64,000 nt of DNA from Octopus vulgaris (Eukaryota). A program made the translations under genes and the position numbers. Numbering within the stretch: the first letter of the stretch is position 1; every line of letters begins with the position of its first letter. The DNA lies in contig OX597820.1 of the NCBI GenBank assembly GCA_951406725.2, forward strand, positions 12,896,001-12,960,000, in the 5' to 3' direction. This document shows, piece after piece, positions 1 to 64,000 of this stretch. The notes under the pieces were generated by a model. The model had not been told where the DNA came from, made no database searches, and worked only from the letters and a program-made list of their open reading frames with translations.

Positions 1-159
1 AATCGAGCAACTCGACCCCGCGACTTATTCTTTGTAAGCCCAGTACTTATTCTATCGGTCTCTTTTGCCGAACCGCTAGGTGACGGGGACATAAACACAC
101 CAGCATCGGTTGTCAAGAGATGTTGGGGGGACAAACATAGACACACAAACATACACGCA

Positions 160-217
<58 letters not shown>

Positions 218-388
218 TATATACATATATACGAGGGGCTTCTTTCAGTTTCCGTCTACTAAATCTACTCACAATGCTTTGTTCGGCACGAGGCTATAGT
301 AGAAGACACTTGCCCAAGGTGCCACGCAGTGGGACTGAACCCGGAACCATGTGGTTGGTAAACAAGCTACTTACCACACAGCCACTCC

Positions 389-390
<2 letters not shown>
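1..390 (-). mobile_element. tRNA-derived SINE, family A; 3' end cut by window edge
   Basis: Minus-strand head TAGGAGTGGCTGTGTGGTAAG...GGGTTCAGTCCC has Pol III A/B-box-like motifs, followed by an internal (TA)/(CA) tract; near-identical to copies at 42.2, 58.2 and 61.2 kb. Confidence 0.9.
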
Positions 391-446
<56 letters not shown>

Positions 447-840
447 CTAAGAATTTGCACGCGGGTAATTTATTAATGACTAATACATACAGAAAGGAAG
501 ATGACACTTTTGATGAACCTAACTCGTGATCGAGGTAGGATTTTATTTTGATGGATGGCATCTTACTATGAGCTCTTGAACTTTTCTCTTATCCATTTTA
601 AATGATGCGGTCTCTGAAAACAGGACCGAAACTAGCTGCCTTAGGAGAGTCACCGAGTAGCGACGGTGAAATCTATAGACATTTTTGACTCACCTAAACT
701 ACAGCTCCACTCAAACCAGATTTCTTAACCACCTTGTCTATGGTGAATGAGATTAAGGTAGCCTTAACTAGATTTATAGCGAGTCACTTTTTGTCTTCGG
801 ATTCCTTAAACTACCGACGACAGAATCATTGCTTTTGTTA

Positions 841-1226
841 GTGGAAGCACTCCGTCGGTTACGACGATGAGGGTTCCGGTTGATCCGAATCAACGGAACA
901 GCCTTCTCGTGAAATTAACGTGTAAGTGGCTGAGCACTCCACAGACACGTGTACCCTTAACGTAGTTCTCGGGGATATTCAGCGTGACACAGAGAGTGAC
1001 AAGGCCGGCCCCTTGAAATACAGGTACAACAGAAACAGGAAGTAAGAGTGAGAGAAAGTTGTGGTGAAAGAGTACAGCAGGGATCACCACCACCCCCTGC
1101 CGGAGCCTCGCGGAGCTTTAGATGTTTTCGCTCAATAAACACTCACAACGCCCGGTCTGGGAATCGAAACCGCGATCCTATGACCGTGAGTCCGCTGCCC
1201 TAACCACTGGGCCATTGCGCCTCCAC
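841..1226 (-). mobile_element. tRNA-derived SINE, family C (possibly octopus OR-type), full length with 12-bp TSD
   Basis: Head GTGGAGGCGCAATGGCCCAGTGGTTAGGGCAGCGGACTC...GGTTTCGATTCCC; TTGCTTTTGTTA duplicated at 829-840 and 1227-1238. Family name from memory, unverified. Confidence 0.85.
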
Positions 1227-4200
1227 TTGCTTTTGTTAACACCTTGGCCGAAACTAACTGATCGGAAAATATGAATTGTAGATCACTTGTTTCTATATTT
1301 TCTTCGCCGAAGTCTCTTCTCAGCCCTCGCGAGTAAGACGTCTTCCGTTCAACTCTTTGCAGGAGTCGTTTGCATATTACTGCATAGCTACGCAATGATC
1401 AAAGGAGAGATAAGCCAAACTAGGCTATGTGACACCTATTCAGCACTCCGCATTTCTCGCCCGAAAACTAGGGCAGGCCGTCGAGGATGATGTTCAAGTC
1501 CATTAACTGTTTGGTTGTGAACTTCAGTAATATAACAAAATTGTTATCTTTTTCAGAAACATATTTTGGAAATGCTATCTTTTTGCATTTGACTAGGAAA
1601 TATTCAAGGCGTTTTTATCTTTACATCTACATCGGTTGTCGTGGCACCTCCCCCATCATCGTCACTGATTCTTCAAACGTCAAACACTGACATTTTTATT
1701 TTTAAAATATTAGACGTTTGTTTCTCAATTAAGACGAGTAGAATATAACCGAATTAAAAACTTAGCGTAATGAATAGTAATTAAATAGTAAAATTACCTT
1801 CCTTTAGAGAGACAAAGATGTACGGTTTAAGAGAAAGACAAGACTAATGATGTTTCGAAGACGGCGTCGTTTATTTCAATGGTTATTGATATTGTGGAAC
1901 TTCACATAAAAATACTGTCATTAGGACATAAAAGTAACGAGAAACTAACGCATCACTGGTGATTAAAGAGACTGGAAAGTTAAGTAAAAGACTTTAAAAA
2001 ATGCTTTACGCCAGCTGTTCTCAGTTTCCAATTCGTAGATTTATGGAATACCAAACATTACAAAGATTTTAACACACAATAATAGACAATTAAAGGATCA
2101 CGGAATAATGTAAATTTCAAAAACAATGTAGAAGAAAAACGACTAAAATTGCTGACAGTAAAATAATTTTGACGAAGCAACATACGTCGATAAATGAAAG
2201 TAACTTGTCTCGTTTTTTATGTTCGTTTTTTTTTTGCAGATAAGACATATAAATGTCTAGACTGAATATAATAGGAGTGAATGCAATTGAAGAAATACAA
2301 CAGAGTAGGACCATATATATGTCACAATAAAACGTAATCAGGAAGACCAACATACTTTCAGATGACCTTTAAATGTAACAATGCCGTTCAGGGTTGCTGG
2401 CTTAAAAACGTGAAGATCATTGCTACAAACTTAAGGTATTTTGTTAAATATCTATCAGTGGTTTTATTGGTTGATCTTGATGATCTGGAGGAAGAAGATA
2501 TGCCGTATCCGAGGCCGGTGAGAATCCTGTCAGTAACCTTCTTCTGTCGTTGTGATGGCGCCATGGATGGCAAACATGATAACTGTACTTATATTACAAA
2601 ATAAGGTACGAGATACTGGAAGGAGAGTAAAGAAATAATGATGTTCTATTACTCAGTCTTATATCAGTCCTGACTGGGCAGGCCTATAATCAAAGGCATC
2701 TCAAGTCTTTACTTTCTGTCTTTTGTCTTAACATGATAGAGTATGATTTTAAATCATTTTGGCTGGCAGTAACTCCGTCGTTAGCTCGTAAGCTTCTACA
2801 TAATCACAGTTTTATAAACTGCTGGCATGATAGTCAGTTGATGTATTATATGGCCTCGTTTGAATAGACTTATAGATACATCAGTAAAGTAAAAGGATAA
2901 TACATCGTGTAGAGTATATTAAAAGTAAAATACGTTAGGAAGTGAGTTATACAAATTACGAACGAGATTAATGGCTTTCCAAACGCCATATGATATGTGC
3001 CTAATTCCTGGGTCCCGATTAGTTCCGAAGTATTTTGTATCAAAGATGGAGTATGAAAATAATCCTGGTGAAATAAAGGCCAAGGTGCCTTTAGTGGAAT
3101 TGAGATTGAAAAAGTATTAAAAGAAATATTAAAAGATGATAAAAGAATTAGAAAAAGAGATTAAAATCAGTATTAAAAATAATATATTCCGAGGAAGGTC
3201 TATTATCTTGATTTCACTTTTAGTGCTTTGATCTCCTACCTTGTAAATTAGAAACACGAAAACCAATCAATCAAAGAGGCGAAACTAATAAAGTCAATTG
3301 CTTAATGTTCATGAATGATACGGACATTAGATAGAAGATGGCTTCTTTGATGCCATCCTTTAAAATTATTTACAGTGGTGATGCTATTTGCGGGTTGATA
3401 TTCACAAGTGTATAACGCCTTTTATTATGGACTTGAGGGAAAAGGTCGATGTCCACGGTTCTTATCAAGACTCAAAGACTGGTTATAGGAAGTGAAGAAA
3501 TTATCCTCAAGACGAACATATTACATGACTCGAATGATTGCACAAGAATGCACTCAGCTAAAGGCCCCAAGGGTCAAATGGTAATATTAATAACTGCAAC
3601 GGAGACCAGTTTCTAGGGTACAATCCTGATAGAACAGAATAAAGAGATATAAAGAAGACGGGTAATTGATATAAATAACTGGTGAGTTTGGAGAATACGC
3701 ATGGAAGTTCAGTGAGGTTTTGAAAACCAAATATGAAAAAAATAGCATTAAGTATAGTTAAATGTGGGTAATGAATATATTAAGATGTTTTGCAGGCTGT
3801 CTTTACTGAAATAAAGATAAAATTGCCAAAATTGACAGACACAGCAAAAACGCTGTTAATAATGTACGTCGAAGAAGTGTTAATAGATGTCACATAGAAT
3901 GAATGTTATATAAGAGGTAACTAGATAACTGTGTAACGAAACACAAAGTAGATTTATCAATTATAGAACTAGAAAGATATGGTAAAAAGAGTAGACGTAC
4001 ATAAAAACATCTGTATAGGAAGATGCGAGATCGATACAGTGAAGAATAGAATGATTAGAATGGATATATATGGAGATAAAAGATGCAGTAGATGAAAAAC
4101 TGGCAAGAAAAATTGTCACATTGACATTACGTCTGCTAAACAAAATATTTGAGAGACTAACAATAGGTTTTACTGAGGGATGGATGATAAAAGAGTTACT

Positions 4201-4793
4201 CATTTGTTAAGAAGTGTAGGGTTAGATAAACAATATAGCCAAGCGTCTAGTATGTTAACAAAGCGAGATAACATAAAAAGAACAACATTTTCCTGTGTGA
4301 TCAAGAAACGATGCGTTGATGCTATTTCTAAATTTAAATTCAAAATGGATGAAATCTCGTCTCATGAACAGTCAGAAGATGTTGTTGGAAATGATTATTG
4401 AATGACAGGATTTCTCTGTACAAGTATCCGGATAAAAGATCATATATATTACGCATAAATCAAATAAATGGGGATAAGAACGACCGTATGATATAGTCAT
4501 ATAGATCGCATATCATTCCAATTACGTAGGAAAAGAAGATGTAAAAAAACTTGATACATTATAAGAGCTAAATCGTTGAACTTAAGAATCCGAAGCAACA
4601 ATGGACCCAGTATTTTCAGATGAATGCGGAGAGAACTACCAATGAGAAGTGCACAATAGATGGACGAACATTAAATTTAAGACCTATGAAGACCCAGGCT
4701 GCAGAAAAATGATTGCACTTACTTTTCAGGAATCCTTCTCAGATTCGTTGTAAAGTGAAGAAACATTTTTGTGACGATATTTTATCATATTAA

Positions 4794-4995
4794 GGCGGTG
4801 AGGTGGCAGAAACGTCAGCACGTCGGGCGAAATGCTTAGCAGCCTTTACGTTCTGAGTTCAAACTCCGCCGAGGTCGACTTTGCCTTTTATCCTTTCGAA
4901 GTCGATGAATTAAGTACCAGTTGCCTAGTGGAGTCGATCTAATCGCCTGGCCCTCTCCCGAAAAATTTTGGGCCTTGTGTCTAGAGTAGAAAAGA
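4794..4995 (+). mobile_element. MetaSINE-type SINE, family B, short-tail variant
   Basis: GGCGGTGAGGTGGCAGAA head; Meta-domain-like GGTCGACTTTGCCTTTTATCCTTTCGAAGTCGATGAATTAAGTACCAG; ATATTTTATCAT on both flanks (likely TSD). Confidence 0.8.
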
Positions 4996-5261
4996 ATATT
5001 TTATCATTTTTTTTTACTGATGAAACTAGTATATATGCCATGGACATCAAAGAAGTTAGAACGCAATATCGACTGCAACAAAATTTGAATTGAGAGTGTA
5101 AGAATGACATAGAATACCATACAAAATTTTGTCTGCGCTTTAGCGACCCTGTTAAACACCAACCATGGCAATAATGATAATGGGACAACGCATTACATAT
5201 AAGTGGGGGGTAACATAATCGATTTAACCAAACGCTGTATCTGAATTCTGCTTATTCTATA

Positions 5262-5262
5262 A

Positions 5263-5295
<33 letters not shown>

Positions 5296-5400
5296 GCGGC
5301 GGCGGTGGCAGTGGTGGTGTTGGTGGTGGCATCGAGGATGTCGGTGTTGATGCTCTTGCTGATGATGATGATGATGGCGAAGATGATAGTGGTAAAAATT
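5262..5400. repeat. (GAT)n/(GGT)n microsatellite
   Basis: Seen directly; produces the spurious poly-His ORF 5257-5439. Confidence 0.9.
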
Positions 5401-6155
5401 GTAGTATAGAGAACGAAAGACTTTTAAATGAAATGTCAAACGTTTATGGCACGAAATTGAAACCAGAAGCGATAGAACGGCAAAAGAAAAGCGCTAATGT
5501 TGAATACTTCATGGCTTTAAGAGAAGAAATCTTCTTTCGAAAAAATTTGCTAGCACAGTATAACTGCGAAACATGGTGAAAATGAAAAAAAATCTTGTTT
5601 CAGTCGAGTATTTGTAAATATATTGTATATTGACTGCAGACTGAGAATTTAATTAACACTTGTAATTCCAATAATTTATTTCTTGACTTGGATTTTTCAA
5701 GCTGATTTCTTTATCGAAGTCAATACGCTAACATCTATAGGAGTTCAAGATAAAAATCTGTGAAATTAGTCATTGATCTTTAAATATTTTACCCAAGGCT
5801 GGTGTCTGCGACGTCAAAGCTTTAACTAAATTGGTTTAAGTCTCAGCGGATCGATTTCGTTGAAGTAAATTAATATTGCATTTCAAGTGCGGAGTTCGTT
5901 CCAGTATTTCTACCGGAAGCTAATGGACGATTTTAAAAGGGTGTCGGATCATGCAAAGTAAACTGCCACTAAGAGAGGACATTTTAATTTCAAGAAACAT
6001 TAACTTCAGATAAAGTCATTATCGACACACAAAATTGACAAATTTATTCCGAACATCCGGTATAAATGTACATGTGTGAATGTATTTGCGTTTGTGTGTA
6101 TGTGTGTGTGTGCGTGTTTGTGTGTGTGAATATATGTATATATATATGCATGTCA

Positions 6156-6211
<56 letters not shown>

Positions 6212-7009
6212 ATCTTAATATATAAAACTGCACCTCTTTTATTGTTGCATTTCTTTATTCCTTTGTGTGTTCTAGCATAAATGCTGTGACCAGACTGTAT
6301 TTATAGGGTTAAAACATATCTATATGCTAATGGAGTGATAATAGGTGTTTCAACTTAAGATTCTTCTAAGAAGAAATTATGCAGCCGATATAATCTGTTC
6401 CATAATTTTACAGATCGTTATGCAGACAATATTATGTTGGCTGAAATCTGAAATAGTAGCTCAGTCATGTCGATAACGTAATGCATACATGCAAATGGTG
6501 CATGTAGCTGTTCTTTGAAAACAGGAAATCATTCGTCATATATGCTTCGAACACTAACAGCCAAAACAAAAATTGAAAACCATTTCAACATACGTCAGCG
6601 TGTCTTACGAGGAATCGCCCTTGAATGTAATTTACGATTATTTAATTCAAAGCACAATTATATTAATGTATGGCAACAAAATTAATGTAGATAAAATGCA
6701 CAAAATTTAGATGCAAATGTTGTATAGAGCCGTTTTGTTTTTCTAAAAAGTCGAGGCATAAAAATAACAGAGGAATGTTGAACACCAGATCACTATTTTA
6801 GTGGCCCTTACTTTGATACAGATAGCTTTCTGCAGTTAAAAGCAGAACTATATTAATGTCTAACAGCAAAATCTTTTGAGCTAGAGTAATACATTCACAA
6901 CATATACTACGATATATGTTCTATTGTCTTAAAGAACAGTAAACTTAAGACCGTAGATTATTTACATTTCATTTGTTATAAGATTTAACTGCTTTTCTTA
7001 CTTTTCGTT

Positions 7010-7205
7010 ATAGTACACCATAAATGCCGCTGCTATTTTCTCAGGTATACCATAGGTCTGTAGAATTTTCTACCATTTTACCATAGTAGTTAGAGTCAAA
7101 TGCCTTTCAGAAATCAGCAAACAGTAATACTGCTTCAAGTTTAATGGCTTTTACTCCTCCTAGTAAACGGCGAACCGTAAGTATTTGTTATTTTTCCTGA
7201 AACCT
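7010..7205 (-). pseudogene. Non-LTR reverse transcriptase fragment (RTE/RTE-X-like)
   Basis: Manual translation GFRKN..QILTVRRLLGGVKAIKLEAVLLFADF*KAFDS...(frameshift)ILQTYGIPEKI contains the DFxKAFDS RT motif, with a stop and a frameshift. Confidence 0.75.
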
Positions 7206-7334
7206 CAATTGATGCAAGAAGGATATGTACGGCATGTGCAGATTAAAGATGTCCCAGAAAACTCAACCAGATAGCGGCAAAAGAGTCACTACCTTAATAG
7301 CATCTGGTATACAGAGAGAGAGAGAAAATATGCT

Positions 7335-7770
7335 TGTATCATTTCATCCCATAAGTTCTGTCAGAATTTTGAATAGACAAAGCAAATGATGAAATGTTAT
7401 ATTTAATTGAAATTTAATCATCAATGTACTTTCCCTGATTATCTAAGACTTCCTTCCATCTATTTAAGCTTTTTAATCTCATCGATGTAAAACTGTTTTG
7501 GTTTCAAAGCGAGGAACTCTGAAATGTCAGTTTCGACCTCCTCGTGGCTTGCAAAAGTTATGTTCCCCAAATGATTCTGTAAACTACGAAACAAATAATA
7601 ATCTTAAAGAGCAAGGTCGGGAGAATAAGATAAATGAGGAACTTTTTCCCAACCAAGTTCTTCGATCTTCTGTGATGTGATCTTTGCAGTGTGGGGTCGC
7701 GCATTGTCCCGATGAAACATCACCTCTTTTTGATTCACTAAAGCGGGCTCTTTTTCCTTCAAACCAAGTT
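7335..7770 (-). mobile_element. mariner transposase C-terminal relic
   Basis: ORF 7604-7813 has FHRDNARPHTAKITSQKIEELGWEKVPHLSYSPDLA (mariner HDNARPH and YSPDLAP motifs), then a stop. Confidence 0.85.
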
Positions 7771-7837
7771 TTGAAGGAAAAAAAACAATATTTATTGATA
7801 TAGGTGTAGGCATGGCTAAAGACGAAAAAAGGGGGCC

Positions 7838-8175
7838 GTGTGGTTTAGGAAGTTCGATATGCGACCGAATCCGTGGTCAGTCCCTCTGTGCAGCAGTATA
7901 GGCAAGTGCTTGTTGCTATAGGCACGGAGCGGCAAATGCCGGAAATGCAATGAAGCCCGTAGTATGTGTGAGTGCCATTGTGTTTGTGTTTTGCTCCCCT
8001 CCCATTGCTTAGCAACCGTTCATAGTTTGTTTAGCAAAAGAGACCGATAGAATAAGTACCAGATATATAACAGCAAGTAAGGGAGCTTATTTCATTTTTA
8101 CTATAACCATTTTAATGTAGTGCCCCAGCATGGCCGCAGTCCAATGATTGAAAGTATTGAAAGATATGCGATAAA
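7838..8175 (+). mobile_element. Degenerate SINE family A
   Basis: Blocks GGCAAGTG, GCAAAAGAGACCGATAGAATAAGTAC and GTGCCCCAGCATGGCCGCAGTC occur in family order. Confidence 0.7.
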
Positions 8176-8832
8176 AGATATGAAAAAATATCTATAAAAA
8201 TATCTATAAAACTAAACACACACCCTATGAATACAACTACTAACATACTTGCACCTTAATAGGGATTATTCATCTTTACACCAATGATTTTTACATGACT
8301 GTAAAAAGAAATAGCTTAAATGATGCGATGAATATTCTGATCATTCTATAAAAATTTATTATCCGCTGCTACTCTGTACAAAGGAATTAAACAGCTAATG
8401 TGTTCGTTACACCAAATATTAAGGGATTTCATGCAAAGCAACATTCGAAACATACAGCTTATACAATTTAGATTGGCAGCAAAAGAATATAATTATTATG
8501 GAAATTGTTTTAGGAAACCAATATTTTGCAATGCTTCATAGAAACTGTATTACTCTGATGTAATTATTGTAATAATTTTCTCTGTAGATAAATGCTGATC
8601 CAAATGTCACGGAAGCATTTGCTTTATATTATAAATTCTTTCAAATAATAATGATTTCTAACAGACACAAAGCCATCTATTTCAGGCTATTATGATATAA
8701 TCGATTATATCGAACCCAGTATTTTATAGATTGTAATATTATTGATTCCAGAATAGGGAAAGGACTTGTCATCGACAGCATAATGCTCTACCAAATCCGT
8801 AAGTGTATATAATGTTTTTTATATTTTCCCTG

Positions 8833-8990
8833 CAGGTATGGGTGTTTGGTTAAGAAGCTTGTACTTTTGCGTTCAGTTCTGCAGTGCGGCAGTACTTTTG
8901 GCGAGTATCTTCTACTGAGGTCCTAGTTAAAGCAATGTCTTGCGGGTGAATTTGGTACACAGGAAACTGTGCTAAAGCTCGTCGTATATA
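8833..8990 (+). mobile_element. SINE family A 5' fragment
   Basis: Degenerate head through GTGAATTTGGTACACAGGAAACTG...GTCGTATATA. Confidence 0.55.
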
Positions 8991-9824
8991 TATATATATA
9001 TATATAGATGTGTGCGTGTCTGTTTTGTGTGTGAGTGTGAGTGTGTGTGTTTGTGTGTGTGAGTGTGTGTGTATGTGTGTGTGTGTGTGTGTGTGTGTAA
9101 AAGGGAGAGATGCCCGGAAGCCGCAAGCGCAACAGAGAGAGGCAGAAGAGGAAAAGATGGAAGATTAAGAAGAATGGGAAACCAATGGTAAAAGGAAGAA
9201 GAGCAAAAGAAACAAGGCAAGAGATAATGAACCCCATCCCACCCCAGCATCACCCACATCCTCCTCGTCCCACCCTTTCCCTGCAGGAACAAAACCTACT
9301 CACTCCCCACCAACAAGAAAACAAAAAAGAAAGACACACACAACAACTTACAAAATTCCCGTCTCGCTTTAGGTTTATTAGACAAGGAAGACGAAGACCT
9401 GTTGGAAATATTGAGGGACTGGGTTGAAGTCAAATTGCCGGATAGTTGGGATGAGAAGGTGTGTATGGGGGTGCTTTTAACGGGAACTCAAGTGAAAGAA
9501 CTGGAAAATGAACTGAGCAATGTTTTTTTTTGTTAGTAAGAAAGGAAATAGAGCCGGACAAGAAAAAAAGAACTGGAAAAACAGTACGGGGTGAAAATAT
9601 GAGACTATGTATTTTCCGAAAGACTTTAAGCAGAGGACCTAGGAAAAGAAGACAGGTAAGTGATGTTATCCGATGGGGCGGATAACATTTCATCTTTCAT
9701 TTTCACCCCCTCATTTTTATCATACGTTTTTTGGGGGACATTTTATGTCCCCAATGCGTTGTATGATTTTTATCTTTGTCAGCCCGTCCTGGGTAATAAA
9801 TAAATTGCGGGTCTCCTGTTTCCT

Positions 9825-9917
9825 GTTTATCCTGATGAGGGGGGAGGGGCATCACCGTATTGCACTTTAGTGTAAATAAAATGCGGTGGTGCGCTCCCGA
9901 AATGGCCATAACTATAT
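9825..9917 (+). ncRNA. Hammerhead-ribozyme-like motif with long stem II; stem I degenerate
   Basis: CTGATGA at 9832-9838; stem II GGGAG..GCATCACCGTATT pairs with AATGCGGTGGTGC..CTCCC; then GAAA-TGGCCA-TA (palindromic ATGGCCAT). Stem I pairs poorly. Confidence 0.55.
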
Positions 9918-12898
9918 GTGAATGTTGAATTTGATCCGTGAAATCTGCTCATTATGAATTTTTGGATGTACTTATGTGGAGGGAGTAAAATACTTTTTTC
10001 AAGATGTATGTGAATTTGACCTGTGGAAGTCTGTTTACGCATGAACTTTGGACGTACTTGTATGAGAGAAGCAAAAGACTTTTTCCAAATATTTTTTTCA
10101 AATATTTAAAAAAGAATTTTTTTTTAAATTTAAAATAAAAATTTTAATCGTCTGATAAAACTTTTTTAGTCGGTGGATATTTATTTTATTTTTATTATAC
10201 CTTTACTTATTTTTCTATTAGTTATTTTTTGGTAGTTTTTGAACATTTAGCCGTTTATATTTCACATTTTTTATTGGCCGTTTTATTTGTATTTTATTCG
10301 ATTATATACTTTTACCTTCTGTGATTTTATGTATATGTATTTTTATGTGTTTGTGAACCATGGTGATTTTTATATATGATTAAATGTTTGAGGAGTGGTA
10401 TTGTATGTAAAGTCGTCGACCCAAATTTAATGCTTGTTCTATAACCAATGCTTCTCTCTCTCTATATATATATATATATGTATGCATGCGTACATGTATG
10501 TATATGAATAGAATAGATAAGGGGAATTAAATGAGAGGGCGGGGAATCAATGTTTTGTCCATTCCTTTACAGCTGTTTCATAATCGTTTTAGTTATATAA
10601 TACACATTACATTAACATCGGCACGTACATAAAATATACATATAAATATATGTGCGTATGTAAACCCATATATACAAGCGAGCTAAGAACTTGACAGAAT
10701 AATCTTTGAAACGATTCATTGTAAACCAAAACGTCAACTATGTCTATATATATGTAATTATTTATGTATGTTTTGCAGAGTGTGTATGCAGTCTTTTTAA
10801 TGATCTCGCCATTTCGCCATCAGTTTTGTATTATTTTCTCTGACTCAAACTCATTTCTATTATATCAGACTATTCTTCCATTTATAAAGGAGAGAATGGC
10901 AATTCGATAATTTTTATTATTTCTTTGTATTTTTTATGACTGGTTCGTGTATGATTTTATTCGAAAGTGGTTACATGTGTCAATCATGGCGATTCTTATT
11001 ATATTTGGTCGTTGCCAAACACGAATTCTCCGAAGTATCACGCCGACATTATTTCGCTTCAGTTCATAAAGCGATAGAATTAACGTTTAGATGATATAAA
11101 TATTTCAGATGTATTTTATTAATATTTGGCAGCTATTTCGAATTTATTGATAATGTTTGGTTAAAGTATGGTCATGTAGTTGCGTACAATCGAATATACG
11201 CATTCATATGTAATATTTGTGCATCTCTCACTCCCTCTACCCCCACCTCTATCTTCATCTCTCTCGTGTACTTATGGAGAGATAACAGAAGAGTAAGAAA
11301 TACCCAAGTTTCTATGATGTTGAAATTCATAACTTAGTTCCAATTACCGGTTGACAATTGTCTCCACTAACTTTACATTAGGAACCATTTTGAAGATTAC
11401 TGTCACGATATATTTGGTTTTGTCTCCCTTAAACAAATATAAGGCATTGCGTGTTGTTCCTAAAGAAAATAATATTTTTGAGAGATAGAGTATAATTTGT
11501 TTACTTAAAAGAATACGCTTTAATTTGCTCCAGTTTGTTGGTTAATTAGATAAAGTAAAGTTTGTAAGACCTTGGAAAATGATAAAAATGTACTATTATA
11601 CAAGACCCCAGTGAGAGACGGAATAGCCATTATTTAACCAAGTGACTGAATAAATGATCAGACGAAGGTGTGAGAAATATAGGCAATGTTGAGGGATAAA
11701 ATATAATGAAAAGGGATTAAATGAGACTAATACTCCAGGTCAAACAGATTAAGCAAACTTTACACTAAAGTTTGACCAACCGTTTTTAAGGATATCTGGT
11801 ACTACATTGCGTAATGTAGCTGTTTCTTTTTTAAGATAGTAGTTTCTTCTTTAAGATAGTAGGGCATGAATTGCGGAAATTTAGCTACTATTTTAGGCAA
11901 GTTGAATGATCTATAGCCTCTTGATGTGTTTCACTAGTAAAGCAGTTTGTATGAGAGTTAGTAAGGTGATCGATCTCATTAGAAGTAATATGAATAACAT
12001 TATTAAACAAGAATAACAGCTAACAGTGGTCAGCCACAAGTTATTTGGTAATGGTCAACCACAAGTTATTTTGAATGAGTCGATTTTTTTGTTTGATTTA
12101 TTACGAAAGCAAATTATTTAGTTACTTTCATTGTATGATAAAAATATGACCAAGATATAAGTTCATAAAAGTTGTCAGTAACATAAACAAAAATGGCTTT
12201 AATGGCAGACCGAGTTATGTAGGAATTCCGCTTGCAGAGAATTCACATCCCGGTCAATGACATTTACCAGCAAAGCTACAGTGAGTTGAAATAGATCTAA
12301 AACATGTTTGCTTGTGTTACGAAATTATTTGTCATACGTTTTAGAACCTTACATTTAAATTTTAATTTTAATGCTAAAAATGGATTACTTCCACCTCCAC
12401 AAATGGGAAGAAAGAACTCTGTCGAATGCATAATCACGTACTACCAACTAGAAGTGAAGAAAAGTTGGTTGAATAGGGAAAAATACAACACTAATAGCTT
12501 GAACTATGATAACGAAATGTTTCTTGGCTAGAAGTGTTATATCTAGCAGCAAAAGCAGAACACAAGATATTAATACAAATAATACAATAAGGTTATTCGC
12601 TCAATTCTAACTCAAGCTAACTTTAAAAACTTACACCTGTGAATTTCAATTTTCTAATATATAAAGCCAATTCATACGCTACAAACACACTAGGCGGCAT
12701 CTTAGCAGAGCCACAGCCTCTGAATTTCATAAATTCTCAGGAATTTTCTTACTTTTTTTGTTTGTTTGTTACAAAAGCTATTTTAATACAAGATATGCTT
12801 GCATATCTTGCATTTTATTACTTCGAAAGTTCACATTCGGGTTTTGTAATTATTACTCTGATATGTGTGAACAGAAATAAACTAATGTCCCTTTAGTC

Positions 12899-13426
12899 CA
12901 GAGGTTACCAAACTTTGTTCACAGACGGCCAGATAACTGAGAGAATGACGATAGTGGGCCGCATGACAATTTTGTTCAATATAGTACAGTGAATATACAA
13001 AACATAAAGACTACCAACATATTTATTTACCAAAAATTTATCAAAGAAAGCGGCGTTAACAATAAGATACAACACCCAATGTGCACATAATCTCACAAAC
13101 TAAGCAGCAAAAAGGGTTGGTGATATTTGCGAAACTGGTGTTTAGTTTTTAAGACATCATCAATATTTGCTTTGGAATTGCTGCATCCAACCAAGAGAAT
13201 TGCTTTCAAATGCTCATCAGTCAACTTCGTTCGATGTGCTGACTTCACATTCTTCATTATTGAAAACGTTTGCTCACAGACATACGTTGTTCCAAACACT
13301 GATGCCTTAGCAGAGGCAAATGAACTCTCATTGCAGGTACTTACACAAAAGGTACAGTGCGGAGGGCCGCTTGAACTGACCTCGTCGGCCAGATCCGGCC
13401 CGCGGACCGTAGTTTGGTGTCTACTG
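12899..13426 (-). mobile_element. Internally deleted hAT (Charlie/SPIN-like) transposon
   Basis: TIRs CAGAGGTTACCAAACT and AGTTTGGTGTCTACTG; 8-bp flanks CTTTAGTC / CTCTAGAC (Charlie-type NTCTAGAN); hATC dimerization fragment FGTTYVCEQTFSIMKNVKSAHRTKLTDEHL at 13093-13299. Confidence 0.85.
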
Positions 13427-14560
13427 CTCTAGACAGATGGCCTACATAAATTTTGCAATTTGGCTGCAATTGATAAACGAAACCATATTTTGGAGGCATT
13501 TTGTCAGGAGCTGATATTGATTTTAATTAATATCTTCGAAAGATATTTGGATAATTTATTCTAAACAAAGAGTCAGTGAATCAATTTAAAATTGAAAATA
13601 ATGTAGTTGCGTACAATGTCGTAACAGACAGAAACCAGATTGATTGGAACTAAGTTACCTCAATACACTTGGTGTTCTGACCCACAGAGTATCTATTTAC
13701 CCTATATCTCTTTCTCTTTCCACCCATCTACCCTCTATCCCTCGCGCTCTCTCCCTCTCTGTTTATCTGTCTCTCTCTTTCTCTTTCTGTCCCTTTCCTA
13801 TCTCTAGCGCAGAGCCTTCTGCCACTCGTAGCAAGCTAGGGCTGTGTTGCCTAAATTAAACCATCCCGACACGTTCATCTCCCCACCTCCTCTCTCGTTA
13901 CCCATATTTTCACCATTCCCAGACACCATCCACCGCTGCTATTTGTCTCGCTTTCCAGAACGTCAGTCCTCTGAAATTTTCTCTTGGCCCAAGTTTTCCT
14001 GGAATAGCCTACTTTTAGCTATTCACGAAAAATATCAAACGCACATATATCCAAATTTCCTGAACAGATTACGTTCTTGAAGACTAAACACAAAATATCA
14101 GTGAATATAGTCGATATAAAGTAAGAGAAATGAAATTCAACGAGGAAGGCGGTGGTGTGCGTCGGCAACACTAGTTGAGTTAAAATGAGATAGTTTGCGG
14201 CAGTCCAAGCTATAATCGTGAGAAAGAAACCAGAGTTTCTTCTGCATACGCAACTAAACTTGTAGACCCCAGAGCACATCTTACATTTATCTAATTCACT
14301 GAACCACTTCTAGCAGTTCAAATTTAAGTACTTTCGTCAAGGATACAAAACCGTGCAAATTGACAAGCTGTGGAAGGTTTTCGTTCGTCAAGCTAACTAC
14401 TAAATTGTATTCACCTCACTACATCAAGTGTCACACAGGTACATCTTGTACGTTTTGTATATTTTCATTTTCTGAAGATGTAAATGCACCATTGCCACTT
14501 GCACATGTTTCAGAAATGTGTGTTATCTCCCCTCCTTAAAGCATTCTTTCATTTGTAGTT

Positions 14561-14618
<58 letters not shown>

Positions 14619-14762
14619 ACGACACACAACGACCTCCAACACTCAAGTGCAAACAAGGGAGTCAGAGAAAGGCAGAATGCCACTTAAATCTGAACACTAC
14701 TATAGAAATATTCTTTTAAAAAAACTTTTCTTCTAATTTTTCTAAATTTAATTATTTAATCG

Positions 14763-14806
14763 TTACAGTTGAAAAGGTCTCAAAATGACCGAAACCGGTA
14801 CTGAAA
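14763..14806 (+). ncRNA. Minimal type I hammerhead ribozyme, U3-A8 core variant
   Basis: CAG-TTGAAAA-GGTC(TCAAAAT)GACC-GAAA-CCGG-TA-CTG: stem I CAG/CTG, stem II GGTC/GACC, palindromic ACCGGT stem III, GUA site. Lies between two (TA)n tracts. Confidence 0.7.
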
Positions 14807-14852
14807 GATTCACTATAAAATTATCTTAGCATTTTCTATTTTTGACTTGTTT

Positions 14853-14888
<36 letters not shown>

Positions 14889-15816
14889 TCAATTGTACAC
14901 ATCAAAACTTAATTTCAGACAAAAGTGCACTTGATTATATGTGAATTTCAACTAGAAGTCGTGATTTTCATTTCTTCATAATATTCAGGAGATTAGAAAT
15001 CTGAATTTGAAAGTAAAGAATAATTAATATTCATAGAAATGAAAGATTTATTTATTTATTTTGTATATTTTTTTTACGAAGGTCTTAAAATGTCCAATCG
15101 ATAATCGAGATATTGTGATCTACACTAATTGTGCCACTACTGCTAACACTCTGTAGCCGAACTTAAACATTGCAGAAAGATCAGGTGTGGTGGTAATGGC
15201 CGCAATGATTGCCTGTATATTCTGTAGATTATACGCCGATATATCATTGGCAATATTGTTAGATATTATTCCTGTATATTCCTGTATACCTGAGCTAGTG
15301 TAATTTAGATACAAAGCATCATCTTGAAATTGGATTCATTATTTCATTGCTTTATACTTTACCCTCTCGTCCATTTTAATCCTCATGGAATGCAATTTTA
15401 AACAAAATACTAGAAACAACGTAGAAATCAAGACACAAGAATACGACCGTCGTAGTATCAAATGTAAAATGACAGGTATTAGTGGTAGAAGTTAAATATT
15501 CTGCTAAATATAAATAAACTCTGACACTAAAACAGGCTTACATTCACCTAGACTGAACTTACGTAGAACAAGAAAGTAAGAATTTTCGATTAATCAATAG
15601 GAGGAAAATATCACACACCACTTTCCCGCAGTTCATATTACCAATATATTTTATACGTCGAAATCATGGTTCTTTGAAAATATCGAATAAAAATATAGAC
15701 ACAAGAATGGCTTTGTGGTAAGGAAATTGTTTCTAATCGCATAGTTTCATGTCAAATCCCAGTGTTGCACCTTGTGCAAGTCTCTTACATAATACACGTA
15801 ATCGTACAAATTGGAT

Positions 15817-15900
15817 CATCCTTGATTAAGGAGGTGATAGTATTGAGTGAACCTAAGTTCACATTTGCACCAATATGCTCCCAGAAACGGCCGCCGGATG
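15817..15900 (+). ncRNA. Degenerate hammerhead motif, probably inactive
   Basis: CATCC-TTGATTA-A-GGAG...CTCC-CA-GAAA-CGGCCG-CC-GGATG. The 5-bp stem I, stem II and palindromic stem III are present; core positions 8 and 16.1 deviate. Confidence 0.45.
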
Positions 15901-16128
15901 TGAATCCCTGGATGTTATACCTTTAAATGGATATTTTTTATATACCTAGATTTTAAGCAAGTTACAAAAATTTTGGATTTACAATATGTTATATTTTAAT
16001 TTCGCATTTTAATTCGTTTTTAAAAGTAAGTATGACTATTTTCGTACATTTCTAATGTACTTTTAATTTATATTTATATCTATATATTTTTAATGTATTT
16101 TAAAAATATTTTGAGTATATTTTTTATA

Positions 16129-16239
<111 letters not shown>

Positions 16240-16396
16240 TATGTATGTATTTTTAGCACATAATCTGGTACATATGATTTTAAGAAGTGAATAAATTTTG
16301 GTAATTTATCCTTCGTCTCTCTTCACTATTTCTCTATTTTTCTGTTGTCCTGTCACACTGAGCGCTTCGATATGATCTCTATACAAACACAAACAC

Positions 16397-16465
<69 letters not shown>

Positions 16466-17680
16466 CATATAAACACACACAAACATATATATATGCATAC
16501 ATACACACACATATTATATATATTTATATATATATATATATATGCGTGTGTGTATATACATGCATACGTAAGTACACATACCTATGTAGGCTGTATTGAA
16601 ATACAGACGGAAGAGAAAGAGGCCACGGTGGAGATGGTATGTGCATTCGTGAAGACGTCACACTTCTTGTATTCAAACTCAGTTTTACCTTAAATCTCCA
16701 GGGGCTTGAGTACAAAGGTAACGTCACTGCTAACGTCCAAAATAGCAACGTATTCTATTCTGATCCAATGCATTTACTAGAATTGACAACAGGCTTATGT
16801 ACAATTGAAATATAAACGGGCTGGAGGTTAATAGAAACACTACACGTTCGTGAACGTTAACTCTGAAGGTAAATTCCTTTGCATGGACAGATGTGAACAT
16901 ATATAAAGCATTCATGTGTTTGTACCTCTGCTTGTGTTTGTTTCGTGTGTCTGTTTAGATCTTCATGAGTAAGCGTATTACATGTTCACATGTGCAGCCG
17001 TTTGTATGTGCGTGCGTTCAGATTTCCCTGCATGAACAGAACTGATAATTCTCAAGTAAAACTGGATAGTAATTTATGAAGAAACATAAATTCATTTGAG
17101 GCGAGAAGAACAAAAAGTAAATTGCTTACATTTTAGCGAGGAAAAAAAAGAAGTTTCTTGATGGAGAATAAAATGTTTGGATGAGAATAGCCAGCTTTGA
17201 ATAGCATGCAAAAACCTAGAAGCGCTTCAAGAACTGAGAAAATAGAAATTTAACAAGAAGCAATAATGTAAGTGAATGCAATAAAAATATTTAAAAACTT
17301 GCAGGTTAGAGGAATTGTTGAATCAATTTACTGTTCCCTCTGATTGGATTTATATAATATAATTAAGATTTTCTATGAATAGACTTGGGAATTCAAGTGT
17401 AATTTTGTGACAAAAATTCCGTATTCCAAAATTCTCAGCGCAAATGCATTATTCCTTAATTTTTTTTTATCTCTTCCTTTTATTGACATTATGATATTCT
17501 CATCAAGTTTAAAAAGATAAACGAGAGAAGGTTAAAAAGAAAAGACAAAACTATAAAAACAGTGCCAGACAGAAGAGAGCGCGCGTCAGATGATTAACTT
17601 AATGCTTCACAAATTAATCTCAGTTAAAATTGGAAGTTAGAAACAGGAAAAATACAGACTGAAAAAGTTGGCATCTATAT

Positions 17681-18010
17681 GGCTGCGTGGTAAGATGTTT
17701 ACTTCCAAACGACGTGGCTTCGAGGTTAGTTCCACTGTGTGGCACCTTGTGTGAGAGTCTTATACTGTAGACTCGGGATGAGCAAAGCCTTGCGAGTGGA
17801 TTTGAAATATGGAAAATTAAAAAAGCTCCTTGTACATACGTGTGTGTGTTTGTGTGTGTGCTTGGGTCTGTTTCTACTGTTTGACAACCGGGGATGCCTT
17901 ATTTATCTCCCTTAATTAAATAGCTAAGTGAAAGAGGAAGATAAAATAAGTACCAGACTTTAAAAAAAACATATACGCGGCGCCAATGACTGAAACAAGT
18001 AAAATATAAA
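17681..18010 (+). mobile_element. Degenerate SINE family A
   Basis: GGCTGCGTGGTAAG...CCACTGTGTGGCACCTTG...CAAAGCCTTGCGAGTGGATTTG...ATGACTGAAACAAGTAAAA. Confidence 0.75.
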
Positions 18011-20659
18011 AGGTAAGAACAAAAAATATGTTGCAGATACATCTGTTGTACAAGTACAATTATCAACCGGTTAAAATTACGAGCAACAAAAAGTAGAAAT
18101 TTAAGAAATGGGTGGGGGATTAAAATTTTGAAATATGTTTTTTTTTAATTTATTAGATTCGGAATCTCCGCCATCGATATAGTTTGTTCCCGTAAAAAAA
18201 AATATAATAAAATCCCAAAGGGGTCCATGATCTTTACCTCCGCCAACTCCTCTGTACGTGGTTGATTTTAATGACATGGATATTAAATTTTAATTGAAAA
18301 TATTCAAGGAAAATGCACCAAACCCTCCATGGTAACTCGGGTAAATACCGGAAGCATTTTACGGTTATTAAATAGTGGAGTAAACAATGGTGCGCACTTG
18401 ATGGACACTTGATATGCACTCGATGCACACTTGGCTCCCGAATGATTACTAAAAATATTTTTCGAGGAGCTAATTGATGTAGAAATTAATTCAGGATGCC
18501 TTCATTATAATTTAACTTGGGTATTGGTGTAATAGTAGCAATAACTGTGAATAACAGTGAATATACGAATGAGGAATACATTTTCTGCGTACATTTAATT
18601 GGCAAACTGACTAACGAATACAATATATTCAACATGCATATTATTAATTTGTATTACAAAATTATAAATATAATTATGAATTAAGATCATTTGGAACTAT
18701 ACACTATCTTGCATCACATTTGATATTGTTTTTCCTAATTTTGAATATCTCGAGAAAATCCTTCTCATTAAACATATTTTATCAATTAGCTCTATACCAA
18801 ATTTATCAAGAAGATCTATACACGTTACGTAAGTCTTAAGTAACGTATTGTACCGATATATTTGTTAACGAGTGATATCTCTATGTGGACGAACGAACTG
18901 CGAGAAACAGGAGTCACAAAACTTCTACGCTATAAAAAAGAAGTACATATTGAATGTTGCATATACATGTACTCTGTATTTATGTATATATGTTTAAGTG
19001 TGTATGTGTGTTCTTTCAGTCATTTAAAATTTTTATACCTTTACATACAAATGCATATTTACACATCGTCACATACACACACATACATTAAGACATTTAC
19101 ACATATTCATAAACACTAATGACTTTTCTATAATTAGGAATGCTATTTCAATTAATTAAAAATTGTTTTCGTTTCACCACGCGAAATTAGCTACATAGAT
19201 GTCTGTAAGTATAATTATTTCATATACATACATTCCCTCACTCACACACACACACGCACATATGATAAATGTATACAATGAGAGAGATAGAAGAGACAGA
19301 GTTGAGTGAAGTGTGTGTGTGTGTGTGTGTGAGTGCATTTATGGATCACTGTGAGTATATGATAAATGCCGAGTTGGTCCGTCTATAGAAAATATGTGAA
19401 TTGTAAGCTAAAAGCAATTTATAGATTGATCTTAGAGACGCTAAAATGTTGACTGGAAGAAACTTTAATACATTCCTACAGCAGATGAGTAATATAAATT
19501 AATTAAAACTGTGTTCGTTAAACTAACTTCAGCTCATAATTTTTTTTCATTTATAAAGTTGACATTTTCCTCATTGTTTTAGGTCATTTCTTTTTTCCTA
19601 CTGGAAAAAGAAACATTATGATGATTAATATATTTTGAAAGTGTGGCGACGCAGCATGTGAACGTCTTTATTACAAAAATACAGATGCAAATGAAGTTGT
19701 ACATTGGACATAGAAGCTGAAATAATATGAGAAGACAAAGAAACTTGTTTTCAAAATGGTTTACCCGTGAAATGTGCAGTTACAATCAGTTCTGAAATCA
19801 CGCATCGTCGAACAACTATCATAAGCATAGAAATAATGTAAAATATCATCAATAAAAATACAATAAAAATACATGAGTTTCAATGTCTGCAACAGCAGTG
19901 AATATATCCGACGTCTAAAACGGTAGCAAATGAATAACTTCAATGTCCACAATAAGAAGAAGAAAATGAGAAATCAAACGAGTAGCAAAACTAGACTGCA
20001 AGACACTAATAATTTCCCCTGTTAGAAGACGGCCTCAACTATTGAAGAGAAACATTGAGTCAATCTCAAAGGTCTCAGAGTGCAAACAACATTACTAGTC
20101 GAAGCTCCTGCCTCTAGCTCATCTCCGTCTCAAGTAAAAAATATATATAGACGACGTGTATAGTCGACTGAAATTAAATTACCTCAGTACAGGAAGCAAC
20201 AAGCTCGCTTGCTATGCCACATTGCGGAAATATTTATAGAATTTATGTGCTTCTGGCTGATTTCAAAATGACATCAAGAAAAAAGTTGCAACGCATTGAT
20301 CTATGCTTGTGGTTTGTCAAATGTTGCTCTCGGAATATCAGTAATGCGAAATGTCACCTTTCAGTAAGTAAATCACCATCCCAGTGGTGCAATGTGCATT
20401 GTGTGTGGTTATTATATTTTGTATATCTAACACAGTCCAATGCATAGAAATAAATATACATTGATAATAACAATAAATAAATAAACATTTGATGGATGGA
20501 TGATGCAATTCAAGTATATAACACAGAACAGAAAATATAAGAAATAAAGCATTTTATATCCTTGCTTATTCATTCGTTGAGCAGAAGTCCATGGATCGCA
20601 ATTCTGCTCTGCTAATAAATGGTAACAGCTTTGAATAATTATACATTGCAACTGGTGGG

Positions 20660-20960
20660 AAGGTGGCAGAATCATTGGCACGTCGGGCGAAATGCTTAGC
20701 GGCATTTCGTCTGCCATTACGTTCTGAGTTCAAATTCTGCCGAGGTCGACTTCGCCTTTCATCCTTTCGGGGTCGATAAATTAAGTACCAGTTACACCCT
20801 GGGGTCGATGTAATTGACTTAATCTCTTTGTGAGTCCTTCTTTGTCCCCTCTATATTTAGCCCCTTGTGGGCAATAAAGAAATAAGAATGATTGGCACGT
20901 CGGCAGAAATGCTTTAGGGTTATCTGCCAATTCTCTATATTCCGAGTTCAAATCCAACTT
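20660..20960 (+). mobile_element. MetaSINE family B (long tail) nested in an older family B copy
   Basis: Full body and tail end near 20885; AGAAT(C/G)ATTGGCACGTCGG then recurs and a more diverged family B head continues. Confidence 0.75.
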
Positions 20961-22099
20961 GCCAGAAGACAACGGAAAACCACTCCCGTCTTTTATCCCA
21001 AATGTAGTTATGGTAACCAATCTACTTAACGGTGGAAGCGGAGGGTAAGGACCATCGTAGGTCGTATAGAGATTGCGGGAGAAGCTTTACATGCACGTGA
21101 CCTCCCCAAGGATAGATCACCACTAGAAATCGTATCTAAGTTGTCTACAAATATATCAACCATACAAATGTATATGCAACAGAAAAGTAGTCACCAACTG
21201 ACCGGGGTACACCTAGACTTATGTTGTGTAGTGGACAGAGACAACAGAAATCTTTCGCTTTGTATATAGGATCCGGCGAAAAATTGTCATCACTAGTACT
21301 TCCAGACTTTGCCCAAGGAATGATGTAGGGCAGAATAGCGCCTTTATGACTTGTCCCAGGAACTTGTAACTGCTGATTTGAATCTTTGTCAGATCAACTT
21401 TTCTTTTAAGATTTCTAACATCAATATATTATCGAACCAATCAGGATTTGGGATAAATCTAAATGAATGCCATAAATGTGGTGTTTTATTTCTTATACTA
21501 GAAATCGATATATATTTTTTTTAACAAGGTGATTGATTGGAAAAATCCATAGAGTGACAGAGAAAATAACTAATGGTATTTACTTTCCCACTTTAATCTC
21601 TGATTTCAAATTCATACGACTTTACCCTTTCATTTCAAATTCATGCATTTGGTTCTACTGTGTGGAAATATATATTAGTTGAGTTCTGAAATATATCTAA
21701 TTGTCTTTTTTTCTTCTCTGCATTTCAAATATTCTGCCTACGTGAAAACAAAAATATTGAAGTTAAATGTTACTAAGTTCCACTTTGACTTTCATCATTG
21801 CTGGATCGATCAGGCCATTTGCATACAATTTGCATTCGTATACTTGTTTGAATTCAACATTCCTTTGTTACGTGACAATGTTTGACTCGGCAAAATTTGA
21901 ACTCAGTACGTAGCAGAACAAAGCTAAATGCTCTGAAATATTTGGTAATCTAAGACTTATAGTTTTTGTTATGTCAATTTAAACAGGTGAAAATTATACA
22001 AAATACCACTCTCTAGAATACCCCCACCCCAAATCAGACTGTAAAAAAAAACGCAATGTAGAGAGTTGCTTGATATTGTATATACTTCTTTGATAGTTA

Positions 22100-22332
22100 T
22101 CTATTTTTTACTACCCACAAGGGGCTAAACACTGAGAAGACAAACAAGGACAGACGGACGGATTAAGTCGATTACATCGACCCCAGTGCGTAACTGGTAC
22201 TTAATTTATCGACCCCGGAAGGATAAAAGGTAAAGTCGACCTCGGCGGAATTTGAAATCCGAACGTAACGGCAGACGAAATACGGCTAAGCATTTCGCCC
22301 GGCGCGCTAACGTTTCTCCCAGCTCGCCGCCA
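22100..22332 (-). mobile_element. MetaSINE family B, full length; 3' part of the tRNA-SINE chimera
   Basis: GGCGGCGAGCTGGGAGAAACGTTAGC head, Meta domain, tail TTGTGGGTAGTAAAAAATAGA. Confidence 0.9.
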
Positions 22333-22342
22333 TCGTTAACGT

Positions 22343-22414
22343 CTCCCCGGTGGGGTATCGAACCCCGGTCTCCCGCGTGACAGGCGGGGATACTTACCAT
22401 TATACTACCAAGGA
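22343..22414 (-). tRNA. tRNA-Asp (GUC), probably a retroposed copy
   Basis: 72 nt TCCTTGGTAGTATAATGGTAAGTATCCCCGCCTGTCACGCGGGAGACCGGGGTTCGATACCCCACCGGGGAG, close to canonical metazoan tRNA-Asp; acceptor stem has two G-U pairs, T stem has one C-A mismatch; no encoded CCA and no adjacent oligo-T terminator. Confidence 0.9.
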
Positions 22415-22799
22415 CCGACACTTCTTTGATAGTTAACGATGATTTGGTTTGCTCCAATAGTGTTGTTTGGGGTTCGTATTCAACTACAAGTTCTTACTTT
22501 CATTGCTGCTTTTCTAATCGCTGTTTCGATTTGTGCTCTTGCCGTATTTTAGTTGACGACTTGTTGATATATTTCTCAGTATTTTCACATAAGCGTATGA
22601 TTTATGCTCATATTCTGGTTAATATTATACTATTATCTTATGATACGTATTGTAGTTATGACACCTATCGCTGTTTATTTTTGCGGCATTTGTATACACA
22701 CTGCCATTATGTTTTAACGTATTATGTTGTTTTACAAATTTGGCAGCTCTCTTATTTTTCCTGAAAATCAACTTATTTGATGTCGTTTATCGATAATTT

Positions 22800-23565
22800 C
22801 TTCCGTGTATGATGCTATTACGGTTACATCGTGACAATAATAGCATCTTAGTCAAGTCCATGTTCGAGCTACCTACAACTGAAATTATCTGAGATGCACC
22901 GAATATGAAGAAGGCTTTTGGCTCACATTCATTCACTGAATGTGGGTTTATGTCGAACAGTTGTTATCTTGTAACTGATGCTCCAGTTTGTCTTACTGAG
23001 TCTAACTTTAGTACAAACCACAAGAAAAAAACTGCATTGTCTTCTTTTGTATCTGGAAGCCATGAGAGAGGAAGTTTTTCGGTGGAAGCACTTAAATCCT
23101 TTGACAACAGACCTCTGTTTTTTTGTCAAGATTTCAGTACCATTTGAGAGGAAAGTAAAGATACAGAGAGAGGGGCTGCTTTCAGTAAATATTAGGAAAA
23201 AGAATGAGAGGGGCAAAATTAGCGAAGTTAAATGGGTGCAGACTAATTATTCAACCATACGCTAACACTTAGAGAAGGCAAATGTGTTTGCTCTATCAGA
23301 GTAATCCGAGTTGCGTAGGTGTGTCATTGTCCTCTATCATTTTGGAAACTCTTTCCTTCTTCTTATTTTTGTTCTGTGCTGTTAGAGATATACATTCTTA
23401 AATGGGCTGTTAGAGATATACATTATTAAATATTCATTAAATTGACCTTACTGTTATTATTTTAAATCATCATTTTACTCGATCTAATTCCCCAACTGTT
23501 TCTTGTTTGTTGTCTGCTATTATCTCCACCATCTTGAACACGTGTGGCAAATAAACGATATTATT
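22800..23565 (+). mobile_element. 5'-truncated, decayed L1/Tx1-like LINE (ORF2 C-terminus plus 3' UTR)
   Basis: Fragments WVYVEQLLS, FQYHL and RKVKIQRE; the first matches VYVEHLFS in the element at 55.5 kb. T-rich 3' UTR ends GGCAAATAAA...TATTATTATT. Confidence 0.6.
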
Positions 23566-24585
23566 ATTTTTATATTGTAAATGCTATTTTAACTTTCCCA
23601 ATCAAATTACCTGCTGTAAACCTGAAGGATTTTTTAATGATTTTTAGTGGTAACGGTGCCAAACAATAACGACACCAAGAGTAATACACAATAACAAAGC
23701 AAATAAAAATAATGATGATGAGGAGGACAATAATGGTAAAAATAATGATAATAATAATGATAATAAGAAGAATAAGAAGAAGAAAATTAAAGATGGTATT
23801 TTGATTTGGGACTGGCAATGGAAATAACAATCGATTCATTCAATGGACACATTATTGATTAAACCATTTTTTGATTGCCAATCAAAATCAACAGCGAAAT
23901 GATGACGCCATTGAAAACAACGATGCCGGTACCAACTTTGAAAGAACTGAAATTCTCAAGATAACATCAGGATAATTAATGAGAAATCGTAGGAGGTTTG
24001 ATCAATAAAATGCGGAGTCAGTTTAGTGTTTAGAAAAACAAAACAAAGAAGTAGAAGTTGAAAAAAAAACTGAAATGAAGATGATGATGACGAAGGGAGG
24101 AATTTAAATTGAAAATGGACTGTGCCATTTATTATGAATTGGCAGTAACATCAATTAAAAAAGAAAACAGGAGTAAATTTTTGAAAATTAACCTCAGGTG
24201 TAAGAACTGATCTTTTTTTTTTCTTTTACTTGTGCCTTTTTAGAATCAATATATTTACGCTAAATTGGACTTTATTAATATTTTTCCTTTTGATTACATT
24301 CGATGAAATAAAATTACATACGTTATATTGAACTTGTTAATTCTTATAATATAGACGTTATCAATACAGCATCGAAGAAATATCACAATAACTCCAAAAT
24401 AAAAACACATTTAGTTGCGAAAATGGCGCAGAATTCAAATTCCAATGTGTAGCCGACGTCTATTTGTTTATGAATTATCTCAAACGAAATCAAAAACGAT
24501 ATTGATTATTATGTCAAATAAAGTAGGCGAAAGAAAACTTGTTAATCGCTAAATAAGACGTCTAATCTCGTTTTTTTATATTGTA

Positions 24586-24875
24586 TTTGTTTCAGTCATT
24601 AGAATGCGGCCATTCTGGGGCACCACTTGGAAGAGTTTTAGACGAGCAAATCGGCACCAGTATTTATTTTTCAGAGTGCGGTTCTTAATATGTCGATCTT
24701 ATTTGCTGAATTACTAGTTTACGGAATGTAAATAAACCAACACCGAATCTCAATCGGTAAAAGAAAAGGATCTTTATCTTTTGACCGACAGATTTTAAAA
24801 ATAATTTTTTGTAACTAAACACTTCCAAACTTCGGACACTGGTAGAATGTGTCATATAAAACATCTTTTATTCAT

Positions 24876-24954
<79 letters not shown>

Positions 24955-25125
24955 CACACATACATACATGCGGCAGTATTTCCCTTTTCGTCTACTACAT
25001 TCTCTTATTAGGCTTTGACTTTTCCTAAGGCTATAAGAAAAGACACACACACAAAGTATCACGCATTGGAACTATACCCCAAAACCACCTGACTGGAGAG
25101 CAAGTTTCTCACCACACAGCCACGT
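24586..25125 (-). mobile_element. Degenerate SINE family A with internal microsatellite or insert
   Basis: TGTTTCAGTCATTAGAATGCGGCCAT at the left end; CCACACAGCCAC head at the right end. Confidence 0.6.
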
Positions 25126-25389
25126 CTTTGGAATAACTTTGTTTTCCCACCACTGTGGAGCAGCCTGGTTGTAGGTGGTTTCTATAACTTGTTCATCCAA
25201 GTGTAAAACTCCGCAGTAGAAGCTGCGGTAGCATCACGTTTCTAATATCTGTATTTTCCTGAAAAATTCGACGCTTTGCATTCATACAGCAAGATGGAAA
25301 ATACCAGTTCATGCAGGAGTTTAATTATTTTGTTCTACAATGTATCGTCGTCTTTGGCTGATGTTGACTGCTCTATTCAGGAACAAAAT

Positions 25390-25625
25390 ACCTATTTCTT
25401 TACTACCCACGAGGGGCTAAACACAAAGGGGAAAAACAGGGACAGACAAACGGATTAAGTCAATTATATGGACCCCAGTGCGTAACTGGTACTTATTTAA
25501 TCGACCCCGAAAGGATGAAAGGCAAAGTCGACCTCGGCGGAATTTGAACTCAGAACGTAGCGGCAGACGAAATACCGCTAAGCATTTCGCCCGGCATGCT
25601 AACGTTTCTGCCAAATCGCCACCTT
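25390..25625 (-). mobile_element. MetaSINE family B, long tail
   Basis: Near-identical to 22100-22332 and 49164-49395. Confidence 0.9.
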
Positions 25626-26227
25626 CGACGGTAAGGAGTTTGTGTTGTCCCACCCCACTCACCTCACTGCCTCTCTGGTCCATCACATGAAGTATCAAGT
25701 GGTATAGAAGAGTGCAATGTGTATGGTCGATGTTGAGGCTGCCCAGCAGCAGAAGATGGTTTTCTAGTTGATGCTCAGCCGCTGTCTGATGGTACAGCAA
25801 AGCCATTGTCCAAATGCAACGTCCTGGTGCCCTCGTCTTTGCTGTTTCACTGGCGTGGAAGGCTGAAGATTTGCTAGTAATTGCCCAAGATGCCAACCCA
25901 GTCTACAGACGGGTAAGGCGATATACTTTCCCCTTTTCAGCCTGCCACTGATGTGGGCGCTTTGACTTACCGATATGTTTTTGACAATATATATTGTAAT
26001 CATATATCATACACACACACTCACAAGGTAGGAGAGAAACGAAAAATGTGGTACTCAACATATTTAGGAGTTACATATGATATTATTTAAAGCATGCGAC
26101 CTATAGTTTCGCAGACTGCCAACAGAAACTAGATATATTCAGGCTTACATTTTGTGTGTGTGTGTGTATTAGATTCATAAACGGGATGTCACACAAAGAG
26201 AGATATTATATATATATATATATAGTC

Positions 26228-26550
26228 GCAGGCGTGGCTGTGTGGTAACAAGCTAAGCTTGCTTCCTAATCACATGGTTCCTGGTGCAGCCCCACGGGCA
26301 AGTGTCTTCTACTATAGCCTTGAGTCGACCAAAGCCTTATATTAGCTTGTCTATATTTGTCCTCCTACCATCGCTTGACAAACGACGTTGGTATGTTTAC
26401 ATCTCCGTAACCTAGAGGTTCGGCCAAAGAGGTCGATAGAATATGTTCTAGGCTTACAAGGAATAAGTCTAGGGGTCGATTTGTTCGACTAAAGGCTGTG
26501 CTGCTGCATGGCCGCAAGCAGATGCCTGAAACCAGTAAAAGAATAAAAGA
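26228..26550 (+). mobile_element. SINE family A with internal deletion
   Basis: GCAGGCGTGGCTGTGTGGTAA head; GAAACCAGTAAAAGAATAAAAGA tail. Confidence 0.8.
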
Positions 26551-26984
26551 ACATATATATATATATATATATATATGTTCTTTTATATATATGCCGTCTA
26601 ATACCTTTCCTTTATGTCAATAGTTCATATTATTAGCAATCTTGTATGAAATAATAATACACTCGTCTCAAACATCGTATGAAATATTTTCTATGTTACT
26701 GTAGAATATTATTCCAAGGAAATATAAAGTGAAAATCAACATTCGCGTTGGTCTTTTTTTATTTATTTGTTTATTTTATTAATTTATTATTTTCCCCCCC
26801 AGATTTATAGTCGAGTATCGAGAGACATATATTCCATTGAGAAGGTCATTAGAGTCGGGAATTGCTCCAACTCGAGCATGAAACTTGTTTCCCAATGTCA
26901 GGATTTCACTTGAATCTTAATTTGGAACATGCATACGCATGACCACACACACACACATACACACACACACACACACACACATAA

Positions 26985-27016
<32 letters not shown>

Positions 27017-28964
27017 GACGGCATAATCACATATATTTTCTATATATGTGAAAATGTGAGATTATGAATATTGATGTTTTGGTCTGGATACATGTGACGC
27101 TGAAAACCATTTATCAGAATCAAGAAATTTCCGAGCAAATTCTTTTTATCTTTCTCTTATAACTGGTTGTTTTCTTCCGTTTCCTTAATGTGCTTTTTAT
27201 TCATTTTCTCATCTATAATACATATTTCCCTTTCTGTCATCATTTTCGTTTTCGATTCTTTTACTACAACTTGTAAGCTCATTTCTATACGCATTATTCA
27301 TAACATTATTCATAACATACTATGAATATAGAAATGATTTAGATAAACACTTAACAAGATCGAAAAGGAATATATAACAATGGTAAATAAAATAACTCTG
27401 CTCTCTGAAATAGAATTTCTGGATTTTGCGAAAGCAAAAGTCTCTATCCTCTATAAAACGTTGGCTGTCTTGAAATGTTCCAAAGAGCTCTGCGTAATCT
27501 CCATTTTAGGCAGCTATTACCATTTTGCACAAGGAAAATTATTCTAATTTATTTCCTTGGATTATCCTGCTGGAGATGCAATGGCAGTATAGTCCCATAT
27601 ATTTTTACCTTATTCTATAACGGTTATACATATATAAGCTCTTGATATGACACAGTGTCGGAAAAGCGATCCGATATTTTGGTAATTCGATCAATAATTA
27701 GAAATATTCCAAATTTGGGAATCATTTAATATTGTTTTTGTCTGTATCTACTTCTTTCTCTTCCGTAGTTCCAGTGATGTCTGAAATGACTATATCTCTA
27801 ACAATAAGATAAAGTTGGTGCGTCGAACAAAATTATGCATTTTTGTTTTTCTTCCTACTCTTTACGCTCTGAATTGAAATGCCGCTGACTTTCATCCTTT
27901 CAAGGTCGATAAAATAAATGCGATCTGAGTCCTGGGGTTGATGTAACCAACTTGCCTAATTCCCCCAAAATTGCTGGCTTAGCCCCAAATTTAGAAAAAA
28001 TTGTGTTGTACTTATATGATGGGGTCAAAAAGTAATTTAAAGTTTGTAGAAATAGTGCACTACCATCCATGTTTCTCTTACTGGAAACAAGAGCCCTATT
28101 TATTGTAGATGCGCTTTCAAAACAATTGGCTGTTTTTGGACTACTGTTGTAACATTGCTTGTATTTCAATATTCAATCATTTAATTTTCATATCCAACAT
28201 GATAGGATTGCATATTTAGCTGATGATGTATGACTACATGTTTATTAAGAAACTTCGTTAATAACACCTTATCAGAGAATGAGACGAACAGATCATAATC
28301 CAGCAACAAAAACAAGGTAATTTAGATTGAGATTCTAAGATACCATTAGGGGTATTCATTTCTGGGTTTCCTTTTCTTTATCTTGTTTGCCGTTACCATA
28401 GTAACAACATGAACAACATTATCAATAGAATGAAGTAGAATAGCTTTATTGTTGACAATATTGATGTTGTTGACACCCACTTATGCCTTCACATTGCTTG
28501 CGGAAAATAAAATAATAAAAAAGAAGGAAAGCAGTAATGAACTTGGAAACATTTTAAACTCCCTGGTTCTATTTTTCTTCCTGTTTATGGCCTCAAAAGC
28601 ACAAAATTAATCTAATGAAATCCATCTTCTTGTTGCACTTGCAGCTACATATATTTTTAATACCAATTAAATAAATTGGAATAAGTGGGCAGAAAATATG
28701 GATAGAAACGAATTCATATGTCTGATATTTATCTAATCAACACAGGTCTCTTTAAAGTTGATAGTTCAAATTTGAAATCCCAATAAATGAGGTAAAAAAA
28801 AACCTCACTATATAACGGTATGTTGTTTATTAGCTACTGTTTGTGATTCACAAGTAGATCTGTTATTTGGGATTTAATATTTCCTTTCATCAGTGCAACA
28901 TTACAACTGCTTAGTATAAAATACTTTGCAGCATATTAATTCTTTAGTAGTAGTAGTAGTAGTG

Positions 28965-29365
28965 TATATATATATATATATATATATAAAGCTGAAGTTG
29001 TCTGTGTGGCAGGTTTGGTAGCCTTCAACTAACACTATCTCCCCCAAGACCCTGCGGCGCAAGTTGACAAAAATTGAGAGTATGATAGAAGAAGGCTTGC
29101 TCTTTATTCCGTAGAAGAAGAAATTCAAATCGGACCATGTTAAGACCAAAACTTATTAACATCAAAAGATGATTTTTTTTCTAAGATAATCCCTTACTTT
29201 TTACGATTTTTTGACTGCTGTGTCGCCATTTTTCGGTGTATTTCAACCATAAAAGTGTTCACTTAAAGAGATTAACAAGCTACATATTGCAAAATTTTTA
29301 CTTTCCAAAAATTCCAATTCTAAAGTATTGAAACAAACCCGAGCAACGCCGGGCGATACTTCTAG
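28965..29365 (+). mobile_element. Non-autonomous Helitron, family H1
   Basis: 3' hairpin CCCGAGCAACGCCGGG followed by CTAG|T; collinear with 56580-56969; 5' TC obscured by (TA)n. Confidence 0.8.
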
Positions 29366-29368
29366 TAT

Positions 29369-30286
29369 ATGTTCGGATTGTCCTTGCACAGAGGCTATCC
29401 GGATTCCCGCTTGCGCCGTGAACTGGGATTAATCCTCTCTCTTCGCTCTTTTACGCCATTTGGGCTCAACTCTCCCCCCCCCCTTTTCATCTAGCCTCCC
29501 CCCTCCGACTCCTACTTCTCTTCAGTCCTTCATCTTTTCACCCCTACTCTCTTTCCCTCCTCTTCCCTTCTTTCCCTTTTCCCCCTTCTTCCCTCTTCTC
29601 CCTCTTCTTCTCTCTTCTTCCCTCTTCCCCTTCTCTCTTTCTCTCTGCTCCCTCACCCCCATCCTCTCCCTTTCCCTCATCCTCCTCTCCCTCCGTCTCT
29701 CCCCTCCTCCTCCCCTCTCTTCACTCCCCCTCTCACTCTCCCCACAACCCCACTCTACCTCAAACCCCAGCCGAACCCACACCCCACCTGGGCTTTCCCC
29801 TCTCTCGCCCCCACCTCCCCACAACATCATACCACACTACACTACACCATACAACATTACAAATCACATCACAACACACCACCCACACACCCATCCCCAC
29901 ATTTCCACACCCACACATACATACACACACACGTCCAGACCACCAGCCCTCTTTCACACGCACATACATACTCTCTTATACACACACGCAGCTTTGTGTT
30001 GGGGGGCACCTTCGTTTTGTAAGTCACTTGACCCTGTTATCTCCCCTACTGTCCTTGTCGCGTCTGACCACTGCCCGAAGTCAGGACGCCATGGTAGATC
30101 GTTAGCTCCTACATGCATTTTTTTCTCTCCTTGTTTCTTTTCTGGGTATGTATCTTTCTGTCGAAGAGCGTAGGCTCGAAAAGTAAAAGACTTTTTCTAT
30201 TTCTATTCCTGAGCGCCATACTAATACACTTGTTTGTTTGTACTCCACCTGCCTTCGTCTTTTGTTTATTTTCGTAAACCTTCCCG

Positions 30287-30290
<4 letters not shown>
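29369..30290 (+). mobile_element. 5'-truncated Penelope-like element: GIY-YIG C-terminus, 3' UTR/pLTR with hammerhead
   Basis: 29369-29494 reads FGLSLHRGYPDSRLRRELGLILSLRSFTPFGLNSPPPLFI*, the R-x-x-RE...P-x-GLN terminus typical of PLE endonucleases; then a pyrimidine tract, HHR at 30153-30190, and (TA)n. Confidence 0.75.
30153..30190 (+). ncRNA. Minimal hammerhead motif, A6U variant
   Basis: TCTTT-CTGTCGA-A-GAGC(GTAG)GCTC-GAAA-AG-TA-AAAGA; 5-bp stem I, 4-bp stem II. Confidence 0.55.
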
Positions 30291-30357
<67 letters not shown>

Positions 30358-30370
30358 CATATATATATAC

Positions 30371-30402
<32 letters not shown>

Positions 30403-30611
30403 TATGTGAAATAGAAAGATGAATAATCTTGTAGTAGATTAATCAAAAGTTTAACCGATACCTTGGTAGCAAAAATCACAGCAGTAAACAGCACCGTTGG
30501 AGGTACAACCATATGGTGTTGCAACCGTGCGTTGGTGCGGATAATTGAAATTAAAATATTATTGGTGAATTGAAGAAATGGAGCTGAACGCAGATTGAAC
30601 AGAAATCGTTT

Positions 30612-30705
30612 TATTTCATTCTACACGTGTTTCGAAAGGCACAATTTACCAAAATCCGATTGAATAATGGGACCATATTGTGTCTTTCTCTTCAGGAAGA
30701 AAATA
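30612..30705 (-). ncRNA. Type I hammerhead ribozyme, mirror of 34749-34842
   Basis: Reverse complement of the plus-strand pLTR hammerhead. Confidence 0.8.
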
Positions 30706-31087
30706 GGAAATCCGTTGGAAAAAACAAAAACAGAACAGAGGCGGAGCAAAAACAAATCGAACTAGGCTCCTAAGAGCCCATGGCGAAACTGTTTATCAGT
30801 GTATGTTGAGAACCGGTGGCTGAAGAATTTAACGGGTCAGGCATCGGTCAATCATGTGGGTGAGGGTGTGTAGATGTTCTTTGTGACCGAGAATAAAGTT
30901 CTGACTATTTAAGGAATATTGGATGTTTTATAAGGGGCGAGAAAAATCTACTTAGAGACGTGTGTGTGTCTACTCTTCTAAATATGTGTGTGCTGGCGTA
31001 GGGGTAGAAAACATTTTTTGTGTACGTGTGTGCGTTTGATCGTTCGGCTGTCAGTGGCTACTGCAGTGAGAACCGTTGGGTGGCAGA

Positions 31088-31142
<55 letters not shown>

Positions 31143-31320
31143 ATGTGTGTGTGTGTTCATCTAAGCCTAACCTTGTCAAGGAAACCCCCCGTTGTGAAAA
31201 AACCAAGCCCCGTTTATCTTACAGGAGTAATTCCCCTTGCAGTGGTTAATCGTAGATATCTTAAAGGCTATTTCAGAATTAGTTACCAAGGGCTATGGGT
31301 GCCGGTATTATTTATAAACG

Positions 31321-32274
31321 CTATTTAAAAGCCAGATAAGTGTAACACCGCCAATGGGGACATCGAAAAGCCGACTGTAAAAGCCCGTTTACCATCCGGC
31401 CGCTGGCAAACAAAATATGGAAGAGTTCGGAGACACAAAGGTTGCACTGCCTTCTGCCCCTATCAAATGGGAGGGCCACCGATAAAATTGACCATTCCAG
31501 CCTGTAGCTTAAGTTCGTATCCTTCAGTCGCCATATTAGCTTACTGAGTCCCGTGGTCTGGCGCTTGTTTATGTCCCGAAAAGTTGCGTAATGGTTGGAG
31601 ACTCGCAAAGACAATCTTGAGGATGAGGCCCCTACATAAGTGAAGACATCTGAGTCCGTGTAAACCTTGCATTGGTAGACGGCGTTTTTGATCTTGGAGT
31701 TCGCCGACGTGAATCTTATTCTGCTAGGATTAGTTTCTGAAATTAGAACTGCGTTCCTGTCACTATATTCGTTCCGAGACCTGCAGCCGCTTACTACTCT
31801 ATTTTCCACTACGTCACTATTAACTATAGGAATAACCCCTGATTCTCCACTATCTATCAGAGTGCTGTCATTGCTAGTGCCCGTGGTGCTGCTATTGCGG
31901 GAAATGATGCTGGGGATGCTATTGGGGCTCTCTACCCTACTCCCATTGTTACCGTCAACCACAACACCCCTATTTATAACTATACCCCTAGTGGGTACTC
32001 CCTGGCTGGAGCTGAGATTATGTGTCACTGTACTGGCTCTCATATCATTATTACTACTATAATTATTCCTACTGAGCATTAAACCGGGAGCGGAAGAGGC
32101 TGTGCCTCCGGAAAAAGGTGATAGGGTCTTAGTAAGTAGCCTATTATTATGGGAGGCGATTATCTGGGCGAGGTTTTTAGTGTTGGAGAAAGCTATCCTA
32201 ACTTTATGCGAGTTAACCGTGGAGTAATATTTGGAATTTCTGGGGAAGTTATTGGCGATGGCTTGTCTAAACAT
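31321..32274 (-). CDS. C-terminal part of PLE polyprotein: linker and GIY-YIG endonuclease; open but 5'-truncated
   Basis: 317-aa ORF with NAVYQCKV...TYVGASSSRLSLRVSNHYATF...LSKLIWRLKD...WSIL...CNLCVSE, the Neptune-type GIY-YIG pattern. Confidence 0.85.
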   Translation of the reverse strand: MFRQAIANNFPRNSKYYSTVNSHKVRIAFSNTKNLAQIIASHNNRLLTKTLSPFSGGTASSAPGLMLSRNNYSSNNDMRASTVTHNLSSSQGVPTRGIVINRGVVVDGNNGSRVESPNSIPSIISRNSSTTGTSNDSTLIDSGESGVIPIVNSDVVENRVVSGCRSRNEYSDRNAVLISETNPSRIRFTSANSKIKNAVYQCKVYTDSDVFTYVGASSSRLSLRVSNHYATFRDINKRQTTGLSKLIWRLKDTNLSYRLEWSILSVALPFDRGRRQCNLCVSELFHILFASGRMVNGLLQSAFRCPHWRCYTYLAFK

Positions 32275-32382
32275 GAGGGGGAGGTTAGTTCTAATCTGCT
32301 TACCAAAGGGGATTACAAACCATATATGCTTATTCCTATCAGTGTGATGGGTCGGGACGCCAGCTCTCGCATTCGGGTGGGT

Positions 32383-34322
32383 ATTTGATGTATTTGATGA
32401 ATTTGATGTGCCTATGGGTAGCTCGGATAGTGCGCAGATAGCCGATTTGGTCGGAATATATATTCTCTACGAATTGTCCGACCAATTCCCGGAGATCGCG
32501 GGCGGCCTGTATCGTGACGATTGTCTGTTTTACCTGCAAAACACCACGAACAGAATAGTGCAGAAAACTAAGAGCAGGTTAGCTAGGTTTTTTTAATAGA
32601 ATGGGCATGAGTATAGTTTTTGATAATGAACTCACCAAGGCTAATTTCCTAGACGTTACACTTAACCTTAATAGCGACTCATACTGCCCTTACCATAAGC
32701 CTTCCTCTAATTTGAAGTATGTCAGTGTCTTCTCAAATCATGCCAAAACCGTAACAGACAATTTGGTTAAAAACATCTCTCTAAGATTGTCTGGCTTCTC
32801 CGCCAGTGCCGATATTTTTATGCAGAAAGCGGAATTTTATAACGCCGCACTATCCAAGGCCGGTTATAGGCAGAAGGTAATTTATATTGATCCGGCCCTT
32901 CCGATGCCATCATTCGGTCATCAGGATAGGGCCGTATATAATAACATTAACAATTTAAGTAAGGACGGGAGCGCGGCGGATGCCGGGTAGTCGCTCCCGC
33001 ATTTAATTTAGCGAACAAGGATAATTATCGGTCCGGGAGGTCTCACACTAACCCAAGACCCGTTATTCATCCGAGAATCACCCACCCGAATGCGAGAGCT
33101 GGCGTCCCGACCCATCACACTGATAGGAATAAGCATATATGGTTTGTAATCCCCTTTGGTAAGCAGATTAGAACTAACCTCCCCCTCATGTTTAGACAAG
33201 CCATCGCCAATAACTTCCCCAGAAATTCCAAATATTACTCCACGGTTAACTCGCATAAAGTTAGGATAGCTTTCTCCAACACTAAAAACCTCGCCCAGAT
33301 AATCGCCTCCCATAATAATAGGCTACTTACTAAGACCCTATCACCTTTTTCCGGAGGCACAGCCTCTTCCGCTCCCGGTTTAATGCTCAGTAGGAATAAT
33401 TATAGTAGTAATAATGATATGAGAGCCAGTACAGTGACACATAATCTCAGCTCCAGCCAGGAGTACCCACTAGGGGTATAGTTATAAATAGGGGTGTTGT
33501 GGTTGACGGTAACAATGGGAGTAGGGTAGAAGCCCCAATAGCATCCCCAGCATCATTTCCCGCAATAGCAGCACCACGGGCACTAGCAATGACAGCACTC
33601 TGATAGATAGTGGAGAATCAGGGGTTATTCCTATAATTAATAGTGACGTAGTGGAAAATAGAGTAGTAAGCGGCTGCAGGTCTCGGAACGAATATAGTGA
33701 CAGGAACGCAGTTCTAATTTCAGAAACTAATCCTAGCAGAATAAGATTCACGTCGGCGAACTCCAAGATCAAAAACGCCGTCTACCAATGCAAGGTTTAC
33801 ACGGACTCAGATGTCTTCACTTATGTAGGGGCCTCATCCTCAAGATTGTCTTTGCGAGTCTCCAACCATTACGCAACTTTTCGGGACATAAACAAGCGCC
33901 AGACCACGGGACTCAGTAAGCTAATATGGCGACTGAAGGATACGAACTTAAGCTACAGGCTGGAATGGTCAATTTTATCGGTGGCCCTCCCATTTGATAG
34001 GGGCAGAAGGCAGTGCAACCTTTGTGTCTCCGAACTCTTCCATATTTTGTTTGCCAGCGGCCGGATGGTAAACGGGCTTTTACAGTCGGCTTTTCGATGT
34101 CCCCATTGGCGGTGTTACACTTATCTGGCTTTTAAATAGCGTTTATAAATAATACCGGCACCCATAGCCCTTGGTAACTAATTCTGAAATAGCCTTTAAG
34201 ATATCTACGATTAACCACTGCAAGGGGAATTACTCCTGTAAGATAAACGGGGCTTGGTTTTTTCACAACGGGGGGTTTCCTTGACAAGGTTAGGCTTAGA
34301 TGAACACACACACACATAAAAC

Positions 34323-34361
<39 letters not shown>

Positions 34362-34891
34362 TTTTTCTGCCACCCAACGGTTCTCACTGCAGTAGCCACT
34401 GACAGCCGAACGATCAAACGCACACACGTACACAAAAAATGTTTTCTACTCCTACGCCAGCACACACATATTTAGAAGAGTAGACACACACACGTCTCTA
34501 AGTAGATTTTTTCTCGCCCCTTATAAAACATCCAATATTCCTTAAATAGTCAGAACTTTATTCTCGGTCACAAAGAACATCTACACACCCTCACCCACAT
34601 GATTGACCGATGCCTGACCCGTTAAATTCTTCAGCCACCGGTTCTCAACATACACTGATAAACAGTTTCGCCATGGGCTCTTAGGAGCCTAGTTCGATTT
34701 GTTTTTGCTCCGCCTCTGTTCTGTTTTTGTTTTTTCCAACGGATTTCCTATTTTCTTCCTGAAGAGAAAGACACAATATGGTCCCATTATTCAATCGGAT
34801 TTTGGTAAATTGTGCCTTTCGAAACACGTGTAGAATGAAATAAAACGATTTCTGTTCAATCTGCGTTCAGCTCCATTTCTTCAATTCACCA
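32383..34891 (+). mobile_element. 5'-truncated Neptune-clade Penelope-like retroelement (RT core/thumb, GIY-YIG, pLTR)
   Basis: FDVPMGSSDSAQIADLVGIYIL...GLYRDDCL (catalytic YRDD), ANFLDVTLNLNSDSYCPYHKP, HIWFVIPFGKQIRTNL...IIASHNNRLL, and GIY-YIG to 34139. Several frameshifts, mostly at homopolymers. Confidence 0.92.
34749..34842 (+). ncRNA. Type I hammerhead ribozyme in the PLE pLTR
   Basis: TATTTTCTTC-CTGAAGA-GAAAGACACAAT...ATTGTGCCTTTC-GAAAC-ACGT-GTA-GAATGAAATA: canonical core, 11/12-bp stem II, palindromic stem III, 9/10-bp stem I. Confidence 0.85.
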
Positions 34892-35077
34892 TGTATATAT
34901 ATATATATATAATAGTTATCGCCATACTAATATGGCATTCTTATAAAAATAAGAATAAAGCTGTCCGCTTATTAGCTCCATGAGGCCATCGCCTTAAGTT
35001 AGCTATTTGATACACAAACTGTATCCATATAACCTTTGAACAAGGGAGGTCAGTCGCTCCACACTACTTGGCCGGCA

Positions 35078-35119
35078 GCTACAGACGCGTTTCGGGGTAT
35101 TGCCCCTTTTCAATGCAGC
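35078..35119 (-). ncRNA. Hammerhead ribozyme, U3-A8 variant (inverted copy)
   Basis: Reverse complement of 35261-35302. Confidence 0.75.
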
Positions 35120-35260
35120 GTAGCCAGACCAGTAGACTAGAGAAACTTAGTAATTTTAATATTTCTATTATTGAAAACAAGTGGATGTATTCCACCGAAG
35201 CTAGGTAAATAAAACCTTTGAACAGAGATTGTCAGAAGCGACACCTACTGGTCTGGCTAC

Positions 35261-35302
35261 GCTGCATTGAAAAGGGGCAATACCCCGAAACGCGTCTGTA
35301 GC
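35261..35302 (+). ncRNA. Minimal type I hammerhead ribozyme, U3-A8 variant
   Basis: GCTGCA-TTGAAAA-GGGG(CAATA)CCCC-GAAA-CGCG-TC-TGTAGC: 6-bp stem I, 4-bp stem II, palindromic ACGCGT, GUC site. Confidence 0.8.
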
Positions 35303-36287
35303 TGCCGGCCAAGTAGTGTGGATCGACTGACCTCCCTTGTTCAAAGGTTATATGGATACAGTTTGTGTATCAAATAGCTAACTTAAGGCGATGGCCTCAT
35401 GGAGCTAATAAGCGGACAGCTTTATTCTTATTTTTATAAGAATGCCATATTAGTATGGCGATAACTATTATTCTCCGGGAACGCTGCCGTTGTTCTCTTT
35501 TAGAGAGACTTAGTAATTTTAATATTTCTATTATATATATATATATACGTAAATACCTACTTACATATGTGTGAGTCGTTATCAACAACGATAACAATCT
35601 TTATATATTGTTTAATGCGCTGTGGCAGCGAGGATCGTACTTTTGTTTCTCAGCAGAGCAAATCAGTTGCATTGTGTTAGGAATTATGCATTCTAAAAAG
35701 TCGTTAGCGATGTTAAATGCTTTGAATCACAAACTCGAAAAACGTGTATTAACGAAAGTTACTCGCGCAAAATATTTCCACTAGCGCCCCGGAGTCCACA
35801 AGACAAAAGCATAAATATATTAGTTCTCTCTATGAAATTCAGTTTCAATTTGTCCTTCTTACCTCCCTTTTTGAACTGATTTACTAAATCGACACAATAG
35901 CAAAAGCAGATGCCGTTTGAATCAACTACTTTACCTGATTATAATGTGTCTTGTTAGAAACTCACTGGAAAGTTATGGTGTGCATACATTTGCCAAGGGC
36001 ATCAGCTGCGTGCTTCAAGTATGTAATACAGAATGTATAGCCCTATGAGTTTTAACATAATGAAAATTAAGGGTGATGCGTAGCAGAAACGGGAACTCCA
36101 ACCTAAAGTAATGTATTTTGTTACATTGCTTTATGCTACAAGTAAAAATTCATTCGACATTATATTTCCCTTTCATTTCTTCAAGATCGGTATAAATAAG
36201 TAAACTTCTTTGTCACCTTGAGCCAAAGGTAGAACGTATCAAGCGTTTTGTGCATTTTGTTTTCTGTTTAATATCTCCTTTCTAAAA

Positions 36288-36519
36288 GAGCGGTGATCTA
36301 GCAGAATCGCTAGCACGCCGGGCGAAATGCTTAGCAGTATTTCGTCTGTCTTTACGTTCTGAGTTCAAATTCCGCTGAAGTCGACTTTACCTTTCATCCT
36401 TTCGGGGTCGATTAAATAAGTACCAGTTACGCACTGGGGTCGATGTAATCGATTTAAACCCTTTATCTGTTCTTGTTTGTCCCCTCTATGTTTCGCCCCT
36501 TGTGGGCAATAAAGAAATA
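36288..36519 (+). mobile_element. MetaSINE family B with 18-bp TSD
   Basis: AATATCTCCTTTCTAAAA at 36270-36287 and 36520-36537. Confidence 0.9.
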
Positions 36520-37073
36520 AATATCTCCTTTCTAAAAATGAAACTAAAAAATGTTATTATAGTTTTAAGGGAGAAAGGAGGTATAGCAAATTATTGAATG
36601 GAAATATTTCCTGGACTCTTGGAAAATCTCAGCTGAGTAAATGAAGGAAATTTATCGTAGCCATTTTTTGTCTAAGCTGTTTCGCTATGCTTCTCTCTCA
36701 CCTCTCTCTCACTGTCTCTACCTGAACATTTATTTCTTTGCGAGCTTTCAAACATTATGAAGCAGAGTCGCTGCCATTCCAATCGATTTCTGCAAGTCAT
36801 TGAATTGTTTTTGTTTTTTATTGATGAAATTTATTTGCAGCAGATTATTAGTGTAAACATCAGATGACGTTTTTGAAATAGTTAAATGGATGAGAAATGT
36901 GCAGCTGTTATGAATTTTGTTGACCCTTCAAAACTGTGGAGATTGATAGGACTATTTTTTATCTCGAACAGTGGGGAAAAATTGACGAAGGGAACGATTT
37001 CTGGTGGCTATATCTCTGGGAGAAGTGATGAAAGGATCAAAGGGATGGTAAGGGATGAGAGAAATCAAACTTG

Positions 37074-37296
37074 CGCGGCGAGCTGGCAGAATCGCCGGGC
37101 GAAATGCTTAGCTGTATTTCGTCTGCTGTTACGTTCTGAGTTCAAATTCCACTGAGGTCGACTTTGCCTTTCATCCTTTCGAGGTCGATAAATTAGGTAC
37201 CAGTTATGCACTAGGGTCGATGTAATCGACTTTATCTCTTTGTCTGTCCTTGTTTATCCCCTCTGTGTTTAGCCCCTTGTGGGCAATAAAGAAATA
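37074..37296 (+). mobile_element. MetaSINE family B with 14-bp TSD
   Basis: AGAAATCAAACTTG at 37060-37073 and 37297-37310. Confidence 0.9.
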
Positions 37297-39303
37297 AGAA
37301 ATCAAACTTGGTTGTTGTTTCTGTTGTTGCATTTGATGTTGTTGTTGCCGTTGTTGTCGTTGTCATTATTGTTGCTTTCGTTGTTGTTGCTGCTGTTGCA
37401 GCGTCATCATCGTAATTGCCTTTGTTCCAAAGCTTAGGATCAATCTTGACTAAACATAAGTATGGTGAAAGGCATCGTTGCCATTAGTTTTCTGCTTTTC
37501 CCTCAGACAATGAATATCTAAAGCTACATAATATCCCGTCATTATGAAGATATTTTGATGGAAGTTGTAAGAGATTGCATTGCCCTTAGTCCAACGACCC
37601 CGTAGAAATAGTTTCGTTGGTTGGGATGGTACTAGATATTATGAAATAAGTAGAGGTGCACATTGTGTGGCGAAGTGAGATACGGTATGCAGTTCTCTGG
37701 ATTAGATATGCTGTTCTTGTAAAGAGATGGACCGAAGTCATTTTATTTTCTATGTGCTGCTGGCGTATTAGTGACGTTGACTTTGACTAAGTTACCATAA
37801 TAATCCACTCAATGAAGGGCATTTTAAGATCACTATTTGTAGGAGAAAAAGACTTGGCACAAGGTATGTCGGAATTTCGTATATTTGACGCCTGTACACA
37901 CTCTGCTGAAAGATAAGGAAAAAGTATCTTCATATTAGTATCTATTATAACTTAAGCGACACAGGTGAGTCGGTGTATTTAAAAGTGATATCTTTCTCTG
38001 TATAGATGCGTATGTATGTGTGTATGCGCTTCTCATATGTATATGTGTATGTGCGTGATTAGAATATCGCAAGGCATAAAGGCCGCCATTTCACTGGTTT
38101 TACTACTCTACCTCTTTCTTGCTTGTTGGTCTTTTTATATTATTAATTCAAATTGTGACGACGTTGATAACACAAGCAAGCACTGGTCAAATACAGGATC
38201 AATTTAATTGGTAATAGCCACCTTCTCTCTCACTCTCGCCCTCTCCTATAAAGTTGTGGCTTCGTGCCAAAGTAAGATATTAATGTATTAAGATCAATAA
38301 AAGTATTAATCAAAATAATATCAAACAAGACGAAAATAATGTAAGGAGCTCACCATTAACAAAGAAGACAGCAACCGCAACAACGATAGTGGCATCAGTA
38401 AGAAGAATAACAGCATAGATTTGACTGAAGTACCATTCCTTAGAAAACCTATATCACAATAATAACAGTACAGCAAAAGCAGTGGAACAGAAATAACATC
38501 AAAAGCAATAAGAAGACTAACAACAAAAATTACTAAAATAACAATAATAAAAACCGATACGGATAAGAAAATCAAAAATGATTCTATTAAAAGCGAAAAA
38601 TCTCTACAACAATTATAATAATGATAACAACAACAACGGTAGTATATAGGGTACAAAATGGTAGATCTCTATGTTTGACTTCTAAATTTTGATCAATATT
38701 TTGCTTGCAGCCGATCGGTAACCATTGAAAACTCACTAAACTTTAGTGGAAGATTCCATTTAATTCTTTCTCCTATTATCCAAGTTGTATGTCTAAAAGC
38801 ATCCTTCGATTCTTTTGCTTCGTTTTTCTTGATAATTGCAAGTTCAGTTCACATCATTACTGCATTACAAATTCTATGTTGACCAATCATTTGGTAATAT
38901 CAAAAGAACCATTCTGTTTTGGTGGAAGTTCCCTTCAGGTGAGATCAATATGAGCTTCCCCTTCTATCATATTTTTTTTTCTTTCCAACGTTACCACAAC
39001 AAAACTTCGATATATGTAATGGCACCTATATCTAAATTGTACTTCAAATGATTAATAGGTAAGCAATATTCAAAATCAATATGCATTTCGAAAATCCAAA
39101 GGGGTCAAATGTTCTTTATTATTTTAACTGGAGTTATTGACGCACAAACGACGTCTTATGACAGGACAACTACATAACATTTGCATGCGATATGAGAGAA
39201 TGTTCGTGTAAAAGAGATCAAAGTGTACATGTTGTGGTTATCGAAATATTAGCCAAGCCGTTTCAACTTAATTATATCGAGGTTTTAGAAATTATTATGC
39301 ACT

Positions 39304-39667
39304 CTTTACTCTTTTACTCTTTTACTTGTTTCAGTCATTTAACTGCGGCCATGCTGGAGCACCGACTTTAGTCGAGCAAATCGACCCCGGGACTTATTCT
39401 TTGTAAGGCAAGTACTTATTCTATCGGTCTTTTTTGCCGAACCGCTAAGTGACGGGGACGTAAACACACCAGCATCGGTTGTCAAGCAATGCTAGGGGGA
39501 CAAAGACAGACATAGACACACACACATATATATATATATACATATGGTTTCCGTCTACCAAATCCACTCACAAGGCATTGGTCGGTCTATAGCAGAAGAC
39601 ACTTGCCCAAGATGCCACGCAGTGGGACTGAACCCGGAACCATGTGGCTGGTTAGCCACTCCTGCAC
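39304..39667 (-). mobile_element. SINE family A with 31-bp flanking duplication
   Basis: (GAGTAAAA)n tail; flanking repeat at 39273-39303 and 39679-39709 with one mismatch. Confidence 0.9.
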
Positions 39668-40177
39668 CTTAGAAAACATATATCGAGGTTTTAGAAATGA
39701 TTATGCACTGTTCAGTATATTTCAACATTTACCTTCATTCTTTTTCATTACTTGTGTTCAAACATCCGATAGGCCAGATGATGCTTTCTATACTCTGTTT
39801 TTGAGAAATCTGATAACATATCTAGCAATTGTCTGCAAGTGATAAGAAGTCGGAAGATGGTTCAATTTAGAATGCAGTTCCCATAAAAATACATAAAACA
39901 TATCTCGTTATAGAAAGCAGTGTTTGTATTAGCACCTTTGAAGTGATTGGTAAAATTATGTCTGGAACCCAACAGAAATCTCTCTATAAAGAATTGAGTC
40001 TGTCGAAACGAGTATTTACCAGAAGACCTCAGGAAATGAATTTCAACAATGTGAGTGGGGAATTAGTGTTACAAAGTGGAGATTTTCACATGAGGGGCAC
40101 AACTTGGAACTCAGAAATCATTTTGCTTCATGAGATCATGCTGAAAGTTATGATGAGACGGTATAACGTCTTATCAA

Positions 40178-40293
40178 GGCGGCGAGCTGGCAGAAACGTT
40201 AGCACGCCGGGCGAAATGCATAGCCGTACTTTGTCTGCCGTTACGTTCCGAGTTCAAATTCCGCCGATGTCGACTTAGCCTTTCATCCTTTCG
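40178..40293 (+). mobile_element. MetaSINE family B, 5' half
   Basis: Head through GCCTTTCATCCTTTCGG, then runs directly into a family C SINE. Confidence 0.85.
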
Positions 40294-40596
40294 GGCGCAA
40301 TTGCCCAGTGGTTAGGGCAGTGGAGTCGCGGTCGTAGGATCATCGCGGTATCGATTCCCAGACCGGGCGTTGTGAATGTTTATTGAGCGAAAACACCTAA
40401 AGCTCCACAGGTCAGGGGGTGGTGGCGATCCCTACTGTACTCTTTCGCCACAAATTTCTCTCATTCTTTCTTCTGTTGGCCTGCTCGCTTAGCCAGCGGG
40501 GTGGCGTCATTTGAAGGCTAAAACAATGCGAAGCGCATCGTGACCAGCGATGTGTAGCAACATCTGATAGCCTGGTCGGTCACGGTGATCACGGTG

Positions 40597-40597
<1 letters not shown>
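40294..40597 (+). mobile_element. SINE with family C head and an alternative 3' tail
   Basis: Head matches 841-1226; 3' half differs and ends (CACGGTGAT)2. Confidence 0.8.
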
Positions 40598-40959
<362 letters not shown>

Positions 40960-42160
40960 TAAGAGTAATGCAAGACGAGATCAGTAGAAAGTAATGTTAT
41001 TATTAAACATTATATCTTTCGCGATAGATTATGTTATTGTAATACCATAGTAAAGGAATGTACAAATGTCTCATAGTTATCCATTTCTAAACTTTGCGAT
41101 TAATTCTAATTAATTATATGTATTCACGGACACAACTCTCCTTCACTTACAATATACAAATATTATATTTTTATAAGGTAGACATTTCGCTTGTATCTCT
41201 TCATAACAGTTGACGCATTACGAATATGAAAGAATGATGGACGCTTTGAAACTTACATTAGAGCAGATATATATTTATCACCAATATGATAAAGGTATTT
41301 ATTTATATTGATGATATTCCAACAGTTAGTACCGTTATCCAGTAACAGAGTGGCGCGACATTTCTCAACATCGTATTATTGTTTCCACTGTATGTCATAT
41401 TAATTTGTATTTTGGTATTTGTATTGCAGACTTTGTTGCTTTTCTACATCGTCCGTTTTCTCATCGTTTCTTTCCAAATATGACAGCTTCTATCACATAC
41501 AGAGTATTCTCAAAAAGTTCGATCCCCTTCGATATATTACAAATAGCTGGCTTATATGTCTAGTTTGAGAAACAACTCCAGACGGATATAGTGTTCTTCA
41601 AGTATCTGATTTGACAAAATTTCACCTATTTTCCAAAGTAACACATTTTTTCTGCTCATACAGAACATAATGAATTCTTATTGATTATGTTTACAGTAGT
41701 AAAAATATTAAGCTTTTTCTGTTTTTAAAGTTTTATTCTAATTAACACATTTTCATTATAATTTTAATCATTCTAATTTACTTCTGTAATAAAATATGGC
41801 TTTGATGTCTCTCGTTCTTGACTGATCTGACTTCATTTTGTGTTTCTGTAGGCAGATATAAAATAAACATCACAGTAATTAAATTTCAATGAACTTGAGT
41901 TCAAGGGGAAAAATGTCGAGAGCAGGAGATGAATTTACTCGAAAAATATATTAATGAAATGCTGGTAATATGTACGCACGTAACCGGATCTTTCAGACGA
42001 GGGGGATTTGATATGACAGGAAATATGATATAATGAAATGGTAAATTTTTTTTTAAAAATTGAAAATTATGAACAGTCAAAATGCCGTGCAGAAAAATGT
42101 ATCGATATTTGATTACCATGCTAATCGAAATCTATTTTATTAGAATAAGCGGAAAGGATG

Positions 42161-42195
<35 letters not shown>

Positions 42196-42417
42196 TTTTT
42201 CTCTCTTTTACTTGTTTCAGTCATTTGACTGCGGCCATGCTGGAGCACCGCCTTTAGCCGAGCAAATCGACCCCGGGACTTATTCTTTGTAAGCCCAGTA
42301 CCTATTCTATCGGTCTCTTTTGCCGAAACGCTAAGTGACGGGGACGTAAACACACCAACAACGGTTGTCAAGCAATGCTAAAAGGACAAACACAGACATA
42401 CAAACACAGACATACAA

Positions 42418-42448
<31 letters not shown>

Positions 42449-42617
42449 CATATATACGACAGGCTTCTTTCAGTTTCTGTCTACCAAATCCACTCACAAG
42501 GCATTGGTCGGCCCGGGGCTATAGCAGAAGACACTCGCCCAAGATGCCACGCAGTGGGACTTAACCCGGAACCATGTGGTTGGTTAGCAAGCTACTTACC
42601 ACACAGCCACTCCTGCG

Positions 42618-42620
<3 letters not shown>
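42196..42620 (-). mobile_element. SINE family A, full length
   Basis: Complete from head (AGGCGCAGGAGTGGCTGTGTGGTAAG) to tail; lies between (TA)n tracts. Confidence 0.92.
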
Positions 42621-42672
<52 letters not shown>

Positions 42673-42902
42673 TTGCTATTATGTTAAACTGTCGTACGTT
42701 CACATTCGGCTAAATGCGTTTTGTTTTTGTTTGCAACAGCCCGTTCTTTTGGTCAAACTATCGTATCTCCAGCTGCTTCAGATGCCAAGACATCCAAAAT
42801 GTAGAACGATGGTTTTGCTATGGAATGGTAAAACTGCTTTTTTCGTTTTCTTAAAAAGCAACGTTTTGGACCTAACGCTTTTGCGTAATAGCAACGATAT
42901 CG

Positions 42903-42957
<55 letters not shown>

Positions 42958-43194
42958 TGTGTGTGTGTGTGTATGTGTGTGTGTGTGTGTATGTATGCAT
43001 ATATATATAGAGATATATATTGTGATGCAAATAAGACAATAGAACTCAAACTATATATACATGTATATATTCATTCATATTTAGCTGAAGCAACAGGGTG
43101 GTTCAAGAGTCGAGAGTGTTTCATGTAAAGACAAAGAAAGGTGTATAAACAACAAACAGGTGTATTAGTTTAACGGACGGGAGTGTGGGAAAGT

Positions 43195-43230
43195 CTTTTA
43201 CGTTTCGAACCAACGCTCTTCAACAGAAAG
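43195..43230 (-). ncRNA. Minimal hammerhead motif (A6U variant) in a PLE pLTR fragment (~43110-43270)
   Basis: Minus strand CTTT-CTGTTGA-A-GAGC(GTTG)GTTC-GAAA-CG-TA-AAAG; flanks resemble 30120-30290. Confidence 0.6.
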
Positions 43231-43308
43231 GAGCACGAGGAAATAAACAGAGAGAATAAAATTCCTTTTGAGCCAGCGGTAAATGAAATATACAGTGCTT
43301 TTATAAAA

Positions 43309-43696
43309 TCTTTATATATAAAAGAGAGGTTGTGTGCTGTCTGTCTCCTACGATTTAGATTCCTAACTACTCCCACATTTTGCGGTGCAATTTAACCAAA
43401 ACCGGATATCTTATAGTCGTGATTCATATCGAGCCCTTCTGGGTATTAGCGCGCGTCTACGATGAGTCTACGATTTTAAAAAAAATCTTTTTTTCCCATT
43501 TTTAATGTATTTTTGGCATATATAGGGGAAGTAACTCTCTAAAAATTTATTATTAAATCTCAGAACGTAAAAAGCTACAGTAACACCCCACCTTTGTGGT
43601 TAGCCATATTGAGATGGCTATTATACTTTACATCTCTAAAAATGCTTATATAGTTATTTCCCTTACAACCCCGACAACACCGGGCAATACTGCTAG
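43309..43696 (+). mobile_element. Non-autonomous Helitron, family H2
   Basis: A|TC 5' end, hairpin CCCGACAACACCGGG, CTAG|T 3' end, no TSD. Confidence 0.85.
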
Positions 43697-44096
43697 TATA
43701 ATATAAATAAATAAATATAAATACTTATTATATTATACCATGATTACTATAAAGAGAAGTTCCCAACCCCTTCACAATCCATAGATTTTACACCAGCATA
43801 TATGAAGTTATATAGATATACAAAATACAATAATATAAGATAAAATAATAAATAAAATTAAACAAAATGAATAAAATGGAAAAAGAATATTTGTATAAAA
43901 TTTCAGTAAAGGATTTATAAAATGAAAAGATAGAAAACTGATAAAAGTTTTACATTTTGAATGCCATAAAATATATACTGGATATAGAAAGATAAAAGAT
44001 AAAAACTGAGGATAAGCCATGGTATCCATAACAAAAGTTAATTAAGAAATAAATAAAATAAGATAAATGTACCGTTGGAAATGATTATATAAAATA

Positions 44097-44609
44097 CTAG
44101 CAGTATCGCCCGGCGTTGCTCGGGTTTGTAAGGGAAATAACTATATAAGCATTTTTAGAGAGTTACTTCCCTTATAGATGCCAATTCGGGCTTTCTTAGC
44201 CATTTCTATTTTGGTGTCTTCAAGCCATGAAGTCGTTGTTCTAAAAAAACGCTGGTCTCCTTGACAACGCTTTACGACGTTGATTTCCTTACACTCCCTT
44301 CCCCACAGCTTCACGAGGGAGGGAAGAAGGGGGAGAAGCAAACAGGTGCAGGTGTGACCATGGACGCCAACTCCGCCGCCATCGACACACGAAAAATTAT
44401 GCATTAAAATGGAATAAAAAATGATGTTAAATTATTTTTAAAATCGTAGACTCATCATAGACGCGCGCTAATACTCAGACGGGCTCGATATGAATCACGA
44501 CTATAAGATACCCGAATTTGGTTAAACTGCACCGCAAAATGTGGGAGTAGTTAGGAATCTAAATCGAAGGGGACAGACACTCACACAACTACAGTTTTAT
44601 ATATATAGA
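44097..44609 (-). mobile_element. Non-autonomous Helitron, family H2
   Basis: A|TC...CCCGAGCAACGCCGGG...CTAG|T on the minus strand; collinear with 43309-43696 except for reciprocal indels. Confidence 0.85.
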
Positions 44610-45594
44610 TTTGTGAGACATATAACTACAGACACAGATGTGTGTAGAAGCATAACAGTTCTCAGCGGGTATATAATATACTGAACGTAGGCGTAAGATC
44701 TGGCAATCCATTGTAAATATTCTTATTATGACTGATAGAGAGGAAAGTCTTAGAACCGAAAGGGAAACAGTGTTATCTAAGTATTGCAGATGAAACAGGT
44801 AGGGGTTATAAGAGGGCAATATTACGTATATTTCCATAGAATAAAGGGTATATTATGAAAGATATGACACCGCAGATAATTTCCGCCACCAAATCATAGT
44901 CTGATATGTATATGTGTTTCTAAAATATTTGAAGGTACGGGTGATCCTATGCACACAAGATACCCTGAAGTCTAATCTATAATTTATTCGGTTATTCATA
45001 TCTCTATACTAAAAAAGTTTCGTAAATTTCCATACAACATAGTTCGCATTCATATCGAGTATCTTTGTATGGCTGAGCTCCCCGTAATATATCCCATTTA
45101 AGGCTAAATTTACTATTGCTATCCATAGGTTCTCAGATTTTACGAGATAACGATGTACTGTTAGCTTTATTCTCAGTTTAAAAGATGAAAGATGGTTATT
45201 TAGGCGCTTCTTCATATTTTTATGGAGCACCCAATGCAAATAAAGTTATTAGGTTTCAGTAATTTGTAAACAACATTTTGGGCTAAACAACGACCTAATG
45301 ACGGGCATTGGTATCTAACGCTACAATTGCAGCTGTAATATGATTATTGTTGTTTTTGTTGTTGTTGTTGTGGTGGTTGCTGTTGTTATTGTTGTTGTTA
45401 TTAATAATAATAGTATTACTTCTATCATTTATAAGCAGTAATTGTTACATTGTCAATTATATAATCAACCTAGAACGCTGAATCTTGAGACGGATATAGT
45501 AATTTACCCAACGTCAATTGGTAGGCAGGGCCAAAATGAATTTTCAGATATACAAACTGCAACTTATTCAAATTGCACCGGTCTCCCCTTTCCA

Positions 45595-45803
45595 CGCCAC
45601 CAGTGTTATCCAAGGGAAAGGCAACGGCCGATACAGCTTGGCACCTGTGACGTCGCAACTCATTTCTACAGCTGAGTGGACTGGAGTAACGTGAAATAAA
45701 GTGTCTTGCTCAAGAATACAACACGCAACCCGGTCCGGGTTTCAAACTCACAACCTCACGATCGTAAGCTCGACGCTCTAACCACTGGGCTATTCACCTT
45801 CAC
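45595..45803 (-). mobile_element. tRNA-derived SINE related to family C, with CORE-like domain
   Basis: GCCCAGTGGTTAGAGCGTCGAGCT head; CACGTTACTCCAGTCCACTCAGCTGTAGAAATGAG resembles the CORE domain. Confidence 0.65.
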
Positions 45804-45942
45804 ATGTATATATATATATATGTGTGTATGTGTGTGTGTGCGTGCGCTTTTCTTCTTCCGGTCTTTCAAAATATGACCTCGTATGTACCGTTGGCGATTT
45901 TTTCCCTCTGTCTTCCCTTCTCTGGATCTTTCCTTCTCCTAT

Positions 45943-45977
45943 GTTTCCGACGAAGAGCTCCGCTCGAAACGTTAAAC
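45943..45977 (+). ncRNA. Minimal hammerhead motif (U4C variant) in a PLE pLTR fragment (~45850-46078)
   Basis: GTTT-CCGACGA-A-GAGC(TCC)GCTC-GAAA-CG-TT-AAAC; downstream CCTGAGCG..AATAC shared with the 30.2-kb pLTR; ends in (TA)n. Confidence 0.6.
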
Positions 45978-46073
45978 CCTCCTTCTTCCCTTCTTTCCTG
46001 AGCGTCCAATAATACTATATTTGTTCCACGTCCTCCCGTTGTTGGGTTTTTTTGTGTTTTCTTGTTTGGATTA

Positions 46074-46118
<45 letters not shown>

Positions 46119-46699
46119 GCACACACACACACACGTATATACTTTATTTGGATAAGTGAACTTTAATAGACTGCGAAAAATGATACCCAGTCCAATCTCC
46201 AAATTCAATAATCTATGATACTCTGGTTATTTATAGGCAGTGAAGTATGCAATATTTTTGTAATTCAGTGAATAGGATCCTGGCCTTCCCGAGAACTAAC
46301 AACCAACCCGTTTGTTAATAGCTCTATTCTGATAAAATGTAAGTATTCTAATGCTTATTAACGGTTAGGGAGAATTAAAGAATAATATTCTATGCAATAA
46401 ATATGCAGTCCGTCGCACTCTGCAGAATATATTTCAGAGAGTGGAACAAATAATACTTAAAGACAAAGTCATGATTAGATACATTGGGAGTATTATATGG
46501 CTAAAATAGGTCTCCTGGTTTCGAAAACTCTTTTAAGGGAACATGAAATAGGATTTATAAAGACTGTATTTTCGTATAGATCTATAAGTCGTCCTTCGTA
46601 GGTGGAATAATTATCTCATAAACTTGAAACCGTCTTTACACCTGGAATATCACCGCAGATAATACGATAAGGAGTAACTAAATATGTATATGTTTCTTT

Positions 46700-46946
46700 T
46701 ATCTTTTACTTGATTGAGTCATTGGATTGTGGCAATGCTTGGCCACAGCCTTCAAGGATTTAGTTGAAGAAATCGTCCGCGATGTTCTTTTAAAACAGAC
46801 TGCTGTTTTCAACTAATATCTCTTGCCGAACCGCAATGTTACGAAAAGGAAAAGAAGTAACAACCTACTGTCAAGCAGTCGGAGGAGCAACCGCACAGAC
46901 ACACAGACGTACACATATAAACACATACACATATACTCACCGCATG

Positions 46947-46983
<37 letters not shown>

Positions 46984-47350
46984 CGTAGAACCTTCTAACG
47001 CTAGACACGAATATTTAAGTGTTATCTCGGCCTAATACGATTATCAACGAATAAACACAACCAATATCAATGTAACTATTCTCCACAAACCGTGAATCCA
47101 CAAAAACTCCCCACTTCACATAACGAAGGACAATTCAGAATAATGAGACTCAAAGATTAAAAATCCACAAACAAGCATAACAAATATGTATTCCCTTCAT
47201 AAGCTGCTTAATATACGACAGGCTTCCACAGTTTCCGTGTACGAAATCTGCTCACAAGGTATTGGACAGCGAGTGGCTATACAAGACACTTGACTGAACC
47301 TGAAACCCTATGGTTGGAAACCGAGCTTTTTGACCACACAGACATACGTG
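46700..47350 (-). mobile_element. Degenerate SINE family A interrupted at its internal microsatellite
   Basis: Tail block ~46700-46940 and head block ~47212-47350 with unrelated sequence between. Confidence 0.55.
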
Positions 47351-47788
47351 TCTAGCATTAAATGATGGCTAAACTATGTGCGCTGGCGATTCAATTTTAA
47401 GAAAGCTTAAAGATAATCACCACTTCTTGGCGTCGCACTGACGCAAAGATATATAGCAATTATGATCTCCAGAATGTGAAACAGTTATTTAAATATGTAT
47501 TATTCTGTACGGTACTATTCTATAACACCTCAAATATACCGTATGTCAAATGTCAATGTTTGTTACATAGCTTCCATAAGTAGATTTTAAATTATACAGA
47601 AAGTTATGAAAGTTCTAAATATGAGTGAAATAAGTGGAGGAAGGTAACTATTCTTAATTTTCTTTCTTTCTTTCTTCATTTGACTTCTAACTTTATCTCT
47701 CTTTGTCTTTGGTAAATCTCACTTTGTCTTCTAATTACTGATATTCATTCGTAGTCTTTCAATTGGTTTTCCTCTTTGTTCTTATATA

Positions 47789-48160
47789 CAGGGGTTGAAC
47801 AAAATAATGGAAACACCTTAAAATTTCAAACAAATTTATTTTAATATGGGGTAGAACTGCCTTTAGCAGTAATTACAGCTTGAATTCTACGAGGTATGGA
47901 TTTGTACAAAGTTTGAATTGTTTCCAAATGGATTTTTGTCCATTCTTCAGCTAAAACAGTCTCCAGCTCTTGTAGTGATGATAGTGGGGGATATCGACAC
48001 CTTACTTGTTTTTCTAAAGTGCACCACAAATGTTCAATAATATTGAGATATGGGGAGTGTGGTGCCAGATAAGATGTTCAACTTTACTAAAATGTTCTTC
48101 GTGCAATTCAGTAACAATTTAGCTGTGTGAATTGGTGCATTATCATTTTGCGTTTCTCAG
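47789..48160 (-). mobile_element. Tc1-like transposon 3' relic
   Basis: TA|CAGGGGTTGAACAAAATAATGGAAACACC TIR; LWCTLEKQV...LQELETVLAEEWTKI...SIPRRIQAVITAKGSSTPY*. Confidence 0.85.
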
Positions 48161-48356
48161 CAGGAAACCAAAACTTTCAGATAGAAACAGTCAGTGCTAT
48201 ATTATATTCTGAGTACATTTTAAATAATACTCGTCCATGGTTTGAGGTATATATGTGTGCTATTTTCAGTAGTTGAAGTGCATGTGTAGACGGCTCATGA
48301 TTGGCTGTATTCGATATTTGTATTATAAGTCTCAGTAAGTTAGCGAAAGGAATATA

Positions 48357-48573
48357 CGAGGGCGTGCTGGAAAGTTCTTAACTTTTGATAAAAGAAGACA
48401 CAACCCGATCCGTCAATTATGATTCTATTCAACATATTGCCCCCTCGTATTCACACACTTATTGCAACACTCCTTCAATTTTTCTGGGCCCTGTAAAAGA
48501 ACAAGAAAGGTTGGGCCTCCAACCAGGCCTTTTGCGATACCCTTCAAGCTAGGAACTTTTCAGTACCCCCTTG
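48357..48573. mobile_element. mariner-derived MITE
   Basis: TA|CGAGGGCGTGCTGGAAAGTTCT...GGAACTTTTCAGTACCCCCTTG|TA: imperfect TIRs with TA TSD. Confidence 0.75.
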
Positions 48574-49009
48574 TATTGTGTTGCAATGTACTAGACCCTT
48601 TGTATCTTTTATATAACTAAAATGGAATAATAGTGAAATTTCTACATGTTTTGAACTGGTATGTTGTAAAGTCATGTGTACGTTTTGTCAAGAAAGCCAA
48701 TGCTTAAATATCTAATGAGGATATAGATTGCTTGATTGAGTATTGGGGATAAACACATCAAATTAGAGCAAAATGTAACAGTTTTTTTTTCCTAATTGCT
48801 GTTCACTAGAACTGTTTCCATGGATTTGAAGCATAGTTAATTTATGACCCAATCAGAAGATATAATTAGTTTGACTGCCAGACATGGTAAATGAACGAAT
48901 GTATACACACACACACACACACACACATGTAAATAGGATTATGTTGCAGCTGTAGAAAACCACACGAGACACGATAAAGAAAGTGAGATAAAAATATTGA
49001 TTTTAAAAT

Positions 49010-49626
49010 TTTCGCACGAGGACAGAAATTTCGGGGGAGGGGTTGAGTTGATACAGCAACTCCAGTGCTCTCGTGCTACTTATTTTTATCGACACCGAAA
49101 GAATGAAAGTCAAAGTCGACCCCGGAGGAATCTGAACTTAGAATGTACAGACGGACGAAATACCTATTTCTTTACTACCCACAAGGGGCTGAACAAAGAG
49201 GGGACAAACAAGGACAGACGAACGGATTAAGTCGATTACATCGACTCCAGTGCGTAACTGGTACTTAATTTATCGACCCCGAAAGGATGAAAGGCAAAGT
49301 CAACCTCGGCGGAATTTAAACTCAGAACGTAGCGGCAGACGAAATACCGCTAAGCATTTCGCTCGGCGTGCTAACGTTTCTGCCAGCTTGCCGCATTAAA
49401 CTAGATAAAAATATTGGTTTCAAACTTTGGCACAAGGCCAGCAAATTTAGGGGAGGAGTAAGTAGATTACATAAACCCCAGTGTTCAACTGGTACTTACT
49501 TTATCGACCCTGAAAGGAGAAAAAGCAAAGTCGACTTCAGCAGATTTTGAACTCAGAACGGATTGATGGACGAAATGCCCCTAAGCATTTCGCGCACGTG
49601 CTAACGATTCTGCCAGCTCGCCGCCT
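49010..49626 (-). mobile_element. Three tandem or nested MetaSINE family B copies
   Basis: ~49010-49163 (short tail, no head), 49164-49395 (long tail, full), ~49420-49626 (short tail). Confidence 0.85.
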
Positions 49627-49629
49627 TTC

Positions 49630-49888
49630 CTTAAACGGTACTCTGTCGGTTACTACAAAGAGGGTTCCTGTTTATCAGATCAACGGAAGAGCCAGCTCGT
49701 GAAAATAACGTGCAAGCAGCTGATAACTACACAGTGACGCGTGTTTTTAACGCAGTTCAAAGGGCGATTCTGCGCGACTCATAATTTGACATGAGTGGCC
49801 CTTTTAATTAAGAATACAACTAATTTTTGCCAGCTGAGTGGAGTTGAGCAACGTGAAGTAAGGTGTCTTGCTTAAAGAGACAACGCAC
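49630..49888 (-). mobile_element. Degenerate family C-related SINE, 3' part
   Basis: Resembles 845-1030 (ACTCTGTCGGTTAC...CAACGGAA...CTCGTGAAA) plus a CORE-like CAGCTGAGTGGA block. Confidence 0.65.
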
Positions 49889-50227
49889 CAGGGATTCTCA
49901 ACTATATTTTATCTATCGACCCCTTTGCTCACTATTTTATTCTGGTTGACCTCCATAGCTATTCGATATTTAAAAAATTAGTTTTATAGAAACTTCTTTC
50001 AAAATTCCTTATTTTGTTTTTCATATGTTCATTTGCGTGCGTTGAACTATGTAAAATGTTAGAGAAAGAAACTTAGCTGTTTCTTGCAAAATACACCAGT
50101 AAATACATCTGAAACAAATTGTTTTCAGGGGCCCTTGAAATACTATTGTGGCACCCAATTTAATATTTTTTGCGTGGACCACCAAAAATTTTATATAGAC
50201 CTTCAGGATCCCAGCTGAGAACCACTG
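49889..50227. mobile_element. Putative hAT MITE
   Basis: Imperfect TIRs CAGGGATTCTCAAC and GCTGAGAACCACTG; no clear 8-bp TSD. Confidence 0.5.
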
Positions 50228-50620
50228 CACTGACAAGTAAGCCAAGTGCCTTCACACGCTAGGTAAAAATAGCAATAAATATTTCACCCATGCTTTATAG
50301 AATTGTGATGTCTTGTCTCGTAACGATGAACCAGTCACTTCCTTAATACCATGTAAAGTTAGGAAATTCGTGATACTGCATTTTATCTACCATCCTCATT
50401 TGGACTTCATCACAATTATTGCAACGTATCTGTTTATTCTTCTCTTTAAGGGAAACCAGCTCGATGTCCACTTAGTGGTAACCCCTCTTATATGTAAGTA
50501 ATATAATTTTTATGAATCTTCAGATTTTTCTATATGCTATACCATTGGTTTTAAATTGATATTAATCAATTTAATATTCAATTTTTCACACTTATTATTT
50601 TAAATTTAAATTTAAATATA

Positions 50621-51507
50621 CAGGCTGTCCTTAAAGTCTCTTTACAATTTAAAAAGATATTACAAAAGCAGTTGACGAGATATTTTAACCAGATTTGTTT
50701 TATTTTAATAATTGTTTATTAAAGTTTTTATTGATATTAAATTTGTGTGTCTCAGATACTCTGTTGATGGAAGGGAACTGATTCGCTGAATCCCTATACC
50801 CCTCATGAAAAGGCACAATGTGTATCCTGGTTTATTGAGACAAAATCGGATGTTCAGACAATGTGAGAATCTGGGGACCAGAATACCCCCATGTGATTAG
50901 GGGGCTTCAACGGGATAGTCCTAAAGTGAATGTGTGGTGTGGAAACATGTGCAATTGAATAATTGGTCCATTTTTCTTCAACGAGGCAACAATTACTGCA
51001 GATGTTTACCTCGACCTTCTGACAGAATATGTGTCACCACAACTGATTGATTTACAACCATCATTTTCCAGCAAGATGGTGCACCACCACATTGGGGATG
51101 GCATGTTCGTCAGTTCCTCAATCAAACATTTCCAGACGAATGGATTGGAAGAGATGGGCCAATTCCATTGCGACTGCGTTCACCAGATGTCACTCCCTTG
51201 GACTTCTTCTTATGGGGTTATGTAAAAGATACCGTGTATAAAACAAAGATACGAGACAATGCTGACTTGAAGCAAAGGATTCGTAATGCCATTGATGAGG
51301 CTATCCTACAGCAAACATGGCAAAAAAATCGAGTAGTGTCTTGATGTGCTTCGCGCAACTAATGGTGCCCATATTGAGGTTTATTAAATAAGAGTTAAAA
51401 AACTTTAATAAACAATTATTACAATAAAACAAATCTGGTTCAGATATCTTGTCAACTGCCTTTGTAATAAAATTTTAAAATTGTAAAGAGACTTTATGGA
51501 TACCCTG
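50621..51507 (+). mobile_element. rosa-type (DD41D) Tc1/mariner element, internally deleted
   Basis: TA TSD; ~110-bp TIRs CAGGCTGTCCTTAAAGTCTCTTTACAATTT / AAATTGTAAAGAGACTTTATGGATACCCTG; FQQDGAPPH...SPDVTPLDFFLWGYVKD with 41 residues between the catalytic Asp residues; stops and frameshifts present. Confidence 0.9.
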
Positions 51508-51515
51508 TATATATA

Positions 51516-51738
51516 TAAACTTAGATAAACTTAGATATGTTTCTACCAATGATTGGTCCAGGCCATGTCTAACTTAATAGCACCACCTGATAGGATTATT
51601 TGAATCCTGTTTAAGTCAAGTTTTGTTTATGGTCCATTCAAGTAGTGAGTTTTTGTTGGGTGAGTTGTATCCAATTATCGGTGGCTTATCCGGTATTCCT
51701 TGAAGGAATCTATCAAGGCTCCGTTTAAAGTTGATGGG

Positions 51739-51742
<4 letters not shown>
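51516..51742 (-). mobile_element. 3' end of a CR1/L2-group LINE
   Basis: NPINFKRSLDRFLQGIPDKPPIIGYNSPNKNSLLEWTINKT*, a short UTR, and a tandem (AAGTTTATCT)-type tail. Confidence 0.7.
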
Positions 51743-51783
<41 letters not shown>

Positions 51784-51979
51784 CGTCATATGTAAACAAA
51801 CATAAGTTTGTTTTGAAGAGTTGAAATGTATTGTAGACCAAGTAGAAAGACAATTTTTTGCAACACATAAATACGGAACAGTATGTATAAAAATTATTTC
51901 GCTCTTAAAAGGATTTTATCCTTTATATATACAGTTCAGTATTTACGTGTCGAAAACAATTTATCTTTCTATTTGTTCC

Positions 51980-52031
<52 letters not shown>

Positions 52032-52067
52032 GTGTGTGTGTGTGTATAAATCTATAAACATATAGGC

Positions 52068-52103
<36 letters not shown>

Positions 52104-52125
52104 CATATATGAATACATATAAAAT

Positions 52126-52160
<35 letters not shown>

Positions 52161-52659
52161 GGAGAAAGGGGAGAGGGAGAGAGAGAATACGCATTAAGAT
52201 ATCAATCTGCTTTTGTTCGCCATAATTCTCTTCTCTGTTCCAACACCCCCAAGTAATAACAGCACGATTTGTTTCATCGTGTGAAATCTCTCCGCAATAA
52301 ATATTATGGTGGACCATGATAGATATGGGGACATTATTACTTTTATTACTCGTTTTCTTATAATGTTTTTTTTCTTATTAAATGTAAACATTAGCAATTG
52401 TTTATATAATGAACTTTTAGATTCCCTTAATTCACTTACAGCATCGTCAATTTCACTTATAAAACAATAAATGATAAATATGAAAACAGCGTGACAGACT
52501 TCTTTCTAAATACTGAACTGAACTACACAAAAGTATTCCCCAGGAGAGATTAATGTAATATTTAAGGCTTTATGGAGCTAGAATTATGAGTTAGATAATG
52601 GTAATTCACATTACAACAAATATCAATCAGAGACAATCAATAGAAAAAACAAAGATACA

Positions 52660-52846
52660 TACACGCATGTATATAAATGTACATACATACATACATATAT
52701 GTACATATATGTATATATATATATGTATACATATATATATATATACATATACATATATATATATATATTTATATATATATAAATATGTATATATATATGT
52801 ATATATATATGCGTATATATATACATACATATATATATATACATAC

Positions 52847-52877
<31 letters not shown>

Positions 52878-52904
52878 CATATGTATATATATATGCATAT
52901 ATAA

Positions 52905-52949
<45 letters not shown>

Positions 52950-53005
52950 CATATATATGCATGTATATATGAATATATGTATATAGTATATGTATGTATG
53001 AATGT
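52660..53005. repeat. (TA)/(TACA) compound microsatellite
   Basis: Seen directly. Confidence 0.95.
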
Positions 53006-53123
53006 ATATTGCATAAGAAATTATTCTACCTATTATGCATTATAATAACCCTTGAGATAGTGGAACATTTAACATTCGGTGAAATTATTCTGTTTACAAT
53101 GATGACGAATAATGATTCTGATA

Positions 53124-53124
53124 A

Positions 53125-53172
<48 letters not shown>

Positions 53173-53179
53173 CAAGATG

Positions 53180-53215
<36 letters not shown>

Positions 53216-53233
53216 GTAATAAAAATAGTAACA

Positions 53234-53288
<55 letters not shown>

Positions 53289-53353
53289 CAATATTAATAG
53301 TAATAGTAATAGTAATAATAATAATAATAACAACAATATTAATAGTAATAGTA

Positions 53354-53435
<82 letters not shown>

Positions 53436-53467
53436 TGATGAGGAGGAGGAGGAGGAAGATAATAATA
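53124..53467. repeat. (AAT)n microsatellite
   Basis: Seen directly; source of the poly-Ile ORFs. Confidence 0.95.
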
Positions 53468-53613
53468 GGTGTTCTCAGAGAGATTAAATGGCAACATGAA
53501 TGACGGTAAGAACCTGGGCTCATTTCCATTTATGCTAAAAATGTCATCAAGTCTAAAAATATTTTAGCAGAATTATTACTTCTCTAATCTTATTCCAGTG
53601 TATTTGAGGAACA

Positions 53614-53740
<127 letters not shown>

Positions 53741-53782
53741 GAAAAATAAAAGAAAATGTCTGCCCCGTATATATATATAAAT

Positions 53783-53831
<49 letters not shown>

Positions 53832-54069
53832 CATATGAAAAATAAAAGAAAATGTCTGCCCCGTATTATAACAATACATATATAAATATATATGTGTGTG
53901 TGCGTGTGTATGTGTGTTTGTGTGTGTGTGTGTATATATATAAGCGCATATAATCGAATATATCTATATATTTGCAGATGATGTACACACCCACAGAAAA
54001 CGTACATGTGCGTACTATCACACGCACACATGCACATATATATATATGTATATAGTTATAAAAACATAC

Positions 54070-54100
<31 letters not shown>

Positions 54101-54784
54101 ACTTCGGCTGGTGCAGTAAACACGTTCTTTGTAGTCTAGAGATCTTTGAAAATAATGGCTGTGTTAATCATAAACTGTCTGTCTATAATTTTATATTAGG
54201 ATGAGAGTATGTGATGTTGATGGTTATGAAAAATGTCTGGCTAGTGTGTTTGACCGCTCTGTTATTGGTGATATTTTAGAATCGCAAATATTAGCCAGAA
54301 AATATTAGCCGAACTACGCGCTTTCTAAATGATAACGTCTATATTAATAGAACAGAAAATTCCACGAGCTGATCAAATGAATGTCAACGGACTCCAGTTG
54401 CTAGCAATCTTAACTAGAATGAATTTCAGATTGAAAGTGAATTTGGGCAAGAATGAAGTCAATTTACATTATACCAAAACTTTTGCTGATTAAAAATATG
54501 TGTGTACAAATAGTCAATGGGCAATCGTCGAAAAATTAAATGGTTTTCAAATTAACATAATGTGACAAGTTTAAGCTAGTGCGTAACAAGGTCTAAGGAC
54601 GCAAAGCTGTGCTGGAGGTGGAGTGAAAACTAACAGAAAAACCGGTGTCTATCTCTCTTCTGTTGGTAGTTCTCCGATGCAAAGATAACAAAGCACAATT
54701 TAACTGAAAAACCGGAATTCTTTCGATACAAACTCTTGTGATGTCGGAGCGGAAATTACCAAAGGGACAAAACGGAGTCAAATA

Positions 54785-55148
54785 GTATCAGTCTGAATAA
54801 AAAGTAAGCATCGTTTTGAAACATAAAATTCATCATAATATATTTCGACAATGCGGAAATTTTATTCATCAAATTTAGTACCATTACAATCAACTCATTT
54901 TTGTCAAGGAGTTACAAGTTTGTTTATTCCAGTAACATACAAATCCGGAGTTCTGGAGCTGATGAACTCTTTGAACGCACTTTTAGCATCGGTTTTGATT
55001 TTTTCAAACTCCTTCTCTCACAGGAAACCATCAAGGTGCTTGAAAAAGTGGTAGTCGGTAGCAGAAATGGCTAGGGAATAAGTTGGGTAGGGAAGAACTT
55101 CGTAACCACGTTTCCTCAACTTTTGGAGCGTCATTAGTGAAACATATG
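54785..55148 (-). mobile_element. mariner transposase C-terminal relic
   Basis: TLQKLRKRGYEVLPYPTYSLAISATDYHFFKHLDGFL...EFISSRTPDLYVTGINKLV...CNGTKFDE*. Confidence 0.8.
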
Positions 55149-55174
55149 GGTTCATTCATTCGCAACAAACTCGC

Positions 55175-56530
55175 TACAGCCTTCCATCTTTTTTCTTATG
55201 CATCAGATGACAGACATTTTCTCTCTACACTTATTCTCCTCCTAAGATGTTAGATGAGGTAATTGGCCGGTCCAAGGCTGGAGATGAATGCGCCTGTCAC
55301 GATTCCTTTCACCCGGGTCTTCCATATCACTTCTTCCGTTATAGCAACAACAGCGAGAAAACGAGCCTTGTTTCTTTGTTAAAAAAGGCAGAGGAACAAT
55401 CTTTACAATCGACTCGGAAGACTGTTGTACTCTTCCCAGCCATGAAAACAGATGTTCAACGTAAACCTACATCTCTACATCTCAGGGATTTGGGGGCATT
55501 GCACAATTGCGTACAGAATGGTTTCCTTGTCTTGCTCGCATCTTGGTCACCTGGGTGAACAAGTGGTACCATGTCTTGCGAGTTTATCGCAAACTGGTAA
55601 GTCTCCTCGGTAACACTGCCAGGCTAGGGATCTGTGGAAGTTATCGAAGGGTCCTGGTTCGAATGTCTTTCGGGTCAGACTGGCTAGTTCATCCTCATCG
55701 AAGCCGAGATTCTCCTCCAGGACGTAGTTACATTTAGCCTCCACCAACCCTCTATAGAAAGACGAGGTGGAAGCCCCGCCGCTAGTGCTGCCCGTGTGAG
55801 AGAGAGGTTTGGGTGTCTGATGACACTCCACTTGCCAAGAACCCAACTTTGGTCTACACTTGAGCCAAGGTCCTAGTTCACTCAAAATAGTAAACCCAGG
55901 AAGTAACGACGCGCGTCTTCCCAGATACATGGGTAGAAGGATTACCTTTTCCGTCTTGAGGGGAGTAAAGTCATGCTACCTGGCCACAGCCTCAGGCGCA
56001 AACCGCACCTCCACCGTTGTGAACTTTCTCCCTCTAGCTAGGTAATCCAGCTCTTTCTAAATGGGTTGCAGGGCCCTTTCCCCTTCAGCTCTCATAACCT
56101 CCTCTATCCGATACAGTATTACGTTGTATATTCTATACAACACTGTTCTTTTGGCTGCCCTTTCCGTAGTTTCCCTGAGAGGGGATATATTGATATTATT
56201 TACCTCCCTATTCATCATTTCTTGGAATCTTTCAATTCCCTCCAAACACATTTTTAGACTGCCGTCTCACCGCCTCTGCGAAATTCCACCTTTCCGTCTC
56301 TCAATCTATTTCGTTTAGACATCTCATCAGCTCGTTCTCAGACGACGACGGGTCTGAGTAGCTAGTTCTCTCCATTTTAACAGCGCTTCCTCTTCAAAAA
56401 AAGGAGGACAACGTCAAGAAAACTGCTGTAAGACAGCAAAACCAGGTGTCTTAAGACACTGCAGTTAATAGCAAATACAACTTTAACTAGACTTTCGCAC
56501 AAACAAAGCTGACGATCAACTCGGCCACAG
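55175..56530 (-). mobile_element. Internally deleted L1/Tx1-like LINE: ORF1 N-terminus joined to ORF2 C-terminal zinc finger
   Basis: RTVLYRIY...LDYLARGRKFTTVEVRF...PLKTEKVILLPMYLGRR is homologous to the ORF1 at 63 kb; it continues into SLAWQCYRGDLPVCDKLARHG..*PRCEQDKETILYAIVQCP (zf-RVT-like). Confidence 0.75.
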
Positions 56531-56579
56531 ATGATTGCAACAACGATTGAAAAAATATCGATGTTACTTTATTGATGCA

Positions 56580-56969
56580 CTAGCAGTATTGCCCTGCGTT
56601 GCTCGGGTTTGTTTCGATCCTTTAGAATTGGAAATTTTGAAAAGTAAAACTTTTGCATTATGTATCTTGTTATTCTCTTTAATTGAACATTTTTCTGGTT
56701 GAAATACACCGACAAATGGCGACACAGCAGTCAAAAAATCGTAAAAAATAGGGATTTTCATAGGAAAAAAGCACCTTTTTGATGTAAATAATTGTTGGTG
56801 TTAACATGGTCCGATTTGAATTTTATCTTCTACGGAAGGAAAAGCAAGCCTTCTTCTCATACTCTCAATTTTGGTCAACTTGCACCGCAGGGTCTCGGAG
56901 GAGATAGTGTTAGTTGAAGGCTACCAAACCTGCCATACACAAACAACTTCAGCTTTATATAGAGAGAGA
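56580..56969 (-). mobile_element. Non-autonomous Helitron, family H1
   Basis: A|TC 5' end, CCCGAGCAACGCAGGG hairpin, CTAG|T; collinear with 28965-29365. Confidence 0.85.
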
Positions 56970-57931
56970 TTTGGGCAAGTTTATGTCTGTATTATGAAAC
57001 AATTGCAATTTTTTTTTTTTAATATTCAAAACTGCAAAAATCCACTACAAGCTCTCCATGGTTCAAAACGCTGCTTACTGTTTACTCAACCTGATATTTT
57101 GGAGATAGAATGACAGTGAGCAGTATGGGAAATGAATTTTCCTATGTTCCATACTCGGACAACTCTTGTATGTTATTCTCCAGCGAATCCTTTTGTTTTT
57201 ATATGACAAGAAATTGCTTGTCTCACACTGTACCGACGTTTTCGGTTACCCCTGGCTGTCAGTAATGGAGCAGTGATAGAATGATTGTTTATAATTCGCA
57301 AACATGAACTGCTGTTGTTTGTGAAGAACTTTTATGGTATTTATGGTAAAAAGCGCTAAACTTCAATGGGGAACATTCTCGGAGTGTTTAAGTGGCTCCT
57401 TTTTGGCCAGCAAGCTGTCAGTTGGAGTTGAAACAATTCTTGTTTCATAAAAAAATATTTCTGCATATTTCTGCATTTCTGATTGCCCAAATTGGCCAAT
57501 TTCTCCCCAGTCTAAGATTTGGCGATAAAACTATGTAAATAAAACACAAAGCCACAAATTAATGAATAACTTAATTAGCGCTGTTTGTCGACAAAATTCA
57601 CTTGCGTCAAATAGGCAAAGAAGTATCTAAACAAAAAGAAACAATGTAATGCTTTTTATTGAACACTACTACGTCCACCACCCACACACACACGCACGTG
57701 CACAAACATATGCATGTATGCATACATATACCAATTTCATATATACATAAACATTCACATACATAAATACATACATATATATATTTCTGATTCATATTCT
57801 ATTTTCAGTTATCTCTGTCTTCCTTTCTTTCTCCCTCACCTCCCTTCCTTCCATTTTATTAGTTAGCTCTGCGTGTGTGTGTGTTTGCAGGTATGAATGT
57901 GTACGTACGCCGCTATATGTATATATTAAAA

Positions 57932-58141
57932 AAATGGAAGGACAGGCGACAACAAAATATCCGGACAGTGGCCTGTCAGATTGGAGCAGTATCGAGTGTA
58001 AGCGGCCAAAACTGCAGGGATGATCTGGAACTCAACTGACGATACAAAGCTCTGAATAACCCGTCCTTGTTTTTTCTTGTCCTTCTTTGTATCGTCTAAC
58101 TGTCCGGATGTTTTGTTGTCGCCTGTTGTCTTGTTCCATTT
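57932..58141. repeat. Short fold-back element
   Basis: 28-bp arms 57942-57969 and 58099-58126 (one mismatch), inner 12-bp arms GACGATACAAAG/CTTTGTATCGTC, outer AAATGGAA/TTCCATTT. Confidence 0.75.
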
Positions 58142-58157
58142 ACATATATATATGTGG

Positions 58158-58542
58158 GTGTGTGGTAAGTAGCTAGCTAACCAACCACATGGTTCCTGGT
58201 TCAGTCCCATTGCGTGGCATCTTGGGCAAGTGTCTTCTGCTATAACCCCGGGCCGACCAATGCCTTGTGAGTGGATTTGGTAGACGGAAACTGAAAGAAG
58301 CCTGTCGTATATATGTATATATATATATATGTGTATGTGTGTGTGTCTGTGTTTGTCCCCCTAGCATTGCTTGACAACCGATGCTGGTGTGTTTATGTCC
58401 CCGTTACTTAGCGGTTCAGCAAAAGAGACCGATAGAATAAGTACTGGGCTTACAAAAGAATAAGTCCCGGGGTCGAGTTGCTCGATTAAAGGTGGTGCTC
58501 CAGCATGGCCACAGTCAAATGACTGAAACATGTAAAAGAGTA
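58158..58542 (+). mobile_element. SINE family A
   Basis: Near-identical to the other young copies; slightly 5'-truncated. Confidence 0.92.
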
Positions 58543-59521
58543 ATATATATATATACAAAAGAAACGAGAAAAAATGAGAGTCAGCACATTTGATGGGAGT
58601 TATATTTTATATTATTATTTAAGAACTGTTTGGTTTAGCTGCATGCAACATATATTTTCGTTGGCTTGTCAACCGAACTTAGCTCGTCACGCTTAGGCGA
58701 CTGAATGGAAGAATGGCGAAAGTTGAAAACGGTTACTGGAGTCATGTCTATAAATTTTACGTGTATATGTGTATGTATGTATGTGTGTATGTATGCGTGT
58801 GTATTTGTGTGTGCATTTGTGTGTTGTGTATATGTATGTGCATATAATAAAAGAACATCAAAGACTGGAGTTAGCTAACAGTTTTTAATGTTTTGTGTAC
58901 ATATGTTTCATTGGCCTCAGTTAACCAGTCTTGCATAACGCCATTTCTATTTTAACAACTACTCGTCTAGTTCATATACTGTAGAGATCTTCTTTAACAG
59001 TCCATACAGAAGTTAACGTGTCCGAACATGACAACAAGCATCAAGTTGATTACTACGAATTGTCTTCTTGCTTGTCATGTTCGGACCGTTTATCTTCGGT
59101 GTGGATTGTTAAGGAAGATCCCCGTAATACAAGGTAGTCCAGAAGTTATTAACAGGCACATGACAATATGAAAGACTGGGTTACTGAAACTATGAAACAT
59201 GTGTAAAGTAAACACTAAACGGAATTAGCTTAATCAATCCTTTGATGTTCTTTCATTATATATGGTCTACGGATGTTTTGTGGATTTTCGGGTAACTGGT
59301 GCCGATGAGTCCTATTGCACATCCCCGCCTATTAATTTTCGGGTAGCCATCATCCTTGCGAGACCTTCATGAACTTTCGGGTAGCCATCATCCGTGCGAG
59401 GCCTTCATGAACTAGACTCCTGGATTACACATCCAAATTCATCGACTATACATATATATGTATGTAAATATGTGTGCGTGTGTGTGAGGATGCGTGGCGT
59501 TCAATCATATAATAATATAAA

Positions 59522-59523
<2 letters not shown>

Positions 59524-59566
<43 letters not shown>

Positions 59567-59675
59567 AGTATATGTACATACTGACATCCATATATATATA
59601 TATATACATAAGTATATGTACATACTGACATCCATATATATATATATATACATAAGTATATGTACATACTGACAT

Positions 59676-59740
<65 letters not shown>

Positions 59741-59765
59741 TACATATATACATATACATATATAT
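59524..59765. repeat. Minisatellite: 3 x CATAAGTATATGTACATACTGACATCCA in (TA)n
   Basis: Three identical cores separated by variable (TA)n. Confidence 0.9.
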
Positions 59766-60382
59766 TATAAAATTTTTATCCTTTGCCGCTTCTCCGTATT
59801 GACTGTATTTGACTAAGGACCGGGAACGAAAGAATCCGCTTGGCGTCTAACAGAGGCTCGTGTTTAAACAACAAGTAGTATTATTTATTCCAGTCGACAG
59901 GATTCACACAGTGAGGGGGGGGGGAACAATCACAATCAACTTTGTATCGATAAATCTATCTCAATGTCTACTACCCTCACTCTCTACTTTCTTTTCTTAT
60001 GCGTACTTGCGTATATAGGTGCGTAAATGTATTTCTAGACAAACGTGGCGTATGAGTGTATTTTCTATGGAAGAAAACTGCAAATAAATGCTCATAATCT
60101 GGGAGCGAAAGGAGAATTAATGGCTTTGATATAATACAAACATTTGGCTGTAAGATTGAATCTTATTCAATCAGGATTCAGCTCTCCTATTAGTTATTCT
60201 GTTATTTATCATTAATAAATGTAGCAAACGTTAATGTAATAATATCGTTCATCACACTTTAGATGCCGGCTTTTGTTGCATTCTTTCCTTTTGCTACTTA
60301 AACAGCAAGCATGCATACATTATAATATATTCATATAGATATACATTCATATGCAATACGCGCACACGCACACACGCGTACA

Positions 60383-60427
<45 letters not shown>

Positions 60428-60568
60428 CAAAGACATCACAAAACTGTTATTCAAAGTTTCACGTTTCCGTTGGTTGGACAGTTTTGGTTTATATATTTAT
60501 ACATATGCATATCTGTATCATATGCATACATACATGTACATGTGCCCGTGTATATATGTGTATGTATA

Positions 60569-60620
<52 letters not shown>

Positions 60621-61019
60621 TATATATGTGAGTGTGTACATATATATATATTATATTTTATATGTGTGTGTATGGTGTGTGTGTGTGTGGTGTTTGTGTA
60701 GTGATCTTGTTTATGCCTAAACTGAAATAGAATACAACATTTATCGGAAAAAAAATTTGAACATATAAAGGATAAAATCTGCCATAATGTTGGAGTCGTA
60801 TATATTTGTTGTATAAATTATTCAGAGCAAGAAAACATCGTCTTTGATAGTTCGCATGCCTTCATTGTGCGGGTTATCACATGATTTTATATATTTATCA
60901 TTGATAAATGTTCTCTGTAAGCATGCAGTGCAAACGATATATCATATAAATAATAAACATTAGGACATACGTAAATAAAATTATATATACATACTATATA
61001 AATACAATTTTATATCGAA

Positions 61020-61060
61020 CTAGCAGAAATATCCGGTGTTGCTCTGGTTAAAATGAGTAA
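61020..61060 (-). mobile_element. Helitron 3'-terminal fragment
   Basis: ACTAGCAGAAATATCCGGTGTTGCTCTGGTT resembles the H1/H2 3' hairpin plus CTAG. Confidence 0.5.
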
Positions 61061-61209
61061 CGAAATTTTAAAATACCGTCTAGATTACGCGGGTCTCAAC
61101 TGCTAGTAGCTTAAATATTAACTTTTGTACATTAATAACTGTCCAACCTATGCCAGCATGGAGCAGAGACGTTAAGTGACGTAATAAAAAAAGTTTTCAA
61201 CTCATATAT

Positions 61210-61601
61210 TACTCTTTTACTCTTTTACTTGTTTCAGTCATTTGACTGAGGCCATGCTGGAACACCGCCTTTAGTCGAGCAAATCGACCCCGGGGCTTAT
61301 TCTTTGTAAGCCCAGTACTTATTCTATCGGTCTCTTTTGCCGAACCGCTAAGTAACGGGGACGTAAACACACCAGCATCGGTTGTCAAGCAATGCTAGGG
61401 GGACAAACACAGACGCACAAACATATACACACACACTTATATATATATATATACATATATACGACAGGCTTCTTTCAGTTTCCGTCTACCAAATCCACTC
61501 ACAAGGCATTGGTCGGCCCGGAGCTATAGCAGAAGACACTTGCCCAAGATGCCACGCAGTGGACTGAACCCGGAACCATGTGGTTGGTTAGCAAGCTACT
61601 T
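61210..61601 (-). mobile_element. SINE family A body, split by an insertion; head resumes at 63773-63810
   Basis: Stops at GTTAGCAAGCTACTT and resumes GTTAGCAAAGCTACTTACCACACAGCCACTCCTGCGCC at 63773. Confidence 0.92.
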
Positions 61602-63772
61602 TATTTCAAAACATTTGCCATAAAGGCAGTACACAGATTAAGTTAGCTTTGCGGGCTGGACGAGGACATTAATGAGGTGAATGATAATGAAAGATGATGA
61701 TAAGGATGGGAGAAGACAGAAAGCGCCCGCCGACTTTTGCTTCTCTAAAACATTGTTCTTTTTAAAAAGATAAACACAAAACGAGGTATTAATCCTCTTA
61801 CAATTTTTCAATTTTTGGACTTAAGTCCATTACTAATAATACATATCGTCCTCGAAATAGCTTGTGCCCGCGCCCTCCACCATCAACCACGCCTCCCTCA
61901 GAACGTAGTCAAGTTCCGAGTTCGCGTCGCCCGGGACCAAGTTATAATCTTCATTGAGCTCCTTTAGCCCTAGCGTCACGTCGAACGCCACGGCCTCCAC
62001 AGCTACCTGCGGAGGCCATTCGGGATCCTGTGTGAAGGCTAAAGGTGCTCCCTTGTAGTGCTCTTCCATCACTTTTTCAATTTCTCCTCCTCTATAGAAG
62101 AGGACCAATACATTCAGTTCTTTCGTTGGCGGCACAGTTTCCGCCAACGGTATTCCTTCTCTTGTCGGTGGCACAACCCCAACCGACGTAGTTCCGCGAC
62201 ATTCCGGTGCTACACTGACAGCCGGTAATGTCCCGTTTTTCTTCCTCTTTTTTTTTTTTTTTTCCCTTTTCAACTGAGGGAGGGTGCGTCTCCTCCGTGG
62301 CTGGAAGATTCGCCTTCCTCTCCTCATCCCTATTATCCTTTGGTGAGCACCCATTGTTGCTCACCTTCCTCTTTCGGCCTCTGTTTGAGGAGTCCTCTGC
62401 TTTCTCGGCCGTTATCGTTCCCTCTTCTAGAGGGGTTTTACTTAACTGTTCCGGGATCCTATTTTGTTCCCGAGGACAGTTCTTCTTTATGTGGCCGGAC
62501 TCCAAGCACCGATGACACTTAGGGGGGCGACCCTCAAGCATCACCGGGTACCTGCACCCGGCCATTTTAAAAAATCTGGAAGAACCAGATTGGCTGATTG
62601 GGTCCACAGGGTCAAAATTGCTTTTGACCCAACCCAAGCAGCCGCAGGAAGAACTTTTACATCGAGGAGCTTAGTTTCGCTGTCACCCAGACCCCGGCGG
62701 ATAGTCTCCTCTATCCACTCGGGTTCTATGTCGGGTGGCAGTCCGCAGATCCAAGCTTTCATCAATTTCTTTTTTTGTACGTAGGCAGGAATAAGATTTC
62801 CTTACTCTCCAAGGGTTTGCTAGCAAATTTGCAAGCCTCTTCAGGGGTGTCAAATAGCAACCACACCGTTGCATATTTGACACCCCTGAAATGAATTTAA
62901 TTGTTGGCAAATACTCTTCCAACTCCTTTTCAATTGCCGTCTTTTCGAATAAGGCGATGGTGTCAAGTGCTTTGGAGTAGATTCTCAACACCACCGTCCT
63001 ATCTTCACGGTCTTTTAACCACTTTTTAGGTGGTATGGTTTCCCACTCCAAAATTTTGTTATTTTTCATTGCCATGTTTGTTTTAAAATATATTCAAATT
63101 AAACTCAAAAGCAGGAAGAAAAAGTTCAAAAGTCCAAATAAAATTTGATAGATTTTTGAAAAAACAAAAAGGAGAAAGCACAACAGAAGGGAAGAAATTA
63201 ACGGAAAGTCGCAATAAAGAAAAAAAAACAAAAGGGGGGATTAAATGAAGTTCAAAAGAAAGTTAATAACAGAAAAAACACAGCAAAAATATTCTGGCCT
63301 TGCGGTACTCCCGGCCTGGGTTGAACCTGGAACGCCGCAACTGCAACACAACCTCCACAAAAATGGGTCCGAAAGGTAATCCAATAGTGGCTTATTTTTA
63401 TAATTTTCTTGCGAAGTACTCTGACAAGGGAATAAATTCAACAAACCCAAACACAGCACTGGCTACCGCTAACGGTAATTTTAACAGTAACTGTATTGAA
63501 TTCTGAGGATACGCCCCTCCACTGTTTTTTCTTTTTTTTTTCAATGAACACAAAAACGGCAGCCACCGAGAGCAGGCGAAATTGTCTCAGAGTTGGACAC
63601 AACCTACTGAAATAATAATTGGCACGCAATAAATTATGCCCAACTCACAATAAACAAAATCACTTACCTCGACAACTTTCCGTTTTTGGTCTTTTTTCTT
63701 TAATTGGACAGAGCTGATTGACTCGCGTCCACTCTGGCTGAACAGGAAGCAGCTGACTAATTGCGCATGTGC
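61602..63772 (-). mobile_element. ORF1-only (HAL1-like) non-autonomous L1/Tx1-related retroelement, full length with 15-bp TSD
   Basis: TSD at 61587-61601 and 63773-63788 (one extra A); ~700-bp 5' UTR, single ORF1, ~230-bp 3' UTR ending at an AATAAA at the junction; no endonuclease or RT sequence seen. Confidence 0.8.
61833..63075 (-). pseudogene. LINE ORF1/gag-like protein with CCHC zinc knuckle, ~410 aa after repairing 4 frameshifts
   Basis: MAMKNN...RTVVLRIY...(fs)RGVKYATVWLLF...LFLPTYKK(fs)MKAWICGLPPDIEPEW...(fs)KMAGCRYPVMLEGRPPKCHRCLESGHIKKNCP...(fs)...FEDDMYY**; CX2CX4HX4C knuckle; three shifts lie in homopolymer runs. Confidence 0.8.
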
Positions 63773-64000
63773 GTTAGCAAAGCTACTTACCACACAGCCA
63801 CTCCTGCGCCTTTATATGTATATAAAGTACATAGACATAATTCAAATACATGTTTTGTGTAGCTTATTTCCTAACCAAAAATCAGGTGCACATTATAAAC
63901 AATGAAAGGCCGATTTTAGTGATTCATTTGAACGAGGTACTAGAGAGCCAATCCGATGATAAATCTGACATTGGATCTTGGAAGTTTGCATGAATCCTGG

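Follow-up and report, generated by a model that had tools for sequence, protein, structure and literature searches.

The window (the whole 64-kb stretch of DNA that was analysed) harbours an ordinary, decaying, single-copy fusion of a precursor tRNA-Asp with a SINE, and most of the solitary tRNA-Asp "genes" examined in the same genome are likewise retro-fusions. With their varied junctions and partners and no master copy, the small-RNA/retroelement chimeras of this genome are independent events.

On the minus strand the locus is composed, in order, of a target-site duplication, a leader, tRNA-Asp, an 11-nt spacer (22332-22342), a SINE and the duplication again. The duplicated 16-mer, ACTTCTTTGATAGTTA, is exact at 22420-22435 (minus strand), the 5' end of the insertion, and at 22084-22099 (minus strand), where its second copy lies beyond the SINE tail; at up to 2 mismatches it has 2 matches in the window as against 0.15 expected. 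With one mismatch allowed, the repeat can be lengthened to 18 nt in either direction, which leaves its boundaries uncertain by some 2 nt. Inside it follow the pre-tRNA 5' leader GTCGG (22415-22419, minus strand), whose last 3-5 nt are common to other copies with the same trailer family, and a tRNA-Asp(GTC) retrocopy without CCA (22343-22414, minus strand; ARAGORN; Rfam 49.4 bits), likely a pseudogene. The spacer comprises ACGTTAACG, the first 9 nt of a pre-tRNA-Asp 3' trailer that matches the sister copies (22334-22342, minus strand), and a junction dinucleotide AT at the SINE 5' end (22332-22333, minus strand), which is AA in most copies. The full-length tRNA-type SINE of about 231 nt, termed here SINE A, occupies 22100-22331 (minus strand); A/B box-like motifs were seen by eye in its 5' part and 8 other matches to it occur in the window. 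As the initial annotation had proposed, the two parts were retroposed as one unit, since an exact 16-nt duplication encloses both, and the tRNA part is a precursor, having leader and trailer and no CCA.

Relative to the canonical gene, the window tRNA has 4 changes in 72 (C5T, G15A, T59A, G64A; counted from the first base), and the intact tRNA gene that the initial annotation supposed to be carried along is thereby not borne out. These changes, together with two non-standard pairs and no T-run behind the tRNA, are not the make-up of a functional gene. The SINE shows 15 differences in 231 against the local majority sequence; the two rates (4/72 and 15/231, P 0.50) fit joint neutral ageing, and the window tRNA decays at the rate of the SINE, like neutral DNA. 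G15A is also present in two sister copies and in L126, which carries another trailer; it may be a source variant or a recurrent change. If a SINE had instead landed behind an existing tRNA copy, the 16-mer would be a coincidence or a constant flank. Such a case does exist at another locus, L116, with a 14-nt duplication around the SINE only. Here, however, the 16-mer encloses both parts, it was absent from every other tRNA-Asp flank inspected, and the tRNA and the SINE have aged alike, so that two separate insertions are hardly credible. An empty site did not appear in the contigs of relatives, compared over the flank on the SINE side for 4 of the 24 runs listed: one contig runs into the SINE tail and two align only to about 21975. 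Elsewhere in the window, a 1.8-kb inverted repeat (30563-32382 and 33080-34891, 99.2% identity) overlaps a 381-codon open frame (31321-32466, minus strand) and adjoins a palindromic stretch at 34909-35471.

The composition of the spacer can be deciphered from the other tRNA-Asp copies, of which 78 matches were obtained in the same genome. In clustered genes the trailers vary and end in T-runs; the trailer ACGTTAACG is common to a dispersed subset, most sister copies having a T-rich terminator after it. This trailer occurs at 13 loci including the window, joined to SINE A (2), SINE B (7) or the short element C (4), and the position in the T-run at which the partner begins varies; the count derives from two pattern searches of 11 matches each, from which two loci lacking a tRNA (L040, L052) were dropped and one with two changes (L053) was added. 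Because the same trailer recurs at 13 loci with different partners, 9 of the 11 spacer bases are attributable to the gene trailer. The window junction falls after the ninth trailer nucleotide and lacks the final T seen in 44 of 56 junctions; either the jump landed inside the trailer or the rest was deleted later. The set of 56 junctions includes five non-Asp tRNAs and counts L081 twice. Neither a 16-mer at 1 mismatch (11 matches) nor a 23-mer at 3 mismatches (11 matches) revealed an unfused source gene with the ACGTTAACG trailer, and the G15A variant led to none in 17 new loci among the matches listed (100 of 104); the gene may have been lost, have diverged or be unassembled.

A spacer of about 10 nt had been described as the reverse complement of the flank, for which no explanation was offered. 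The 10-nt inverted match between 22331-22340 and 22432-22441 (plus strand) is confirmed, and the spacer itself proved to be 11 nt long with its 9 trailer bases. Although this match is the longest among the 56 junctions, 7 of its 10 nt are dictated by the gene trailer, and matches of at least 10 nt arise in 0.28% of 3080 swapped pairs, that is, about 0.16 expected among 56. The mean longest inverted match over the class was 4.64 as against 4.50 in permuted pairs, and a flank inverted repeat as a feature of the class was rejected for want of enrichment. Folding of the whole stretch was no more favourable than that of shuffled sequences (z -1.1), and the flank repeat in the window is compatible with chance. 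At one further locus, L195, 19 nt of the window junction occur in the absence of both a tRNA and the inverted flank. Positions 1486-1540 of L195 contain a SINE A whose first 24 nt are tandemly duplicated and joined by ACGAT. Fold-back from the SINE 5' end as a source of the junction was unsupported, since the junction prefix showed no enrichment (3 occurrences, and 2 for a scrambled control).

Genome-wide, a tRNA-Asp 23-mer gave 208 matches at up to 2 mismatches, and the 100 matches listed, all of them exact, form the basis of the class counts; 51 of these lie in clusters and 49 represent 48 solitary loci, all of which were examined. A sense retroelement was situated within 45 nt of the tRNA in 39/48 solitary loci, an antisense one in 0/48 and a divergent upstream one in 1/48 (among the matches listed), with the proviso that three entries of the element library stem from tested loci (L092, L085, L055), which match by construction. 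This orientation of 39 sense to 0 antisense weighs further against separate insertions. Among the same matches, the junction fell at the element's 5' start in 31/48 solitary loci as against 16/2836 background windows, and a downstream element was present behind 3/39 clustered copies, the other 36/39 keeping clean terminators. Among the 9 solitary loci without a match in this set, 3 run into (TA)n, 2 have an element by eye and the other 4 have the appearance of ordinary genes. A repeated element D, known from two places only, is fused behind tRNA-Asp trailers in L004 and L085, and in L004 the tRNA start is also repeated directly over 24 nt. CCA at the junction was encountered in 1/56 (L128, with a SINE A partner); in a second case, L067, a mature tRNA-Asp was captured by SINE B. 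In L135, the tRNA at position 520 is a 5' tRNA-Asp half ending in the anticodon loop, followed by a short T-run and then SINE B.

The fusions extend to other small RNAs. A T-loop followed by the start of SINE A gave 20 matches at the spacing of a tRNA end as against 5 at a shifted spacing, a control that covers SINE A only. ARAGORN called a tRNA at the junction in 11/20 (His, Glu, Asp, Arg, Ser, Gly, Leu), and most of the remainder are 5'-truncated tRNAs by eye, one being a plain insertion. The corresponding search with element C yielded 21 matches, 16 of them called as tRNA. Element C (L092, L131, L143-L163) is 46 nt long, is related to the SINE B tail and has a fixed 5' start; a tRNA joined to element C is built like a minimal SINE. 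Twenty of the best 30 of 48 U6 copies were fused, 3 of them to a full SINE A. Most dispersed U6 copies (L164-L193) are joined to SINE or RTE-like ends, and L172-L176 form a clean tandem U6 array. A duplication of at least 12 nt enclosing both parts was observed at 15/26 SINE A junctions as against 1.1% of swapped pairs; 2/26 had a duplication around the SINE only and 11/26 had no enclosing duplication of 12 nt. Near 1450-1520 of L111, a tRNA-like 5' partner of SINE A with no ARAGORN call lies in a 12-nt duplication. Two occurrences, 19 kb apart, of a tRNA-Pro-like copy (L121, L122) lie near called tRNA-Pro genes, each separated from its SINE A by a 60-nt trailer.

The initial annotation had ascribed the locus to Pol III read-through from a tRNA-Asp gene without a terminator into a neighbouring SINE, the co-transcript then being retroposed. 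The window copy does have no T-run between tRNA and SINE, and at L009 and the three clustered L064 genes the terminator is immediately followed by an old element. Against this, a single trailer is combined with three different partner elements at 13 loci and is cut at different points of its T-run, 36/39 clustered copies among the matches listed have no element downstream, and U6 forms the same kind of fusion. Moreover, pattern searches of the genome returned the window junction as a single copy, so that the copies envisaged with this junction and different duplications did not appear, and a source locus free of a duplication was not seen among 11, 11 and 8 pattern matches (six 3-mismatch matches left out). 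Read-through is consequently highly improbable. Many fusions carry a trailer that is also found in clustered genes, where a clean terminator is retained and no SINE follows; one trailer takes several partners. The trailers of the tandem tRNA-Asp arrays at G000:C5:51.22-51.31 Mb (L020-L030; period 158 nt) recur in many fusions.

A dimeric tRNA-SINE master element that spread as a family could account for the seven copies sharing the ACGTTAACG trailer with SINE B and for the four sharing a tRNA-Glu trailer with SINE A. The window junction is single-copy, however, and junction points vary. The window SINE and the other SINE A copy with the ACGTTAACG trailer differ by 11.8% (averages 9.6-10.6%), and in a tree of SINE A copies, in which L134 is a fused and L116 an unfused member, fused copies interleave with plain ones and form no clade. 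Such a master element has very little probability, and the birth of a dimeric SINE, suggested earlier for this locus, is not what the locus records.

The name MetaSINE, given earlier to the SINE portion, was not confirmed either. In members of the MetaSINE superfamily, a 66-bp Meta-domain comes immediately downstream of the tRNA-derived head (PMC4824008). Three motifs drawn from two of the bivalve MetaSINE alignments supplied with that paper scored on SINE A like shuffles, 41-83% of which were as good, in a comparison made with bivalve motifs, the full consensus and the cuttlefish member lying outside it. Conversely, three of four motifs from the central region of SINE A were absent from the portion of the supplement available (PMC4824008), and the fourth occurred once in another context.

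The fusions are best understood, and were probably made, by a LINE reverse transcriptase that jumped from the 5' end of the SINE RNA onto the oligo(U) end of a Pol III precursor. Reverse transcription would be primed on the SINE tail at the target, and the enzyme would run off the 5' end of the SINE RNA. One or a few non-templated A's could then pair with the oligo(U) end of the precursor, copying would proceed through the pre-tRNA up to its leader, and closure of the insertion would leave the target-site duplication. In work on template jumping, a non-templated overhang of 1-2 nt must match the 3' end of the acceptor and the enzyme adds mostly A; this chemistry was demonstrated in vitro for R2, and the available text of the same paper doubts its need in vivo (PMC8857657). 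An inverted fold-back duplication of the 5' part of the tRNA was found in 3/121 copies, and 5' truncations were also seen; the tRNA part was therefore reverse transcribed. The fold-backs are those of L038/L044, L054 and L081, the last mirroring a whole tRNA-SINE B fusion. The initial annotation took the leader and the missing CCA as arguments against template switching onto a mature tRNA; they do exclude that acceptor, but they leave a switch onto a pre-tRNA open.

The main rival to a template jump is ligation of pre-tRNA and SINE RNA as RNAs by an RtcB-like activity, the fusion then being retroposed via the SINE tail, and sequence alone cannot separate the two. The SINE's own start, as a Pol III RNA, would carry a 5' triphosphate, and the U-tails of pre-tRNAs normally end in 3'-OH. 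RtcB does not ligate a 5' triphosphate and needs a cyclic-phosphate 3' end and a 5'-OH (PMC6789731). Because the 5' triphosphate blocks RtcB, ligation would be improbable for full-length SINE partners and not for fragments; among the matches listed, 31/48 partners begin at the element's 5' start, with a triphosphate expected for SINE A and SINE B. In favour of ligation, it has been demonstrated for U6/L1 in human cells (PMC6789731), U6 makes the same fusions in this genome, some partners are 3' fragments that possibly had a 5'-OH, and L135 uses a tRNA half cut in the anticodon loop. Overall, ligation appears unlikely and the template jump is the preferred reading.

It is also conceivable, though doubtful, that pre-tRNA capture is routine and works both ways, making proto-SINEs from a tRNA head and the 46-nt element C and having founded working tRNA genes. 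L064 (three clustered copies at G000:C3:23.94 Mb), L009 and L058 have 0 changes in 72 and terminators, and the partner at their usual junction is 11-25% diverged. Their appearance would fit precursors that were retroposed together with a terminator of their own, preserved by selection and later duplicated. Alternatively, an element may have been inserted behind existing genes. The partners of L064 and L058 are short (35-45 nt). In L082, a tRNA-Asp without a mismatch in the aligned part likewise has a partner 11-25% diverged at the usual junction. In 34 fusions with long partners the tRNAs are 4.1% and the partners 6.5% diverged, a gap that is not evidence because the search favoured well-kept tRNAs.

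Chimeras of a related kind are known from several systems. In platypus (L2, Mon-1) and anole (L1, L2, RTE, AnolisSINE2), U6-SINE and U6-LINE chimeric retrocopies were described and template switching was proposed (PMC4476161). As there, an oligo(U)-ended Pol III RNA is fused in sense to a SINE or LINE inside one duplication; unlike those chimeras, as far as the accessible text of PMC4476161 goes, most of the 5' partners here are pre-tRNAs that retain leader and trailer; they come from 7 or more isotypes, are often full length and meet the SINE at its own start. Human tRNA/LINE-1 chimeras comprise 21 loci, mostly antisense tRNA halves attributed to twin priming (PMC13174262). They resemble the present fusions in that tRNA and retroelement were inserted in one event with a duplication, and differ, judging from the available part of that paper, in that here sense precursors are involved and make up most of the solitary tRNA-Asp copies examined. 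The U6/L1 chimeras made by RtcB are similar in end product, with 5'-truncated L1 as partners in the published portion at hand and full-length SINEs here (PMC6789731). Mammalian pre-tRNA retropseudogenes also had a nuclear precursor tRNA as template and were mobilised by L1 (Schmitz 2004, as cited in PMC4476161), in that account without a SINE partner. A literature search turned up no description of such sense pre-tRNA-SINE fusions as a group of their own; subscription papers and supplements may contain one.

For the tRNA-Asp head of PittSINE (PMC5729268) and the heads of MetaSINEs (PMC4824008), acquisition by template switch has been proposed, and dimeric tRNA SINEs exist as well (as cited in PMC4758252). 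In all of these, joining of a tRNA head by reverse transcriptase is the proposed founding event, as in the present fusions; in the parts of these sources available, they are amplified families whose founding step was inferred, whereas here one-off products occur in numbers and no amplified one was seen. Acquisition of a SINE head is usually inferred from finished families, and the one-off products in this genome make the step countable. Its rules become readable: precursors far outnumber mature tRNAs (2 CCA junctions), there is a preference for RNAs ending in U, and several tails are involved. Solitary tRNA-Asp retro-fusions would inflate tRNA gene counts, and the fusions illustrate a route by which new SINEs could acquire tRNA heads.
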